Assembly: GCA_050014195.1 (NCBI GenBank)
Contig: JBEKDT010000002.1
Location: forward strand, 64,001-128,000
Source of the DNA: Desulfomonilia bacterium
GTDB taxonomy: Bacteria; Desulfobacterota; Desulfomonilia; UBA1062
DNA: 64,000 nucleotides
Direction of reading: 5' to 3'
The notes under the pieces: model-generated
Database searches by the model: none
The model's input: the letters and a program-made list of their open reading frames with translations, nothing else
What the model was told of the DNA's origin: nothing
Shown: in pieces, positions 1 through 64,000 of the stretch
Position numbering within the stretch: the stretch's first letter is position 1
How the letters are laid out: every line of letters starts with the position of its first letter
Translations under genes and position numbers: made by a program

Positions 1-51
1 TTGCTTAGGATGACCGGCAAGCTAATTATTGCGAATATGAGCAAGGAGTAG
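1..51 (+). CDS. 3' end of a gene truncated by the window edge (LLRMTGKLIIANMSKE*); possibly the C-terminal helix of a Roadblock/LC7 (MglB-like) protein or an MglA-like GTPase
   Basis: Frame 1 is open to TAG at 49-51 and contains the AAGGAG RBS of the next gene. The amphipathic helix and DUF4388 context suggest these families; only 16 aa are visible. Confidence 0.35.
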   Translation: MLRMTGKLIIANMSKE

Positions 52-55
52 CAGT

Positions 56-862
56 ATGAAGCAGGATATCAGCGGCGATCTTCAGAACACCAGGTGCCCG
101 GAGATCATCAAGATCCTCTCCTTGGGCAAACGGACAGGGAGGCTCTACCTCACCAACGGATCCGAAGCCGGCAATATCTATTTCACAGACGGCGAGGTCA
201 TCCATGCCCAGTGCGGCTCCTTAAACGGCATTAAGGCCGTCCAGGAGATTGCAGTCTGGAACTCCGGCGAATATCGCTTCTTCGTTGATGAACCTGCAGA
301 CATGCAAACCGTAATCATGGGCATAGATGAGGTCCTCACGGAGACTACAAACCATCTGCGCCAGATGGACAAGATCACCTCCCTCATCACGTCCTCATCT
401 GCCGTTTATGCACTGGAGCCGGAAATCAGGGATAAGGAGATCCAGCTCAAGTCCATTCAGTGGAGGGTGTTGAGTACGATAGACGGTAAAAAATCCATTG
501 CAGACATAGCACAGAGCATAAACATCGGGGTCTCTGACACCATGAAGATACTTTACACCTTGCTTCGGATGGGGTTACTCCGTGATGCAGTCCAGCAGGA
601 TGCCAATGCGCAGCGCCGTTCGGTAGATCTTCCCCAGACCGACTTCATCAATTCCCTCAAACAAGCCCTCACTCAGGCTATGGGCCCCATAGCACCCCAT
701 ATCATTGTAGAGACGGCCGACGAGCTGAAGGCGGATCTCCTCTCCGACAGCACCGATCAGAAGGCATTCCTCATTGAGACGCTGTCCAGCAAAATACCTA
801 ATGAGAGAATGTCGTTGAAATTCTTAGATGCCATGACTGACTGGCTCAAAGCGGAGGTTTGA
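56..862 (+). CDS. DUF4388 (PatA_N-like) domain protein with winged HTH and C-terminal helical domain
   Basis: N-terminal ISGDL..PEIIKILSLGKRTGRLYL..GNIYFTDGEVIHA..G..A..EI..W..GEYRF; central QWRVLSTIDGKKSIADIA wHTH; C-terminal LTQAMGPIAP motif. Confidence 0.85.
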   Translation: MKQDISGDLQNTRCPEIIKILSLGKRTGRLYLTNGSEAGNIYFTDGEVIHAQCGSLNGIKAVQEIAVWNSGEYRFFVDEPADMQTVIMGIDEVLTETTNHLRQMDKITSLITSSSAVYALEPEIRDKEIQLKSIQWRVLSTIDGKKSIADIAQSINIGVSDTMKILYTLLRMGLLRDAVQQDANAQRRSVDLPQTDFINSLKQALTQAMGPIAPHIIVETADELKADLLSDSTDQKAFLIETLSSKIPNERMSLKFLDAMTDWLKAEV

Positions 863-868
863 TCTCCC

Positions 869-1618
869 ATGAAGATAAAGGTATTTTTAATTGTATGTAT
901 CGGCGCCGTAGTGATGTTGACCGTGTCATCCATTCTTGTCTACTCCCAGTTGCATGCCGTAAAGGGTGTAAATATGGCCCCACTGGCTGACTCTCTCTAT
1001 AAACAGGATTCCAAGGTGCTGACATGGATACTGTCCACGATTCCCCTTGAGAAGATTGAAACCTTGAAGCTGCCCGAATCTTGGGCTGAAATCTCTGTGG
1101 TGAATAACGGCGATCTCAAGCTCACCACCTCCACAAATCCGGCCCATAAAGGAATCGCCCTGTATAGCCATCCACAGCTTCTGGATCAGGGTTCGGGAAT
1201 AGTAAATGCAATTAAGTCGAAGAACCCGTCAATCTTGAGCCTCAAAGATTATATGGTAGTAATAGAACCCCTCAATGCCGAACAGTCCCTTATCGCCCTG
1301 AAGCCGAAGTCATGGGAAAACGGCCTGGTCTCGGAGTATGAAAGTCGTCTCAAGGAAACCACTTCAGGCTTCTATACGATGCTCGGCATCTTCTTAATCA
1401 TCGGAGTCTGCATAACAGTCTTCATAGCCTTTATAATCACCAGGATCGTTGTAGCACCGACTGACAATGCCCTCGATGCATTCGAGGCCTTGAGCCTGGG
1501 GGACTTCGACCATGGAATCAAGGACGTAAAAGGCAAGGAGATGGAGGCGTTCACAGAGTCGTATCTCCGGCTGAAAACATCTTTGGAAATGGCTCTCGAA
1601 AGGATATCGAGGAGATAG
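869..1618 (+). CDS. Membrane protein: TM - periplasmic (Cache-like) domain - TM - HAMP, with no output domain
   Basis: Two hydrophobic helices; the HAMP-like segment IVVAPTDNALDAFEALSLGDFD..KEMEAFTESYLRLK ends the protein. Confidence 0.75.
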   Translation: MKIKVFLIVCIGAVVMLTVSSILVYSQLHAVKGVNMAPLADSLYKQDSKVLTWILSTIPLEKIETLKLPESWAEISVVNNGDLKLTTSTNPAHKGIALYSHPQLLDQGSGIVNAIKSKNPSILSLKDYMVVIEPLNAEQSLIALKPKSWENGLVSEYESRLKETTSGFYTMLGIFLIIGVCITVFIAFIITRIVVAPTDNALDAFEALSLGDFDHGIKDVKGKEMEAFTESYLRLKTSLEMALERISRR

Positions 1619-1619
1619 C

Positions 1620-2690
1620 ATGCCCAAGCAGGTGCTCATCGTAGACGACGAAGAAACCCTGACCTGGTCACTTGCAAAATCGCTCTCACATGACCGTGAG
1701 ACCTATGAGGTGACTACCGTCAATGACGGCGAGACCGCGCTTGCCACCTTTGAAGATCAAACATTCGACGTTGTGGTGCTCGACATCAGGCTTCCCGGCA
1801 TAAGCGGTCTTGATGTGCTGGTGAAGATCAAGGAAAAGAAGCCTGCAACAAAGGTCATCATCATGACTGCCTATGGGTCTATTGATGTTAAGGAAAAGGC
1901 AAGGGCACGAGGGTCCTTGTTTTACATCGAGAAGCCCTTTGAGATCGAGCAAATGAGAGGGCTCATCCTTAAGGCCCTCAAAGAAGACGCTGCACGAGGG
2001 TTTGCAGGCAGCATCACCGGCCTGCAGCTCCCCGACCTTATCCAGATGAACTGCCTGAGCCAGATGACAACTGCCTTATTCGTGAATAAAGACGAGCGCA
2101 AAGGCTGCATCTATTTCGAAGACGGCCAGATCACCCATGCAGAGGTCGGAGCCATCGATGGTGAGGAAGCACTCTTCACTATCCTGTCTTGGTCCACAGG
2201 GAGCTTTAAGTTCATGGGCGGCATGAAGGCCCCCAGAAACACTATCGCAACAAACTGGGAATACCTCCTCATCGAGGGTATGCGCCGTGCCGACGAGATG
2301 AGTCTCGCCTTGGAACGTGGAGAAATAGAGGACAGCGACTTCGCACCAGTGGATGAATCTACGCGTGCGCTCGTGAAAAATCTCTCCTCTTTGAATGAGT
2401 GCACCGGCATCGCTATAGTAAAATCCGCTCAGGAAATCCTCTACCAGAGCGGCAACATATCAAAAGAGGTTAATTTATCTTTTGTAGCGAAGTTCTATAT
2501 GAATCTCCCCGAGGCACTGGGTGACCTCAGCCCCAACAGACCAAAGAAGGTGACCTTTATCGATCAGGGCAGGCTTGTATTGCTGTTCCCCTTCAAGATC
2601 TTCGTCCTGATCCTGCTCATCAACAGGTCCGTAATCTCGCAGGAGACCTCATCGGCCATAGAAAGGCTGATCGCACGGTATGAGGTTTAA
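1620..2690 (+). CDS. Response regulator: REC + DUF4388 + C-terminal Roadblock/profilin-like domain
   Basis: VLIVDDE, VVLDIRLPG (phospho-Asp), MTAYG, KPF; FAGSITGLQLPDLIQMNC..GCIYFEDGQITHA DUF4388; C-terminal alpha/beta domain. Confidence 0.88.
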   Translation: MPKQVLIVDDEETLTWSLAKSLSHDRETYEVTTVNDGETALATFEDQTFDVVVLDIRLPGISGLDVLVKIKEKKPATKVIIMTAYGSIDVKEKARARGSLFYIEKPFEIEQMRGLILKALKEDAARGFAGSITGLQLPDLIQMNCLSQMTTALFVNKDERKGCIYFEDGQITHAEVGAIDGEEALFTILSWSTGSFKFMGGMKAPRNTIATNWEYLLIEGMRRADEMSLALERGEIEDSDFAPVDESTRALVKNLSSLNECTGIAIVKSAQEILYQSGNISKEVNLSFVAKFYMNLPEALGDLSPNRPKKVTFIDQGRLVLLFPFKIFVLILLINRSVISQETSSAIERLIARYEV

Positions 2691-3206
2691 GGTCTCAAGT
2701 CCTTCCAGATCTCCATTACAATTCTTCGCTATGATCTCCTCGATGTGCAGGCATGTCTGATGATGCATCAATATCCGTTCACGTCTTGAATCGTCCGTGC
2801 CGTATCTGTCCATGAGATCCAAAAATCTCCGCGTGAGAGAGACGACCCTGTCATGCATCACCCGCTTATCAGCGTAGTTGACAACCATGGCTTCGTCCAG
2901 ATCATATGAATCAAGCCTGACATGCTGGGCCACCACCTCACCTACACGGTAGAAGCCCTCGGCACACAAGAGTTCTTTGGCTATAAGCGCATGATCTTTG
3001 ATGGTCCCGATGCATTCCATCTTGCATATGTCATGGAGCAGCGATGCCCTATCCACAAGGTAAAGGTCTATTTCATGGCCGGATGTATTAAGCCGGCTTC
3101 CGATAACAAGGGCCACACGTCTCACCATGAGAGAATGACGAAGTACATGATCCGGCATACGACATGCTTCGATGATCCTCCACGCTTCATCATATGAGGG
3201 AATCAC
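2649..3206 (-). CDS. HD/HDIG domain metal-dependent phosphohydrolase
   Basis: RHSLMV..LLHDICK..DHA..QHV..YADKRV motifs. Confidence 0.85.
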   Translation of the reverse strand: MIPSYDEAWRIIEACRMPDHVLRHSLMVRRVALVIGSRLNTSGHEIDLYLVDRASLLHDICKMECIGTIKDHALIAKELLCAEGFYRVGEVVAQHVRLDSYDLDEAMVVNYADKRVMHDRVVSLTRRFLDLMDRYGTDDSRRERILMHHQTCLHIEEIIAKNCNGDLEGLETLNLIPCDQPFYGR

Positions 3207-5308
3207 TTTGAAGTTGTCCCCGTTGTAGGAGTGTTTGCATTAAAGACATCACCTATACCGAGGAGTTTCACATTCAATGACCATGTGGTCTTCCTGGGCA
3301 TCAGATTCTGGCTTAGCTCAACACGCCTTTCAGCTACAATGGCCCAGCACTGCGAGTTATAACTTAAGGCCTGTGTCTGGTCATCAATCTGATGGTTAAC
3401 AGAGTCGTACTTCACATCATACCCGGCAGTAAGACCCTGAACCAGTTTTGCATGAATTCCTGAGGTGATGAGCTCTTCAGCCGGATTATTATATTCTTCA
3501 CCGAAGGAAAACGTATCGCCCCGCGTATCAGTGAACGTGATTGCCGATGAGTGCTCTGAAGTAGCAAAAGGCCTGCCCGGCTCCTTGCTCAATGTATCGA
3601 TATGGGATGCGGTCAGCCATGGGAAGGGATGGAGGTTTATTCTGACATCGATCTCGTTCCATTGCTTCTCGATATGGCTGTAATAGCTGTCCACGGTCAC
3701 ATCCGCCAAGGACAGGCCGTCCTTGTTTCTGATGTAGTTGGACAAGCTTAAGACCGTGTTGTATGTTTTAGCCAGGTCATCACCTGTCAGGAGCTGAGGG
3801 AATGTATCACCAGGGTTATTCGCATTATAATTGCCCCCCAAACGCGACAGGTATACCAGAGAGATCTGGGGTATAACCTGATGATATAAGCCGCTGCCGA
3901 ACCTTGAGCTGTAGAATGTTGTAGATAGTGAAGCCCCCCTCTCCTCCCAGTTCTCGGCATATGTTGAATCGCTGAAAAGGTCTTTTCTCTCGGAGAATAC
4001 CGTATCGCGATAGGTTTCCTTCATATACGGCCTGAAGGTAAAATAGGGGAATACATAGAAAGGCCATGATACTTCAATCTGGCCGTTGTCCTTGCGGGCC
4101 TCTATCGAATCCTGTGTGTAGAGGCTTACGGATGTGAACTCTGCTGAGGTCTGCAGCGGAGTATCTGGTATGGCCCGTTCCCTCATCCTTGCCGTCAATC
4201 TGGGCAGCTCCTGGAGGGTTTTGCCGTTGTCATCCTGGGTCAAATCCTGTTTCCATTGACCCGATAAGGCAAGTGAAATTCCTTGATAAGAATTCACCCA
4301 CTGGACACGGGAAATAAGCACATCCAGTTTCGAATCATCGAGCTGATTAATCTCACCGGAAGATGTCCCCGGGTTTATGAATTTAGAATCGTAAAATGTC
4401 CCGATATCCCTGAAGTAGTCTGGATTGCTTACGAGATTAATATCCCAGTTCAAAAACTTCCCGCTCTGTTCTGACTTGAAAAACCACCTGTCATCCGGTA
4501 TCGTTTTAAGGACACCTCCATCACTTTTTTCTCCTCCCAGTCTGTCATGAAGGGTCTCCAGATACATGATACCGTTCTGATCATAGTCGAGACTGTACCT
4601 CAATTCGTTTTTCATGAGCAGGCCGCGCGTAGAGAGCCATGTCGGGGTAATGGTGGCATCAAGTGACCTGCCAAGCACGATATATACAGGGACGCCGAAG
4701 CGATAGCCGTAATCGGAACCATGGCCCATCTCGGAGAAAAGCAGGCCGGAGTGGCGGTTAAGCTCGGCAGGGAATAACAGGTACGGGCTCTTGAACAAGG
4801 TCCATTCGTGGACCTTGAACCGTGCATCCTTCGCATCTCCATATCCCCCCACGGGTATATCGAGCTCATCCGCATCAATGGACCAGTCAGGCGGGCTCCC
4901 AAGACAATTTGTATACTCAACGGATCGTCCGGTAATGTAATCGTCGCTATAACGGGTAATGGACTCTCCGGAGATCTTCACAGCCGGCTTATAACCGAGT
5001 ATTGACCCATTTTGAACATGCAGGTCTTTTCTCTTGGCATTATAAGACAGGGCTTCCGAATTGACCTCGCCCTTTGCCTCCTTCAGGTTGCAATTACCCG
5101 TGGCCCAGATGTCCTCACTTACGGTATCATAGACAACATAATCGGCCTTTAAAGTGAGATCATCGCCTGTAACCACCACGTTCCCATAGGCCTCGATGCG
5201 TGGACCGGTCCTGAACATCTCATCAGCCTCTACGTCAAGCATCTTGGCATAAGCGAGCCCATAAAGAGAAAACAAGATTAGGGCAATCAGGAAGACCAGC
5301 CTCTGCAT
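3203..5308 (-). CDS. lptD: LPS-assembly protein LptD
   Basis: Signal peptide from ATG 5308; N-terminal OstA-like beta-jellyroll (YTNC..PDWSI), C-terminal barrel with YNSQCWAI; downstream of folC. Confidence 0.85.
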   Translation of the reverse strand: MQRLVFLIALILFSLYGLAYAKMLDVEADEMFRTGPRIEAYGNVVVTGDDLTLKADYVVYDTVSEDIWATGNCNLKEAKGEVNSEALSYNAKRKDLHVQNGSILGYKPAVKISGESITRYSDDYITGRSVEYTNCLGSPPDWSIDADELDIPVGGYGDAKDARFKVHEWTLFKSPYLLFPAELNRHSGLLFSEMGHGSDYGYRFGVPVYIVLGRSLDATITPTWLSTRGLLMKNELRYSLDYDQNGIMYLETLHDRLGGEKSDGGVLKTIPDDRWFFKSEQSGKFLNWDINLVSNPDYFRDIGTFYDSKFINPGTSSGEINQLDDSKLDVLISRVQWVNSYQGISLALSGQWKQDLTQDDNGKTLQELPRLTARMRERAIPDTPLQTSAEFTSVSLYTQDSIEARKDNGQIEVSWPFYVFPYFTFRPYMKETYRDTVFSERKDLFSDSTYAENWEERGASLSTTFYSSRFGSGLYHQVIPQISLVYLSRLGGNYNANNPGDTFPQLLTGDDLAKTYNTVLSLSNYIRNKDGLSLADVTVDSYYSHIEKQWNEIDVRINLHPFPWLTASHIDTLSKEPGRPFATSEHSSAITFTDTRGDTFSFGEEYNNPAEELITSGIHAKLVQGLTAGYDVKYDSVNHQIDDQTQALSYNSQCWAIVAERRVELSQNLMPRKTTWSLNVKLLGIGDVFNANTPTTGTTSK

Positions 5309-6441
5309 ACGAGATATTCCCTCACCTCTCCCACTGTATAGAATGAGCCCGTGATCACGATGGCGCACCCGGTCTGTAGCGCCTCAAAAAAGGCCTGCAT
5401 GATGCTTCTGCACACGGTGATGCAGCCAAGGGCCTCCACACGCCTCAACTCGGGCTCTCCCCACGATCTCGGCGATTGCACCGGGGCTATGAAGAGGTGT
5501 GAGCATACTTCTTTCAGGGTTGTGGCAATCTTCAGGTAGTCCTTGTCTGCAAGGATACCCACTACTGCTACCCCATCAAAGCCGCAATTCTTCAGGTGCT
5601 CCACAAGAACTAGCATAGATGATGGATTGTGCGCCACATCCATGATAATACGCCTGCCTACCTTCTCAATCCTGCCCGGGAGGAAAGATGTCATGAGTGC
5701 ATGGTTGAGTCCGGTATCATCAGGATATGCACCGAGGATATGTGCAGCCTTCAGTGCCAGCGCCGCATTCATCCCTTGTGGCGCCCCGGCCTGTGCCACA
5801 GGGAGGATAACCGGATCTTGCACCTCATGCAGAACCGTCCCGATAGAGCGTGCATGTTTCCTGATCAATTCAAGGGCTTCACCTGTGGATGATGTAAGAA
5901 GGGGCCTTCCGGGCCTGGCAATCTGGGCCTTTTCCCGGGCGATGGCGGTAATGGTATCACCGAGATAGTCCGTGTGGTCGATGGATATCTCGGTGATAAG
6001 TGATACGGCCGGGTTCAGGGCATTGGATGCATCATACCTTCCGCCAAGCCCGACCTCAAAGATGCCCACATCGACCTTGCGCCGCTCGAACAACGCTGCA
6101 GCAAGTATCACACACCACTCGAAATAGGTAAGCCCCAGATCGCTTAGCTTGGGCTCCAATCCTTCGCGCAACCTTTTCAGCTCCGATGTGTTCGTCTCGA
6201 TCCCATTGATTCTGAATCGTTCCGTGAACCTGCTTACATGGGGAGACATGGTAGTACCGACGCTGCGGCCTGTGCTCATGAGGATTCTTTCTAGATAGGA
6301 GCAGGTGGATCCTTTTCCGTTCGTCCCTGCTACAAGTACATGGGGATAGGATTGTTCAGGATGATCGAGAATATCAAGGGCCCTTCTTACCCTTTCAAGT
6401 CCCAATGACCACTTGTACTGGTCCAGTCCTAAGAGAACCAT
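5287..6441 (-). CDS. folC: Folylpolyglutamate synthase/dihydrofolate synthase
   Basis: VAGTNGKGST, SPH, TYFE, EVGLGGRYDASN, DHTDYLG, DVAHNP, GSFY motifs. Confidence 0.95.
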   Translation of the reverse strand: MVLLGLDQYKWSLGLERVRRALDILDHPEQSYPHVLVAGTNGKGSTCSYLERILMSTGRSVGTTMSPHVSRFTERFRINGIETNTSELKRLREGLEPKLSDLGLTYFEWCVILAAALFERRKVDVGIFEVGLGGRYDASNALNPAVSLITEISIDHTDYLGDTITAIAREKAQIARPGRPLLTSSTGEALELIRKHARSIGTVLHEVQDPVILPVAQAGAPQGMNAALALKAAHILGAYPDDTGLNHALMTSFLPGRIEKVGRRIIMDVAHNPSSMLVLVEHLKNCGFDGVAVVGILADKDYLKIATTLKEVCSHLFIAPVQSPRSWGEPELRRVEALGCITVCRSIMQAFFEALQTGCAIVITGSFYTVGEVREYLVCRGWSS

Positions 6442-7178
6442 TTCAGGAAGAAGGCAATGACTTCGCGCATCCGGTGCCTGTGTACGATCATGTCGATGAA
6501 CCCGTTCGCCATCAACCTGAGGGCATCCTGGAAGTCAGGAGGCAAGGTGCAGTTCATGGTAGCTTCTATGACTCGCGGCCCTGCAAAACCTATCCGAGCG
6601 CCCGGCTCTGCAAGCATTATATCCGCAAGCCCTGCAAAGCTTGCACTTACACCACCGGTTGTAGGGTCGGTGAAGATGGTGATCATGGGAACATCCTGGG
6701 TCGACGTCCTGGCATTGACCGTGCGAAGCATCTGAAGAAGCCCCCAGATACCCTCCTGTACACGTACACCGCCCGAGGCGCAAAAAACAACCAGGGGAAT
6801 CTGTTTGCGCTGGGCGTTATGCATCATATCCACAACGGCCTGACCGACAATCACACCCATGGACCCGCCTTTGAAGGAAAAATCCATTACCCCGAGGACA
6901 CAAGGCTGACCGAGAATCGTAGCCCTTCCGTATTTAAGCGCATCATCGGAAGCAGGGGTGATCTCTTCTGCACGTACAGGAGCGGCCTCAATCTCCACAA
7001 ATGACCCCTCATCGCACACAAGCGCGATCCTGTCCTTTGCGTTCATGCGGAAATGATGGTCGCAGTGCGGGCAGACCCACTTATTCTCCACGAGTTTGGA
7101 TGTGATGATGATCTCGGAGCAGGAGGGGCATTCGGACCATCTCCCGTCCTTTTTGGCTATATCTAAGACTTCGGTCAA
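6429..7178 (-). CDS. accD: Acetyl-CoA carboxylase carboxyltransferase beta subunit
   Basis: C4 zinc finger (CPSC..CPHC), GGSMG, SGGVRVQEG, DPTTGGVSASF, IGFAGPRVIE; TTG start. Confidence 0.93.
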   Translation of the reverse strand: MTEVLDIAKKDGRWSECPSCSEIIITSKLVENKWVCPHCDHHFRMNAKDRIALVCDEGSFVEIEAAPVRAEEITPASDDALKYGRATILGQPCVLGVMDFSFKGGSMGVIVGQAVVDMMHNAQRKQIPLVVFCASGGVRVQEGIWGLLQMLRTVNARTSTQDVPMITIFTDPTTGGVSASFAGLADIMLAEPGARIGFAGPRVIEATMNCTLPPDFQDALRLMANGFIDMIVHRHRMREVIAFFLKWFS

Positions 7179-7924
7179 ATGGTGATTACCTCCCCCCCTC
7201 GGATATACTCAAAACTTTTGGGCAGCTCTGCTACGACCTCTTCCATATGCTTGGGCTTGATATGGTAGATGATCATCCGGGTGGAGGGGGAAAGGGCCCC
7301 GTTGAGGCCTTTCACGATCAGTTCGGGAGTCAGGTGTTGGGTGATTGAAGCGATTTTGCCCATTGAGCTTGGGAAGGATGCCTCGATAAAGCATGCCTTC
7401 AGGTCGGAGCCGAGAGATTTGATGAGATCGAAGAGCCCCTGATGGAATCCGGTATCCCCGGTGAACAGGGCATACCTTCCGTCTTCACCGATCACATAGC
7501 CGAGTGAGCCTTCGATATGGTTCTCTGCAAAGGTCTTTACACGGATGCCGTCAAGGTCGAACCAGTCATCAGGAACATGCTCAAGGCTTAAGAACGAGCT
7601 GTCGACATCGAGCTCTGCCATATCAGGCCAGATAAGCCCGTTAAAGATATGGGTCTGTAGGGCCTCGATGGTGGTCCGGCTGCCCATGACTCGAATTCCA
7701 TGGGTATGTGACGAGAAGAGGGCGTCTACCAAGAATGGAAGCTCCTTGATGTGATCGATGTGCGGGTGTGTGATCAGTACGTTCCTGATCCCCACCAGCT
7801 TGCTCTCGGGGAGCACTGATACGACAGATCCTGCATCGATCAGGATCTTGCCGTTGATCAGGATGCTGGTTGTATTGTAACCCTGCATCATTGATCCGCT
7901 GCAGCCGAGTATTTCGATCTTCAT
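7175..7924 (-). CDS. Class II 3',5'-cyclic-nucleotide phosphodiesterase / MBL-fold hydrolase
   Basis: ILGCSG, LIDAG, THPHIDHIK, HIFNGLIWPD, TGDT, HLTP, YHIKP. Confidence 0.85.
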   Translation of the reverse strand: MKIEILGCSGSMMQGYNTTSILINGKILIDAGSVVSVLPESKLVGIRNVLITHPHIDHIKELPFLVDALFSSHTHGIRVMGSRTTIEALQTHIFNGLIWPDMAELDVDSSFLSLEHVPDDWFDLDGIRVKTFAENHIEGSLGYVIGEDGRYALFTGDTGFHQGLFDLIKSLGSDLKACFIEASFPSSMGKIASITQHLTPELIVKGLNGALSPSTRMIIYHIKPKHMEEVVAELPKSFEYIRGGEVITI

Positions 7925-7953
7925 CTACTCTGGTACCCTTACCTCAAACAATG

Positions 7954-7969
7954 TGCATTTTCCACACCA
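7954..7969 (-). promoter_or_regulatory. Putative sigma-54 (-24/-12) promoter
   Basis: Minus strand TGGTGTGGAAAATGCA (GG-N10-GC), 30 nt upstream of the phosphodiesterase ATG. Confidence 0.5.
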
Positions 7970-8118
7970 TTGTTCGAACTGATTTCCTCTCTCTTCGGTT
8001 TTTATGAGCTGCAACTGAAATTGATTACATTTAATCAGGACTTTTCGATAGCCTCAGAGACGAGGGCTTTCTATCTTTGCATTGATGAGAGAATCGGTTG
8101 TGGGCAATAACCCTATAT

Positions 8119-9177
8119 TCAACTGTCGCCCTTCGTGAACTTCTTGGCTATGGTGCTTACCTGTTGTGAAAAGGCCCTGTGGCACACGAGGATGGAATCA
8201 GGGCCTTCCACCACAACCAGGTCATTCACGCCGATGAGAACGATGTGCTTGTCCGTAGACCATATCACATTACTCTCGGCGTTGATGAGCTCCGCTGAAC
8301 CTCGAACGGTATTCCCCTTTGCATCTGTGGCGAAGAGATTACCCATTGCATCCCAGCTGCCAACATCACTCCAGCCGAAGTCTACCGGGATCACGGCCAC
8401 CCGATTTGCCTTTTCCATAATACCATAGTCTATGGAGACCATGGGGGCTGCCTGATAGAAACGCTCGATGCAGTCAGGATCGATGTCAAGACAAGACTTG
8501 AGTTTCATAAGCTCATCGTAGAGATCAACCATATGACGCGAGAACATGTCGAGAATGGTGTCCACCCGCCAGAGGAACATACCCGCGTTCCACAGGTAAC
8601 CGCTCTTGAGATACTGCTCGGCAAGGATACGGGCAGGTTTTTCATGAAAAGACTTTACCCTCTTGAGGGTAAGGCCGCCCTGGCTGAGGAGAACCACCTC
8701 GGGTGCTATATATCCGTAACCGGTCTCCGGCCTTTCTGGAACAACACCCAGGGTAATAAGGAGATCAGCGTGCGACTCTAGTGCCTTGGTCCCGAAGAGT
8801 ATGGCTTCTTTCAGTTTCGCAGGTTCACGGATGAGGTGATCTGATGGGAACACTGTCATTATGGCTTCAGGGTCCTTCTTCGCGATGACCACCGCCGCAT
8901 ACCCGATGCACGGGGCGGTATTGCGCCCGACCGGTTCGGCAAGGATATTGGCCCGGGGTATCTCGGGCAGCTCTTCCGCAACCTTTGAAGCCAGGTTCTT
9001 TGAGGTGACCACATAGATATTTTCAGGAGGCGCCATATCCACGGATCGTTCAAACGTAGCCCTCAACAAGCTCTTGTTACCCTCAAACGGGATAAGCTGC
9101 TTCGGCATTTCAGCAGATGATACCGGCCACAGCCGCTCCCCCTTGCCCCCCGCCATGATCACGACTTGTAGAGCCAT
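8119..9177 (-). CDS. manC: Mannose-1-phosphate guanylyltransferase
   Basis: MAGGKGERLWPVS..PKQ, EPVGRNTAPCI, PSDH, ETGYGYI, FHEKP, WNAGMF, SIDYGIME, WSDVGSW. Confidence 0.93.
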   Translation of the reverse strand: MALQVVIMAGGKGERLWPVSSAEMPKQLIPFEGNKSLLRATFERSVDMAPPENIYVVTSKNLASKVAEELPEIPRANILAEPVGRNTAPCIGYAAVVIAKKDPEAIMTVFPSDHLIREPAKLKEAILFGTKALESHADLLITLGVVPERPETGYGYIAPEVVLLSQGGLTLKRVKSFHEKPARILAEQYLKSGYLWNAGMFLWRVDTILDMFSRHMVDLYDELMKLKSCLDIDPDCIERFYQAAPMVSIDYGIMEKANRVAVIPVDFGWSDVGSWDAMGNLFATDAKGNTVRGSAELINAESNVIWSTDKHIVLIGVNDLVVVEGPDSILVCHRAFSQQVSTIAKKFTKGDS

Positions 9178-9305
9178 AGTGTCCCTCCTCTATCCACTAT
9201 CGGAATCCGTATATTCGTAACTGTAGAATTGGATCGTTATACTCCAAAAAGTGTTCAGAATGTAGTGACGAGTTGATCATAGAGTGACTGCAATGAAAAC
9301 TAACC

Positions 9306-9362
9306 GTAGGAGCGCCTTCAGCCGCGACACTATGGCCAGGTCGCGCCTGAAGGCGCTCCTAC
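9306..9362. repeat. GTAG-type REP doublet (REPIN-like inverted pair)
   Basis: GTAGGAGCGCCTTCAGCCGCGAC (9306-9328) and its inverted copy (9340-9362) match at 22/23; related copies at 47564 and 61001-61138. Confidence 0.85.
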
Positions 9363-9477
9363 AAAATATTTAAAGATATCGGAGGGGATCTATTCGATTC
9401 TCAATTTACCTTGCTTGCATCAGGCAGGCTTAAGGATATATAACCCATACATTCGCAACCATATCCGGAGGAATACT

Positions 9478-10449
9478 ATGTTTCCAGAAAACAGACCCCG
9501 CAGGCTGAGACGCACGGATACTATCAGGCGCATGGTAAGGGAGACACGTGTCCATGTGGACAACCTCGTCTACCCGCTTTTTATAAAGGAGGGTTCCTCC
9601 CTGAAAGAGCCCATCGATACCATGCCGGGCCAGTTCCGATATTCACCCGACATGCTGCCCAAGCTGGCCAAACAGATTGCTGCACAGAATATCCCGGCGA
9701 TTCTCCTTTTCGGCATACCCAGGAAAAAAGACGCCACGGGGACCTCGGCCCATCAAAAAGACGGGGTGGTCCAGCAGGCCCTGCGCCGCATCAAGGATGC
9801 AGCACCTGAGCTCATGGCCATCACGGATGTGTGCCTGTGCGAGTATACCGACCATGGGCATTGCGGCATCCTCGATGACAAGGGACAGGTGAGCAACGAT
9901 GATACCCTGGAGGTCCTGTCCACCGTTGCCCTTTCCCATGCCAAGGCAGGCGCCGACATCATCGCACCATCCGACATGATGGACGGCCGTGTCGGCATCA
10001 TCCGTGAGTCTTTGGATGAGAACGGGTTCGAACATATTCCCATCCTGAGCTATGCAGTAAAATATGCATCCACATTCTATGGCCCCTTCCGTGAGGCGGC
10101 AGGATCTGCTCCCTCTTTCGGCGACAGGAAGGGCTACCAGATGGACCCCGCCAATGTCCGGGAGGCTATGCGCGAGGCTGCATACGATATCGAGGAGGGC
10201 GCGGACATGATCATGGTAAAGCCTGCCCTGCCCTACCTGGATGTAATCCGCCTCATTGCGGATGAATTCGACTCCCCCTTGGCCGCATACCAGGTCTCCG
10301 GCGAATATGCCATGATCAAGGCCGCCTGCGAGAGGGGCTGGCTCAGTGAAGATGCGTGCATCCTTGAGTCTGTCACTGCAATCAGGCGTGCAGGTGCGGA
10401 CATTATCATTTCCTATTTCGCACCGAGACTCGCCGAGCTGCTTGCATGA
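9478..10449 (+). CDS. hemB: Porphobilinogen synthase
   Basis: RPRRLR, DVCLCEYTDHGHCG, SDMMDGR, FYGPFREA, YQMDPAN, MVKP, YQVSGEY; ATG 9478 after GGAGG. Confidence 0.97.
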   Translation: MFPENRPRRLRRTDTIRRMVRETRVHVDNLVYPLFIKEGSSLKEPIDTMPGQFRYSPDMLPKLAKQIAAQNIPAILLFGIPRKKDATGTSAHQKDGVVQQALRRIKDAAPELMAITDVCLCEYTDHGHCGILDDKGQVSNDDTLEVLSTVALSHAKAGADIIAPSDMMDGRVGIIRESLDENGFEHIPILSYAVKYASTFYGPFREAAGSAPSFGDRKGYQMDPANVREAMREAAYDIEEGADMIMVKPALPYLDVIRLIADEFDSPLAAYQVSGEYAMIKAACERGWLSEDACILESVTAIRRAGADIIISYFAPRLAELLA

Positions 10450-11435
10450 AGCTTCCGCATATCCTTGCCTGGGAGCTTACCAAGGCATGCAACCTGAGCT
10501 GCATCCACTGCAGGGCCTCCGCCACGGACAAACCATGCTCGGATGAGCTCACTACAGATGAAGGGTTTGCCTTGTTAAAAGACCTTTCCAAAGGCGGCAC
10601 CCGGCTCGTCATCCTCTCGGGCGGCGAGGCATTGGTCCACGAGGATGTGTTTACGATCGCAGCATACGGGACATCGCTGGGACTACGCATGACCCTTGCC
10701 ACCAACGGTTCTCTCGTGACGCCCGAGGTGGCAGGGAAGATGAAGGAATCCGGTATAGTCCGAGTCTCCGTGAGCCTGGACGGCGTCACGAGCGATATCC
10801 ATGACACCTTCCGGGGGTTGCCGGGAGCCTTTAACATGGCGCTCGAGGGCATGAGGATACTCGTCGCCGAAGGAGTACCCGTCCAGGTGAATACCACAGC
10901 TGCAGCAATGAACATCTCGCAGATGAAACTTTTTCCTGACTTTCTTAAAGGCTTGGGGGTGATGGCATGGCATGTCTTCTTCCTGGTGCCCACAGGCAGG
11001 GGAGAGAACGTGGAACCGGCCAAGACAATGCAGTACAGGGACATGCTTGAAGATTTCCATGCAGCTTCAAAGATATCTCAAATCGAATGCAAGGCCACCT
11101 GCGCCCCGCAGTACTATAGGATGCTCGCCGAGAAGGAAGGATCAAGCCCTACCAAAGGCTGCCTGGCAGGCACCGGGTTCGGCTTCGTCTCATCTACAGG
11201 CACAGTCCGGCCCTGCGGTTTCCTCCAGATCGACTGCGGGAATATCAGGAAAGAATCAATCAACGTAATCTGGGACCAATCCCCTCTGCTCAGGCAGCTG
11301 AGGGATGAGGGGCGGCTCAAGGGGAAGTGCGGCGTGTGCAAATTCGTTGCGGTCTGCGGGGGCTGCCGTGCCAGGGCATATGAGGTACACGGTGATTCCA
11401 TGGAGGTTGACTCCATCTGCTGGTATCCGAAGTAG
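10446..11435 (+). CDS. ahbD: Radical SAM haem b synthase (alternative haem pathway) with SPASM domain
   Basis: AWELTKACNLSCIHCRA, WHVFFLVPTGRG, KATCAPQYYR, GCLAGTGF, GKCGVC..CGGCRARA. Confidence 0.85.
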   Translation: MKLPHILAWELTKACNLSCIHCRASATDKPCSDELTTDEGFALLKDLSKGGTRLVILSGGEALVHEDVFTIAAYGTSLGLRMTLATNGSLVTPEVAGKMKESGIVRVSVSLDGVTSDIHDTFRGLPGAFNMALEGMRILVAEGVPVQVNTTAAAMNISQMKLFPDFLKGLGVMAWHVFFLVPTGRGENVEPAKTMQYRDMLEDFHAASKISQIECKATCAPQYYRMLAEKEGSSPTKGCLAGTGFGFVSSTGTVRPCGFLQIDCGNIRKESINVIWDQSPLLRQLRDEGRLKGKCGVCKFVAVCGGCRARAYEVHGDSMEVDSICWYPK

Positions 11436-11467
11436 CAATGTAGGGTGGGTAGTAATGGAAACTATGC

Positions 11468-11914
11468 ATGGATAGAATAGACAAAAAGATCCTCAGTATC
11501 ATCAACAAATCAATCCCCATTTCCGAACGGCCGTTCCTGGCCGTGGCCGAGACTATGGGCATGTCCGAAGCAGAGGTGCTCGACCGCTTAAAAAAACTGA
11601 AGACCAGCGGCATCATCAGGCGGATCGGCGCGACCATCAATCCACGCACCATCGGCTGGAACTCCACGTTATGCGCAGCTGATGTGGCGATGGACCGCAT
11701 TGAAGAATTTGCCGAGTTCATAGACAGATATAATGAGGTGACCCACAACTACCTGAGGGAAGGATACCCCAACTGCTGGTTTACACTCATTGCGCCAAGC
11801 TCGGATCGTATCAGCGAAATCATCTCCGAGATAGAACATGCCCTCAATATCAAGATCATTAACCTGCCTGCCCGGAAGGTCTTCAAGATCAGGGTAGCCT
11901 TGGAAATTGAGTAG
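11468..11914 (+). CDS. ahbA: Siroheme decarboxylase subunit (AsnC/NirD-like)
   Basis: IPISERPF, GIIRRIGA, STLCAA, VTHNYLR, NCWFT, FKI. Confidence 0.85.
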   Translation: MDRIDKKILSIINKSIPISERPFLAVAETMGMSEAEVLDRLKKLKTSGIIRRIGATINPRTIGWNSTLCAADVAMDRIEEFAEFIDRYNEVTHNYLREGYPNCWFTLIAPSSDRISEIISEIEHALNIKIINLPARKVFKIRVALEIE

Positions 11915-11922
11915 CGCTTTCC

Positions 11923-12405
11923 TTATCTAAACACCCTTGAGATGATGCTCTGTTTAGGTTTACCCTGGTATTTCTTCTCCTCTTCCTCATACCCGACGCA
12001 GGTGAAGTATATGGCCCGGTCAAAGAACCACACCACCCGGTTGTTGAATTCAAGCGCCTGCATGAGTTGGAAAGAGGAATCGAAGAAGTTCGCCTCCTGT
12101 ACATAGAGCCACAAATGCCGTTTGATGAGCTCTAGAGCCATGACAACATCGCTTAAGGGGATGCCCTCATGAAACCTCTGAATTCCAAGTTTCAGGTAAT
12201 GGTCCTTGATTTCACCCCTTACCCTGTCCCCCACGAGCCAAGAATCAAGCCTGCTGTAAACATCATATACACGGTCATAGACACTGTCTTTATTCAGCTT
12301 ACGATAGCCCTTGGTCTCCTCTCTGCTGAGCAGGTCCTTACAGAGGCGGTTGGTCAATGTGTCGGCGTTATCCTTAATCATATCAACTAATTTTTCCGAT
12401 ATCAT
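11923..12405 (-). CDS. Stand-alone helical protein resembling RsbRD_N/protoglobin-like sensor domains (paralog B)
   Basis: YLKLGIQRFHEGIPLSDVVMAL..IKRHLW..FFDRAIY; ATG 12405 after GGAGG. Confidence 0.65.
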   Translation of the reverse strand: MISEKLVDMIKDNADTLTNRLCKDLLSREETKGYRKLNKDSVYDRVYDVYSRLDSWLVGDRVRGEIKDHYLKLGIQRFHEGIPLSDVVMALELIKRHLWLYVQEANFFDSSFQLMQALEFNNRVVWFFDRAIYFTCVGYEEEEKKYQGKPKQSIISRVFR

Positions 12406-12500
12406 ACGGCCTCCCTCATGGGTGTAATTATCCTGATGCTTCCTTAAAAAGAACAAACCATTTCCAGCGCCGGCGGGATCCTCCCGTCTAAAAAAAGCAA

Positions 12501-12989
12501 CTACTTCTTCTTAAAAAACTTGCTCAGCAGACTTTCAGAACTGGACTTTACATATTTGACCAATTCCTCCTCATATCCGACGGTCGCGGCAATGATGGCA
12601 CGATCAAAGAAAAGTACGATGCGGTTGTTCATCTCAAGGCTTTTCATGAGCTCATAGGATGATTCGAAAAAGTGTTTCTCCAGGAGATACAGCCAGAGAT
12701 GCCGTTTGATGAGCATAAGAAACATGACCACTTCATGCAGCGGGATGCCGTCTTGAAAACGTTTCTTCCCCATCTCACTGAAACGCTTGTGGATCTCCTC
12801 TTTGGGACGGGCCCTGTCCAGCCAGTAACTTAAATTGCTGTATACATCGTATACCCGCTCATACATGATCTCTTCAGAATACTTTTTATGGTACTCTGTC
12901 TCTCCTCTGGTCAGGAGATCCTTGACAACCCTTCTGGACAACGGCTCGGCATCGGTTTTCAAAACTTCCATAATCTTCAAATAAAGCAT
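12501..12989 (-). CDS. Stand-alone RsbRD_N/globin-like protein (paralog A)
   Basis: MGKKRFQDGIPLHEVVMFL..IKRHLW..FFDRAI; collinear with 11923-12405; GGAGGAG RBS. Confidence 0.65.
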   Translation of the reverse strand: MLYLKIMEVLKTDAEPLSRRVVKDLLTRGETEYHKKYSEEIMYERVYDVYSNLSYWLDRARPKEEIHKRFSEMGKKRFQDGIPLHEVVMFLMLIKRHLWLYLLEKHFFESSYELMKSLEMNNRIVLFFDRAIIAATVGYEEELVKYVKSSSESLLSKFFKKK

Positions 12990-13144
12990 GACTCCTCCAT
13001 TCGCATGTATACCGGGCGTATGATTCGGCCAGACCCGTCGTATTTCTTTTTATAATACATTGATTCCATGCAAAAGCGCAACGATCAAAACCTCAAGGAG
13101 GATTGGAACCCCCTCCCTGGGAAAGATCGTTTATCATCATTATG

Positions 13145-13555
13145 CTATTTATGGTACGGTTCACCCCGAATGATGGTGAAGGCACGGTAGACCTGTTCCA
13201 GAAGCATTACCCTGATAAGCTGATGATTGAATACCATGCAGGACAGCGACAATGACATGTCCGCATTTTCCAGAACGGTCTTGGGGAGCCCTTCCGGACC
13301 CCCAACATAGAAAAAGAGATTCTTGGTGCCGGAGAGCTGATAGCGCTCAAGGAGCTTGGCGAATCCCTCTGAAGTCAGCGTACTTCCTTCGGGAACCAAA
13401 ACGATATGCCTGCCTACCCTGGTCTGCGGTTGGAGATCCTTGGATTCGATTATCTCGGTTGGTGCATACTTCTGGATTCTTTTAAAGTATTCTTCCACTG
13501 ACTCCTTTATGGGTCCCTGATTGGTCTTGCCGGAAAAACAGAAGACGATCTTCAC
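13145..13555 (-). CDS. rlmH: 23S rRNA pseudouridine-1915 N3-methyltransferase
   Basis: VGGPEG, LSLS, HQLIRVMLLEQVYRAFTI..PYHK. Confidence 0.95.
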   Translation of the reverse strand: MKIVFCFSGKTNQGPIKESVEEYFKRIQKYAPTEIIESKDLQPQTRVGRHIVLVPEGSTLTSEGFAKLLERYQLSGTKNLFFYVGGPEGLPKTVLENADMSLSLSCMVFNHQLIRVMLLEQVYRAFTIIRGEPYHK

Positions 13556-13873
13556 TTAAAGCACCCTTTTGGCCTCATACCACATGCTTTCCATATCATA
13601 GTAGCGCCTGATATCATCCTGGAATATGTGTATGACGACATCTACATAATCCAGAAGCACCCAGCGCCCTTGTCCTATTCCCTCCCTGCCGTAGGGCTTC
13701 CCGAAAGTTGCTATTACGTGTTCCGCCATGGCCTGGATCTGCCGGTCGGACATTCCCGTGCAGATGATGATATAATCGGTGAAGGAGCATACCCCGCGCA
13801 CGTCCAACACTACGGTGTCAGCGGCCTTTTTATCCTCCAAGGCCGAAACATACTCTTTCCACTGCGGCTTCAT
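13556..13873 (-). CDS. rsfS: Ribosome silencing factor
   Basis: EDKKA, DYIIICTG.SDRQ, WVLLDYVDVVIHIF, YYDMESMW; ATG 13873 chosen as start. Confidence 0.95.
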   Translation of the reverse strand: MKPQWKEYVSALEDKKAADTVVLDVRGVCSFTDYIIICTGMSDRQIQAMAEHVIATFGKPYGREGIGQGRWVLLDYVDVVIHIFQDDIRRYYDMESMWYEAKRVL

Positions 13874-13874
13874 T

Positions 13875-14504
13875 CTAGGTGTAGATTCTTTCATTTCTGA
13901 TATAGTCATGCACCTCCTCAAGAACGAGATATTTTATGGATCTTCCCTGCTTGTTTAGGTTACGGATCTGTGAAGATGATACCGCATAGGCAGTGACTTC
14001 TACAAATATAATTTCATTGTTGGAATCGTTGATGAACCCCTTCGGGGTTGCCTGGAAGCGTTCTGCTCTTTTCCCAAGCAGATCGGCAAGAGGGTATTTT
14101 AAGGCATCCGGCCTGGACATGACGACGAAGTGTGCGACATCGAAGAGTCTTTCAGCCTGATACCAGCTTGATATCTCGTTGAAGGCGTCCTGGCCGAGGA
14201 TGAAGTATGGTATAGAGCCGTATGTTTCACGGATATGTTCGATGGTCTTGATCGAATACGAACTCCCGAGGCTGTCCACCTCGAAGGATGACACCTCGAA
14301 GTGGGGATTGGACTTGACCGCCAGCCTCACGATCTCGAGACGCTTGGACCCCTCCACATTATCGGAGAGTTCTTTATGCGGCGGGAGATAGGAAGGCACG
14401 AAGATGATCTTATCCAAGAGAAGTGCTTCCCGAACCTCTTCGGCAACGCGAAGGTGCCCTATGTGAATAGGGTTGAATGTGCCGCCGAATAGTCCCAGCC
14501 TCAT
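13875..14504 (-). CDS. nadD: Nicotinate-nucleotide adenylyltransferase
   Basis: GGTFNPIHIGH, PPHK, SYSIKT, ILGQD, SSSQIR. Confidence 0.95.
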   Translation of the reverse strand: MRLGLFGGTFNPIHIGHLRVAEEVREALLLDKIIFVPSYLPPHKELSDNVEGSKRLEIVRLAVKSNPHFEVSSFEVDSLGSSYSIKTIEHIRETYGSIPYFILGQDAFNEISSWYQAERLFDVAHFVVMSRPDALKYPLADLLGKRAERFQATPKGFINDSNNEIIFVEVTAYAVSSSQIRNLNKQGRSIKYLVLEEVHDYIRNERIYT

Positions 14505-15753
14505 TGCCTGATCTGGCCGTCCCCGAAGCAGACGAACTTCCGGATTGTGAGGTCTTCAATCCCCATGGGCCCGTATGCGTGAATCTTGGAGGTGCTGATG
14601 CCCACCTCCGCCCCCAGGCCGAACTCGCCGCCGTCGGAAAACCGGGTGCTGGCATTTATCAGAACCGTGGAAGAGTCCACCTGATTGATGAACTCCATGG
14701 CCCTTGTGTAATTCTCCGTTATGATGGCCTCGGTATGATTCGATCCGTACTTCTCGATGTGATCCATGGCCTCGTGGATGTCTTCCACGATCTTTACAGC
14801 CAGGATCAGGTCGAGGAATTCCGCATACCAGTCTTCCTCGGTGGCGACCTTCATCTCGGGAAGAAATGCCCTGCATCTCGGGCATCCCCTGAGCTCCACG
14901 CCGTTCTGCTTGTATATCCGGGCCATCTTAGGCAAAAAGATCCCGGCAACGGGTGCATCGATGAGCAGGGTCTCCATTGCGTTGCATACTCCCGGCCGCT
15001 GGACCTTCGCATTGAGGCAGATGCTGTACGCCTTCTCAAGGTCGGCCTGCCTGTCTACAAAGATATGGCACACACCCTTGTAATGTTTGAGCACCGGGAT
15101 GAGCGAATTCTCCGCCACAGTCCTGATGAGGCCCTCACCGCCCCTGGGTATGACAAGGTCGATATAGTCCTCAAGCTTGAGCATATCCAGTATCGCCTGC
15201 CGGTCGGTAACCGGTATGAAGCCGATCACATCAGGATCGATGCCTGATTGTGTTAAAGATTCCTTGAGGATTTTAACAATGGCGGCATTCGAGTTAAAGG
15301 CCTCTGATCCTCCCCGCAGAATGACTGCATTGCTTGATTTCAGGCACAGACCTGCAGTATCGGCCGTTACATTAGGCCTTGATTCGTAAATGATGGCCAC
15401 TACACCGATGGGTATGCGCATCCTGCCGACAACCAGGCCGTTCGGCCGTCTGACCATACCGGTGATCTGGCCCACCGGGTCGTTTTGATCGGCGATCTCT
15501 TCAAGGGCCTTGGCCATGCCTTCGATGACTTTGTCGCTCAAGGTCAGCCGGTCGATCATTGCACTGCTCAGGCCGGTCTTAAAGGCTTCATCAAGGTCCT
15601 TTGCATTCTCCTCTTTGAGAAACTCGGCCGTGCTTCTCAAAGAGGCTGCCATGTGTCTGAGGACTTCAGTCTTCTTTGCACTGGGCAGCCCCATAAGGGA
15701 CTTGGAAGCCCTCTTCGCATTGGCGGCTATATCCTTAATCACCTGGCTGGACA

Positions 15754-15754
<1 letters not shown>
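14501..15754 (-). CDS. proA: Glutamate-5-semialdehyde dehydrogenase
   Basis: YESRPNVT, IPRGGEGLI, VCNAMETLL, NASTRFSDGGEFGLGAEVGIST. Confidence 0.97.
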
Positions 15755-18149
<2,395 letters not shown>

Positions 18150-18165
18150 GGCCTGTAAACGCCTC

Positions 18166-18477
18166 CTAGTCTTTAGAGATCTTTGTGATACGCACTTCGG
18201 TAAGATACTGCCTGTGGCCTATAGTCCTGCGGTATCTCTTCCTGCGCTTCATCTTGAACACGAGGATCTTCTTGTCCCTGAGTTGTCTGACGACCGAAGC
18301 ACTGACCTGGGCGCCCTTGACCGTAGGAGAGCCGATCGCAAACTCGTCACCGCCGAGGAGCAATACATCGGCGAAGGTGACCGTATCGCCCTTTTCCGCT
18401 TCCAGCTTCTCTACGCGAAGGATGTCACCCTCTTCTACCTTGTACTGCTTCCCGCCTGTCCTTATAACCGCATACAT
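18166..18477 (-). CDS. rplU: 50S ribosomal protein L21
   Basis: [26 protein letters not shown]; ATG 18477. Confidence 0.98.
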
Positions 18478-18622
18478 GATGCACCTCGAAAGCATGGTTG
18501 TTCAAAGAATGAAGAGCTATTAATGAAAGTGCTCGGTGTTGTCAAGGAATTTCCCTGGGGAATTGTTAAATTCACCTAAAGTAAAACGACAAAGCCCTCA
18601 TGCCATAATTTAAAAAAAGGAC

Positions 18623-18756
18623 AAAAAAAATGCCAGAAGATTCAGGTGTGGGGACGGTTGCGGAATGGTGTGTCCCTTCTTCTGGCATCAAAAGGAGGTT
18701 TCAGTTAAGAACTTTGTTTTCGAGTATTGACCTTTCTTTGCTTTTCTATTTTTTTA
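18623..18756 (-). ncRNA. Candidate sigma-54-dependent small RNA (about 135 nt) with anti-SD motif and 3' stem plus U-tract
   Basis: Upstream GG-N10-GC box; A-rich 5' part; AACCUCCUUUU; 11-bp stem 18630-18640/18678-18688 with inner stem 18650-55/18672-76; U8 tail; no ORF with an RBS. Confidence 0.5.
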
Positions 18757-18766
18757 CTCAATATAT

Positions 18767-18782
18767 TGCCAAATATATGCCA
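18767..18782 (-). promoter_or_regulatory. Putative sigma-54 promoter
   Basis: Minus strand TGGCATATATTTGGCA (GG-N10-GC). Confidence 0.55.
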
Positions 18783-18908
18783 CTGGGAAATGTATCTTCA
18801 AGGCATTGATTACAGACTCTATTATTGGATTCTATTCGCGTCCTTTGGTGGCTGCACCCAAACAGCCTTCATTTTTTGTGGTCGCCGGACCATAGCCTAT
18901 GGTTTTCA

Positions 18909-19208
18909 TTACCTACTTATCTTTAACCTGATCTTAAACTTGTTTACCTTGCCCTGCTCCTGGTTGACCATATCCGTGACCTGGCCAAGGCCGAAGACCT
19001 TACCGCCGCTGCCATGTGGATTCAACTGAGGATTATCCCGGCATTCCGGACAGAAAGACCTTATGGCAACTTCCTCTTGAGCAGTGCGCCATATCTCAAT
19101 GCTTCGGCATTTCTTGCACAATGGCCTCAGGCAGCCATCACACTCAGTGATGGATTGTCTCTCATTGCATATGCCGCAGAATTTTAAATTTACATTTTGC
19201 TTTCTCAT
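18909..19208 (-). CDS. Small Cys-rich (zinc-finger-like) hypothetical protein
   Basis: CGIC, CDGC, CKKC, CPEC: four CxxC pairs in 99 aa. Confidence 0.7.
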   Translation of the reverse strand: MRKQNVNLKFCGICNERQSITECDGCLRPLCKKCRSIEIWRTAQEEVAIRSFCPECRDNPQLNPHGSGGKVFGLGQVTDMVNQEQGKVNKFKIRLKISR

Positions 19209-19237
19209 ACGAGTGCCCTGTGTTCTCTTCAGGTAAT

Positions 19238-19253
19238 TGCGAATGCCATGCCA
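19238..19253 (-). promoter_or_regulatory. Putative sigma-54 promoter of the zinc-finger gene
   Basis: Minus strand TGGCATGGCATTCGCA (GG-N10-GC), 30 nt before ATG 19208. Confidence 0.6.
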
Positions 19254-19440
19254 CCTTTAATTCCAGAATTATGAAATATAATATTAATATGTTATGTGCC
19301 GCCCCCCAATACACATGAATATGAAGTTCAATCAGGTCTTATGCATTTGCACCATAGTTTGGTGTTCGGGCCATAATTGACAAGGGATGCCGAATCCTTT
19401 ATTCAATGAACATCTTTTTGCAGCGAGGGTTTACGCTTCT

Positions 19441-20823
19441 ATGGATTTCTTTTTCAAACCTAATGGTATTGCCGTAATCGGTGCCAGCGACAACAAGTCC
19501 AAAGGCGGTTTTCATCTCATCAACAATACCCTTCAAAGCTATAAGGGCCAGGTCTATCCGGTCAATCCGCGGTATGAAACTCTCCTGGGCAGGCAGTGCT
19601 ACCCTGATGTCTCATCCATCCCCGCAGACTTTGATCTTGCCATATACTTCATCCCTGCCCCTTCTCTCCCCCATACCATTAAGGAATGTGCAAAGAAGAA
19701 GGTGAAAGGCATCATCATAGAGTCGGCAGGTTTTGCAGAGGTCGGCCCGGAGGGCAGGAAACTGCAGGAGGAGTGTGTTGCCCTCGCAAAAAGGTATGGC
19801 ATCAGGCTCTGGGGACCAAACTGCATGGGTTTGCTGGATGCCCACAATGGCCATGTTTTCTCTTTCATGTATACGGATGCCTGGAAGACATTGATGAAAC
19901 CAGGTGATGTATCCATGACTGTCCAGAGCGGCATGCTCTCCGCCGGCTTCCTTATGATGATCCTGGAGCGTGGCGGGCTGGATATAAGCAAGATGTGCTC
20001 CATCGGCAATAAATGCGATGTTAATGAGACAGAGCTTTTGGAATATTTCATCAATGATCCCACCACCAATGTTATCGGACATTATGCAGAATCCATTGCC
20101 GACCCGAGGAAGTTTTTTGAACTGGCTTTAGGCACAAATAAACCCATCGTGCTGCTCAAAGGCGGTCGCAGCCCTGGAGGGGCAAAGGCGGCCATGAGCC
20201 ATACGGCCAGTATGGCTCTCGACCATACGATCCTGCGCTCAGTCATGAAGCAGGCAGGCATCATAGAGGTCACGGATATAACCGAGCTCATGGACTTCCT
20301 CAGGGGTTTCTCCAAGATAAAGAAATGTCATGCATATGAAGATGCAGGGACTGCTGTGGTTACTTTTTCAGGGGGTGGCGGTATCGTCACATCCGATCTC
20401 CTGTATGAGTCGGGCCTGAGCCTCGCCGAGTTGAGCCCGGAGACCCTGACTGCCTTGAAGGCGGTCTACCCCCCATGGATGGACCCGGGAAACCCCACAG
20501 ACATCTGGCCGGCTATCGAGCATAGCGGCTTACAAAAGGTTTATACCGCTGTTTCAGAATCCATCCTGCACGATGACCGTGTGGACTCGGTCATCATCCA
20601 CATCTTTGCCAGTATGCCCGAGGCCTCTATGTTTGAAAACCTCGGCAGGCTGAAAGATGAGCTCGGGAAACCTGTAGTGGCATGGCTTGCCGGTGTAGGA
20701 GACAGGGTAAAGACGCTCAGGGCCGGCCTTGAGAATCTGGGTATTCCGGTCTTTGACGAGATGGGCCGCTGCGTCTCATTCCTGGCTGCTGCAAAACAGC
20801 ACTTCCGCAAGCGCGGCAGATGA
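19441..20823 (+). CDS. Acyl-CoA synthetase (NDP-forming) alpha-subunit-like CoA-binding protein
   Basis: IAVIGAS, PVNP, SAGFAE, GPNCMG, QSG, SIGNKCD, phospho-His motif AAMSHT, SGGGG, NPTD; no ATP-grasp domain. Confidence 0.88.
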   Translation: MDFFFKPNGIAVIGASDNKSKGGFHLINNTLQSYKGQVYPVNPRYETLLGRQCYPDVSSIPADFDLAIYFIPAPSLPHTIKECAKKKVKGIIIESAGFAEVGPEGRKLQEECVALAKRYGIRLWGPNCMGLLDAHNGHVFSFMYTDAWKTLMKPGDVSMTVQSGMLSAGFLMMILERGGLDISKMCSIGNKCDVNETELLEYFINDPTTNVIGHYAESIADPRKFFELALGTNKPIVLLKGGRSPGGAKAAMSHTASMALDHTILRSVMKQAGIIEVTDITELMDFLRGFSKIKKCHAYEDAGTAVVTFSGGGGIVTSDLLYESGLSLAELSPETLTALKAVYPPWMDPGNPTDIWPAIEHSGLQKVYTAVSESILHDDRVDSVIIHIFASMPEASMFENLGRLKDELGKPVVAWLAGVGDRVKTLRAGLENLGIPVFDEMGRCVSFLAAAKQHFRKRGR

Positions 20824-20969
20824 AAACAGGCACTGGGCAATAGGGTCTATGCGTATCTTCTGTCCAAAGATCTTCAGTTTTCAGGCATCTTAAAACCGAT
20901 AAGAAATCGAAGAGATCAATGGTTTTAGAAAATCAAGCCCTATGATAAGATACCGTTTAAGGGGGGCAT

Positions 20970-22580
20970 ATGTCCTCGAACAGGGTGCCGCTTGATGGGG
21001 TCCTTTCTCCCGATGAATGCCGGATTATTGATGCTTACTCATCTGAGAATCAAGGTGAGGATGCCTTACCAGGCATAGCTGAATTCATCAGGATGAACTT
21101 TTCAGTGAAGATCGATGTCGACCCGGATATCATTGAGGCCTACAAGACCGACAGTTCCAACCTACCCGGGAATGCTTCAGCCCTTGCAAGGCCGTCGAAC
21201 GAACGTGAGTGCGCTCTTATCCTTCGCATGTGCCGGTCATCCCGAATACCCGTCACTCTATCCGCCGGCCGCTCGAACCTCACAGGAAGCGCCACCCCGC
21301 CCGAGGGGATGCTTGTCTCCCTCTCGGAGATGAAAATACCTGGAGTACGGGTTGATCCCATTACGAAAACAGTTGTGAGCCCTGTGGGCATTATTTTCGA
21401 AGACATGAGGAAGTCAGTGCTAGAACAAAGTGAAGGGAAACTCTTCTTTCCCGTCGACCCGACGAGCCGTTTTGATGCCATGGTCGGTGGTGCCATTGCC
21501 TGCAATGCCTCCGGGTTCACGCCGGGAGAGACCGGTGCCATGCGTTCCTGGGTTCGATCTCTTCGGTTCCTCCTTATGAACGGCATGGGCATTACTGCCG
21601 GGCGCGGTCAATATGTCGCCGAGGACGGGATGTTTCTCTTCACTCATGGATCAGACGAGATCCCTGTTCCCGTTCCCAGGTACTCGAGGCCATCGATAAA
21701 AAATGCGAGCGGTCCGTATTCCAACCCGCACGGCAGTGTCGATCTTGTCGATCTGATAATCGGCAGCGAAGGGATATTTGCGCTGGTGACCGGATGCACC
21801 CTGGCATTGTCCGATCATCCGCGTGAATATCTCGATCTGTTCCTTTCACTGCCTGATGAGTCTGATGCCCTGAAGCTTCTCTTTTATCTCTCCGGAAGCC
21901 TGCCGGACCGGTTTTCATCACTCAGCGCCTTTGAATATTTCGGGCCGAATTGCAGGAGATATATGGACCACGAGCACCGGCTTTTCAGGACCGACCATGC
22001 TGTCGGTGTCTATATACAGATCCCCTTGCGGGATGAGCCGCTGGAGCAATCAGCGCAGGAATGGCTTGAGATCCTCCAGGATGCACCGTGCCGGATCCGG
22101 GAGGATGCCATCATGATTCTCCTGACGGATCGTGACAGGACGATCTTCTTCGAGGCACGCCACTCCTTGCCGGCACGCTCGCTTGAGGTGGTGACAAGGC
22201 GCGGCACCCATACCATCATGACCGATACGGTTGTCCCTTTGATGAGGTTTGCCGAGTTCCTTGAATATACCCATGCCCTCATCCGTTCGGAAGGGCTCGA
22301 TTATCTCGTCTTCGGCCACCTGGGCGACTGTCATCTCCATTTCATGATCCTCCCGGAAAAAGACCAGCTACGCCGGGGGGTGGACGTGTACGACAGGATC
22401 ATCGAAAAGTCCTCAGCCCTGGGCGGTGTCTACTCGGGAGAGCACGGCACGGGTAAGAGAAAACGAGGCGATTTTCTGAAATGTTATGGGGCCCAGGCCG
22501 CAGAACAGGTCCTGGCCACGAAACGTGCATTCGACCCCCTGCTCCTCCTCAACCGTGGCAATGTCATAGCATATCCTTAA
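20970..22580 (+). CDS. FAD-linked oxidase, GlcD/D-lactate dehydrogenase family
   Basis: AGRSNLTG, PVDPTS..VGGAIACNASG, GSEG, FGHLGDCHLH, SGEHGTG. Confidence 0.88.
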   Translation: MSSNRVPLDGVLSPDECRIIDAYSSENQGEDALPGIAEFIRMNFSVKIDVDPDIIEAYKTDSSNLPGNASALARPSNERECALILRMCRSSRIPVTLSAGRSNLTGSATPPEGMLVSLSEMKIPGVRVDPITKTVVSPVGIIFEDMRKSVLEQSEGKLFFPVDPTSRFDAMVGGAIACNASGFTPGETGAMRSWVRSLRFLLMNGMGITAGRGQYVAEDGMFLFTHGSDEIPVPVPRYSRPSIKNASGPYSNPHGSVDLVDLIIGSEGIFALVTGCTLALSDHPREYLDLFLSLPDESDALKLLFYLSGSLPDRFSSLSAFEYFGPNCRRYMDHEHRLFRTDHAVGVYIQIPLRDEPLEQSAQEWLEILQDAPCRIREDAIMILLTDRDRTIFFEARHSLPARSLEVVTRRGTHTIMTDTVVPLMRFAEFLEYTHALIRSEGLDYLVFGHLGDCHLHFMILPEKDQLRRGVDVYDRIIEKSSALGGVYSGEHGTGKRKRGDFLKCYGAQAAEQVLATKRAFDPLLLLNRGNVIAYP

Positions 22581-22740
22581 GGCATACTACCTCCATGAAA
22601 GATCCTCACGTCAAATGCCGGTGCATGCGCCTTGACAGCGAACTTTTTGCCTTTATATAAAAAGCAGTACGGAACAAGGCAGTTGGAATCATGGCGTGAT
22701 GGCGGGGAAAAGGTAGCTATTCTCAATATAGGAGGCAAGT

Positions 22741-23322
22741 ATGGCTGCAAAGAAGATCTTGATGCTCGTTGGTGACTATGTGGAAGACTATGAGGTCATG
22801 GTGCCTTTCCAGGCACTGCAGATGGTCGGGCATACGGTACATGCAGTATGCAGCGGCAAGAAATCCGGCGAGCAGGTACGTACGGCAGTGCATGACTTTG
22901 TCGGTGATCAGACCTACAGTGAAAAACCTGGCCACAACTTCACGCTGAATGCGAACTTTGATGACGTGAAGGCGGAAAACTATGATGCGCTGGTAATCCC
23001 CGGCGGGAGAGCACCCGAGTACATCAGGTTGAATCAAGATGTTTTGAAAATCGTTCAGCATTTTGCAAAAGCCAAGAAACCTATTGCATCGATCTGTCAT
23101 GGGGCCCAATTGCTTGCGGCAGCCGGTGTGCTTGAGGGCAAGAGCTGCTCTGCATATCCGGCAGTAGGGCCTGATGTAAAGCAATCCGGTGGTAACTACG
23201 TCGATATCCCCATGGACAAGGCCCATGTTGACGGGAATCTGGTAACCGCACCTGCGTGGCCTGCACATCCTGATTGGCTTGCCAAGTTTCTCAAGGTTCT
23301 GGGAACTGAGATCGTTCTCTAG
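22741..23322 (+). CDS. DJ-1/PfpI family protein
   Basis: [36 protein letters not shown]. Confidence 0.93.
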
Positions 23323-23498
23323 CTAAACTGTTTTAGAAATTATCTTGCGAAACTGACAGGTCCACCATGCAGTACATGACTTCTGTGAGGGACGCTGGTA
23401 GCGTTTGCACAAACATAATTGAGCATTGCAATTCTTCCTTGACTGAACTGATCTCAGCGATTAGCCTTCATTATCAACAAATTTTATTGGAGGTACAG

Positions 23499-23618
23499 AT
23501 GAAAAAGCTATTTATACGAATCATAGTTCTCGGCATTTTGGCTGGCATTGGATACCTTGTTTGTAAGAAGTTTTGCAATAAGGGCAATTGTGGTTGCAGT
23601 AATAAAAAAGAGGCTTAA
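23499..23618 (+). CDS. 39-aa single-TM peptide with Cys-rich tail
   Basis: GGAGG RBS, ATG 23499; MKKLFIRIIVLGILAGIGYLVCKKFCNKGNCGCSNKKEA. Confidence 0.6.
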   Translation: MKKLFIRIIVLGILAGIGYLVCKKFCNKGNCGCSNKKEA

Positions 23619-23620
23619 CC

Positions 23621-23803
23621 ATGGCTATGAAAGTCGAGATTAAAGATAACAAGCTTTTCATTGAAATTGACCTGGAAAAACCAACACCATCATCATCCGG
23701 TAAAACCTTGGTAGTCGCCAGCACGCGAGGGAACGTGGTTACCACTGCTCAAGTAGACGGTAAACCTATTACTATCGGGTTGAACGCCTATATCAAACGC
23801 TGA
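23621..23803 (+). CDS. Conserved-looking 60-aa hypothetical protein (SxSGKT..VASTxG motif)
   Basis: GAGG RBS, 2 nt after the previous stop; LFIEIDL..PSSSGKTLVVASTRGN..GLNAY. Confidence 0.75.
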   Translation: MAMKVEIKDNKLFIEIDLEKPTPSSSGKTLVVASTRGNVVTTAQVDGKPITIGLNAYIKR

Positions 23804-24081
23804 ACACGAAGACATGGTGCCTATTGCAGCCCTTATTACTTCTGCAGTATCACAAGGTGAAAGAGTGATCTCAAGGTCAATCCGGAGATCCCGTGGCACC
23901 TGTCTTTCTATCAATATTCCAACCGGATGGCTCATCTTTATTAAGGGATGTTGAATTATTGCAGGAATCAACGGTATGAGAAAATCGTCTCTACCCAAAC
24001 TTTTTCCAGCTTTATGATTAAGGTGCTGACACAGCTATTACTCCTCGAAGATATCGCAGCATTATCTTCAGGAGATACCTT

Positions 24082-24288
24082 TTATAATCTTAATAAGAAC
24101 GGAAGTACTATGAGAAGTATCCCAGTAAAGATAAACAGATACATGTTTTGAACAAAATATGGAAAAGTACAAAGGGCAATTCCTGAAAGCAGTGCGATAC
24201 CCTTCCTCTGCTTCTTGCCATACACAATATATCCCATACCGAATGATCCGAACAAGACTCCTAATAGGAGTGAGGTGGAAATATCCAT
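24082..24288 (-). CDS. Small membrane protein
   Basis: 68 aa; LFGSFGMGYIVYGKKQ..FPYF motif; three hydrophobic stretches. Confidence 0.75.
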   Translation of the reverse strand: MDISTSLLLGVLFGSFGMGYIVYGKKQRKGIALLSGIALCTFPYFVQNMYLFIFTGILLIVLPFLLRL

Positions 24289-24350
24289 AAGTGCCCCTTA
24301 ATCCCTTAGGTCAACCAATAATAGTTCGGCAGGTAAGCTCCTAAACGTTA

Positions 24351-24829
24351 TCATACTAGCCATGGCAGACAGCCCATCTCCAAATACATTGAGAGCTGCC
24401 TAAACTGACGCCCCTTTTCATAGATCGGATCTTGTTTCCCAACCACATATAAAACTGCAATCCCCGGTTTAACCGCAGGGGCATTACGCGGCATGACCGC
24501 TGCGCCCTCAGGGCTGAACCAGCTCAAATAGCTTTTGGTTGTGACATTGATGGTTGATGTATTGCCTTGATTGACATCGGTAAAATCCGACAGTTCGCTG
24601 CTTTTACCTTTATCCACTTGGAATAAGACATTTCCGGAGTTACAACCATGAACCCGTTTCTTTTAAGATTGCTTGCCGGTTCTGAGACAGACGGTGTTGC
24701 CGGCGTACCTCCTTTGCCATGCAGCAACACCACGCCCACTTTATTCTCTGCAGCATAGGCATTCAAGAATACGGTGCTAAGCAAAAAAACTGTTGTCCAA
24801 AGAAGGGCCAAAATCTTTTTATTGTACAT
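24351..24829 (-). pseudogene. Degraded secreted alpha/beta hydrolase
   Basis: Signal peptide plus VVLLHGKGG in one frame; SYLSWFSPEG..AVLYVVG in another; no GxSxG nucleophile segment. Confidence 0.6.
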
Positions 24830-25173
24830 GATAATCGCCTCTACCATCAAAGTATCTGTTAGGCAAAGTTTGAAAGATGGTCAGATACAGATAAGTTGAC
24901 TGCTTCTTTCTTCAGGATCACTCCTGCTTACTCGCCCTGGATAACTTTCATCTGGCCTGAGACAATAGATTATATTTCGAGATCTCTGGTTGTGTGCCAG
25001 AAGATGGGATTGGTGAGTTATCGAAGGAATATTCAATAGTGGCAAACCGACGATCGTGGCACGAAATCTATTAGTGTTATTCCATTATCCCGACGAGAAC
25101 GGAGAGATGGATTGGTGAATTGGGGATGATCGAGCAAAGACAAATGAGCGAGGTGCCGGCAGGAAGGGATGAT

Positions 25174-25565
25174 GGTATAACACAGATTGAGCTAAGCCGC
25201 TTTACTCCGAGCGGGATGACACCTCGTCTATGGGTTTTGTATTCATGATTCGGTAGCTGAGGAAATGAGCTTTTTTAAGAGACATACTGCCCATCGTGAT
25301 GTTTTTTCTCCTCAACCATACCTGTTTTTCCATTGTACGAGCACCCATTTTACGTAAAAAAATATACCTCGGTGGCTGTGGTTTGTCCAGACCTTTGCGG
25401 AGGCCTGCCAATCCCCTGCCTTGAGTAGGAGCCGAGAGTGTGCTAGTCAACCGGACAGATGAATAGCAATGTTTTAACTGAGTGTAATCACAACGTATAA
25501 ATTTGAATATAAGCAGAGGACATGAAGACTGCCGCGAAGCGGCTTAGTTCAATCATCGGTTATGT
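25174..25565. mobile_element. About 390-bp segment bounded by attC-like inverted repeats
   Basis: Left GTATAAC-acaGATTGAGCTAAGCCGCT; right AGCGGCTTAGTTCAATC-atcg-GTTATGT; core arms match at 16/17. Confidence 0.4.
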
Positions 25566-25667
25566 GATCTCAGATTTACTCCAACTTCGAGACCGTATGT
25601 TTCTGTACGCTAGCTCCCGCTGGTCCATGTTACAATTGGCCCCAATAGAAATTAAATCTGTCCTCTC

Positions 25668-26924
25668 CTATGCTTGAGGTTTTCTGGTTAGGAATCCTGA
25701 CAAAAATAACGCCAACAGGGTGTATGTCAGGAACAGGTAATACCCCGGCTGAAGGGAAGTGCCATTCGTAGTTAAGATCACTAGTTCCTGGCCTGCTGAG
25801 CTTAATTGACCGAACTGGCTGGTAATAATCCCATTAAATCCGATATAGGCCATAAATATGGCAACCACCATGACATCGGCCATGGACCATTTCCCGGATT
25901 TTAAGACAAAAAACTTGATCACCGGGTTCTCCCTTGCTTGGTGATAATTGTAATAATATCCCAGTGACGAGGCTATTTTTAACAGGGGAAATACAATACT
26001 GAAGGTAATCATCAAGACTCCGACAAATTTCATCTGGAGATCCTTATGAGTAATCATAATCCAAAATACATCCAAAATGCTTTTACTTTGGAAATACAAT
26101 ACCTGGTTTTCGAAATGGATGGGATGGCCCATCACCATAAAACTCATCTGTGAGATTTTTGCTTCCAGATCGATCGTGGGCGTAGTTACTCCGGCTATCA
26201 GCAGTATGATAAGAGACAGAACAAGGAGTATATACCTGGAGGGGGCCAAAGGTTGCTTGCTAAAACCAGACAAACTAAAAAGGATAACCGACAGAAGGAT
26301 CAACAGGATAGACTCCTTAAAGATCAGGGTCTGCTTAACCAAAATTGCCTTATTGACCTTGATCCTCGCACTTCCGATATCCTTAGAACCAGTCCCAATA
26401 AGGATGCGAATCAGTTGAGATGTATCCTGTGTATCAAAAGTTTGGTTAGAATATTGTTCGAGCTGTTTGTTCAGCAGGGTCTTTATCTGGCCCCTTGTTT
26501 TCGATTCCTTTATCTCATGAATGATGGCATCCGCATATTCAGGAATACTTTTTTTAATATCTTCCAGACTTATAAAAATATTTATAAAGGATTGTTTGAC
26601 CCAACCCTTCACGGAGCCTGAATTCCCTTCTCTGATTTTCTTGTCGATTTCATCAATAAGTGTATTCAACAGAACTTCGACATGTTTTCGGAGCTCCCGC
26701 TCATCCGTCTTTGACAAATCCAGCTTATTGATCTCCGCGGTAAGAATTGCGGTAATTTGTCGTTTCCATTCGTCAACACTTAATAGACCATATTTGATAT
26801 TGTTGAGTTCAGCATAATAGGTTTTGTTCTTTTGGTTGGAAGTTGAATTTGAAATAATTTGCTGGCATAAAATAACCGATGCGATGATGATTATTAAGGA
26901 TAAGATCAATTTGAACAGTTTCAT
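25668..26924 (-). CDS. PqiA (paraquat-inducible protein A) domain membrane protein
   Basis: C-terminal FSIVFPLLKI..SGKWSMADVMVVAI..LQPGYYLF; N-terminal TM plus helical domain; ATG 26924. Confidence 0.8.
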   Translation of the reverse strand: MKLFKLILSLIIIIASVILCQQIISNSTSNQKNKTYYAELNNIKYGLLSVDEWKRQITAILTAEINKLDLSKTDERELRKHVEVLLNTLIDEIDKKIREGNSGSVKGWVKQSFINIFISLEDIKKSIPEYADAIIHEIKESKTRGQIKTLLNKQLEQYSNQTFDTQDTSQLIRILIGTGSKDIGSARIKVNKAILVKQTLIFKESILLILLSVILFSLSGFSKQPLAPSRYILLVLSLIILLIAGVTTPTIDLEAKISQMSFMVMGHPIHFENQVLYFQSKSILDVFWIMITHKDLQMKFVGVLMITFSIVFPLLKIASSLGYYYNYHQARENPVIKFFVLKSGKWSMADVMVVAIFMAYIGFNGIITSQFGQLSSAGQELVILTTNGTSLQPGYYLFLTYTLLALFLSGFLTRKPQA

Positions 26925-27081
26925 AGAGTGACCTTCATCCATCATAATTAGGACCAGCGGGAATATTGGTATGGAGGGATGGCAACGAATGACATTATCA
27001 GACGGTGTCATCCCTTGCTAAAACAATAGTTACAATATGCCTCATTGATTACTCCATCCCCTTAGAGCAGTGTGATGTCAC

Positions 27082-27159
27082 AAAACCCGCAGTTGAAGAA
27101 GGGCTCCCGTGGCCGGCAGTAAATTCATCCTGCAGTGCCGGGGAACCCTCTTCAGTTGC
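27082..27159 (-). terminator. Long hairpin, probable terminator downstream of the YSC84-like gene
   Basis: GCAACTGAAGAGGGTTCCCCGGCA..TGCCGGCCACGGGAGCCCTTCTTCAACTGC followed by GGGTTTT on the minus strand. Confidence 0.55.
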
Positions 27160-27175
27160 CTGCTTTGATAGCTGT

Positions 27176-27730
27176 TTACTTTTTCAGTTTGGTAAATTTC
27201 GAACCTTCTATCGTGGCGCCGGCCATAAGCCCTTTCTGGCCGAAGACAAACCCGACAATAGGTTGCTTGAATTCTTTCGTGTTTAATGATTCATCGGCAC
27301 CGACATTGACCAAGGTTACCTCGGCATCAACACCCGCTTTCCAGTTTTCGCTGGTACGGAATTTCTTCAAGACCTCATTATCCATGAAGACAAGGATGAT
27401 GTCCTTCTTCTGAGCTCCGATCTGATAGCCGAGAGATCCGGCAACGATGTTGTAGTAACCGACCGTTTTCCCGCCGATCCTTAAGGCGCCTTCGCCATAC
27501 TCGGCGCCGGCGACGAACCCACCCTGTATAACCCCAGGGATGATAAGTACCCCCTTGGCGGCGTCAAGAAACTCCTTCGCACCCTTGACTTGCTTGACAA
27601 ATCGGTCGAGGGATGCATTTACGCTGGCATTGATCTCATTGGCCGTGGCCGCGTAAGAGGAAACCGGTAATATTCCTATAATCAAGGCCATGCACACGAC
27701 GTAAAAAATATTAACTCTTTCTTGTTTCAT
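27176..27730 (-). CDS. YSC84-related / SYLF lipid-binding protein
   Basis: Signal peptide; AKGVLIIP, GAEYGEG, GSLGYQIGAQ, WKAGVDA, GLMAGATIEGSK; AAGGAG RBS. Confidence 0.88.
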   Translation of the reverse strand: MKQERVNIFYVVCMALIIGILPVSSYAATANEINASVNASLDRFVKQVKGAKEFLDAAKGVLIIPGVIQGGFVAGAEYGEGALRIGGKTVGYYNIVAGSLGYQIGAQKKDIILVFMDNEVLKKFRTSENWKAGVDAEVTLVNVGADESLNTKEFKQPIVGFVFGQKGLMAGATIEGSKFTKLKK

Positions 27731-27791
27731 TTTTTTCTCCTTTTCTAATGTGTTGGTAAATAAATTATTCAGGCCGACAGCGTCCCACTGT

Positions 27792-27971
27792 TCAATTACC
27801 CAGGACCTTCTTGACCTGGCCGATCTTTTCCTGAACATTGCCGACTATCTTTTCACCGGTACCTTCAGCTTCCAACTTTGGATTATCGCTTATTTCCCCG
27901 GCGATCTCCTTGAACTTACCCCTTACTTTGTGAAACTTGCCTTCCGCCTGGTCCTTCGTACTGTCTTTCAT
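27792..27971 (-). CDS. csbD: CsbD family general stress protein (59 aa; not in the ORF track)
   Basis: Hand-translated MKDSTKDQAEGKFHKVRGKFKEIAGEISDNPKLEAEGTGEKIVGNVQEKIGQVKKVLGN*; AAAGGAGG RBS. Confidence 0.9.
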   Translation of the reverse strand: MKDSTKDQAEGKFHKVRGKFKEIAGEISDNPKLEAEGTGEKIVGNVQEKIGQVKKVLGN

Positions 27972-28023
27972 GGTATTCCTCCTTTGTGCTTGTGGAAATC
28001 AGCAAGTTCCACTTGCATGTTCA

Positions 28024-28344
28024 TTAACTTTGCAGAACCTTGTTGATACCTTGTATCAGTGACATTTTTGATTCTACCGCACGACTGAGTTCTTCGTATT
28101 CCTTCCTGTTTATCGGCTTGACCATGTCCTTCATCTGAAGATGGTTTGTCTGAGAGCAGTATGGACAGGGGACATCGACTGCAAAAAGATCATGGCTTAA
28201 TTCCACCCCTTCATTCTGCAGATAAGAAATACCCATAGATGGGATAGTGGAGGAGCTGAATGTTTCGATAGGAATGATCTCGTGGCATCCAGGAAAATGA
28301 CATTTGAAGATATGATAATTACGGTTTTTTTCAGTATCATTCAT
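28024..28344 (-). CDS. Hypothetical zinc-ribbon protein
   Basis: CHFPGC and CPYC pairs; ATGA overlap with the upstream ORF. Confidence 0.6.
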   Translation of the reverse strand: MNDTEKNRNYHIFKCHFPGCHEIIPIETFSSSTIPSMGISYLQNEGVELSHDLFAVDVPCPYCSQTNHLQMKDMVKPINRKEYEELSRAVESKMSLIQGINKVLQS

Positions 28345-28571
28345 AATAATCTCCCTATAGACAACCTTAATTCTTGAAGAGGTAGATTTAACCTCATTAC
28401 ATTATTACTTTGGGCATCGTACTCCTGGTCAGTATCCGTTCGCGCTATTGCATGCGCATCTTGATTCAACCCCGTTTTAAAATCTAGCGGCTTCTTCAAG
28501 GCGGTGTAATCCAATCCGGCCATTTCTATTGCATTTCTTACAGTCTTAGGATGATTCAACTCGACTACCAT
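28341..28571 (-). pseudogene. N-terminal fragment of a DUF932/DUF945 (phage/plasmid) protein
   Basis: AIEMAGLDYTALKKPL..AIARTDT resembles the start of DUF932 proteins; the ORF ends at 76 aa. Confidence 0.5.
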
Positions 28572-28575
28572 TATT

Positions 28576-28809
28576 CTATGGAGATGGTTCTATATCCGGA
28601 TATGGAGAGAGCATTCGCGGAACTCGTAGACCCAGTCTGCATAAGGACACCTCATTCACTGTAGACTTATACAATGGATGATCTGCGACAGTAATAGTGT
28701 AGAGTGGAAAGAAATCTCCCAACAAATTTTCCTGCCACCCAACGAAAATCGCATCAGAATCCGAATCAGTAAGATTCGTATGTTCAGGAATGTTAGCCTC
28801 CGTTCGCAT
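28576..28809 (-). CDS. Hypothetical protein
   Basis: First gene behind a sigma-54 box; AIFVGWQE..FPLYTI..HPLYKSTV. Confidence 0.55.
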   Translation of the reverse strand: MRTEANIPEHTNLTDSDSDAIFVGWQENLLGDFFPLYTITVADHPLYKSTVNEVSLCRLGLRVPRMLSPYPDIEPSP

Positions 28810-28839
28810 TGAATAATTCAATTGGCGTGGTAAAGTAAG

Positions 28840-28855
28840 AGCAAATGGCCTGCCA
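28840..28855 (-). promoter_or_regulatory. Putative sigma-54 promoter
   Basis: Minus strand TGGCAGGCCATTTGCT, close to consensus. Confidence 0.7.
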
Positions 28856-28953
28856 ATAGCCGAATGAAGATCAGAAGATGAGAATCAACCTTTAATAAAA
28901 GGTGTTAGATGAATATGAGAGAATAGCAGAAAAGTATGAAATGATTCATTTGG

Positions 28954-28987
28954 CCTCACTATTTGGTGGAACCTCAAGATATTGAGG
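28954..28987. promoter_or_regulatory. Putative enhancer (UAS) sites for a sigma-54 activator
   Basis: Palindrome CCTCAAGATATTGAGG (28972-87) and a degenerate neighbour CCTCACTATTTGGTGG (28954-69), about 100-130 nt upstream of the box. Confidence 0.5.
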
Positions 28988-29012
28988 GATGCTTTGAAGA
29001 TAGGTGGACAGT

Positions 29013-29117
29013 CTAATCCGGTTCTTTTGTCTCCGGCCTGACTATCCCGAGCTTATGCATCCTCGCTCTTAAGGTGCTCGGATGGAGGCCTAGGATCGCT
29101 GCGGCCTTGTCCTTTCC
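29013..29117 (-). pseudogene. C-terminal Fis-type HTH remnant of an FhlA/HyfR-like sigma-54 activator
   Basis: Hand-translated GKDKAAAILGLHPSTLRARMHKLGIVRPETKEPD*; no upstream AAA+ domain. Confidence 0.75.
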
Positions 29118-29482
29118 AAAATAACGGACTTATGGCTTAGATGAATTGGAATTGGAGAGTTATCTTTGGGTGGCATGCGCAAAGCTTAAGGCTTGCCCAC
29201 GGAAAAGATCTTTTTAGTCAGTATAATCCCATAGTGTTGATCTCTGCGATAAATGATCGGTTCCACCTGTCCTGAGAAACTGAAGATCTTGTGCCATAGG
29301 ACACGGTCTGCTATGAAGGGATAGGCTTCGTATGTTTCAACCCAAGATCTTCGGTTTTTTAAAAATCTCAAAACCGTGATGAAATCGAGAAATATTCACT
29401 TTAAATGAATATACCTATGTATTTGGTACTACAATTTCCTTGAACAATTAACCATACTGATTTCATACAGGAGCTTAGGCAA

Positions 29483-31339
29483 TTAAAGACCTGATAGCTG
29501 AATAATGTCGCCAAACTGGGGTTGAGCCTGAGAAACAGGAAGGTATACAGAACGCCTTTCCGCTAAAGCTGCACGGACGCGCATTACGACTTCATCCCAA
29601 TTGCCCATTTCTTTCTGGTTGAAAAGACGGAGCGTGCCGGGATACCATGGACTGTTGTCGCGTTCAACGAGCCAGCGCCAACAACTGTTGAACCGGTTCA
29701 AGAGCCACACCGGCTTACCCAAGGCTCCCGCCAAATGAGCGACGGCTGTGTCGACGCTAATAACAAGATCCAGATTCATAATAAGGGCCGCCGTATCGGC
29801 AAAATCGTGACAATCTTCCATCCAATCAATCAGATGAAAAACGTCGGGGGCTCGCGTTCCTTCTTTCTGAAGGGAGAAGAATTGAACGTTTGGCACATCC
29901 ATCAAAGGAGCCAGAACCTCTGGTGCAACGGATCTTTTCTGGTCCGCCGCGATAAGTTCGGGCGAGTGGGCGCGTGAACTTCCCGCCCATACGAGACCGA
30001 CTTTTAAAGCGTTATTTGCAAACGCCGCAACTCGATCCCCCCACTTGGCCAAATCGGCTGGATCGGGACTCATATAGGGAAGCTTGGCCGGTATAGTCTC
30101 GAGGGTTGTATGAAATGCCAGAGGCAGGCTCATCATTGGACAGTGAAGATCGAAAGGTGGAAGGTTATCACCCATGGACACAACCTTATCAATGCCGTCC
30201 AAAGATTGTATGAGCCGCCTCAACGGCGGCTGTACCTCCACCACTACCTGGAGCCCTCGCTCTTTTATGAGAGGCACATAGCGGCAAAATTGAAGGGTAT
30301 CCCCGAATCCCTGCTCGGCGTGGATCAAAAGGGTTCGCCCTTCACCAGCTTCGCCTTGCCACTCAGGCTGGGCAAGATCCCGGAAGGCAGGGCGAAGTTG
30401 CTTCGATTTCCAGCGCCATTCATACTCACACCATCCTTCGTCGAAGCGCCCTAAAGCCAACAAGGCCGTTGCCAGATTCTTGTGAACCTCTGCATTGCTC
30501 GGTTCGAGGCGTAAAGCCTCTTTATAAGCCACAATAGCTTCTTCAAAGCGTCTGGCATCCTTCAATGCGATGCCAAGGTTGTTGAGTGTCTCCGGACAAT
30601 CCTGACGTAATGCCAAGGCTTTTTGGCAATGAAGGATAGCCCCATCAAGATCGCCTTTTAATCCCAGGATCGCGCCCAGATTACAGAGGGCTTCGGGACT
30701 TGCAGGATGAACGGCGAGAGCCGCCTGATATAAGGCCGCAGCGCCGTCCAGATCGTTTTGCAGAAGATGGATGACGCCGAGATTATTGATGACCCCATGA
30801 TGGTTCGGCTTAAGGGTCAAGGCCTGTTCATAGCAAGTGGTCGCTTCGGGTAGACGGCCTATTTCTTGCAATGTAGTTCCCTTATCGCTCAAAGCCTCAA
30901 CATCTTGCGGATTAATTTCCAGCGCTTTGTCGAAGGCAGCCAAAGCTCCCGCCGAATCACCAGTTTCTCTTAAAGAAACACCAATATGCCAATAGGCTTT
31001 GGCATGATCCGGCTTAAGAGCGACAACACGCATCATAAGAGGTAAAACGGCGGTAAACTTCTTCTGGGCCATCAGTATCATACCGTATTTATAGATGATT
31101 TCACTCGATTGAGGCGCAAGGATCAAGGCTTTTTCCATCCAGACCTCTGCCTCTTTCGTCTGTCCCAGATGAAAGTCGATGATGCCTCGCATGCAAATTA
31201 AGAAGGGATTCGCAGCATCTTCGAGCAAAATATCTGCGCAAATCTTTTGCGCCTCCTCAAACTGTTCTTGATGATTATCCGTCGTATTGTTGAAGACCAA
31301 TTCATACAAAGAGATCAGTTGTTCTTTCGTTTTTTTCAT
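29483..31339 (-). CDS. TPR-repeat protein with C-terminal GT-B (GT9-like) glycosyltransferase domain
   Basis: Multiple TPRs; EGWCEYEWRW, AEQGFGDTLQFCRY, VGLVWAG, DFADTAA, ISVDTAVAHLAGALG, WRW..SPWYP. Confidence 0.9.
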   Translation of the reverse strand: MKKTKEQLISLYELVFNNTTDNHQEQFEEAQKICADILLEDAANPFLICMRGIIDFHLGQTKEAEVWMEKALILAPQSSEIIYKYGMILMAQKKFTAVLPLMMRVVALKPDHAKAYWHIGVSLRETGDSAGALAAFDKALEINPQDVEALSDKGTTLQEIGRLPEATTCYEQALTLKPNHHGVINNLGVIHLLQNDLDGAAALYQAALAVHPASPEALCNLGAILGLKGDLDGAILHCQKALALRQDCPETLNNLGIALKDARRFEEAIVAYKEALRLEPSNAEVHKNLATALLALGRFDEGWCEYEWRWKSKQLRPAFRDLAQPEWQGEAGEGRTLLIHAEQGFGDTLQFCRYVPLIKERGLQVVVEVQPPLRRLIQSLDGIDKVVSMGDNLPPFDLHCPMMSLPLAFHTTLETIPAKLPYMSPDPADLAKWGDRVAAFANNALKVGLVWAGSSRAHSPELIAADQKRSVAPEVLAPLMDVPNVQFFSLQKEGTRAPDVFHLIDWMEDCHDFADTAALIMNLDLVISVDTAVAHLAGALGKPVWLLNRFNSCWRWLVERDNSPWYPGTLRLFNQKEMGNWDEVVMRVRAALAERRSVYLPVSQAQPQFGDIIQLSGL

Positions 31340-31379
31340 GTGTAAGGCGAAATTGTGTGTAAAAAGCTCCCGATCAGTA

Positions 31380-31401
31380 AGAATCCTGGCACCAGGATTC
31401 T
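31380..31401. other. Perfect 10-bp inverted repeat (hairpin or operator) between the PEP-CTERM-like and TPR genes
   Basis: AGAATCCTGG-ca-CCAGGATTCT. Confidence 0.5.
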
Positions 31402-31428
31402 AAATCTACATCATACATGTCGGGTTTT

Positions 31429-32075
31429 TTATTCCTCCCATGTTGGATGAACTCTCTTCCTTTTCCCGGTTGCCGCCAAACCTACCAATCTATAACCAAG
31501 TAAAATCAAGGCTGGGAGCCTGAGTTCCGGAGTGGAGCTTTCGTTGGTCGACCGACGCGAGTTAATTTAGAACTCGGCAAACGTTTGACCTGGACTTTGT
31601 GGTGGGTAATAGGGGTCCGAGTATGCCCAGCCCAGCTTTTCGATATTGGGATGGATTGATTTACATACGCTAACCGCCCAATCTGATCCGGCTCCCCATA
31701 TATCGACCACGAAGGTAGAGGTCCGTTGGAGCCGGAGACGAAATGAAACGCGTCCAGGCCCCGCATGTACGGAGTAAGTGCTGGAATGGGGATCCTCTCT
31801 ACTATGTTTGCTATGTTGGGAGGTGAGAGTTCAAAAGTCTGTGTCTGATTTAAAGCTGAAAGGTCTCCATCGCATGTGAACTGAACTGAAACGTTATCAC
31901 CGATCGCCTCCAGGGGGTTGCCAGGTCCGCTATTGGTAGAGGTGAACAGATTATCCGTATATGTGTAGACATACGGTGTGGCGTGGGAGGTCAAAGGGAT
32001 AATCAATATCAGGATGAGAAGCGGAAGAGCACTGGGTAGTAATTTGTGGATACGGTGAGCTAGTTGCCGTTTCAT
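31429..32075 (-). pseudogene. PEP-CTERM-like exosortase substrate, frameshifted just before the sorting signal
   Basis: Signal peptide ..SHA-TPYVYTYT; a shifted frame near 31530 reads PELRLPALILLGYRLVGLAATGKRKR..*. Confidence 0.6.
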
Positions 32076-32127
32076 AAATACGTCCTTTCTTTCGATGGAT
32101 CTAGTTGATATTTCAAAGATAATATCA

Positions 32128-32143
32128 TGCAGATTATGTGCCA
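32128..32143 (-). promoter_or_regulatory. Putative sigma-54 promoter of the PEP-CTERM-like gene
   Basis: TGGCACATAATCTGCA, near consensus; upstream TGCAAA-N6-TGACA (32195-32211) is enhancer-like. Confidence 0.7.
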
Positions 32144-32546
32144 CCATGTAACAGACTGATATATTTATTTTAATTTAAGTTGCCTTCCGAAGAGTGCAAA
32201 GATATTTGACAGTTCATTACAGTGCATATTTTATATCTCATTGAATATATTATTATAATTTATAAAGTAAATTTGTTAATTATTCCAAAAGATCAATTTG
32301 ATATTTAATACGAATGAACTGATGATTATGTGCCATAAGGCGCGGTTAGTATTGAGACAACTCTACCTATGGATAACATCAGCAGATCTTCAGTTTTCAT
32401 GCCTTTTGAAAATGCTCATCTATCGCATGAAAATCCAATATCGTCAGGGACAAGAGTGCCTGGTTTGATCATTGCTATGATTTGCTTGAATGTCCTGTTA
32501 CAAACTTGAGATTAGGTATCCATAGGCCAAGAGGTAAGGCATAGCC

Positions 32547-33095
32547 TTATTGCGGTTTGAAGTTCAGATTTTCAATCTGCTGCAATATCCATTCACCTGC
32601 TATGAATTCATAATGAAGCCTTAGTTTGCCTGAATAGGTTGAGACTGTATCCACATGAACAACTACCTGTGCTTTATCGCCTTTAATCTTCGTATCAAGA
32701 ATATTGATGTTGCTGATATTTGTTCCGTCGAATATTATCCCCATAGGAACTGTTACAAAAGCGCTGTAAGACTGATTTGCAGAGGATTCTGATGATGATT
32801 TTCCACCGATTTCGGAGCGATTACCTGAATTGGTTTTGACTTTTACAACAGAATCAGGATCAACACTTTTTCCAATAAGGTCCTGTTCAATTTTTTCCGG
32901 GGTGAAGACAGGGCTTTTCTTATGAGCATAAGACTCTGCTTTCGAACATATGCTATTGATTTGGCTCGCAGATAAACCCTCGTCCTTCATCGCCTTGATG
33001 ACGGCTTCGGAGCATTGATTGGCCATTGCATCGGTAATGATGAATGCAATGAAGAAAACTGAGATCGATATAACCAGATGGATCGATCTTTTCAT
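32547..33095 (-). CDS. Hypothetical secreted protein
   Basis: GAGGAGGAG RBS; signal peptide ending AMA; Cys pair; beta-rich C-terminus. Confidence 0.7.
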   Translation of the reverse strand: MKRSIHLVISISVFFIAFIITDAMANQCSEAVIKAMKDEGLSASQINSICSKAESYAHKKSPVFTPEKIEQDLIGKSVDPDSVVKVKTNSGNRSEIGGKSSSESSANQSYSAFVTVPMGIIFDGTNISNINILDTKIKGDKAQVVVHVDTVSTYSGKLRLHYEFIAGEWILQQIENLNFKPQ

Positions 33096-33271
33096 ATTGC
33101 TCCTCCTCGTGTTACGGCGACAACGATTTGTCCGGTAGAGACAACTCATATAAGCATGAACCGGCAAAAGGTTGCAAGCCGAGGCATTTATAAGTCTAGG
33201 AGGATCGATTTAACCTCCTTCCTTACTATAACCCAAGCCGGGGCATTCAAAAAGTCCATGTGTTGTCAGCC

Positions 33272-34618
33272 TCATGCATGTAACCATATCTGGGCAGCCA
33301 TTTGAACAGGGTCCCAAGGGGTACTAAGTGGGGGAGTATAACTGAGATCCAGATCATTGAGATCTTCCACCTTCATCCTATGAAACAGGGCTGCAGCGAC
33401 GATATCTATCCTCTTTGAGACTTCTGATTTCCTGTTACCGAGAATCTGTGCCCCAAGAAGCACGTGAGATCTTCGGTCTCCGCTCATAAGGATCCGCATT
33501 TTTTTAGCACCCGGATAGTATGCCTTATGATCCCACGTTTCGAATTCAACCGTCATCGGCTCATACCCTGCTTCCTGCGCTTCCTTATCCCGAAGACCCG
33601 TACGGGCCGCTACAAGATCGAAGATCTTCACCACCTGGGTACCCAGAGAGCCTTTGAACTCGGCCTTCCCTCCGGCCATGTTCTCTCCTGCAATGCGGCC
33701 TTGCTTGTGGGCGGTTGTCCCCAGCGGGAGATAGGCATATTTTTCCAGGAACCGATGCCAGGTTTCCACACAATCTCCGGCAGCAAAGACATCGGGCAAA
33801 TTGGTTTTCATTTCCCTGTTTATCTCTATGGCCCCGTAGCTTCCGATTTTTACCCCTGCTGCCCTGGCAAGCTCGACGGAAGGCCGAGAGCCGGCAGCTA
33901 CCAGAACCATGTCCGTCTGTATTTCCAGATCGGTCGAGCCCACAACAACCAAATGATCATCTTTCCTGCCGATTTCTTTAACTGCCGTGCCAGTTATAAC
34001 CCGAACGCCATTATCTTCGAGTTCTTCTCGAACAAGCCGACCCAGGCTCGTATCTACAGTAGTGAGGACAGTTTGGGCATATTCCACTACGGTTACTTCA
34101 ATACCCCGATAGGTTAGTGCATCGGCCATTTCCATACCGATGTATCCCCCGCCGATGATCACAGCGGATCTTACCTTCTTTTCTGTCAGAAACCTTTGCA
34201 TCTCAAAACCGTCTTCCATCCTTCTCAGGAAAAAGACACCCGGCACATCAAGCCCCCTGATCGGTGGTATCGCCGATACAGCCCCGGTCCCGATGAGTAG
34301 ACGATCATAGCCCACGAAATGAGTATGACCATTATTGCCGACAAATCTTACCTGTTTCTGCTGGGGGTCAATCATGTCCGCCTTGTGACCAAGGAGAAGT
34401 CGAATGCCTTTTTCTTCAATCTCCTCAGTGGTTCTATGAGCAAGGGTCTTCCAATCCTGTATTTCTCCGCTCAAGTAGAAAGGGAGGCCGCAGATGCTGA
34501 AATTAGGGAACAGGTCTGCAACAACTATTGTTATGTCGATATGAGGACTGAGTTCCTTTGCCCTGAGGGCAGCACTAATACCCGCATCACTGCCGCCAAT
34601 GATCACTACCTTTTCCAT
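33272..34618 (-). CDS. CoA-disulfide reductase / NADH oxidase family flavoprotein
   Basis: IIGGSDAG, SICGLP redox Cys, GGGYIG, AAGDC, PLGTTAHKQG, DLSYTPP. Confidence 0.9.
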   Translation of the reverse strand: MEKVVIIGGSDAGISAALRAKELSPHIDITIVVADLFPNFSICGLPFYLSGEIQDWKTLAHRTTEEIEEKGIRLLLGHKADMIDPQQKQVRFVGNNGHTHFVGYDRLLIGTGAVSAIPPIRGLDVPGVFFLRRMEDGFEMQRFLTEKKVRSAVIIGGGYIGMEMADALTYRGIEVTVVEYAQTVLTTVDTSLGRLVREELEDNGVRVITGTAVKEIGRKDDHLVVVGSTDLEIQTDMVLVAAGSRPSVELARAAGVKIGSYGAIEINREMKTNLPDVFAAGDCVETWHRFLEKYAYLPLGTTAHKQGRIAGENMAGGKAEFKGSLGTQVVKIFDLVAARTGLRDKEAQEAGYEPMTVEFETWDHKAYYPGAKKMRILMSGDRRSHVLLGAQILGNRKSEVSKRIDIVAAALFHRMKVEDLNDLDLSYTPPLSTPWDPVQMAAQIWLHA

Positions 34619-34733
34619 TGAAACCAAGACCTCTTCAAAGGAGTATCGAGATACATCTTAGGGAAAGTTTATAGGATATGCACTTCAATAATCAAATAGA
34701 GAGGAAACGATGAAATATTTCAAAGATACCTCT

Positions 34734-36200
34734 TTAGCTTGCTGCACGAAGGATTATTGGGTCTCTCTTTCGATCCTCTTCTCCCATACCGGCATAGAAC
34801 CACTTGGGGAAGTTAAAATAAGAGGTGATGGAGCGAGGGAGCAAAAGGGCAGCCTGAAGGAATGACTCAAGATCGGGCACGTTATAGATATTCACATCAA
34901 GACCCCAGTTCTGGAGCTGGATGATCAGACGCCTGCTTTCGCTTGTTTTCCAGTTCACTGAGAACCGGTTAATGCCCCACCTGGAGTACATGGTGAGGTA
35001 TCTTCTGGCCTCTGATGGGGAGGACACGATCAGGTAGCCAAGAGCGTCCACCGGGCACTGATTTATTGCTCCGGGGAATCTTTCCATGATCGTCTTAAGC
35101 CCGCCGAAGTTCAGTTCGTTTATGCTTCTGTTTATCCATACCTGATCCTCGGTAAAGCCGATATCGCTGAGCATCTCGGTCACACGTTCCAATAAACCCT
35201 CTTCCTTGATGTCCAGCTTTACACCCCTGCCTGCATCCTTGAGAACGGACAGGAAGAATTCAAGTTTGTTTGCCGTCTCATTCTGGGTCTTCAGTACCTC
35301 AGAGAAGCTCTTCCTGCGGACGATTAAAGAATTATCACCGGGGTCAATACGGACGTGCATCTCAGCCCAGTGGACATTCGATACGAGGAACTGGCGGAGT
35401 ATGGATTCATCGTCCACACCATGCCACACGAACTCGATATGCTTGGGCAATCCTTTTTCACCGATGAACTCGGTAATGTCATAACGGCTGCCGGCTACTG
35501 CACCAATGGGGATATGACCAGGTGCGGATTCGAAAATAGTGTCCGCATGCAGCAAAAAAATATCGCTGGTAAGCTCTTTCTCCGCAATGGTCTTTAAGAT
35601 TGCCGGCTCATTGTCGACCACGGCAACGATGCGGTACCCCATGTCCGTAAAGGCCTTCAATCCATCAATCTTAGAATCGGTAATGCTGGACAGCGAATTC
35701 ATATGAAGCAGGTGGGGTGAAAACTCAATGCGATATTCAGCCCCGAGGGTGTTGAGGGCTCGCAGCGTCTCGTCCCTCATGTGCTCGGATCTCCCGGTGT
35801 TCAGGCCCACATAGGTATTTGGCTGCAACTGGAACCACCTGATGACATCCAGGACTCCATCAAACAGGTGGTGTGACTGGAGAATAGCATCTTCAGACCA
35901 GAAGTTGAGTACATACCATTCAATGATCTTCGACTTCTCGGGATCTGTTATGCCAAGATCGTCCAGGAGTGTTTCTATCTCATTTTCGTGAATGTGGATA
36001 TCATCGGCCCCGAGATACCGGAAATGACGTGTGCCATGCTCCCGGTCATAGGTATGAAGGATCGATACGATCATGTATCGTGTGTCAAGTATGGTTCCAT
36101 CAATATCAAAGACGATCAGAAGTCTGTCTTGAGGGTATACCTTGCGCATTGATTCATAGTGGAATGCGAGATCACGCATCCAGCTTGTTGTATTTCTCAT
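34734..36200 (-). CDS. HAD-superfamily hydrolase fused to a FAM151/DUF2181 (GDPD-like) barrel
   Basis: FDIDGT, NTGR, K, VVDNEP HAD motifs; C-terminal half FVWHGV..WAEMHVR..GVKLDIKE..VNIYNV. Confidence 0.7.
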   Translation of the reverse strand: MRNTTSWMRDLAFHYESMRKVYPQDRLLIVFDIDGTILDTRYMIVSILHTYDREHGTRHFRYLGADDIHIHENEIETLLDDLGITDPEKSKIIEWYVLNFWSEDAILQSHHLFDGVLDVIRWFQLQPNTYVGLNTGRSEHMRDETLRALNTLGAEYRIEFSPHLLHMNSLSSITDSKIDGLKAFTDMGYRIVAVVDNEPAILKTIAEKELTSDIFLLHADTIFESAPGHIPIGAVAGSRYDITEFIGEKGLPKHIEFVWHGVDDESILRQFLVSNVHWAEMHVRIDPGDNSLIVRRKSFSEVLKTQNETANKLEFFLSVLKDAGRGVKLDIKEEGLLERVTEMLSDIGFTEDQVWINRSINELNFGGLKTIMERFPGAINQCPVDALGYLIVSSPSEARRYLTMYSRWGINRFSVNWKTSESRRLIIQLQNWGLDVNIYNVPDLESFLQAALLLPRSITSYFNFPKWFYAGMGEEDRKRDPIILRAAS

Positions 36201-36451
36201 GGTAACAATAGCTCCTTTCTTGCCCTCTTTTATAGCGGGTTGTGGTTTAGTATTGCAGCCTCATCTTGGGTGTTCTCAATTGTTTCTGTCTCCTGCTTCC
36301 TGCAATAAGCTGGAATATCCTCATGCACACCGAGTTATACCCATAAGTATTTCTGGTACGGTAAATCAGCAGGATCTTACAGAAGTATATTGAGGCTGTT
36401 TCAAATAAACTCGGGTTCTTTATGTGCTCTTTCATATACAGGCTCCCTATT

Positions 36452-36622
36452 TTAATATATCCAATCTATGCCTGTATTATTAACTGCGTATGAACAAGGG
36501 ATGAATTTTTGGTTAACTTCATCGTGTGCGTTACAGACAGTCGGTTCAGTTGCATGCACCGTGAACCAGGTAATGGATAGAGAAAGGATGAAGAAAACTA
36601 CGGCAAAGATTAATCTTTTCAT
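36452..36622 (-). CDS. 56-aa secreted peptide with two Cys (not in the ORF track)
   Basis: GGGAGG RBS; MKRLIFAVVFFILSLSITWFTVHA-TEPTVCNAHDEVNQKFIPCSYAVNNTGIDWIY*. Confidence 0.6.
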   Translation of the reverse strand: MKRLIFAVVFFILSLSITWFTVHATEPTVCNAHDEVNQKFIPCSYAVNNTGIDWIY

Positions 36623-36717
36623 GATACCTCCCGTACTTTTAAAAGAGAATTCAGGCTAAGGGTGAATATCGAAGAAACACCACTCAAATAAAAAGATGGT
36701 TTCCTGATAATAAGCGC

Positions 36718-36733
36718 AGCACGAAATATTCCA
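36718..36733 (-). promoter_or_regulatory. Possible sigma-54 promoter
   Basis: TGGAATATTTCGTGCT (GG-N10-GC), about 95 nt upstream of the peptide gene. Confidence 0.4.
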
Positions 36734-36742
36734 CAGGAGAGC

Positions 36743-36934
36743 TTACTTTAATCTCTCAAGATAATCATCAATGGTCATCGAGGGTACCGGCGGTATACTG
36801 ATACCATAATCCGACACGGGATATTCCTTGTTTATGTCTGATACCGGTTCATACAGAATATAGCGAGCGCTGTCGAATCCCATGGGTTTAGGATTATTTC
36901 TTATATATCTGAAAAGCTCTATTCCTTTGTTCAT
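36743..36934 (-). CDS. Small hypothetical protein
   Basis: GGAGG RBS before ATG 36934; 63 aa. Confidence 0.5.
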   Translation of the reverse strand: MNKGIELFRYIRNNPKPMGFDSARYILYEPVSDINKEYPVSDYGISIPPVPSMTIDDYLERLK

Positions 36935-37252
36935 GAAGACACCTCCATTCATTATCTATTATCCTTTAATCCATTATCTAATGACTCATTGTGAATTTAT
37001 TATGTGTTCACGATTAAGATTAGATGAATTCTTTTCGAGGCAAAGTCGGCCGGATATCTTGATCTTTGTAGTCTATCTCTGTTGCTTCGAGTACTTCTGT
37101 AGCTCTTTTCATTGCTTCTTGTTGATAGGTTTCTTGAAGTTATATCTGGTTGACACAGACTAAAGATTATTTGCCAAAATCAAAGGTTGATCCCGATTGA
37201 AAAATTTCTTGGGGATAATCTTCATCAGGCCATGCGCATTCATACTTTGCCA

Positions 37253-38884
37253 CTATCTGATGGCCGGGAAATTGCCTTCCAGGCCCCGCGCGGGTGCTAT
37301 GTAGTGGCACCCGATGGAGGAACGATTCCTCAGGGCAGCCTCTGCCACCATAATGGCTGACTGGGTGCCCTGGAACAGGCTTATGATGTCTTTTGACACC
37401 GGGGTTTCTTTGTAAAATTCCTCAATCCTCAGGTACATGTGCCGCATATCCTCGATGGCACGCTTGAGCCGGGGTGGTGTTCGCACGATCCCTACATAGT
37501 TCCACATGGTGTTCTTTATGGCCATCCAATCCTGGGCGATAAGCGCAGGGTCTTCATTTTCAATATTGCCGGCAGGGATCCAGTCCCGGGCAGAGCCGAG
37601 CACGGCTGCGCTCACGGTCTTGCCCGCATTGATCCTCTCGGTGATATCTATGGCGGCATAGTATCCCCATGTGAGGCCTTCCAGCAGCGAAGTGGAGGCA
37701 AGGCGGTTTGCGCCGTGGAGACCTGTACATGAAACCTCACCCACTGCATGGAGGCCCTTGAGCGAGGTGCGCCCCCTTATGTCGACATGTACGCCCCCGC
37801 AAAAGTAGTGCGCCGCGGGCACCACAGGTACCGGCTCTCTGGTTATGTCGATGCCGGCATCCTTGCATGTGGTATAAATAGTGGGAAATCGGCTAGGGAT
37901 ATCCTCTTTTACGAAATTCGCGACATCAAGCAGGACATGGTCTTCGGAATTGTGGAGCATCTCCTCCCATATGGCGCGGGCCACCTCGTCCCTGGGTGCC
38001 AGGTCCTTAAGCTCGGGATTATAGCGCTCCATGAAATATTCGCCGCGAAGGTTCTTGAGCCTGGCACCCTCACCCCGCACCGCCTCGGAGATGAGGAACC
38101 TTCGTGCGCCGGGTATATAGAGTGTGGTGGGGTGAAACTGCATGAACTCCATGTTGATCATGCGGGCTCCGGCGCGCTGGGCCATGACCATGCCGTCACC
38201 CACTGTTCCTTTCTCGTTTGTGGTGTGCAGGTAGATGTCTCCAAGACCGCCCGTGGCAAGCACGATGTCCTGGGCCAAGATAGTCATGACCTTTTTCTTG
38301 CGGTTCAGGAACACATACGCGCCCATGCACCGGTTGTCGAGCTGATATGACGCCTGGATGTCCGTGGAGTGGTGATGGAGGGTAATGAGGTCAATGGCAG
38401 TGGCTTCGGTGATGATCTCTACATTGGGGTGCTCTTTCACTGCCTTGATGAGGGCCTTCTCGATTACTGCGCCGGTGTTGTCTGCCGAGTACAGGATGCG
38501 ATTGACGGAGTGAGCCGCCTCCCTGGTGAGATCGAAGTCCTCGTCCTGGGCGCTGGTGATATGGGTAAAGTCCACCTTGAGCTCGTCGATGAGCATCTCC
38601 TTGACCACATCGGGCCCTCTTGCTGCGAGGAACTCCACGGCCTCTACCGAGTTGATCTCCCTGCCCGCACGCATGATGTCGGCAACAAGCATCAGGGGTG
38701 AATCACCGTTACCCCGGTATACAATGCCGCCCTGGGCGCGGTTGGTATTGGTGGCATAAATATCGGAACGCTTGGTGATCAGGCATACCCTGATACCCAT
38801 ACGAGCAGCCATGAGCGCGCACGTGGCTCCGGCAATACCTGTGCCTATAACGAGGCACTCTGTTTCTTTGCGTTCAGTACTCAT
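37253..38884 (-). CDS. nadB: L-aspartate oxidase
   Basis: GTGIAG, AQGGI, EAAHS, LATGG, QFHPT, LISEAVRGEG, LAPRD, AHYFCGG, GLHGANRLASTSLLE. Confidence 0.96.
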   Translation of the reverse strand: MSTERKETECLVIGTGIAGATCALMAARMGIRVCLITKRSDIYATNTNRAQGGIVYRGNGDSPLMLVADIMRAGREINSVEAVEFLAARGPDVVKEMLIDELKVDFTHITSAQDEDFDLTREAAHSVNRILYSADNTGAVIEKALIKAVKEHPNVEIITEATAIDLITLHHHSTDIQASYQLDNRCMGAYVFLNRKKKVMTILAQDIVLATGGLGDIYLHTTNEKGTVGDGMVMAQRAGARMINMEFMQFHPTTLYIPGARRFLISEAVRGEGARLKNLRGEYFMERYNPELKDLAPRDEVARAIWEEMLHNSEDHVLLDVANFVKEDIPSRFPTIYTTCKDAGIDITREPVPVVPAAHYFCGGVHVDIRGRTSLKGLHAVGEVSCTGLHGANRLASTSLLEGLTWGYYAAIDITERINAGKTVSAAVLGSARDWIPAGNIENEDPALIAQDWMAIKNTMWNYVGIVRTPPRLKRAIEDMRHMYLRIEEFYKETPVSKDIISLFQGTQSAIMVAEAALRNRSSIGCHYIAPARGLEGNFPAIR

Positions 38885-38887
38885 TTT

Positions 38888-39922
38888 TTAAATCCTCAGC
38901 ATGGCATCGAGTGCATTTTTGGCATCCGCCACGACGGACCCGCTCAACTCAACTTTGCCTTCACCACTTCTCACTTGCATTAACGTCTTTGCCAATTTCT
39001 GTAGTGTGATCTTGGCCATGTCATCGCAGTATACCTCTTTTAAGGGGATGACCTCAACACGGCCCAAATTCTGTTTTGCCGCTCTTAAGACCATGTTGGC
39101 CTCTGTACCTACAGCCAGACGCTCACCATCAGGCAGCAATGAGATGTAATCCAGCATCTGCGAGGTGGAGCCTGATGACGTGGCCGCCTTGACCGTTTCG
39201 GGGTTTGTCTCAGGGTGCACCATGATCTTGATACCGGGGTATTTATCGCGGACCCGCTCAACATCCGAAACGCTGAACTCCGGACAATGCACCGGACACC
39301 AGCCCTTCCAGAGAACTAACCGCGCCCGTTCGATATCTCCTCTCCTCAGACCTCCATCTTGCAAGGCAGTGTCCCAGAGGACTATCTCATCATCGCGCAT
39401 GTCCATGGCATATGCAGTGTTCCTGCCCAGGTTCATATCGGGCATGAATAATACCTTTGCCCCTTTGTCGAAGGCCCACACAAGAACCTTCTTTGCATTG
39501 GCAGAGGTGCAGACGGCACCGTTATTCCTGCCGCAGAATGCCTTCAGATCGGCAGTGGAGTTCACATAAGTGACAGGTATTACATGGCTGCTAATGCCGG
39601 CGATTGCATCCCAAGCTTTGTTCACGTCGTCGATCCTTGCCATATCCGCCAGGGGGCAACCTGCTCCGGCATCCGGGATAAAGACGGACTTTCCCGGTGC
39701 CAGGATGGCCGCAGTCTCGGCCATAAAGTAGACGCCGCAAAGTACAATGTACTCTGCAGCTTCGATCTGCGAGGCCTTCCGTGCAAGCTCCAGAGAATCA
39801 CCTACATAATCCGCGAACTCGATGATTCCGTCTGACTGATAGTGGTGGCCCAGGATAACGAGCCTGGCACCGAGGTCTTGTTTAACCTTAACTATTATAT
39901 CGCGTGCCTCGCGGTCCGTCAT
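38888..39922 (-). CDS. nadA: Quinolinate synthase
   Basis: LGHHYQ, GDSLELA, CGVYFMAE, AGCPLA, YVNS, CTS, CPVH, HPE, GST, CDDM. Confidence 0.95.
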   Translation of the reverse strand: MTDREARDIIVKVKQDLGARLVILGHHYQSDGIIEFADYVGDSLELARKASQIEAAEYIVLCGVYFMAETAAILAPGKSVFIPDAGAGCPLADMARIDDVNKAWDAIAGISSHVIPVTYVNSTADLKAFCGRNNGAVCTSANAKKVLVWAFDKGAKVLFMPDMNLGRNTAYAMDMRDDEIVLWDTALQDGGLRRGDIERARLVLWKGWCPVHCPEFSVSDVERVRDKYPGIKIMVHPETNPETVKAATSSGSTSQMLDYISLLPDGERLAVGTEANMVLRAAKQNLGRVEVIPLKEVYCDDMAKITLQKLAKTLMQVRSGEGKVELSGSVVADAKNALDAMLRI

Positions 39923-40752
39923 TGCTCGCCCTCAACGATCATGGAGATATCAAGCGCATGAACCGAATGGGTTATCTCTCCCACTGATATATAATCGACG
40001 CCGGTCAACGCCACCGTGCGTACGGTATCCAGGGTTATTCCGCCTGATGCCTCAAGCGGGATGAGGCCATGAACAAGCTCAACAGCCTGTTTCATAGCGT
40101 CTATTGAGAAGTTGTCGAGCATGATCCGGTCGACCTTCAATGCGAGGAGGGTCTCCACATCACCGATGTTTCTCGCCTCCACCTCGACGGATACGCCCGG
40201 GAAGGCGCTTCTGACCCTGCCCACTGCTTCGGCGATGGAGCCGGCTGCATCTATGTGGTTGTCCTTGATGAGTGACATATCCCAAAGCCCCATGCGGTGG
40301 TTCTCCCCGCCGCCGAGCAGCACGGCCGTCTTGTCAAGAACACGCTGGCCGGGCGCTGTCTTGCGTGTGTCCAGGATACGTGCCTTTGTCCCTTCAAGTT
40401 TTTTCACATACGCAGCAGTGCTTGTGGCAATTCCGGACATGCGCTGCAGAAAATTGAGCGCAACCCGTTCGGCCTTCAGGATGCCCCGGGCAGGGCCGGT
40501 AATGACGGCAATCTTTTGACCAACAGTTACGGCCTGCCCGTCATGCACCTCGAATATGCAGACAATGCCGGGGTCGCTCAGCATAAAGACCCTTTTTGCC
40601 ACATGCACGCCTGCGATGATGCCGTCTGCTTTGGCCTTCATGAAGGCACGCAGCCTGCTCTCATCCGAAAAGACGGCTTCGGAGGTGATGTCGCTCCCAT
40701 CCTCATCGAGGGCCAGCTGAATGATATCATCGATCAGTTCATTTGTATCCAC
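39919..40752 (-). CDS. nadC: Nicotinate-nucleotide pyrophosphorylase
   Basis: ERVALN, DTRKT, HRMGL, IKDNH, EVE, MLDN, EASGG, DYISVG. Confidence 0.96.
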   Translation of the reverse strand: MDTNELIDDIIQLALDEDGSDITSEAVFSDESRLRAFMKAKADGIIAGVHVAKRVFMLSDPGIVCIFEVHDGQAVTVGQKIAVITGPARGILKAERVALNFLQRMSGIATSTAAYVKKLEGTKARILDTRKTAPGQRVLDKTAVLLGGGENHRMGLWDMSLIKDNHIDAAGSIAEAVGRVRSAFPGVSVEVEARNIGDVETLLALKVDRIMLDNFSIDAMKQAVELVHGLIPLEASGGITLDTVRTVALTGVDYISVGEITHSVHALDISMIVEGEQ

Positions 40753-41539
40753 TGCAAAACTCCTCTATCAGAGAATCCACTATCTGATAAGCCTTGTCCA
40801 GCTCTTCCTTATTTTTAAACGAGGAAGACAGGCTCATAAAAACGGCATCATAGGGCGAGGCAGGGGCATTCAGCGACGCATAGTCGATGCGGGCGATATC
40901 GTATTCCTCGCCTACAAAATAATACTTACCGAACCGGGGACGAGCAATATCCCGAAAAGGCCAGGACACCTTCAAGGTGCAATAGCTCCTGATTATCTGC
41001 ATGAGTACAGGCCTTGACCGGACCTTCCTCACGTCCAGGGTTTCGCCGAGCCGGTTCTGGATGATGGTAAAGAAGGTCTTCACAAAGTCGATATCCGTGA
41101 TGGTACTGCCGTAGAGATACCAGTCATCAAGAGCAGCCAGGAGTATGCGCACCTCATGTGCATCGAGCTTCTGGTAGCTCGGGCAGAAGTGGCCGTTGCA
41201 GATATCTTGTCCGTAGAAACTGATCACACGCAGATCTTTCCCTTGGTTCATCAGCGGATGGAGCATGCACCCTACCCGTTTGAAGCGTTCATCCAGAAAA
41301 CCCACGAACTCGCAGGTGTAGATAGTGATATAGATCCGCTTGGAATTTTCCCGGTGCCGGATGATGGTCTGGTAATCTTCAATGGCCAGTGCTTTCTCCC
41401 TCACCCGGAAGAAGAGCCGTGTACGGTAGCCGAAGCGTTGCTCCAGTGAGTCTCTTGTGTTGTCCGTGTAATTATAGATCCCGCAGCAGGCAGCGCATGA
41501 CTTCATAGCATCAGGCTGGCACAGGTGGATATCAACCAT
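40739..41539 (-). CDS. Cys-rich hypothetical protein
   Basis: LCQP..SCAACCG..TCEFVG..VGCMLHP..ICNGHFCP; overlaps the nadC start. Confidence 0.75.
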   Translation of the reverse strand: MVDIHLCQPDAMKSCAACCGIYNYTDNTRDSLEQRFGYRTRLFFRVREKALAIEDYQTIIRHRENSKRIYITIYTCEFVGFLDERFKRVGCMLHPLMNQGKDLRVISFYGQDICNGHFCPSYQKLDAHEVRILLAALDDWYLYGSTITDIDFVKTFFTIIQNRLGETLDVRKVRSRPVLMQIIRSYCTLKVSWPFRDIARPRFGKYYFVGEEYDIARIDYASLNAPASPYDAVFMSLSSSFKNKEELDKAYQIVDSLIEEFCSGYK

Positions 41540-41551
41540 GGGTCCGAACCT

Positions 41552-41773
41552 CTATTTCACCGTGATGATGACATCGATGCCGTCAACCCCGACAGTATAG
41601 CAAGCCTCTTCGTGGGTCACGGTAAAGAGAGCGGCACAGTCTTCGTCCGATACAAATGCTCCAAGAACGATGAGGTCGTCCAGGATATGGTGCAGGGCCG
41701 TGAAGGTGATGTCGTCCTCGATGATGATGTTGTACAGCCTCTGCCGGTGCATGAACGGTATCTTTTCAATCAT
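41552..41773 (-). CDS. Small hypothetical protein
   Basis: 73 aa; ends 12 nt before the next gene. Confidence 0.55.
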   Translation of the reverse strand: MIEKIPFMHRQRLYNIIIEDDITFTALHHILDDLIVLGAFVSDEDCAALFTVTHEEACYTVGVDGIDVIITVK

Positions 41774-42077
41774 AACAGGGTTTTCATATCATAATAGGCT
41801 ATTGTGATGAAGACAGAAAAACAAAGTTATTGTCAGGCATGAGCCGCTGTTCCCCTGATTTTTCTACATTCGCTCACCGGGTTCAAAGGGGGTTAAAAAG
41901 CTTAAACACCCACCTCAACACCCATCCAACAGAATGTTATTTCACTGGATTGACCAGGGGTAGCATGTTATTCTTTATAGAATGAATAAATAGTGAATTA
42001 TGCTTCCTCTGAAGGGATGCTGATTCTTGGGTATACTGCAAACATGCAGTATATTAATTATTATAAGTAAGAGGAGA

Positions 42078-42176
42078 ATGTCGTTGTTCAAAAAGATTGC
42101 CTATCAAAAACTTAATGCTCGGCAAAAAGAGAATTTCAACTATCATCAATGCTCGCCTAGCCCTGGTGGCCGGTGA
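42078..42176 (+). pseudogene. 5' remnant of a conserved hypothetical gene
   Basis: AAGAGGAG RBS; MSLFKKIAYQKLNARQKENFNYH then an early stop. The LNxRQKENxN motif resembles the N-terminus of longer hypothetical proteins (from memory). Confidence 0.4.
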
Positions 42177-42226
42177 TCTGCGTTGTGAGAGTGCTGGGCG
42201 TCACATGGGTTCGGAGTCTTTTTTAA

Positions 42227-42401
42227 CCCCTTCAAAACCGGCGAGGGAGCGCAGAAAAATCCGGGGGAACAGCGGCTCCTGTTTGAGCGAAGCGAGTTAG
42301 CCGCGGCCCGGATTTTTCAAGCGAGTGAGTGTACCCGAAGGGCGGTTTTGATGGGGCGCCTTTTCTTTGGTTCGTTTCTTTGGGCGAACAAAGAAATGAA
42401 C
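42227..42401. repeat. Nested-stem interspersed element (MITE-like repeat or structured RNA)
   Basis: Pairings 42227-40/42343-56, 42254-65/42307-18 and 42272-77/42299-304, plus a terminal hairpin 42370-82/42389-401. Confidence 0.6.
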
Positions 42402-42426
42402 AAAATATTTATTAAGGGGTTACCTT

Positions 42427-44574
42427 ATGACAGAAACGAACATCAATCTTTACAAACGTCTTCGTGCCTTGGCTGACAACCTGTGGTGGACATGGCATCC
42501 GGAGGTTATCAGCATCTTCACCGACCTGGACCCCCATCTCTGGCGACAGGTCGAACACAACCCGGTTGCCTTTATGAATCTGATAACGCCGTCACAGATT
42601 GAAGAGCGCGCCTCCGAGCTGGTGCTCCACAGCCGGATAAACTACGCATTTAGACGGCTGAATGAGTATATAGATCTGCAGAAGACATGGGGCGCAATAC
42701 ACTGCGGCAATCTCAACAACCGGCCGGTCGTCTATTTCTCTGCCGAGTTCGGGCTGCATGAATCACTGCAGATCTACTCAGGCGGACTTGGCATCCTGGC
42801 TGGTGACCATCTGAAGAGCGCCTCTGACTTAGGAATTCCCTTGGTCGGCATCGGGCTCCTCTACCAGCAGGGCTATTTCAGCCAGCGTCTGAACAAGGAA
42901 GGCTGGCAGGAAGAGGATTACGTCAATCTGGACGTCGGCAAGCTGCCGCTGCAAGAGGTTATGGATTTGAACGGACAGCCATTGATTGTACGGGTTGATA
43001 CGAGGAGCACCCCGCTCCTTGCACGTGTCTGGCAGATTCAAGTGGGCCGCATTCGCCTGATGCTGCTGGATTCAAACGTAGAGGGCAACTCCCAGGAAGA
43101 TCGTGAATTGACATGCCGGTTGTACGGCGGCGACAATAAATTACGTATCCGACAGGAACTGCTGCTGGGCATCGGCGGTGCGCGCATCCTGCAAGGGCTG
43201 AATCTTTTTCCCGGAGTGCTTCACTTAAATGAAGGGCACAGTGCCTTTGCAATCCTCGAGGAGGTCCGCCGGATCATGGAGTACGACCAGATTCCTTTCA
43301 AGCGCGCACACCGGCGGGTTTCACTCTATACCGTCTTCACTACGCATACCCCTGTTGCCGCCGGTCACGACCGGTTTTCACCGGATCTGATCGAAGAACA
43401 TCTTGGCCTCTTCCGGGAAAGAATGGGGCTGTCCCAAGAAGAGTTCATGGCCCTGGGGCGTGTCGATCCCAATGACAAGACAGAGACCTTCTGCATGACG
43501 GTCCTCGCCTTGAAGAGCTCCCGCCGGGCAAACGGCGTCTCGGCAATCCATGGAACCGTGAGCCGCCTCATGTGGAACAGCCTATGGCCCGAGAGACCCG
43601 AATCTGAGGTGCCCATCGGCCATATTACCAACGGCGTTCATGTGCTGTCGTGGCTGGCACCCCAGATGTATCAGCTGTTTCAGACTCGCCTCGGTCAGGA
43701 CTGGGCCACACGGATGGTGCACCCGGATATCTGGGAAAACATCTCCGAGATAGATGACGGGGAGTTGTGGGAGACGCACCAGAGCCTGAAGATGCGCCTC
43801 ATCCGCTTCGTCAGGAGGCGCCTGCAGATTCAGGCAGAGCGCCTCGGGCAGCGTGATATGGAAAAACAGATCGAGCACATCCTTGACCCGGATGTGCTGA
43901 CCATCGGCTGCGCCCGCAGGTTCGCTACGTATAAGCGGGGAGACCTGATTCTGTCGCAGCCCGAGCGCCTGGCCAAATTGATCAATGACGCCCGCCGCCC
44001 GATCCAGATCATCTTTGCCGGCAAGGCGCATCCCATGGACAACGAAGGAAAGCTGCTCCTGCAGAAGATAGCCCAGCTCAGCTACAGCAAGAACTTCAGG
44101 AGCAGCATCGTATTCGTGGAGAACTATGACTACAACGTGGCACGCCACCTCGTGCAGGGGGTGGATGTGTGGCTGAATACCCCGAGGCGGCCCTTGGAGG
44201 CGTGCGGCACCAGCGGCCAGAAGGTGGTCTTGAACGGCGGGCTTAACCTTTCGGTGCTGGACGGCTGGTGGAACGAGGCCTACGACGGCCAAAACGGTTT
44301 TGCCATCGGCCACGGCGGCATGCACAACGACCTGGCCGTGCAGAATGCCAGGGACGCCGAGTATCTCTATGAAACCATCGAGAAGGAAGTTATCCCACTC
44401 TACTACCAGAGAGACGTCCATGGCATCCCATCCCTTTGGGTCAAGCGGATGAAGCATGCCATGCAGAGCCTTGGCTGGCGCTTCATCGCGGACCGCATGG
44501 TCAAGGATTATGCCGAGCGTTTCTACCTCCCAGCAGCCAGCGCCACTTCCACGGAGACAGGGATACTGGGGTGA
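42427..44574 (+). CDS. glgP: Alpha-glucan (glycogen) phosphorylase
   Basis: NLWWTW, YFSAEFG, YSGGLGILAGD, HLNEGH, ARRFATYKR, EACGTSGQK (PLP Lys), DGWW. Confidence 0.95.
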   Translation: MTETNINLYKRLRALADNLWWTWHPEVISIFTDLDPHLWRQVEHNPVAFMNLITPSQIEERASELVLHSRINYAFRRLNEYIDLQKTWGAIHCGNLNNRPVVYFSAEFGLHESLQIYSGGLGILAGDHLKSASDLGIPLVGIGLLYQQGYFSQRLNKEGWQEEDYVNLDVGKLPLQEVMDLNGQPLIVRVDTRSTPLLARVWQIQVGRIRLMLLDSNVEGNSQEDRELTCRLYGGDNKLRIRQELLLGIGGARILQGLNLFPGVLHLNEGHSAFAILEEVRRIMEYDQIPFKRAHRRVSLYTVFTTHTPVAAGHDRFSPDLIEEHLGLFRERMGLSQEEFMALGRVDPNDKTETFCMTVLALKSSRRANGVSAIHGTVSRLMWNSLWPERPESEVPIGHITNGVHVLSWLAPQMYQLFQTRLGQDWATRMVHPDIWENISEIDDGELWETHQSLKMRLIRFVRRRLQIQAERLGQRDMEKQIEHILDPDVLTIGCARRFATYKRGDLILSQPERLAKLINDARRPIQIIFAGKAHPMDNEGKLLLQKIAQLSYSKNFRSSIVFVENYDYNVARHLVQGVDVWLNTPRRPLEACGTSGQKVVLNGGLNLSVLDGWWNEAYDGQNGFAIGHGGMHNDLAVQNARDAEYLYETIEKEVIPLYYQRDVHGIPSLWVKRMKHAMQSLGWRFIADRMVKDYAERFYLPAASATSTETGILG

Positions 44575-44705
44575 GGTTTCTCTTAAAGATACCTTTATAG
44601 GTTAGAGTGCGTGTGTAGATTATTGGGAAATATCATGACAATTAAAAAAATGGTTCATCACCGTAAGGCATGCTCGGATCATTGAAGAGCACACAGAGGG
44701 ATATC

Positions 44706-44909
44706 TCACCACGAAGAGCACGAAGAGCACGAAGAAGATCTAAGAAATGCAGAACAGACAATCGTGGGTTCTTTGAACCGGTCCGCTATTTCAAAAGGTT
44801 TCTTTTCTTCGTGTCCTTCGTGCTCTTCGTGGTGAAGAACTTCTATGTCTGCTCAAATCCCAAGCTCATTTGGTTGCGGCTATGCTGCGCTAAGTCCTTC
44901 GTGGTGAGA
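44706..44909. repeat. Inverted repeat built from 9-nt CACGAAGAG/CACGAAGGA tandem units
   Basis: Arms 44706-36 and 44805-35 match at 29/31; third partial arm at 44894-909. Confidence 0.8.
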
Positions 44910-45009
44910 ACAATGGGCTGTGAAAAGGATGCAACCTATAAAAGTAGGCGACTCTATCTCGGCTCCTGCAGGTAGGTTACGCTGTCCACTGGTCACGAGG
45001 CACTATTCT

Positions 45010-45588
45010 CTAATTACCCTCTTTTAATTCCCCAGCTACCCGCTTGTTGAAGGTGTTCATGGCTTTCGTCAAATCTCCCTTGAGGCATAGTTCAACTGCA
45101 GAGGCGGCCTTGTGGATTTGTTCCTGCACAATATCATGATCCTCTTTGAGGAACCGCCCGAGCACGTAGTCACTGGGGTCCAAGCCTTCGGGCGGCCTGC
45201 CGATGCCGAAGCGGATGCGGATGAACTCTCCGGTGCAAAGAACACCTTTTATGGAATTGAGCCCCTTGTGACCGCCGGTACCACCGCCGGTCTTCACGCG
45301 GACCTGGCCCAGGGGGATGTCCATGTCGTCGTGGATCACGATGATATCTTCAGAATCGATGTCAAGTGCTTCCATGGGAGCGCCGCTTAGGTTCATGAAG
45401 GTCTGGGGTTTGGCGAGCATGGTTTCAGTGCCTGCTACTTTGCCGATTCCGTAGAGGACATCGGCCTTTTTCTTCTTCATGGGGATGCCCCATTTCCGGG
45501 CAAGGAGGTCCACCACCATGAAGCCCGCGTTGTGTCGGGTGAGTTCATAGCTCCTGCCCGGGTTGCCGAGACCGTATATCACTTTCAT
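45010..45588 (-). CDS. pth: Peptidyl-tRNA hydrolase
   Basis: GLGNPG..TRHNAGF, KPQTFMNLSG, HDDMD, GGHKG, RIRFGIGRP, YVL. Confidence 0.97.
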   Translation of the reverse strand: MKVIYGLGNPGRSYELTRHNAGFMVVDLLARKWGIPMKKKKADVLYGIGKVAGTETMLAKPQTFMNLSGAPMEALDIDSEDIIVIHDDMDIPLGQVRVKTGGGTGGHKGLNSIKGVLCTGEFIRIRFGIGRPPEGLDPSDYVLGRFLKEDHDIVQEQIHKAASAVELCLKGDLTKAMNTFNKRVAGELKEGN

Positions 45589-45794
45589 CTATCGTATCAA
45601 AATTCCCTAAAGTATTATGGTTCTTATCTCTTCTATTGAACCACATTCTCCAAAAAATATCATTGCCATAAAACCTATAAGATCACTGCGGTGCATCAAG
45701 ATGCGCTTCATGGTGACCCTTTCCACTGAAGTATTTTGCTTGGCATCCTGCACTATCAAGGCGCTTTGCCTATGAACACGTTAGATGATATCAT

Positions 45795-47567
45795 ATGATT
45801 ATGGCGCTGACAGCAGATATCATCAAAGGTTTGCCCAAGGCCACGGGTGTGTATATCCTCAGGGATGCATCAAGCAGGATCATCTACATAGGAAAGGCCA
45901 AGGATTTAAGGATCCGTCTGCGATCTTACCTCGGCCAGGACAACAGGCTCCAAACCGGCCGGATAGTGGACAAGACGGATAAAATCGATTACATCCTCAC
46001 GCGAAACGAGGCAGAGGCTTTACTCCTTGAGAACCAACTGATCAAGGCCCACAAGCCCCGCTACAACATCGACCTCAAGGACGACAAGACCTATGTCCGC
46101 ATCAAGGTGACCACCAATAGCGAATGGCCCGGGATCTCCATCACGAGAAAGGTCGCCAGGGACGGGGCGCGCTACTTCGGCCCCTACTCTTCAGCACGGT
46201 CTACGAGAAATACCTTAAGTGCCATCGGCAGGATATTCCCCATACGCAGATGCACGGATACCTTCTTCGCCAACAGGAGCCGGCCGTGTATCTTCCACTC
46301 CATCGGACTGTGCATGGCGCCGTGTGTATACAAGACGATCCATAAGGAATACGATCAGACCGTGCGGGACCTCATTGCATTCCTCGAAGGCAGGAACCGG
46401 GACCTTGAGAAGATGCTTCAGGAACGTATGATAATCGAGTCGGACAACCTCAATTTCGAAAGGGCTGCAAAAATCCGCGACCAGATCGCCGCCATCAGGT
46501 CCACCCTGACCCCCCAGGTGGTGATGGGCCACACCGGCGCCGACACCGATGTGTTTGCCTTCTTCCAGAGAAAAAACGTAATACAGATCGCAGTAGTGTG
46601 CATAATAAAGGGAAACTTGAGCGACAGCTTCAATTATACCTTCAAGGATGTGGAGGATGATGACATCATCGCCGGTGCGATCCTCCAGTTTTACCTGACA
46701 CACCAGGGAATACCCGCCCGGATCTATACCGATACCCTGCCTGAATCAAAGACAATGCTCGAAAAGGTCCTTTCTCATATGCGGGGATCTCATGCTCGGA
46801 TCTCCAAACCGACAAGGGGACGCCCGCTCCAGTGGATTGCAATCGCCCGGGACAACGCCCGAACCCATTCCCGGGGTTCGGACACCTCTGCCCTGGAAGA
46901 TATTGCCAAGGCGTTCCACCTGGGCTCCATCCCCTACCGGATGGAGTGTTACGATATATCCAACCTCCAGGGGGGATCGGCCACGGGCTCGCGCGTGGTG
47001 TTCATGGACGGTGAACCGGACAAGACGCTCTATCGCCACTACCGCATCCGTACGATTGTCGGCCAGGATGACTTTGCCATGCTCAAGGAGGTCTTCGAGC
47101 GCAGGCTTACCCATGATGAGACCAGACCCGATCTCATCGTGATAGACGGCGGAAAAGGCCAGCTGGGCGTCTTCCTGAAGGTGCTTGAAGAGCTCGGTGC
47201 CCCCCACATGCCGGTGGTGTCCATAGCCAAGGCCCGCGGCGGCAAGGTCGACCGGTTTTTCCTTCCCGGCAGAAAGGATGCGGTTCACATGCCCGAGCGG
47301 AGCGCGGGTTTGCGCACCCTCCAGCAGATCCGGGACGAGGCTCATCGTTTTGCCATACAGTATCATCGCCGGTTGCGCTCTAAACAGTCTGCATCGGTGT
47401 TCGAGGGCATCCCGGGTATCGGACCCAAGAAGGCCAAGGCCCTGCTCATACACACCTCCCGCCTGAGAGACCTCTCGCAGATCAGTCCGGAAGACCTGGA
47501 GGGGGTCAAGGGCTTGAGCAGGAAGGATATCGAGAATATCGTGTCATTTCTCACAGGCAACATGTAG
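45795..47567 (+). CDS. uvrC: Excinuclease ABC subunit C
   Basis: GIY-YIG (GVY..YIGKA), FGPY, UVR motif FERAAKIRD, ECYDIS, DGGKGQ, RDEAHRFA, HhH. Confidence 0.97.
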   Translation: MIMALTADIIKGLPKATGVYILRDASSRIIYIGKAKDLRIRLRSYLGQDNRLQTGRIVDKTDKIDYILTRNEAEALLLENQLIKAHKPRYNIDLKDDKTYVRIKVTTNSEWPGISITRKVARDGARYFGPYSSARSTRNTLSAIGRIFPIRRCTDTFFANRSRPCIFHSIGLCMAPCVYKTIHKEYDQTVRDLIAFLEGRNRDLEKMLQERMIIESDNLNFERAAKIRDQIAAIRSTLTPQVVMGHTGADTDVFAFFQRKNVIQIAVVCIIKGNLSDSFNYTFKDVEDDDIIAGAILQFYLTHQGIPARIYTDTLPESKTMLEKVLSHMRGSHARISKPTRGRPLQWIAIARDNARTHSRGSDTSALEDIAKAFHLGSIPYRMECYDISNLQGGSATGSRVVFMDGEPDKTLYRHYRIRTIVGQDDFAMLKEVFERRLTHDETRPDLIVIDGGKGQLGVFLKVLEELGAPHMPVVSIAKARGGKVDRFFLPGRKDAVHMPERSAGLRTLQQIRDEAHRFAIQYHRRLRSKQSASVFEGIPGIGPKKAKALLIHTSRLRDLSQISPEDLEGVKGLSRKDIENIVSFLTGNM

Positions 47568-47623
47568 ATAGGCTTGAAGCCGCGATAGCCCTTTAGATCC
47601 ATCGCGCCAAAAGGCGCTCCTAA
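47564..47623. repeat. Degenerate REP doublet overlapping the uvrC stop codon
   Basis: GTAGATAGGCTTGAAGCCGCGAT..ATCGCGCCAAAAGGCGCTCCTA; same family as 9306. Confidence 0.6.
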
Positions 47624-47708
47624 AAATACCACCTTCTCCTTAGCCATGATATCTGCACCATATACATTCGTCTTCCCATTACCAAAGTGCTGTTCTATAA
47701 TCACCTTC

Positions 47709-50186
47709 ATGACGGAGAGTGAAAAGGACTCGCCTTTTATCTTTGAGGGGATATATGGGCCGCTGCTGAGGCCCATCATCAGGGGCCTCTTCTCCCCGAT
47801 CAACATCCCGGAGCTCTACAAGGAATCAATCACTTCGCTTTCCTCTCAGGGCCATATCGTGTTCGCTCACGGCTCTCAGAGCGCCATGGATGCCCTGCTG
47901 CTCAACTTCAGGCTGAAGAGGGACGGCCTGCCCTACCCTGATATCATCTTCGGGAGCACCTACCCTTTGTTCCAGCCTTCCCTGAAGGTCATCAGACGTT
48001 TGCTGAGCAAGCTTGCAGGATCGACCCCCTTCGATCACGGGTTCTACAAGGGCTTCATGGAGAACCGGCACAATGCATCCCTGCTCTTTCTGGGTAGCGA
48101 ACCGTCCAAGAGAAGACCGGACCCTATCCTGGAACTCCTCAAGATCCAGCGGGAGACGGACATGCCCATTTTCCTCGTACCACAGCGCATTGTCTATCAG
48201 CGCGCCCCGCTCAAGCTTAAAGACACCTCCGACGAGGAACAGGTGCGGGTTACCGGTTTCAGAAAGTTCATCACCCTGTTCAGGGGCAGGGAACATGGTT
48301 TCGTAGAACATGGCGAGCCCATCAACCTGGCCGCGGAACTCAAGCAGGCACAGACCGGGCGTAAATTTTTTGAAGAGATTGCAACCGAACTCAGGAGCGA
48401 GCTGCTCCACCGGCTGGCAGTGCTGGGCAGCAATATCTCGGGTGCGCCCATCCGCGACAGGTCCTTTCTCATCAAGAAGACCATCCGCGATCCCATGCTC
48501 CAATCCTTCCTGAAGTCATTTTCTCTTGAATCAGGAAAATCTCTTAATGAACTCGAAGACTCCGTAGAACGCAACCTCGACCAGATCGCTGCAGACCTGT
48601 CACCTGCCGCCATTAACTTTCTCGACAGGTCGCTTAACTGGGTCTTCAACAACATATTCGACGGTGTGGATATCGACCCCAAGGGTATCCAGTTAGTCAA
48701 GGATATGGCAAGAAAAGGTTCTCTGGTATACGTACCCTGCCACAAGAGCCATATCGACTACCTAATCTTATCTTACTGTCTTTATGAGAACTGGATGAGC
48801 GTTCCCGTCATTGCTGCAGGTATCAACCTTTCATTCTTTCCTCTTGGAACCTTGTTCAGGAAGGGCGGTGCATTCTTCATGAAACGCACCTTCAAAGACA
48901 ATCCCCTCTATGCCCAGACCTTCGGCGCCTATGTAAGGACTTTGCTTGGCGAGCGCATTCCCCTGGAGTTCTTCATAGAGGGTACCAGGAGCCGGTCCGG
49001 CAAGCTCATGCTCCCCAAGAAGGGGCTGCTTTCCATGATCATCCAGGGCTGGGAATCAGGGGTAAGCAGGGACGTGATCTTCGTCCCGGTCTATGTGGGT
49101 TACGATACGGTTGTGGAGGAGAACTCGTACATAAGGGAAATGAAAGGCGCACCCAAGGAGCAAGAGGGCTTCTGGCAGTTACTGAAAGCAGGCTCTGTCT
49201 TGAAGAACCGTTATGGTAAGGTGTATATCCGTTTTGCCAAGCCCATTGCGCTCAATGAATACATGGAGGGCAGGTCAGCCTATTCAGAAATGGATACCGA
49301 GCAGAAAGAAGGCTTCTTCGACGATGTAGCGGACGAAATCATCTCGGCCATCTATGGGCAGACCGTGGCCACCCCGTTTGCGCTCTTGTCGTGTGTTCTT
49401 ATGAGTTCGGACACATCCATGGAAGAGGAGTCCTTAAAAAGGGGCTTCCACGCCTTCCTGGAATACCTCAAACATCACGGTTGCAACCTCGCTTCCACCC
49501 TCATCAATGAAGACGATGCCTTCAGTGAAGCGCTGTCACTCATGAAAAGCAAAGGCCTTATCAACATTGACGAAGGCTCAGGAGAGTCGGAATCGAACCT
49601 CATCACCGTGGAGAGTGAAGATCGTATACACCTTGAATATTACAAGAATACCATCCTGAACTTCTTTGTCCCGGCATCGGTTGTTGCAATTATACTTCTC
49701 AAGAATTCCGATGGAATTGTCGAGAAGGCATTTCAGGAAAAGGTCAGGAACCTGGCCGCCCTCCTGGAGAACGAGTTTATTCTCAACAGACAGAGCGTGG
49801 AGAAGGCACTGCAGTTCATGACCCAAACAGGGATTGTTAAGACTACGAAAGGGCACTATGCAGGAAGCGCCGGGACCGCTGATATCCTCAAAATGTACGC
49901 CGGACTCATTGAGAACTACCTGGAGTCATACCTCTGCGTGGCCAGGAACATCGAGAAGGTCAAGGGCGTAAGCAATAAGGACATCCTGAAAGCCATCAAC
50001 CGCCATGCCACCAGGATGTTTAAAAAAGGGGAAATCAAGCGGTTCGAGTCCTTGTGCCTGCCGGTGTATAAAGGGGCATTGGATACATTCAGGACCAAAG
50101 GGCTCATCGATGATCAGAACAGCATCATAGATGAACGTCCTATTAAGGAGCTTATTCATGAGATCGAGGGATATCTGGAGGTTTAA
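47709..50186 (+). CDS. plsB: Glycerol-3-phosphate O-acyltransferase
   Basis: PCHKSHIDY (HxxxxD), AAGINL, GAFFMKR, FFIEGTRSRSGK; ATG 47709 chosen as start. Confidence 0.9.
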   Translation: MTESEKDSPFIFEGIYGPLLRPIIRGLFSPINIPELYKESITSLSSQGHIVFAHGSQSAMDALLLNFRLKRDGLPYPDIIFGSTYPLFQPSLKVIRRLLSKLAGSTPFDHGFYKGFMENRHNASLLFLGSEPSKRRPDPILELLKIQRETDMPIFLVPQRIVYQRAPLKLKDTSDEEQVRVTGFRKFITLFRGREHGFVEHGEPINLAAELKQAQTGRKFFEEIATELRSELLHRLAVLGSNISGAPIRDRSFLIKKTIRDPMLQSFLKSFSLESGKSLNELEDSVERNLDQIAADLSPAAINFLDRSLNWVFNNIFDGVDIDPKGIQLVKDMARKGSLVYVPCHKSHIDYLILSYCLYENWMSVPVIAAGINLSFFPLGTLFRKGGAFFMKRTFKDNPLYAQTFGAYVRTLLGERIPLEFFIEGTRSRSGKLMLPKKGLLSMIIQGWESGVSRDVIFVPVYVGYDTVVEENSYIREMKGAPKEQEGFWQLLKAGSVLKNRYGKVYIRFAKPIALNEYMEGRSAYSEMDTEQKEGFFDDVADEIISAIYGQTVATPFALLSCVLMSSDTSMEEESLKRGFHAFLEYLKHHGCNLASTLINEDDAFSEALSLMKSKGLINIDEGSGESESNLITVESEDRIHLEYYKNTILNFFVPASVVAIILLKNSDGIVEKAFQEKVRNLAALLENEFILNRQSVEKALQFMTQTGIVKTTKGHYAGSAGTADILKMYAGLIENYLESYLCVARNIEKVKGVSNKDILKAINRHATRMFKKGEIKRFESLCLPVYKGALDTFRTKGLIDDQNSIIDERPIKELIHEIEGYLEV

Positions 50187-50796
50187 TTATCTTGGTTTTG
50201 TTGTTGTCATCATAATCCTTCTTTCCGGTTGTGCCCATTATCAAAGACCAGGTCAAGGATATGTGGAGACAGGCACGGCCTCCTGGTATGGAGAAGACTT
50301 CCATGGCAAGCCCACGTCTTCGGGCGAGCGTTACAACATGTATGGTATTTCGGCGGCACATAAAACCATCCCGCTTGGGTGCAAGGTGCGGGTAACCAAC
50401 CTTGATAACGGACAGCAGGTTATCTGCCTCATCAATGACCGGGGTCCGTTCGTCGGCGACAGGATCATTGATATGTCCTACGGGGCCGCCCAGCAGCTCG
50501 GCATGGTGGATTGCGGCCTTGCACGGGTGAAGGTCGAGGTTTTGGAAATGCCTAGATACTATTCTGGCGGCAAATATACCTTACAGTTCGGTGCCTTTTC
50601 CGCCAAGGACAATGCATTGAGGCTGGCAAGCATGCTTGAGTCCAAGGGATACACCGCCAATGTCGAGGAGGCAAAGGTTTATGGTAACACCGTGTATCGT
50701 GTCCGATTCGGTGCATTTACCTCCATCGATCTTGCCAAGTCTTATGAACAGAAATGTACCTCGGAAGGGCTCACCTGCTTTGTCGTAGGCCTATAA
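50158..50796 (+). CDS. rlpA: Septal ring lytic transglycosylase RlpA with SPOR domain
   Basis: Lipobox LSGC; ASWYG..FHG..T.SGE, AAHKT, INDRGPF, IIDMS; LQFGAF SPOR. Confidence 0.92.
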   Translation: MRSRDIWRFNYLGFVVVIIILLSGCAHYQRPGQGYVETGTASWYGEDFHGKPTSSGERYNMYGISAAHKTIPLGCKVRVTNLDNGQQVICLINDRGPFVGDRIIDMSYGAAQQLGMVDCGLARVKVEVLEMPRYYSGGKYTLQFGAFSAKDNALRLASMLESKGYTANVEEAKVYGNTVYRVRFGAFTSIDLAKSYEQKCTSEGLTCFVVGL

Positions 50797-50979
50797 GAGG
50801 TAGTTTCTCAAGCATTGGATTGCAGAGATTGTTTTATGCCGAAGATTGTGACCGTGCAGGGATCTATACATGAATTGATTTACTATGGGAGGGTCTTAGT
50901 GAACCCTCACGGTTGGATTTAGATAAAGGTTAGCTGTTGTTCTGCCTCTTTATTCTGAATAGCACTTTAAATCCCGTGC

Positions 50980-51975
50980 TTAATAAAAATCCCCTGCTAA
51001 ATCATACCGGGGATTGATAACATATTTGCCGGTCTTATCGATGAATCCCCACTTACCATTTTTGCCTCCATCTTTTACAGCTGCCAATCCTTTAGAAAAG
51101 CCCAAGGCTTTATCAAACTGGGGATTAATTACATAATTACTTGCTCTATCAATATACCCCCAGTTACCTTCTACCCCGCCCACCTGGACAGCGGCTAAAC
51201 CCTCAGCATCATCAAATTGAAAATTGATAACAAGTTTAGCCATCTTGTCGATATAACCAAATTTTTGTTGGTAACTTAATATTCCAGCAACTCCGACAAG
51301 CGCCCAGCCTTCAGAAAACTGTCCGGCATCTTCAAACTGGGGTTGGATCACATATTTACCGCCTTTATTGATATAACCCCACTTACCTTTGTTTCCTTGT
51401 CCAATTTTGACATTTGCCAGACCTTCGTGAAAGTCACCCACTTCATTAAATTGAGGATTAATCACATATTTGCCGGTTCTATTGATAAATCCCCATCTTC
51501 CATTTTCACCGCCTACATTAATAGCAGCTAAGCCTTCAGAAAAGTCCTCGACCTCATCAAACTGTGGATAGATCTCATAGTCGCCAGCCTTATCGATATA
51601 ACCCCATTTCCCTTTTTTACCTCCAATATTGACAGCAGCCAGGTCCTCACTGAAAGACAAAGCTTCATCAAACTGAGGATAGATCTCATATTTACCGGCC
51701 TTATTGATATAACCCCACTTACCTTTTTCACCCGCTGTCTTTACGGCTGCCAATCCTTCAGAGAAACTGTTGTAATCTTCAAACTTGGGATTGTTGATTA
51801 CAATCCTACATTTCTTATCTATATAAAAATATTTATTATCTGTACTTACAAGCGCTAAAGCCGTTGCATCTTTTTGTTGATTGTTGTTACCATTGGTGCA
51901 CCCTACCTGGAAAAACGATGACACTAGTATCATAAGACAAGCTAATATAATGACAAATTTATTCAATTTAGCCAT
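50980..51975 (-). CDS. WG-repeat (KWG) beta-repeat lipoprotein
   Basis: About seven F.EGLAAV..GKWG(Y/F)I.K.G..VI.PQF units; N-terminal signal with VGC. Confidence 0.9.
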   Translation of the reverse strand: MAKLNKFVIILACLMILVSSFFQVGCTNGNNNQQKDATALALVSTDNKYFYIDKKCRIVINNPKFEDYNSFSEGLAAVKTAGEKGKWGYINKAGKYEIYPQFDEALSFSEDLAAVNIGGKKGKWGYIDKAGDYEIYPQFDEVEDFSEGLAAINVGGENGRWGFINRTGKYVINPQFNEVGDFHEGLANVKIGQGNKGKWGYINKGGKYVIQPQFEDAGQFSEGWALVGVAGILSYQQKFGYIDKMAKLVINFQFDDAEGLAAVQVGGVEGNWGYIDRASNYVINPQFDKALGFSKGLAAVKDGGKNGKWGFIDKTGKYVINPRYDLAGDFY

Positions 51976-52227
51976 ACTCCCACGTTCAACACTCCCGAAC
52001 ACAGACATTTATAGTATCTTGTCAAACTAGAGACAATTTAAAGATGCATTCTATTGGTATTATCCTGCAGGAAAAGAGATCCCTTCCGCCGAGAAACCAC
52101 CTATAGATAGACCCAGACAAATACGACCGGCAGAGATATTTCAGTATATATGGTTTGTCAAAATCAGAACGCAGAAAGAAATTGAGTTGCTCGGATGTAT
52201 TTTGAGATACCTTATAGTTTCTTATGC

Positions 52228-52404
52228 CTATTTTTTCTTTAGTTCTTCACCACAACAAGAAAATGTGCATCCATTTACGCAGCATGAAGCAGAAGAGCCT
52301 CCTGGCTCCTTACATTCTTTGCATTCTTGAACTATTTTAATCTCAAGGCCACATTCCTTGCACATGTAAATCTCGTTTTTTTTCATTGTAGCGCAACTCA
52401 GCAT
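52228..52404 (-). CDS. 58-aa Cys-rich desulforedoxin/metallothionein-like protein
   Basis: GAAGGAG RBS; YMCKECGLEI..CKEC..CC...C..CCGEEL (10 Cys). Confidence 0.7.
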   Translation of the reverse strand: MLSCATMKKNEIYMCKECGLEIKIVQECKECKEPGGSSASCCVNGCTFSCCGEELKKK

Positions 52405-52636
52405 AGATATCTCCTTCACTTTTCTTTTGAGTTGATAATAATTGTTGAACATCCAGAAACAAGTACCCATCGTGTGCTCAAATCCTGTTAAGCTGGATTA
52501 TTGTTCTTCTTGTTATTAGAGGTCCATTTTTCTGGCAGGCTTGACTTTCATGGGAATGGTATTACTATGTATTACCGAAGAAATCCTGAGTTGAGAGAAA
52601 AATAATAGACAACACTATATTGTGAGGAGGTAACAT

Positions 52637-53578
52637 ATGAACAAAAAAGTATTTTTCGGAATAGTTATTCTAACCATGGGTGCTGTTATTTTTTCAATTG
52701 GGTGTAATAGTTCAAGCCATACAGGAGCAGAAGGCTCACACAAGATTAAAGTTGTGACAACACTTTTCCCCCTCTATGACTTTGCGAAAAATGTCGGAAA
52801 AGATAAGGTAGAGGTTTCATTGCTGCTTCCTCCTGGTGTGGAGGCCCATTCATTTGAACCCAAACCAAGTGACATTATCAAGATTAATGAAGCGGATCTT
52901 TTTGTGTATACAGGCAAATTTATGGAGCCATGGGCGGCAGGTGTAATAAAAGGTGTTTCAAATAAGAATCTCATTGTAATTGATGCAAGCCAAGGCACGA
53001 AGATGATTCCTGGTGTATTTCACGATGAAGATGAACCTGCAGGATCACTTGACCCTCATATTTGGCTTGATTTTGATAATGCCAAAATAATGATTAACAA
53101 CATCATGCAGGGCTTACAAACCAAGGATACTTTAAATAAGGATTTTTATAAAGAGAAAGCAGATGAATATAACAAGAAGCTAACTGAAATGGATATTACG
53201 TACAGCACAACTCTCTCCCCTTACAAAGGCAAAACGATCATTTATGGAGGACATTATGCTTTCGGTTATTTGGCTCGCCGGTATGGTTTGATCTATCTGG
53301 CCGCCCAGGGTGTCTCTCCTGATGCCGAACCTACTGCCAACGACCTTGCCAAACTGGTGGAGCAGATAAAAAAAGACAACATCAAATATGTTTACTATGA
53401 AGAGCTTACAAGCCCCAAGATTGCCGAAACGATTGCCAATGAAACGAATGCGAAAATGCTGCTTCTCAATGCAGCTCATAATTTGACAAAGGATCAATTT
53501 GAGCATGGCTTATCATTTCTTGATATTCTAAAAGAGGATCTTGCTAATTTGAAAGTCGGGCTCCAAGCCCAACAGTAA
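52637..53578 (+). CDS. Zn/Mn ABC transporter substrate-binding lipoprotein (ZnuA/AdcA family)
   Basis: Lipobox SIGC; VVTTLFP, EAHSFEP, DPHIWL, HYAFGY. Confidence 0.92.
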   Translation: MNKKVFFGIVILTMGAVIFSIGCNSSSHTGAEGSHKIKVVTTLFPLYDFAKNVGKDKVEVSLLLPPGVEAHSFEPKPSDIIKINEADLFVYTGKFMEPWAAGVIKGVSNKNLIVIDASQGTKMIPGVFHDEDEPAGSLDPHIWLDFDNAKIMINNIMQGLQTKDTLNKDFYKEKADEYNKKLTEMDITYSTTLSPYKGKTIIYGGHYAFGYLARRYGLIYLAAQGVSPDAEPTANDLAKLVEQIKKDNIKYVYYEELTSPKIAETIANETNAKMLLLNAAHNLTKDQFEHGLSFLDILKEDLANLKVGLQAQQ

Positions 53579-53696
53579 GACCCAGGTAATGGTCTCGTGA
53601 TTGACACCAGCTGAAGATTATGTGCCAGAACCAGTACTCTGAGCCTGTAGGATTATCTGCATGAAGAATTAATCAGATAATCATGGATAACAAAAT

Positions 53697-53737
53697 GGGC
53701 CTTCCTTCCAGGAAGTTTCTCCCTAGAAGGAAGGCCC
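53697..53737. terminator. Hairpin between convergent genes
   Basis: GGGCCTTCCTTC..GAAGGAAGGCCC. Confidence 0.6.
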
Positions 53738-53775
53738 TGCTTTCTGATAGATATTTCTCGTTTCAGTCCAGTATT

Positions 53776-55701
53776 CTACTGAATAGTGATCCTAGGCTTC
53801 TCCACGACACTATAATACAATCCCGGGTCACCTTTTGGTAATGGGAATACTTCGCCAAGGAAATACATCAAGGCCATCCATGGCTTGAGTTCGATTTCAT
53901 CCCCACCGGTACCGGAAATCGTCTGACCCGTTAAAATACGATGATAGGTCATGAAAGCGGTAATGGAGGTTATTGGATTCCCGCTCATATCTCGCGGAAT
54001 AATCTGCATGCCGGGAGGCAATTTGGCGGTGACTGCACCCATCATCTCCAATGCATAGAGATCCGCAACACCATGATAGAGTTTTGTAGTGGGATCATTG
54101 TTAGTAATATCCACAGGTGTTGTTGGACCCATGCATAAGGGATCAGCAGGAGAGTAAACAGAAACATTCGTGACACCCTGCAAATACTGCGCAAGACTCG
54201 TTTTATACGTTATATTTAACCCCGAGAAATTGAGGTAATAATCGGATCCCAGCGTAGGGCCAATGGTGAGGCCCGCTTCACAGATAGTGCGTAAATCCGC
54301 CCCTGTTACATAGAAAGATAAGAGGGGGTAACCGAGTACAGGCTGGTTCGTGTCAGGCGAGATACCCAGAGGCAACGCGTCATAAATATCTGCAAATGTG
54401 ATATCACCAGCCTCAGCAGGAGTCCGGGTAGGGAATATATCGTCGCGAATAACACCGTTTTCAACCACACTGAAATCAAAAGCCTTTTCTGCCGTGTACG
54501 GTGCAAAGGCAGTAGCAATGGTTCTGAAAGAATCTGCTGAAAGATCGCCCAGTTCTGATTCCCCTGTGCCTGACTTTTGTAAGGGAGAACTGGTATATGA
54601 AATCGGAGCTGTCAAATTAACGCCAAGAGCAGACAGGCTGTAATTTAAGTCGGCATTATAATTGCTGACAATTCCTTGCATTGTAGCATCACCTTGAATG
54701 GTATCATTCACTGGGATAAGGGTGTACTTGTAATTAACGATCTTACCCAGAAAATAATTGTAGGTAATGTCTATCCTGCTGAGATACTCACCATATGCAC
54801 CCGGTTCAAAGATTATGGTATTCGAAGGCCCCACGACATAAGCAGATGGGGTTGCAGTATGGTAATGACCTGAACAGATTAGATTGATCCCAGTGATGTT
54901 GTTGGCCAAATTAACATCGTCTCCGGTAGGGATTGTACTGCCGCTAGGAGGGTTATTAATGCCGCCATGGGACAAGGCGATGACAACCTGAACACAATCC
55001 TTGTTCAACAGGTTATTCACTAGTTGCTGAATATCAGAGTATGCATGGTCAAACGTCACAGGTGGTGCTGCCGGTGCCTCCGAATCGGCATTCGGGCCCA
55101 TGAGTCCCAGAACGCCGATCTTCACACCATAGGGAAGCTGTATGATCTTTTTATTCACAATAACACCAGAATTAATAAGAGACTGAATTGGGTTAGGTGG
55201 AGTACTGGTAGGAACAGTCATATTGCTTGCAATAACCGGAACATTAAATCCTCCATTACTAACCCCATTTCCCAAAAGCAGTGCCAGGCCCGAGTCAGAC
55301 CAGTCAAACTCATGATTGCCCAAGGTGACTGCATCATATTTCATTTGGGTGAAATATTTGAGGGCAGCGGGGCCATAATTAGGATCCTTGGCAGTCATAT
55401 CATAAACTGTCCCCATGAAATAATCACCCGAATCAAAGAGCAATACCGGAATCTGATTTGCAGCCTGCTGCTTACGTATTGTGTTAATGAGGGCGGCCAA
55501 CCTTGAATATCCGCCGAGAACCTGATCTTTATCGGCGGTATTTAAGGGGGTGTAATCGAGAAACGGTCCATACCCGCCGGCATGGTTATGGACATCCGAG
55601 GTCTGCAGGATTGTTATGGAGACGTTTCCCAAGATACAGGCACTGGTGAATAGTATAAGTAAAGAAATTCCAACCCATGCGCATATTTTTAGTGCTTTCA
55701 T
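53776..55701 (-). CDS. Bifunctional metallophosphatase / 5'-nucleotidase lipoprotein
   Basis: TSDVH, DSGD, GNHEFD, LSHGG, SGHYH, NGVIR; lipobox TSAC. Confidence 0.9.
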   Translation of the reverse strand: MKALKICAWVGISLLILFTSACILGNVSITILQTSDVHNHAGGYGPFLDYTPLNTADKDQVLGGYSRLAALINTIRKQQAANQIPVLLFDSGDYFMGTVYDMTAKDPNYGPAALKYFTQMKYDAVTLGNHEFDWSDSGLALLLGNGVSNGGFNVPVIASNMTVPTSTPPNPIQSLINSGVIVNKKIIQLPYGVKIGVLGLMGPNADSEAPAAPPVTFDHAYSDIQQLVNNLLNKDCVQVVIALSHGGINNPPSGSTIPTGDDVNLANNITGINLICSGHYHTATPSAYVVGPSNTIIFEPGAYGEYLSRIDITYNYFLGKIVNYKYTLIPVNDTIQGDATMQGIVSNYNADLNYSLSALGVNLTAPISYTSSPLQKSGTGESELGDLSADSFRTIATAFAPYTAEKAFDFSVVENGVIRDDIFPTRTPAEAGDITFADIYDALPLGISPDTNQPVLGYPLLSFYVTGADLRTICEAGLTIGPTLGSDYYLNFSGLNITYKTSLAQYLQGVTNVSVYSPADPLCMGPTTPVDITNNDPTTKLYHGVADLYALEMMGAVTAKLPPGMQIIPRDMSGNPITSITAFMTYHRILTGQTISGTGGDEIELKPWMALMYFLGEVFPLPKGDPGLYYSVVEKPRITIQ

Positions 55702-55917
55702 AAGGAACCTCCTCTTTGATATGGATCTTGTTGATATGTCTATGATAATTTTAAGCAGATTAAATTTCTACACAAAAATGATTTGCAAAAATAATACCGA
55801 ATAGTCATTTTTTAATTTTGCAGTGATTTTGATGAAATATGCATATTTCAATTATGTAACCTGCCGATTAAAGTAATTCTCTTCTATAATAATGGAATAA
55901 TATTTCCATCATCATGA

Positions 55918-56538
55918 TTGATCGTATATATCTTTTTGCTTCCATTCTCCACCTGGGCAATGACCCCGCTTACCGATTCCGAGCTTTCAGATGTCAATGG
56001 TCAGGCAGGTGTAAGCATCATGCCGAATATTGCCATGAATATCCACTTTGACGTCCTGGCCTGGGGAGATTCAGACGGCCTTGGGTCAAACAACATCTGG
56101 GGTGGTCAAACGAGTGGCGGATATGTCGGACTAACTAATTTCAACATCACCAATCTCCAGATCAAGCTCCGTGATGATGACAATTATAACGGATACAATT
56201 CACTTATGATGAAGCCGATTACTATCGACGTAGCAACCGGCTACATACCATATGGAGCCGATACCACATTTGTCCGCATCGGGCCGGGTGCTCTTAAGAT
56301 CAGTATGGACCAGATGCAATTTGATGTTGCACTAGGTCCACATGTCGATACAACTACCGGTAATACTCCAGTTTTAAAACAGGTTCTAGGAGTTGCTACG
56401 CTGGGTCCAATGGATGTGTACGTTAACCCACAAAGTTATGTTGATGTCTACTCGCATGCAAGTCACGGGGTTACTTTTAATGTGAATATGATACTTGACA
56501 GCATAAATATAGCTTATGTGTCATGGGGTGGACATTAG
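55918..56538 (+). CDS. DUF6160-like secreted protein (start uncertain)
   Basis: WA-MTPLTDSELSDVNGQAGVSI, WGDSDG, ITIDVAT, VSWG. Confidence 0.7.
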   Translation: MIVYIFLLPFSTWAMTPLTDSELSDVNGQAGVSIMPNIAMNIHFDVLAWGDSDGLGSNNIWGGQTSGGYVGLTNFNITNLQIKLRDDDNYNGYNSLMMKPITIDVATGYIPYGADTTFVRIGPGALKISMDQMQFDVALGPHVDTTTGNTPVLKQVLGVATLGPMDVYVNPQSYVDVYSHASHGVTFNVNMILDSINIAYVSWGGH

Positions 56539-56598
56539 TATAAACCGTCCTCCATCAAATTCTCCTTGGCACCATCAATCACAGGTGGAATAAGCTTA

Positions 56599-57192
56599 TC
56601 ACAATTTGTATTTATCAAGGGCATACTCTACTTTAACTTCCCCAAAATTCAGTATAGTATAAACCTCGCCAACTCCAGGTGCTAAATAAGAGAATCCATC
56701 GAAGTGCTGCATTTTCTTATCAGCCTGAAAAGACATTTTCAGACAATTTTTATATTGGCGATTATCTAATTCTACTGTTTCAATTTTCTCAGCTTGATAT
56801 CGTGTCTGTCCATCTGATGTACGTGCTGTCCAAGTGGTTCCCACTTTTATCGGAAATGGTGTCACTAAATACTCTGGCCGTGCATTATTATTTTCATCAA
56901 TTTTGTAGATACCCTCTTTTGTCCTCCTGTTGAAACTTATATGTGGCTTTTCGCCGGGAATCCCAGATGTAAGAGTGACCTGCTTATAATACGTCTTACC
57001 GTTGATGGTTTCTTCACCATTAATACGGATTATCATCCTTCCTTTATAAACCCCACCAGGCGTTGTATACTTTAACAAGTATTCCCATTGTGTTCCATTA
57101 GAGGCTTTAGGAAAGTAGATCTCGCCTGGCTGTTGTTTTGAACATGCAAATAGAATCAACAACACAATAAACATATATAAAGCTTTTCGCAT
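56599..57192 (-). CDS. Hypothetical beta-rich lipoprotein
   Basis: Lipobox LFAC; YFP..G..WEY, PIKVGTTW, LAPGVG. Confidence 0.75.
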   Translation of the reverse strand: MRKALYMFIVLLILFACSKQQPGEIYFPKASNGTQWEYLLKYTTPGGVYKGRMIIRINGEETINGKTYYKQVTLTSGIPGEKPHISFNRRTKEGIYKIDENNNARPEYLVTPFPIKVGTTWTARTSDGQTRYQAEKIETVELDNRQYKNCLKMSFQADKKMQHFDGFSYLAPGVGEVYTILNFGEVKVEYALDKYKL

Positions 57193-57452
57193 CTTATATA
57201 TTTCTCCCTTAAACCATTTTCTTATATATTGATAAGTCACTACAGCAAGAGGCTAAATCCTTATATAACAAAGTGACAGTACATCGCTACATATATTGTG
57301 TCTTTTCAAAGACAAATGTTTGTAAAACCCATCTCTTCTTGAGCATAGCAAAGAATCTCATTCTTTGGTAATATACATAACCGAGATTTGAACAACAGCC
57401 TGAAACATACGGAAACTATAGCCGAACACAGCCATATGAGGAGGAAGTTACT

Positions 57453-58742
57453 ATGAGCGAGATACTTGATGTCTTGGCACGGGAGATTCTTGATTCACGG
57501 GGAAATCCGACCGTTGAGGTGGATGTCTATCTGTCTACCGGCGACATGGGCAGGGCAGCCGTTCCCTCGGGCGCATCCACCGGAGCCAGTGAGGCCGTTG
57601 AGCTGCGTGATGGTGACCCCAAGAGATACAAGGGCAAAGGCACCACCAAGGCGGTAGAAAATGTGAATAAAAAGATCGCACCCGCCCTGGTGGGGTTGGA
57701 TGTCCTGGACCAGGTGGGTATAGATAGTCTGCTGATCGAGCTGGATGAGACCGAGAACAAATCAAAGCTCGGTGCCAACGCAACCACAGGGGTGTCCGTG
57801 GCTGTGGCACGGGCAGCTGCGAACTTCTTCGGTCTGCCGCTTTATCGGTACATCGGCGGGGCGTTTGCCCGGGAAATCCCGGTCCCGCAGATGAACATCA
57901 TCAACGGCGGCAAGCATGCGGACAACAATGTGGACCTGCAGGAATTCATGGTAACGCCCATCGGCGCCCCGAACTTCCGGGAGGCCCTGCGCTACGCGGC
58001 CGAGACCTTTCACGCTCTGCGTGAGATCCTTATCAAAAATGATTATGCCACAGGCGTGGGTGACGAGGGTGGGTTTGCACCCAACCTCAAGTCCAATGCC
58101 GAGCCCTTCCAGCTCATTGTGCAGGCCATCGAGAAGGCCGGCTATAAGCCCGGCGAGGATGTGGCCATTGCCATAGATGCTGCTGCCAGCTCCTTCTACA
58201 AGGATGGGAAGTACATCCTGGCCTCCGAGAAGGACCCGGAGCGGACTGCCGAGGAGATGATCGACTTCTATGAGGAGCTCATCAAGAAATACCCCATAGT
58301 CTCCCTGGAAGACGGCCTTGACGAGGCAGACTGGGACGGTTGGAAAAAGCTCATGAAGCGCCTGGGCGGCAAGGTCCAGATCGTCGGCGACGACATCTTC
58401 GTGACCAACCCAAAGTTCCTTGCACGAGGCATAAAGGAAAAGGCAGCCAACTCCATCCTCATCAAGGTGAACCAGATCGGGACACTGACCGAGACCATGC
58501 AGACCGTTGAGATGGCCCGCAGGGCCGGGTTCACCACAGTCTTTTCCCACCGCTCCGGCGAGACCGAGGACGCCTGGCTGGCAGACGTGGCGGTCGGGTA
58601 CAGCGGAGGCCAGCTCAAGACCGGCTCAACTTCCCGGGGAGAGAGACTTGCCAAGTACAACCAGCTCATGCGCATCGAGGAAGAGCTCGGGGCCTCGTCC
58701 GTGTTCAGAGGGAAGGATGTGCTGTACAGCATCAAAAAGTAA
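57453..58742 (+). CDS. eno: Enolase
   Basis: [44 protein letters not shown]. Confidence 0.98.
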
Positions 58743-58747
58743 ATGTC

Positions 58748-58772
58748 AGGGGGGCTGACGCCCCCCTTTTTT
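58748..58772 (+). terminator. Rho-independent terminator of eno
   Basis: AGGGGGGC-tgac-GCCCCCCT followed by a T-tract. Confidence 0.85.
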
Positions 58773-58913
58773 GTGAACAGTGATCACTGATCACTCAAAC
58801 ATCCCATCCTTGCTTTTTTTTCATGTTTGGATTAACCATCCCGTTTTATGTGTGTATTACACTCTAAGGAGTCATGCCTTTGAGCATACCTTACCAGTGA
58901 GAGAGGAGGCACA

Positions 58914-60089
58914 ATGAGGGAAGTCGTCATCACCTCTGCAGTCAGGACACCAAATGGGAGTTTTGGTGGTTCATTGTCTCAGATGAGCCCGATAAAGTAT
59001 GGAGCCATAGCCATTGAAGAGGCAATCAAACGTTCAAAGATCGAGAAAGGACAGGTAAACGAGGTTATCTTGGGCATGGTCCTGCCCTGCGGCCATGGCC
59101 AGAACCCTGCAAGAATCGCGGCAGTCCAGGCAGGTCTGCCGTGGGATGCCGGATGCCTCACCATCAACAAGGTGTGCGGCTCTGCCCTGAAGGCCATGAT
59201 GCTCGCCGTCCAGGCCATCCAGACCCACGATGCAGACGTCGTAGTGGCTGGCGGCATGGAGAATATGAGTATGGCACCCTACTACCTCGATAAGGCCCGT
59301 TTTGGTTATCGCATGGGTCCAGGATCAATCCAGGACCATATGGTGCACGACGGCCTGTGGGATGTGGTGAATGATTTCCATATGGGTATCTCCAATGAAC
59401 TCTGCTCTGAAAAGTACCATATCTCCCGCGAGGACCAGGACCGGTATGCCCAGCGGTCATACAGCCTTGCACTGAAATCTATAAAGGAGGGGAAGTTCGC
59501 CGAAGAGATCGTGCCGGTGGGCGTACCCCAGCGAAAAGGAGATCCTAAGATCTTCAGCGTGGATGAGTGCCCGCGCGAGACTACCTATGAGATGCTCAGT
59601 AAAATGCCGAGCGCCTTCAAGAAGGGCGGCGTCACCACTGCAGGCAATGCATCCACTATTTCGGACGGTGCATCTGCGGTGGTACTCATGGCAAAAGAGA
59701 GGGCCAAGGAACTCGGGTGTACCATCCTTGCCACCATCGGCGCCCAGGCCACTGCGGGCCTCGACATGAAATATGTTCTCGTTGCCCCCATCCTTGCCAT
59801 ACCCAAGGTATTGAAGAAGGAAGGGATCGGGCTTAAAGACGTGGACTTCTTTGAGATTAATGAGGCCTTTGCAGGTTCGACCCTGGCGGTCATCCGTGAG
59901 CTCGGCATCGACATGGACAAGGTGAACGTAAACGGCGGCAGCATTGCGCTGGGCCACCCGATAGGCTCCAGCGGTACCCGTGTATTCACCACCCTGATCC
60001 ATGAGATGAAACGCAAGGACAAGACCATAGGCCTGGCAACGCTCTGCCTGGGCGGGGGCGAGGCAGTGGCTTTGATTGTAAGGCGTTAG
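58914..60089 (+). CDS. Acetyl-CoA C-acetyltransferase (thiolase)
   Basis: NKVCGS, NEAF, GHPIG, CLGGG. Confidence 0.95.
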   Translation: MREVVITSAVRTPNGSFGGSLSQMSPIKYGAIAIEEAIKRSKIEKGQVNEVILGMVLPCGHGQNPARIAAVQAGLPWDAGCLTINKVCGSALKAMMLAVQAIQTHDADVVVAGGMENMSMAPYYLDKARFGYRMGPGSIQDHMVHDGLWDVVNDFHMGISNELCSEKYHISREDQDRYAQRSYSLALKSIKEGKFAEEIVPVGVPQRKGDPKIFSVDECPRETTYEMLSKMPSAFKKGGVTTAGNASTISDGASAVVLMAKERAKELGCTILATIGAQATAGLDMKYVLVAPILAIPKVLKKEGIGLKDVDFFEINEAFAGSTLAVIRELGIDMDKVNVNGGSIALGHPIGSSGTRVFTTLIHEMKRKDKTIGLATLCLGGGEAVALIVRR

Positions 60090-60127
60090 TGGATATCGTT
60101 TCCCTCTAAATATAAAAGGAGCAAACC

Positions 60128-60979
<852 letters not shown>

Positions 60980-61000
60980 AAACTAAAGGCGCCTGGTAAT

Positions 61001-61138
61001 TGAGGAGCACCTTCCGGTGCGACCCATTCCCAATGTCGCGGCTAAAGCCGCTCCTACAATATACAACATATTATCGAGATGGAGGAGAGCCTTCAGGCGC
61101 GACCCATTTTTGGATGTCGCGGCTAAAGCCGCTCCTAC
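61001..61138. repeat. Two tandem REP doublets between convergent genes
   Basis: GTCGCGGCTAAAGCCGCTCCTAC at 61035-57 and 61116-38, each preceded by a degenerate inverted partner; period about 81 bp. Confidence 0.85.
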
Positions 61139-61212
61139 AATTATTCATTCTGGTCGGATGATTCAGTTTCTCGTCACTATTCACCAGTCGCTTCCTTTCC
61201 GATCACTGCTCA

Positions 61213-61968
61213 CTATTTGTCCGCCCTGTATACCTCAATAAACTCCACATACGAGATAGACTTTTCATTGGTGTTGTCAGAGTCGTTCATGATGCCGATG
61301 GTGGCGTGTCTGGGCGGCTTCTTTTTGAAGATTTCTTCGTAATCCTTCAGGATATTAACTTCTTCATCGACCCATTGCCCTACATGACTGCTGCCTTTTT
61401 CAAGGAATAACATCCTGTTCCGGTCCGTATATGGGCTTGCAATAGTTCTCTCAGGAAGGACCTTGCTCGACCAAACATAATTCAGGGAGCCCCATGGCGG
61501 ATATTCGCCATAGATGAGCCTGGCTGCATTGAAGATGGCACGATCGATGGGCCCTGCCTTCTGCGGATCATACTCAAAGGCGATATAGATCCTGATGGGA
61601 TAATCATCCCCGGATTTCACTTTTGGGTCGGCATTTTTATAGATGTTCGAGACCTTCCAGCGCCACCTTATATTCGGATATTCATAGACATCAAATGGTC
61701 TCTTGCAGACAAGCAGAGATGCGGATGCATCGCTCCTGGCCGCCAGATAGGATTCCGCACCCGATCTTTCAATCCTGTACACGGTGTGTTGTGATATCTT
61801 GGGAAAGAAGACATCTTTCCATGCGGACAGGTCATTGAAATCTTCCCGGAATAAGACCTGACCGCTTGCGGAAAAGGCAGGGCATGCAAGCACGCCGATG
61901 AAAAGTGCTAACCATGCCAGCGTTCGTACAAGGATTCCCTCATCGAGGGGGGAATTTGATGTGTGCAT
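61213..61968 (-). CDS. DUF3047 domain protein
   Basis: WRWKV, GDDYPIRIY, LNYVW, W..E.VNI..DY, IMNDSDNT. Confidence 0.88.
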   Translation of the reverse strand: MHTSNSPLDEGILVRTLAWLALFIGVLACPAFSASGQVLFREDFNDLSAWKDVFFPKISQHTVYRIERSGAESYLAARSDASASLLVCKRPFDVYEYPNIRWRWKVSNIYKNADPKVKSGDDYPIRIYIAFEYDPQKAGPIDRAIFNAARLIYGEYPPWGSLNYVWSSKVLPERTIASPYTDRNRMLFLEKGSSHVGQWVDEEVNILKDYEEIFKKKPPRHATIGIMNDSDNTNEKSISYVEFIEVYRADK

Positions 61969-62003
61969 AATGTATACCCTTGTCTTTAAAAATCAATCCG
62001 TAT

Positions 62004-63374
62004 TCAGGCTCTGCGAGTTATTCTTTTTTTTGCAGCAATGATCAGCTGTTTCATCCATATGCCTATGGATCGCTCCCTGCTCCGATAAAGGACTGCAAGG
62101 TCATCAATCGGCATGCCGAGAAAGAACCCCACCATGGCGAGCTGGTTCAGGACCAAGGCTCTGAAGGGGCTGATGGCCTGGAAGCGTCGTGAAGAGGTTG
62201 TGACCTTTGACTTCAGGGTTACGACCCTGCCAGTTTCGTGCATGGCCCGGATAAAGGCCACATCTTCCATGATAGGGACTTCGGGGAATCCCCCTGCATT
62301 ATGGAAGGTACCTTTCCTCACAAAAAAACCCTGGTCGCCATAAGGAAGCTTCAGGTAACGCGACCTCAGATTCGCCCCAAAGGCAATGAGATCCATCACA
62401 AAATCGCCCTCATGGAAGCTCAGGCTGAAGGCCCCGGCAGCAACATCGGAATCGGCCAGTGCCGACCTGATAGCGTCATCATATCCACGTGGCAGCACGG
62501 AATCGGCATGTACGAAGAGGAGGATATCGCCAAGTGCATGCCCGACCCCCTCGTTCATCTGGGCCGCCCTTCCCTTGCACGTTGGAACAACCCTTGCCCC
62601 CAAGCTTGCTGAGAGCTCTCGTGTGCCGTCAATGCTGCCGCCGTCGGCCACGATCACCTCCACATTCTTCCCTGCAAGAGCACTCTTTAGAGTCTTCCTG
62701 ATAAAGGTCTTTTCATCGATTGCAGGGATGATGACCGAAATCATGGGCAGTGAACGCGCTTTCGCCGCCTCATGCCATGAGGGAAGGTCCTCAGGCCGGT
62801 CTATGTCCGAGAGCCTGTCTAGGAGGACCGCTTGAAGGCCGATACCTTTTATGATCTCATAAGTATGTTTCAGGACTTTGCCGGTGCCCCAGGGTATGGA
62901 CCGGAAGATATCCGGTATGGGCCCTTTGAGCCCTATGAGATAATATCCGCCGTCAGCGCTTGGACCGATGGCACAATCGCACCCTTTTAAGGCAGAAAAG
63001 GCCTGCCTGAGGATGGCCGTGGTAATGCCGGGGCAATCGGTTCCGATGAGCACTACACGCTGCGATCCGCCGGTAAATGCCCTTAAGAATGATGCGTGCA
63101 TCTTTTCACCAAGATCGATACCTTCCTGGGGTATGAAGCTGAGCTCCGTTCCCAAAAGGGCCTCCATCTTCCGTTCATCACCACCATTATAATGAACTTC
63201 AAGGACAATGCCGTCGGTTGTCGCGAAATCGCGGGCTGTTTTCAATGTATGTTTGACCATGTCGTTCTGCAGGGCTGCTGCACCATCTTTGCCAAGAACG
63301 GGGATCAGGCGGTTCTTGACATTTCCCGGTTCAGGGTAACGGGTGAAAATGATCAGGGTGTCTTTTATCTTCAT
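62004..63374 (-). CDS. Fusion of TIGR04282 (DUF2064) and TIGR04283 (GT2) glycosyltransferases
   Basis: IFTRYPEPG.VK.RL, Q.G.DLG, IGTDCP, GPSADGGYYLIG, DIDRPED; then SVIIP, DGGS, GRAAQMN, HADS, PYGDQG, MED. Confidence 0.88.
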   Translation of the reverse strand: MKIKDTLIIFTRYPEPGNVKNRLIPVLGKDGAAALQNDMVKHTLKTARDFATTDGIVLEVHYNGGDERKMEALLGTELSFIPQEGIDLGEKMHASFLRAFTGGSQRVVLIGTDCPGITTAILRQAFSALKGCDCAIGPSADGGYYLIGLKGPIPDIFRSIPWGTGKVLKHTYEIIKGIGLQAVLLDRLSDIDRPEDLPSWHEAAKARSLPMISVIIPAIDEKTFIRKTLKSALAGKNVEVIVADGGSIDGTRELSASLGARVVPTCKGRAAQMNEGVGHALGDILLFVHADSVLPRGYDDAIRSALADSDVAAGAFSLSFHEGDFVMDLIAFGANLRSRYLKLPYGDQGFFVRKGTFHNAGGFPEVPIMEDVAFIRAMHETGRVVTLKSKVTTSSRRFQAISPFRALVLNQLAMVGFFLGMPIDDLAVLYRSRERSIGIWMKQLIIAAKKRITRRA

Positions 63375-63421
63375 ATCATCAACAACACTCATTGCAAGAA
63401 CAGGCCAAGAGGAAATCAGTC

Positions 63422-63865
63422 TTATTTGCTCAAAGCACTTTCGAATCTCTTTCTGATCTCCTCCATGCGTTTCCGGTTCACCCCGAGGTCGGAGTAGCCC
63501 TTTCTGGAGGCGGAACGGAAGTTGATGAGCTTGTTCGTGTCATCAAAAGAGAACTCCACATCATCCACAAACCGGAATAAACGTGATGTGAACTCTGCAT
63601 GAATGTAATCACCCGTATCAGTGATGACCTTTGCCCTTCTCATCGATGATATCACCTGTATAAGCCGCTGCTTTGCCTGCTCCATGGTCCCGGTGTACCT
63701 GATAGGATCGATGCGGTGAGTATCATCCTGTGCCTGGGTTGAAACGCAGTTGGGGCTGCCTGGACATGGTGCAAACTTCCCTTCCTTCACCCCGAGCATG
63801 GATGGCCTGGTGCCCGAGCAGCATGATAGGAACAGACACAACATGATGGCACTGCCTATCTTCAT
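63422..63865 (-). CDS. DUF1499 domain lipoprotein
   Basis: CPGSPNCVS, FVDDVEF, RSASRKGYSDLGVNRKR. Confidence 0.9.
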   Translation of the reverse strand: MKIGSAIMLCLFLSCCSGTRPSMLGVKEGKFAPCPGSPNCVSTQAQDDTHRIDPIRYTGTMEQAKQRLIQVISSMRRAKVITDTGDYIHAEFTSRLFRFVDDVEFSFDDTNKLINFRSASRKGYSDLGVNRKRMEEIRKRFESALSK

Positions 63866-64000
63866 ATCTTTCTCCTTATCTTCTCATTTACCAGCTATGA
63901 TCTCTTAAGCAATAAGCTTACTATAAGAATAAGGACGGGCATTGGGAATGTCAAAGGCTCCTCCCCGGATCAGGAGGCCTGTTGCCCGGCTCCGGATTAA

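Follow-up and report, generated by a model that had tools for sequence, protein, structure and literature searches.

The window analysed here is the whole stretch of 64,000 nucleotides (64 kb) from a Desulfomonilia genome, and the locus under study lies on its minus strand, between the gene of a small zinc-ribbon protein and rplU. The features, in minus-strand order and each with its basis, are the following.

19339..19375, minus strand: two TATGG-N8-CCAAA/CATAA palindromes upstream of the zinc-ribbon box (sequence reading)
19238..19253, minus strand: sigma-54 box TGGCATGGCATTCGCA of the zinc-ribbon gene (sequence reading and pattern scan)
18909..19208, minus strand: gene of the 99-aa zinc-ribbon protein, upstream neighbour of the RNA (ORF)
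18877..18894, minus strand: enhancer-like palindrome UAS1, TATGG-N8-CCACA, beginning 112 nt upstream of the box of the RNA
18844..18861, minus strand: degenerate palindrome UAS2, TTGGG-N8-CCAAA (sequence reading and relatives)
18767..18782, minus strand: sigma-54 type -24/-12 box TGGCATATATTTGGCA (sequence reading; kept in type A relatives)
18623..18756, minus strand: type A small RNA as predicted, about 134 nt (sigma-54 start to last base of U8)
18756-18701, minus strand: A-rich leader (sequence reading)
18722..18729, minus strand: conserved CAAUACUC box, the onset of type A conservation (alignments)
18687..18707, minus strand: conserved single-stranded segment UAACUGAAACCUCCUUUUGAU, 21 nt (alignments and unpaired probabilities)
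18700-18690, minus strand: AACCUCCUUUU (sequence reading)
18699-18691, minus strand: unpaired ACCUCCUUU, identical to the 16S rRNA 3' tail
18631..18687, minus strand: two-tier terminator hairpin (fold)
18687-18678 with 18640-18631, minus strand: outer stem, UGCCAGAAGA with UCUUCUGGCA (fold)
18676-18672 with 18655-18651, minus strand: inner stem, GGGAC with GUCCC (fold)
18623..18630, minus strand: U8 tract of the intrinsic terminator (sequence reading)
18498..18545, minus strand: promoter-like region of rplU, downstream of the RNA terminator (sequence reading)
18166..18477, minus strand: rplU (L21), followed by rpmA and obg (ORF and profile match)

The first-pass annotation had described a -24/-12 box, an A-rich leader, a single-stranded CCUCC, an 11-bp closing stem with an inner stem and two CACACC copies, and a U8 tail; on direct reading of the window sequence, every one of these elements is present on the minus strand. 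The -24/-12 box has the canonical GG-N10-GC spacing and departs at one position from TGGCAC-N5-TTGCA. Sigma-54 units start about 12 nt downstream of the GC; with C18768 taken as the -12 position, which is our assumption, the start falls near 18756. The sigma-54 dependence of the RNA and its transcript ends are predictions, the 3' end being placed by the hairpin and U8. The CAAUACUC box has its counterpart in other genera as C[AG][AG]UACUC, and may be a processing site or an AACUG pairing partner. In the fold, the outer stem gains one extra A-U pair, giving 11 pairs; the apical loop contains CAUUCCGC and the 3' internal loop CCACACCU, and the two CACACC copies both lie in loops. In the full-length fold the AAAGG of the leader is able to pair weakly with the anti-Shine-Dalgarno motif, which counts against pairing in trans. 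On the plus strand, AGGAGG is followed by TTTCAGTTAAG, without a start codon, as had been stated. Two open reading frames overlap the locus, one of 39 aa on the minus strand (18572-18691) and one of 59 aa on the plus strand (18630-18809); both coding readings are rejected, because 1-nt indels (U4/U5) and variable loop lengths in close relatives break every frame. A simple terminator scan missed the hairpin at 18631-18687, because it was limited to loops of 3-8 nt. The same scan flagged UAS1 and UAS2 as 'terminator-like' on the plus strand.

Judged from the window sequence alone, neither the number of boxes nor the fold energy goes beyond chance. The pattern TGGCAYN5TNGCW matches twice in the 64-kb window against 0.62 expected, both times at this locus (18767-18782 and 19238-19253), and at least two matches occur in 14 of 100 shuffles; the fold of the 135-nt sequence has a z-score of -1.88, with 6 of 200 shuffles folding equally well. 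These single-sequence statistics are weak, yet the feature is real, because it is conserved across genomes. By blastn, the core is found at E <= 1e-30 in 13 of the 14 other genomes of the genus and, with diverged flanks, in four of ten genomes from other genera of the family (E from 7e-6 to 7e-30). A pattern scan of 185,579 species genomes gives 98 matches, 96 of them in metagenome-assembled genomes of this lineage. The covariance model R1, which matches 18623-18721 with E = 6e-17, recovers the module, at 1-10 copies per genome, from 37 of the 122 genomes of the class; the carriers all belong to one family (36 of 51 genomes, plus the window's own), with none among 70 genomes of the sister family. 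The conserved block reaches about 100 nt upstream of the hairpin in the alignment, and CCUCCUUU is kept together with the hairpin across at least six genera, so that a lack of conservation of the CCUCC motif, which the first-pass annotation had named as a ground for refuting it, is not what the genomes show.

The copies fall into four paralog types, A-D, which have in common a module consisting of a hairpin, CCUCCUUU and a C/U-rich terminator hairpin. The RNA of this locus is of type A; types B-D carry the same 3' module elsewhere in the genome, behind other promoters and without the sigma-54 box, for example beside a two-component system and away from ribosomal genes (G000 C3:161402-161504). 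Since the types share the 3' module but differ in promoter, different signals would feed the same kind of effector. In most genera the type A leader is longer, about 250 nt, and carries a boxA about 20-35 nt past the start, which resembles the boxA of rrn leaders. Neither the multi-paralog family nor these long boxA leaders had been part of the earlier description.

The single-stranded segment UAACUGAAACCUCCUUUUGAU is nearly invariant in 28 distinct type A sequences, and the mean unpaired probability of CCUCC is 0.90 in type A and 0.84-0.94 across the four types (88 distinct sequences), in line with the single-stranded state assigned to it before. The anti-Shine-Dalgarno motif is present in all 88 distinct family sequences, which were themselves selected by a pattern containing CCTCC; matches of the model that are independent of this pattern have the same motif or CUCC/CCCUC variants. 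The U tract is 7 U or longer in almost every one of the 88. The tail of the genome's own 16S rRNA is GGAUCACCUCCUUUCU, and its 9-nt identity with ACCUCCUUU is the only consistent match to 16S; a derivation of the RNA from 16S rRNA is ruled out, as the match is limited to this 9-nt tail.

The two-tier architecture of the hairpin is found in all four types by per-sequence folds, which were used in place of the MAFFT and model alignments for covariation; the inner stems differ in sequence between types and still pair. Covariation in relatives, proposed earlier as a check, bears out the stem in part: divergent members show compensatory changes in the outer stem (GCCGGAAG with CUUCCGGC), but formal covariation is weak, with 7 of 10 outer-stem pairs invariant on 87 distinct rows, an invariance due in part to the way in which the sequences were gathered. 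The formal counts are weak, since the outer stem hardly varies and the alignments put the inner stems of different types out of register. That the outer stem and the loop motifs (UCCGC, CCACACCU) change so little from genus to genus suggests some constraint in addition to pairing with diverse mRNAs, for example a protein partner.

Upstream of the RNA, the box TGGCAY-N5-T[TCGA]GC[AT] occurs in all 34 type A upstream regions, 67-275 nt from the core, where we estimate about 0.015 chance matches per region; its non-consensus positions are variable. UAS1 follows the consensus TATGG-N8-CCATA, exactly or with a single mismatch, in almost every relative with a long enough flank, and in relatives with sufficient flank such palindromes lie 100-150 nt further upstream of the box. 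UAS2 reads TTGGGTG..CACCAAA within the genus and is nearer to TATGG..CCATA in other genera. The same enhancer-like motif accompanies the box of the zinc-ribbon gene (19253-19238), so that the second sigma-54 unit proposed for this gene is found as well. Genome-wide, box and palindrome occur together at 4 of 121 box-like sites, against an estimated 0.6 or so expected; they outline a small predicted sigma-54 regulon comprising two zinc-ribbon micro-proteins, the type A RNA and a CoA-transferase operon. The genome encodes rpoN (C1:447228-447704) and has 27 Sigma54_activat matches, 25 of them strong. In a search for the activator near the regulon, the ORFs beside the two other regulon promoters are not activators, and none of the 27 activator matches is adjacent; the palindromic motif itself may be used for finding the activator and its signal.

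The zinc-ribbon protein has sub-threshold matches only to zinc-finger families of Pfam. Its family is present in 48 of the 51 other genomes of the bacterial family and in none of the 70 of the sister family, and in every genome with type A its best match sits a short way upstream of that RNA. Genera without the module retain the gene, with other downstream neighbours; the protein thus does not need the RNA. On the other side, rplU lies at most 420 nt downstream in 29 of 32 distinct type A loci, a linkage that is not accounted for by a purely trans role and counts against a trans reading. Its promoter-like region comprises TTGACA (18545-18540), a 17-nt spacer, TAATAG (18522-18517) and a boxA-like AUUCUUUGAACAA (18510-18498); the CCTTGACAA..TTTCATTAATAGCTC block is kept in several genera, and it is similar to the rrn promoter and boxA of the genome. 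The promoter scan missed it, because its -10 matches at just 3-4 of 6 positions. This block, together with the presence of the module at other loci, supports an RNA that is independent of rplU and of the upstream gene.

That the RNA is unannotated, as had been claimed, agrees with the searches of Rfam. Scanning 17800-19600 of the window with cmscan at E <= 10 gives just three chance-level matches to unrelated families, and none at E <= 1, the best being an unrelated snoRNA (E = 1.3). Across 13 type A loci, the sole match is a weak one to RAGATH-23 on the opposite strand (E = 0.049; 27.6 bits against a cut-off of 92.6), and six type B-D loci match no family. Literature searches found nothing on Desulfomonilia sRNAs, on Phosphitivorax small RNAs or on an sRNA with ACCUCCUUU, and found only unrelated work joining anti-Shine-Dalgarno, sRNA and sigma-54. 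The locus is very probably a real and previously uncatalogued gene of a sigma-54-driven small regulatory RNA, and its family, on the genomes compared, is restricted to one uncultured group of relatives of sulfate reducers. It is a well-supported family, absent from Rfam 15, in a lineage for which metagenome-assembled genomes and enrichments are the only sources. This lineage takes in the phosphite-oxidising 'Phox-21', as it is labelled in the database.

The RNA belongs to a new family within a known kind of regulator, and it shares traits with several systems. The sigma-54-dependent sRNAs Qrr1-5, GlmY, CrcZ and NrsZ, of which Qrr is multi-copy and CrcZ and GlmY are protein decoys, resemble type A in being short non-coding RNAs with a -24/-12 promoter, activator sites and an intrinsic terminator, but have no relation to it in sequence or structure, and Qrr uses another conserved segment for pairing. 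LhrC of Listeria and RsaE/RoxS of Firmicutes, multi-copy or widespread sRNAs that bind Shine-Dalgarno regions through C/U-rich motifs, have these motifs in loops and single strands as type A does; the motifs are, however, UCCC or CCCC and do not span the full 16S tail, and the RNAs are unrelated in sequence, not sigma-54 dependent, and from another phylum. The L21 leader of Firmicutes in Rfam occupies the same place, directly upstream of rplU on the same strand and ending in a terminator; unlike it, type A has no Rfam match, a sigma-54 promoter of its own, a separate rplU promoter after its terminator, and paralogs elsewhere.

The closest parallel in design is offered by the 'cuckoo' RNAs of Alphaproteobacteria (alpha-r14/NfeR1/CcsR1-4), trans-acting sRNAs that are reported to combine an unpaired, ultraconserved anti-Shine-Dalgarno motif with variable stems and to be multi-copy or paralogous within a genome, as type A is (PMC10746234, PMC4615179). 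The alpha-r14/NfeR1 sRNAs are described as silencing mRNAs whose ribosome-binding sites they occlude by pairing through these unpaired motifs (PMC10746234). For CcsR RNAs a position downstream of a small protein gene is reported (PMC8034643), comparable to that of type A behind the zinc-ribbon gene. The differences concern the motif, CCUCCUUU being the exact 16S tail where the cuckoo motif is CCUCCUCCC; its number, with one main single-stranded copy and degenerate C/U-rich loop motifs in type A and three identical loop copies in cuckoo RNAs; and the phylum and promoters. The cuckoo/alpha-r14 family of Rfam, whose two to four hairpins bear CCUCCUCCC in their loops, is matched at E <= 1 neither in the window nor at the 13 type A and six type B-D loci.

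Searches for targets returned no preferred site. When the single-stranded segment is paired by RNAduplex with each of the 37,909 GGAG sites, the distribution is broad, with no outlier except the RNA's own antisense. Outside this antisense, the longest exact complement in the genome is 13 nt, and such sites look like ordinary strong Shine-Dalgarno regions, upstream of an acyl-CoA-dehydrogenase-like ORF (C27:7430) and of a 247-aa ORF (C16:36756). Complementary sites of 11-13 nt are many at strong Shine-Dalgarno regions, and none of the extended sites is conserved. With up to 3 mismatches allowed, an 18-nt target pattern turns up in 52 genomes at a frequency near that of the reversed control, and the translation starts of rplU and the zinc-ribbon gene show no convincing complementarity by eye. 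With a motif that copies the 16S tail exactly, the RNA would pair at any strong Shine-Dalgarno site, which leaves specificity unexplained and raises the question whether the RNA is selective or a global competitor for ribosome-binding sites. The first-pass interpretation is largely supported as a whole; its trans-acting repression via pairing we infer, because no specific target has emerged.

These considerations favor, by somewhat better than even chances, that 18756-18623 is an independent sRNA gene, type A of a four-type family, whose product acts in trans as a blocker of ribosome-binding sites. In the mechanism that we infer, an enhancer-binding protein on two TATGG-N8-CCATA palindromes about 70-130 bp upstream would activate sigma-54 polymerase at 18782-18767, and the transcript would end at the hairpin and U8. 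The exposed ACCUCCUUU segment would then pair in trans with the ribosome-binding sites of mRNAs, with selectivity conferred by the bases next to the motif and perhaps by the loop motifs; pairing would exclude 30S subunits and lower translation, probably with the aid of Hfq. A U-rich 3' end and an A-rich leader are the usual make-up of Hfq-binding RNAs; the predicted RNA has both, in U8 and the leader, and hfq is present (C10:55416-55595). The family is modular in design: a single putative anti-Shine-Dalgarno effector module stands behind two or more promoter classes, and a genome has up to ten copies of it.

Between genera and between paralog types, the outer stem and loop motifs vary scarcely at all in sequence, which is more than pairing needs. 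This also fits a real RNA that acts on a protein or the ribosome, serving as a decoy of the 16S 3' tail, or of another invariant motif, and titrating a factor. Such a factor could be the zinc-ribbon protein, Hfq, S1/S21, or else some RNase or initiation factor recognizing the 16S tail. The 9-nt identity with that tail, the lack of a specific mRNA target in the genome-wide complement searches, the boxA of the long-form relatives as in rrn leaders, and the constant neighbourhood of a small, basic-tailed zinc-ribbon gene with like promoter architecture all point the same way. We nevertheless consider this unlikely: the RNA is without the repeated protein-binding motifs typical of known sponge RNAs, its similarity to 16S ends after 9 nt, and the zinc-ribbon family is wider than the RNA (48/51 against 36/51), being kept where the RNA is absent. 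The constant position of rplU on the same strand and the boxA of the long-form leaders, a signal for the Nus antitermination complex, would suit a cis element of rplU-rpmA-obg, that is, a sigma-54 leader with an attenuator or insulator, from which induced read-through adds to or disturbs rplU transcription. Here the strong terminator (11+5 bp, U8), followed by the conserved rrn-like promoter block of rplU, the location of the type B-D modules away from ribosomal genes, and the lack of a match to the L21 leader or any other leader family in Rfam make such a role distinctly improbable.

There remains the reading in which no separate RNA gene exists: the hairpin would serve the zinc-ribbon gene as its terminator or 3' UTR, with box and CCUCC present by coincidence. 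No minus-strand terminator is found by the simple scan between the stop at 18909 and the hairpin, so that zinc-ribbon transcripts probably end at 18623; the gene may thus be read through into this terminator, and co-transcription of a small protein gene with downstream anti-Shine-Dalgarno sRNAs has a reported precedent in ccaF1-CcsR (PMC8034643). The box and enhancer-like palindromes that intervene between gene and hairpin are, however, conserved in type A loci, and conservation extends well upstream of the hairpin; the module also stands behind other promoters, in types B-D without any zinc-ribbon gene, and the gene persists with other neighbours in genera that have no module. The hairpin is accordingly unlikely to be just a terminator, as the first-pass annotation had allowed it might be, and the reading without a separate gene is the hardest to maintain, with very little probability left to it.

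Beyond trans-acting blockage by the type A RNA, a more speculative and rather improbable proposal joins several of these observations: type A could be a sigma-54-induced mimic of the 3' end of small-subunit rRNA that, with the zinc-ribbon micro-protein, competes for Shine-Dalgarno sites or titrates a reader of the 16S tail. In most genera it would be made like a miniature rRNA transcript, with boxA early and the exact 16S tail near the 3' end. If this were true, type A would link global translation capacity to a sigma-54 signal, at a place next to the ribosome-assembly operon rplU-rpmA-obg.

The region of the RNA predicted at 18756-18623 (-), here called type A, contains on the minus strand every element that the first-pass annotation had described (box, A-rich leader, CCUCC, hairpin, CACACC twice and U8):

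18782-18767, minus: sigma-54 type -24/-12 box TGGCATATATTTGGCA, with canonical GG-N10-GC spacing
Between this box and the CAAUACUC box, minus: A-rich stretch, read from the sequence
18729-18722, minus: CAAUACUC box, start of the conserved block
18707-18687, minus: UAACUGAAACCUCCUUUUGAU segment, which holds CCUCC, read from the sequence
18687-18678 and 18640-18631, minus: outer stem, UGCCAGAAGA with UCUUCUGGCA
18676-18672 and 18655-18651, minus: inner stem, GGGAC with GUCCC
Within the hairpin, minus: C/A-rich loops, CACACC twice
18630-18623, minus: U8

With C18768 taken as the -12 position, transcription presumably starts at about 18756, giving an RNA of ~134 nt. The two-tier hairpin dominates the fold of 18757-18623, whose minimum-energy structure (frequency 0.016) shows the CCUCC region weakly paired with the leader AAAGG; the fold energy does not stand out (z = -1.88; 6 of 200 shuffles equally stable). 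A terminator consensus scan of the window does not list the hairpin, because it takes loops of 3-8 nt only. The expression TGGCAYN5TNGCW occurs twice in the 64-kb window (in the RNA's box and at 19253-19238), where 0.62 matches are expected by chance, so that this count alone proves nothing. As both the count and the single-sequence fold are weak, significance must rest on comparison with other genomes.

A blastn search of 40 relatives with 18560-18830 matches the core in 13 of the 14 other genomes of the genus (E 1e-31 to 1e-124), the sole exception being 86% complete, in 4 of 10 genomes from other genera of the family (E 7e-6 to 7e-30), and in 0 of 16 from the sister family. The aligned block is sharply bounded, from the CAAUACUC box to the U-tract, with diverged flanks; the CCUCC motif, whose conservation the first-pass annotation had made decisive, lies inside this conserved block. 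Two overlapping ORFs are ruled out as coding by a one-base U4/U5 indel inside the block, present even between the closest relatives. Several genomes give multiple weaker blastn matches, which led to the discovery of paralogs.

A scan for the exact pattern CCTCCTTT, gap, GCCAGAAG, gap, CTTCTGGC across the prokaryotes, with each species represented by a single genome, yields 98 stretches, of which 96 lie in metagenome-assembled genomes of this lineage (records titled Deltaproteobacteria, Desulfomonilia, Thermodesulfobacteriota or 'Syntrophaceae UBA1062/UBA6087', and one 'Phox-21'); the other two, in Acidobacteria and Fulvivirga, are without a U-tract and are chance matches. The sequence directly 5' of CCUCC sorts them into four types:

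Type A, 31 matches, ..UACUC..AACUGAAA: the window's type
Type B, 35 matches, ACAACAAGUGUUGUUCUGA
Type C, 12 matches, ACUCUCUGUAAGAGAAA
Type D, 20 matches including the two chance ones, UCUCUUCUAAAGAGAG

The module common to all four consists of a small 5' hairpin (clear in B-D; faint or missing in A), an unpaired (A/C)CCUCCUUU, an outer stem of GCCAGAAGA with UCUUCUGGC, an inner hairpin with a type-dependent stem (GGGAC/GUCCC, GGGGACAAG/CUUUGUCC or GGRGCAUAG/CUAUGCYC) and a C/U-rich loop (AUUCCGC, UCCUCUCG, CCUUCC or CCCUCC), an A/C-rich 3' internal loop (ACACCU, ACCCC or ACUCC) and a U-tract at the 3' end. Over 88 distinct sequences, the predicted probability that CCUCC is unpaired is 0.90 in A (n=28), 0.94 in B (n=30), 0.84 in C (n=11) and 0.87 in D (n=19). 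A covariance model trained on 69 of them and run on 122 genomes of the class matches 37, all in a single family: the window's own genome and 36 of 51 others, with 0 of 70 in the sister family. Carriers by genus (g numbers) are g1 14/14, g5 12/12, g11 5/5, g23 2/2, g6 1/1, g3 1/1 and g22 1/2 (weak), with no match in seven other genera; copy number is 1 to 10 per carrier. Two copies are present in the window's genome: type A, and a type B at 161402-161504 (+) of contig C3 that lies downstream of a two-component pair (histidine kinase and response regulator). Across genera, no type is more constant in sequence than B.

In a model-based alignment of 87 distinct rows, 96.7% of cells pair. Seven of the 10 outer-stem pairs are invariant and only 2 show both-sided changes, an invariance due in part to the collection pattern, which fixed eight stem bases per side. 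The covariation that the first-pass annotation had proposed to look for is sparse within these rows, and appears among lower-scoring model matches independent of the pattern, where GCCGGAAGA with UCUUCCGGC and GCCGGGAGAGA with UCUCUUCCGGC are compensatory outer-stem changes. Inner stems pair despite sequence differences within and between types (GCAUAG/CUAUGC versus GCAUAA/UUAUGC and GACAUAG/CUAUGUC), and together with the compensatory changes they support the predicted helix of the module. The helix sequence and the loop motifs vary very little; this near-constancy is real, and base pairing by itself does not account for it.

The box TGGCAY-N5-T[TCGA]GC[AT], whose conservation had likewise been held essential, is present in all 34 type-A upstream regions examined (two of them the same locus fetched twice), 67-275 nt upstream of AACUGAAACCUCC, where about 0.015 chance matches per region are estimated for the expression used; its non-consensus spacer positions vary freely across loci, as expected for a functional box. 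Wherever the flank is long enough, one or two TATGG-N8-CCATA palindromes lie 100-150 nt upstream of the box. The zinc-ribbon gene (a 99-aa ORF at 18909-19208, minus, upstream of the RNA), already marked as a second sigma-54 unit, indeed has a box and two palindromes of its own:

18894-18877, minus: first palindrome of the RNA, TATGGTCCGGCGACCACA, one mismatch to TATGG-N8-CCATA
18861-18844, minus: second palindrome of the RNA, degenerate
19253-19238, minus: box of the zinc-ribbon gene
19375-19339, minus: two palindromes of the zinc-ribbon gene

The RNA's two palindromes are the two plus-strand 'terminator-like' sites of the consensus scan. Genome-wide, only 4 of 121 box-like sites have a palindrome (at most one mismatch, 40-220 nt upstream), with ~0.6 expected by estimate: this RNA, the zinc-ribbon gene, a second zinc-ribbon paralog (contig C1, 382848) and a two-gene CoA-transferase-like operon (contig C15, 96998). 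From the last position onward (+), at the third protein-coding promoter of the set, an exact TATGGTCTCAACACCATA palindrome and a box TGGCATACTTTTCGCT precede ORFs of 364 and 268 aa that by eye resemble CoA-transferase subunits; they are probably part of the same regulon. The genome encodes rpoN, hfq and about 25 sigma-54 activators. No sigma-54 box is found upstream of types B-D (loci L035-L130), which share another promoter-like motif ~45 nt upstream of the 5' hairpin (..TTTCAG..CTGATAYAC or CCGATTTAC), loosely resembling sigma-28-type -10 elements; it reads TTACAC-N4-TTTCAGC-N6-GCTGATAC in C/D, where a strict expression matches only 12 of 28 rows, and TTTCCGATTTAC in many B.

The leader measures ~55 nt in the window's species and the relatives nearest to it, 70-200 nt elsewhere in the genus and, in four other genera, 160-260 nt. 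GYUCUUUNAYAA occurs 15-45 nt past the predicted start in each of 16 long or intermediate leaders (family loci L016:1260-1514, L039:469-725 on the minus strand, L072:142-405 and 13 others), far above chance given only 33 matches in the whole genome. We take this to be the boxA element of rRNA antitermination, and to our knowledge its presence on a sigma-54 non-coding RNA is unusual. It matches the boxA in the rrn leader of the window's genome, GUUCUUUGAUAAAG, and the 16S-23S spacer there has GUUCUUUAAAAA; the window's copy of the RNA has only a degenerate look-alike, GUUCUUAAC. The remainder of the long leader has conserved hairpins, GAUAUY..RAUAUC and ACUGGGG..CCCCUUUUAUGCC, with modest covariation (both-sided changes in 3 of 25 predicted pairs) and no match in an Rfam search.

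The order at type-A loci is always zinc-ribbon gene, RNA, rplU. In 29 of 32 distinct loci an L21 start (MYAVI.TGGKQ) is found no more than 420 nt downstream. A zinc-ribbon C-terminus (KFKIRLKI-like) is covered by the upstream flank at hand in 16 of the 32, and at most other loci the flank is too short to pass the long leader; by coordinates, every RNA-bearing genus has its best zinc-ribbon match 300-700 nt upstream. The zinc-ribbon family occurs only within the bacterial family that has the RNA (48 of 51 genomes, versus 0 of 70 in the sister family), but more widely than the RNA itself; of 6 loci examined from genera that lack the RNA, 5 retain the palindrome and box of the gene, with different downstream neighbours. 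The paralogs, of 99 aa (in the window) and 75 aa (C1, 382915-383140, +), share CxxC..CxxC..CxxC..CPxC, and both have a sigma-54 box with TATGG-N8-CCATA palindromes in front. Pfam gives only sub-threshold zinc-finger matches for this protein, which could be a partner of the RNA, and confirms L21, L27 and Obg downstream. A conserved promoter-like block lies 3' of the RNA's terminator:

18545-18498, minus: TTGACA, 17 nt, TAATAG, then AUUCUUUGAACAA, before rplU

Its likeness to the rrn promoter and boxA of the same genome (rrn leader on contig C4) suggests rrn-like control of the rplU-rpmA-obg operon.

The segment ACCUCCUUU repeats exactly nucleotides 1521-1529 of the 16S rRNA of the same genome, the 16S tail being GGAUCACCUCCUUUCU; nine type-A RNAs have no other consistent similarity to the 16S sequence. 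The best-supported reading is that type A would act in trans as a blocker of ribosome-binding sites, to which the unpaired anti-Shine-Dalgarno copy, the C/U-rich loops, the U-rich 3' end with the A-rich leader, hfq and the several paralogs per genome all point. Published experimental work describes the alpha-r14/NfeR1 RNAs as acting in this way through unpaired CCUCCUCCC motifs, in place of the ACCUCCUUU of type A (PMC10746234). Duplex energies over all 37,909 GGAG sites give no outlier target, the longest exact complements (12-13 nt) fall at ordinary strong Shine-Dalgarno sites, and no extended target site is conserved across 52 genomes.

Because the stem and loop sequences do not vary and the position next to rplU is fixed, three other readings stay in play. 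The RNA might be a decoy for a protein or the ribosome, which we regard as unlikely; it might serve rplU in cis, which appears distinctly improbable; or it might be a mere 3' UTR or terminator, for which we see very little chance. Support is good for the gene, for its type of promoter and for its architecture, and the full statement, a sigma-54 RNA gene whose product blocks ribosome-binding sites in trans, seems to us somewhat better than an even bet.

Sigma-54-dependent sRNAs and anti-Shine-Dalgarno sRNAs are already known kinds. This RNA family is new: the comparison with Rfam 15 that the first-pass annotation had proposed gives no match at E <= 1 for any of the four types, and literature searches find no paper in which sRNA appears together with Desulfomonilia or with ACCUCCUUU, or small RNA together with Phosphitivorax. 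At L173, a locus in another genus (G096:C44:236880-237060), AAAACCUCCUCUUUUUU stands before a plain hairpin, GCCAGGCAA..UUGCCUGGC, with U7 after it (model E = 6e-5); this minimal look-alike might be a relative in reduced form or might be coincidental. In two divergent members, L170 and L171 (G103:C17 and C95), the 5' motif survives in the weaker form ACUCCUUU, and the hairpin's 3' internal loop contains a complete ACCUCCU, so that the position of the anti-Shine-Dalgarno motif can shift within the module.
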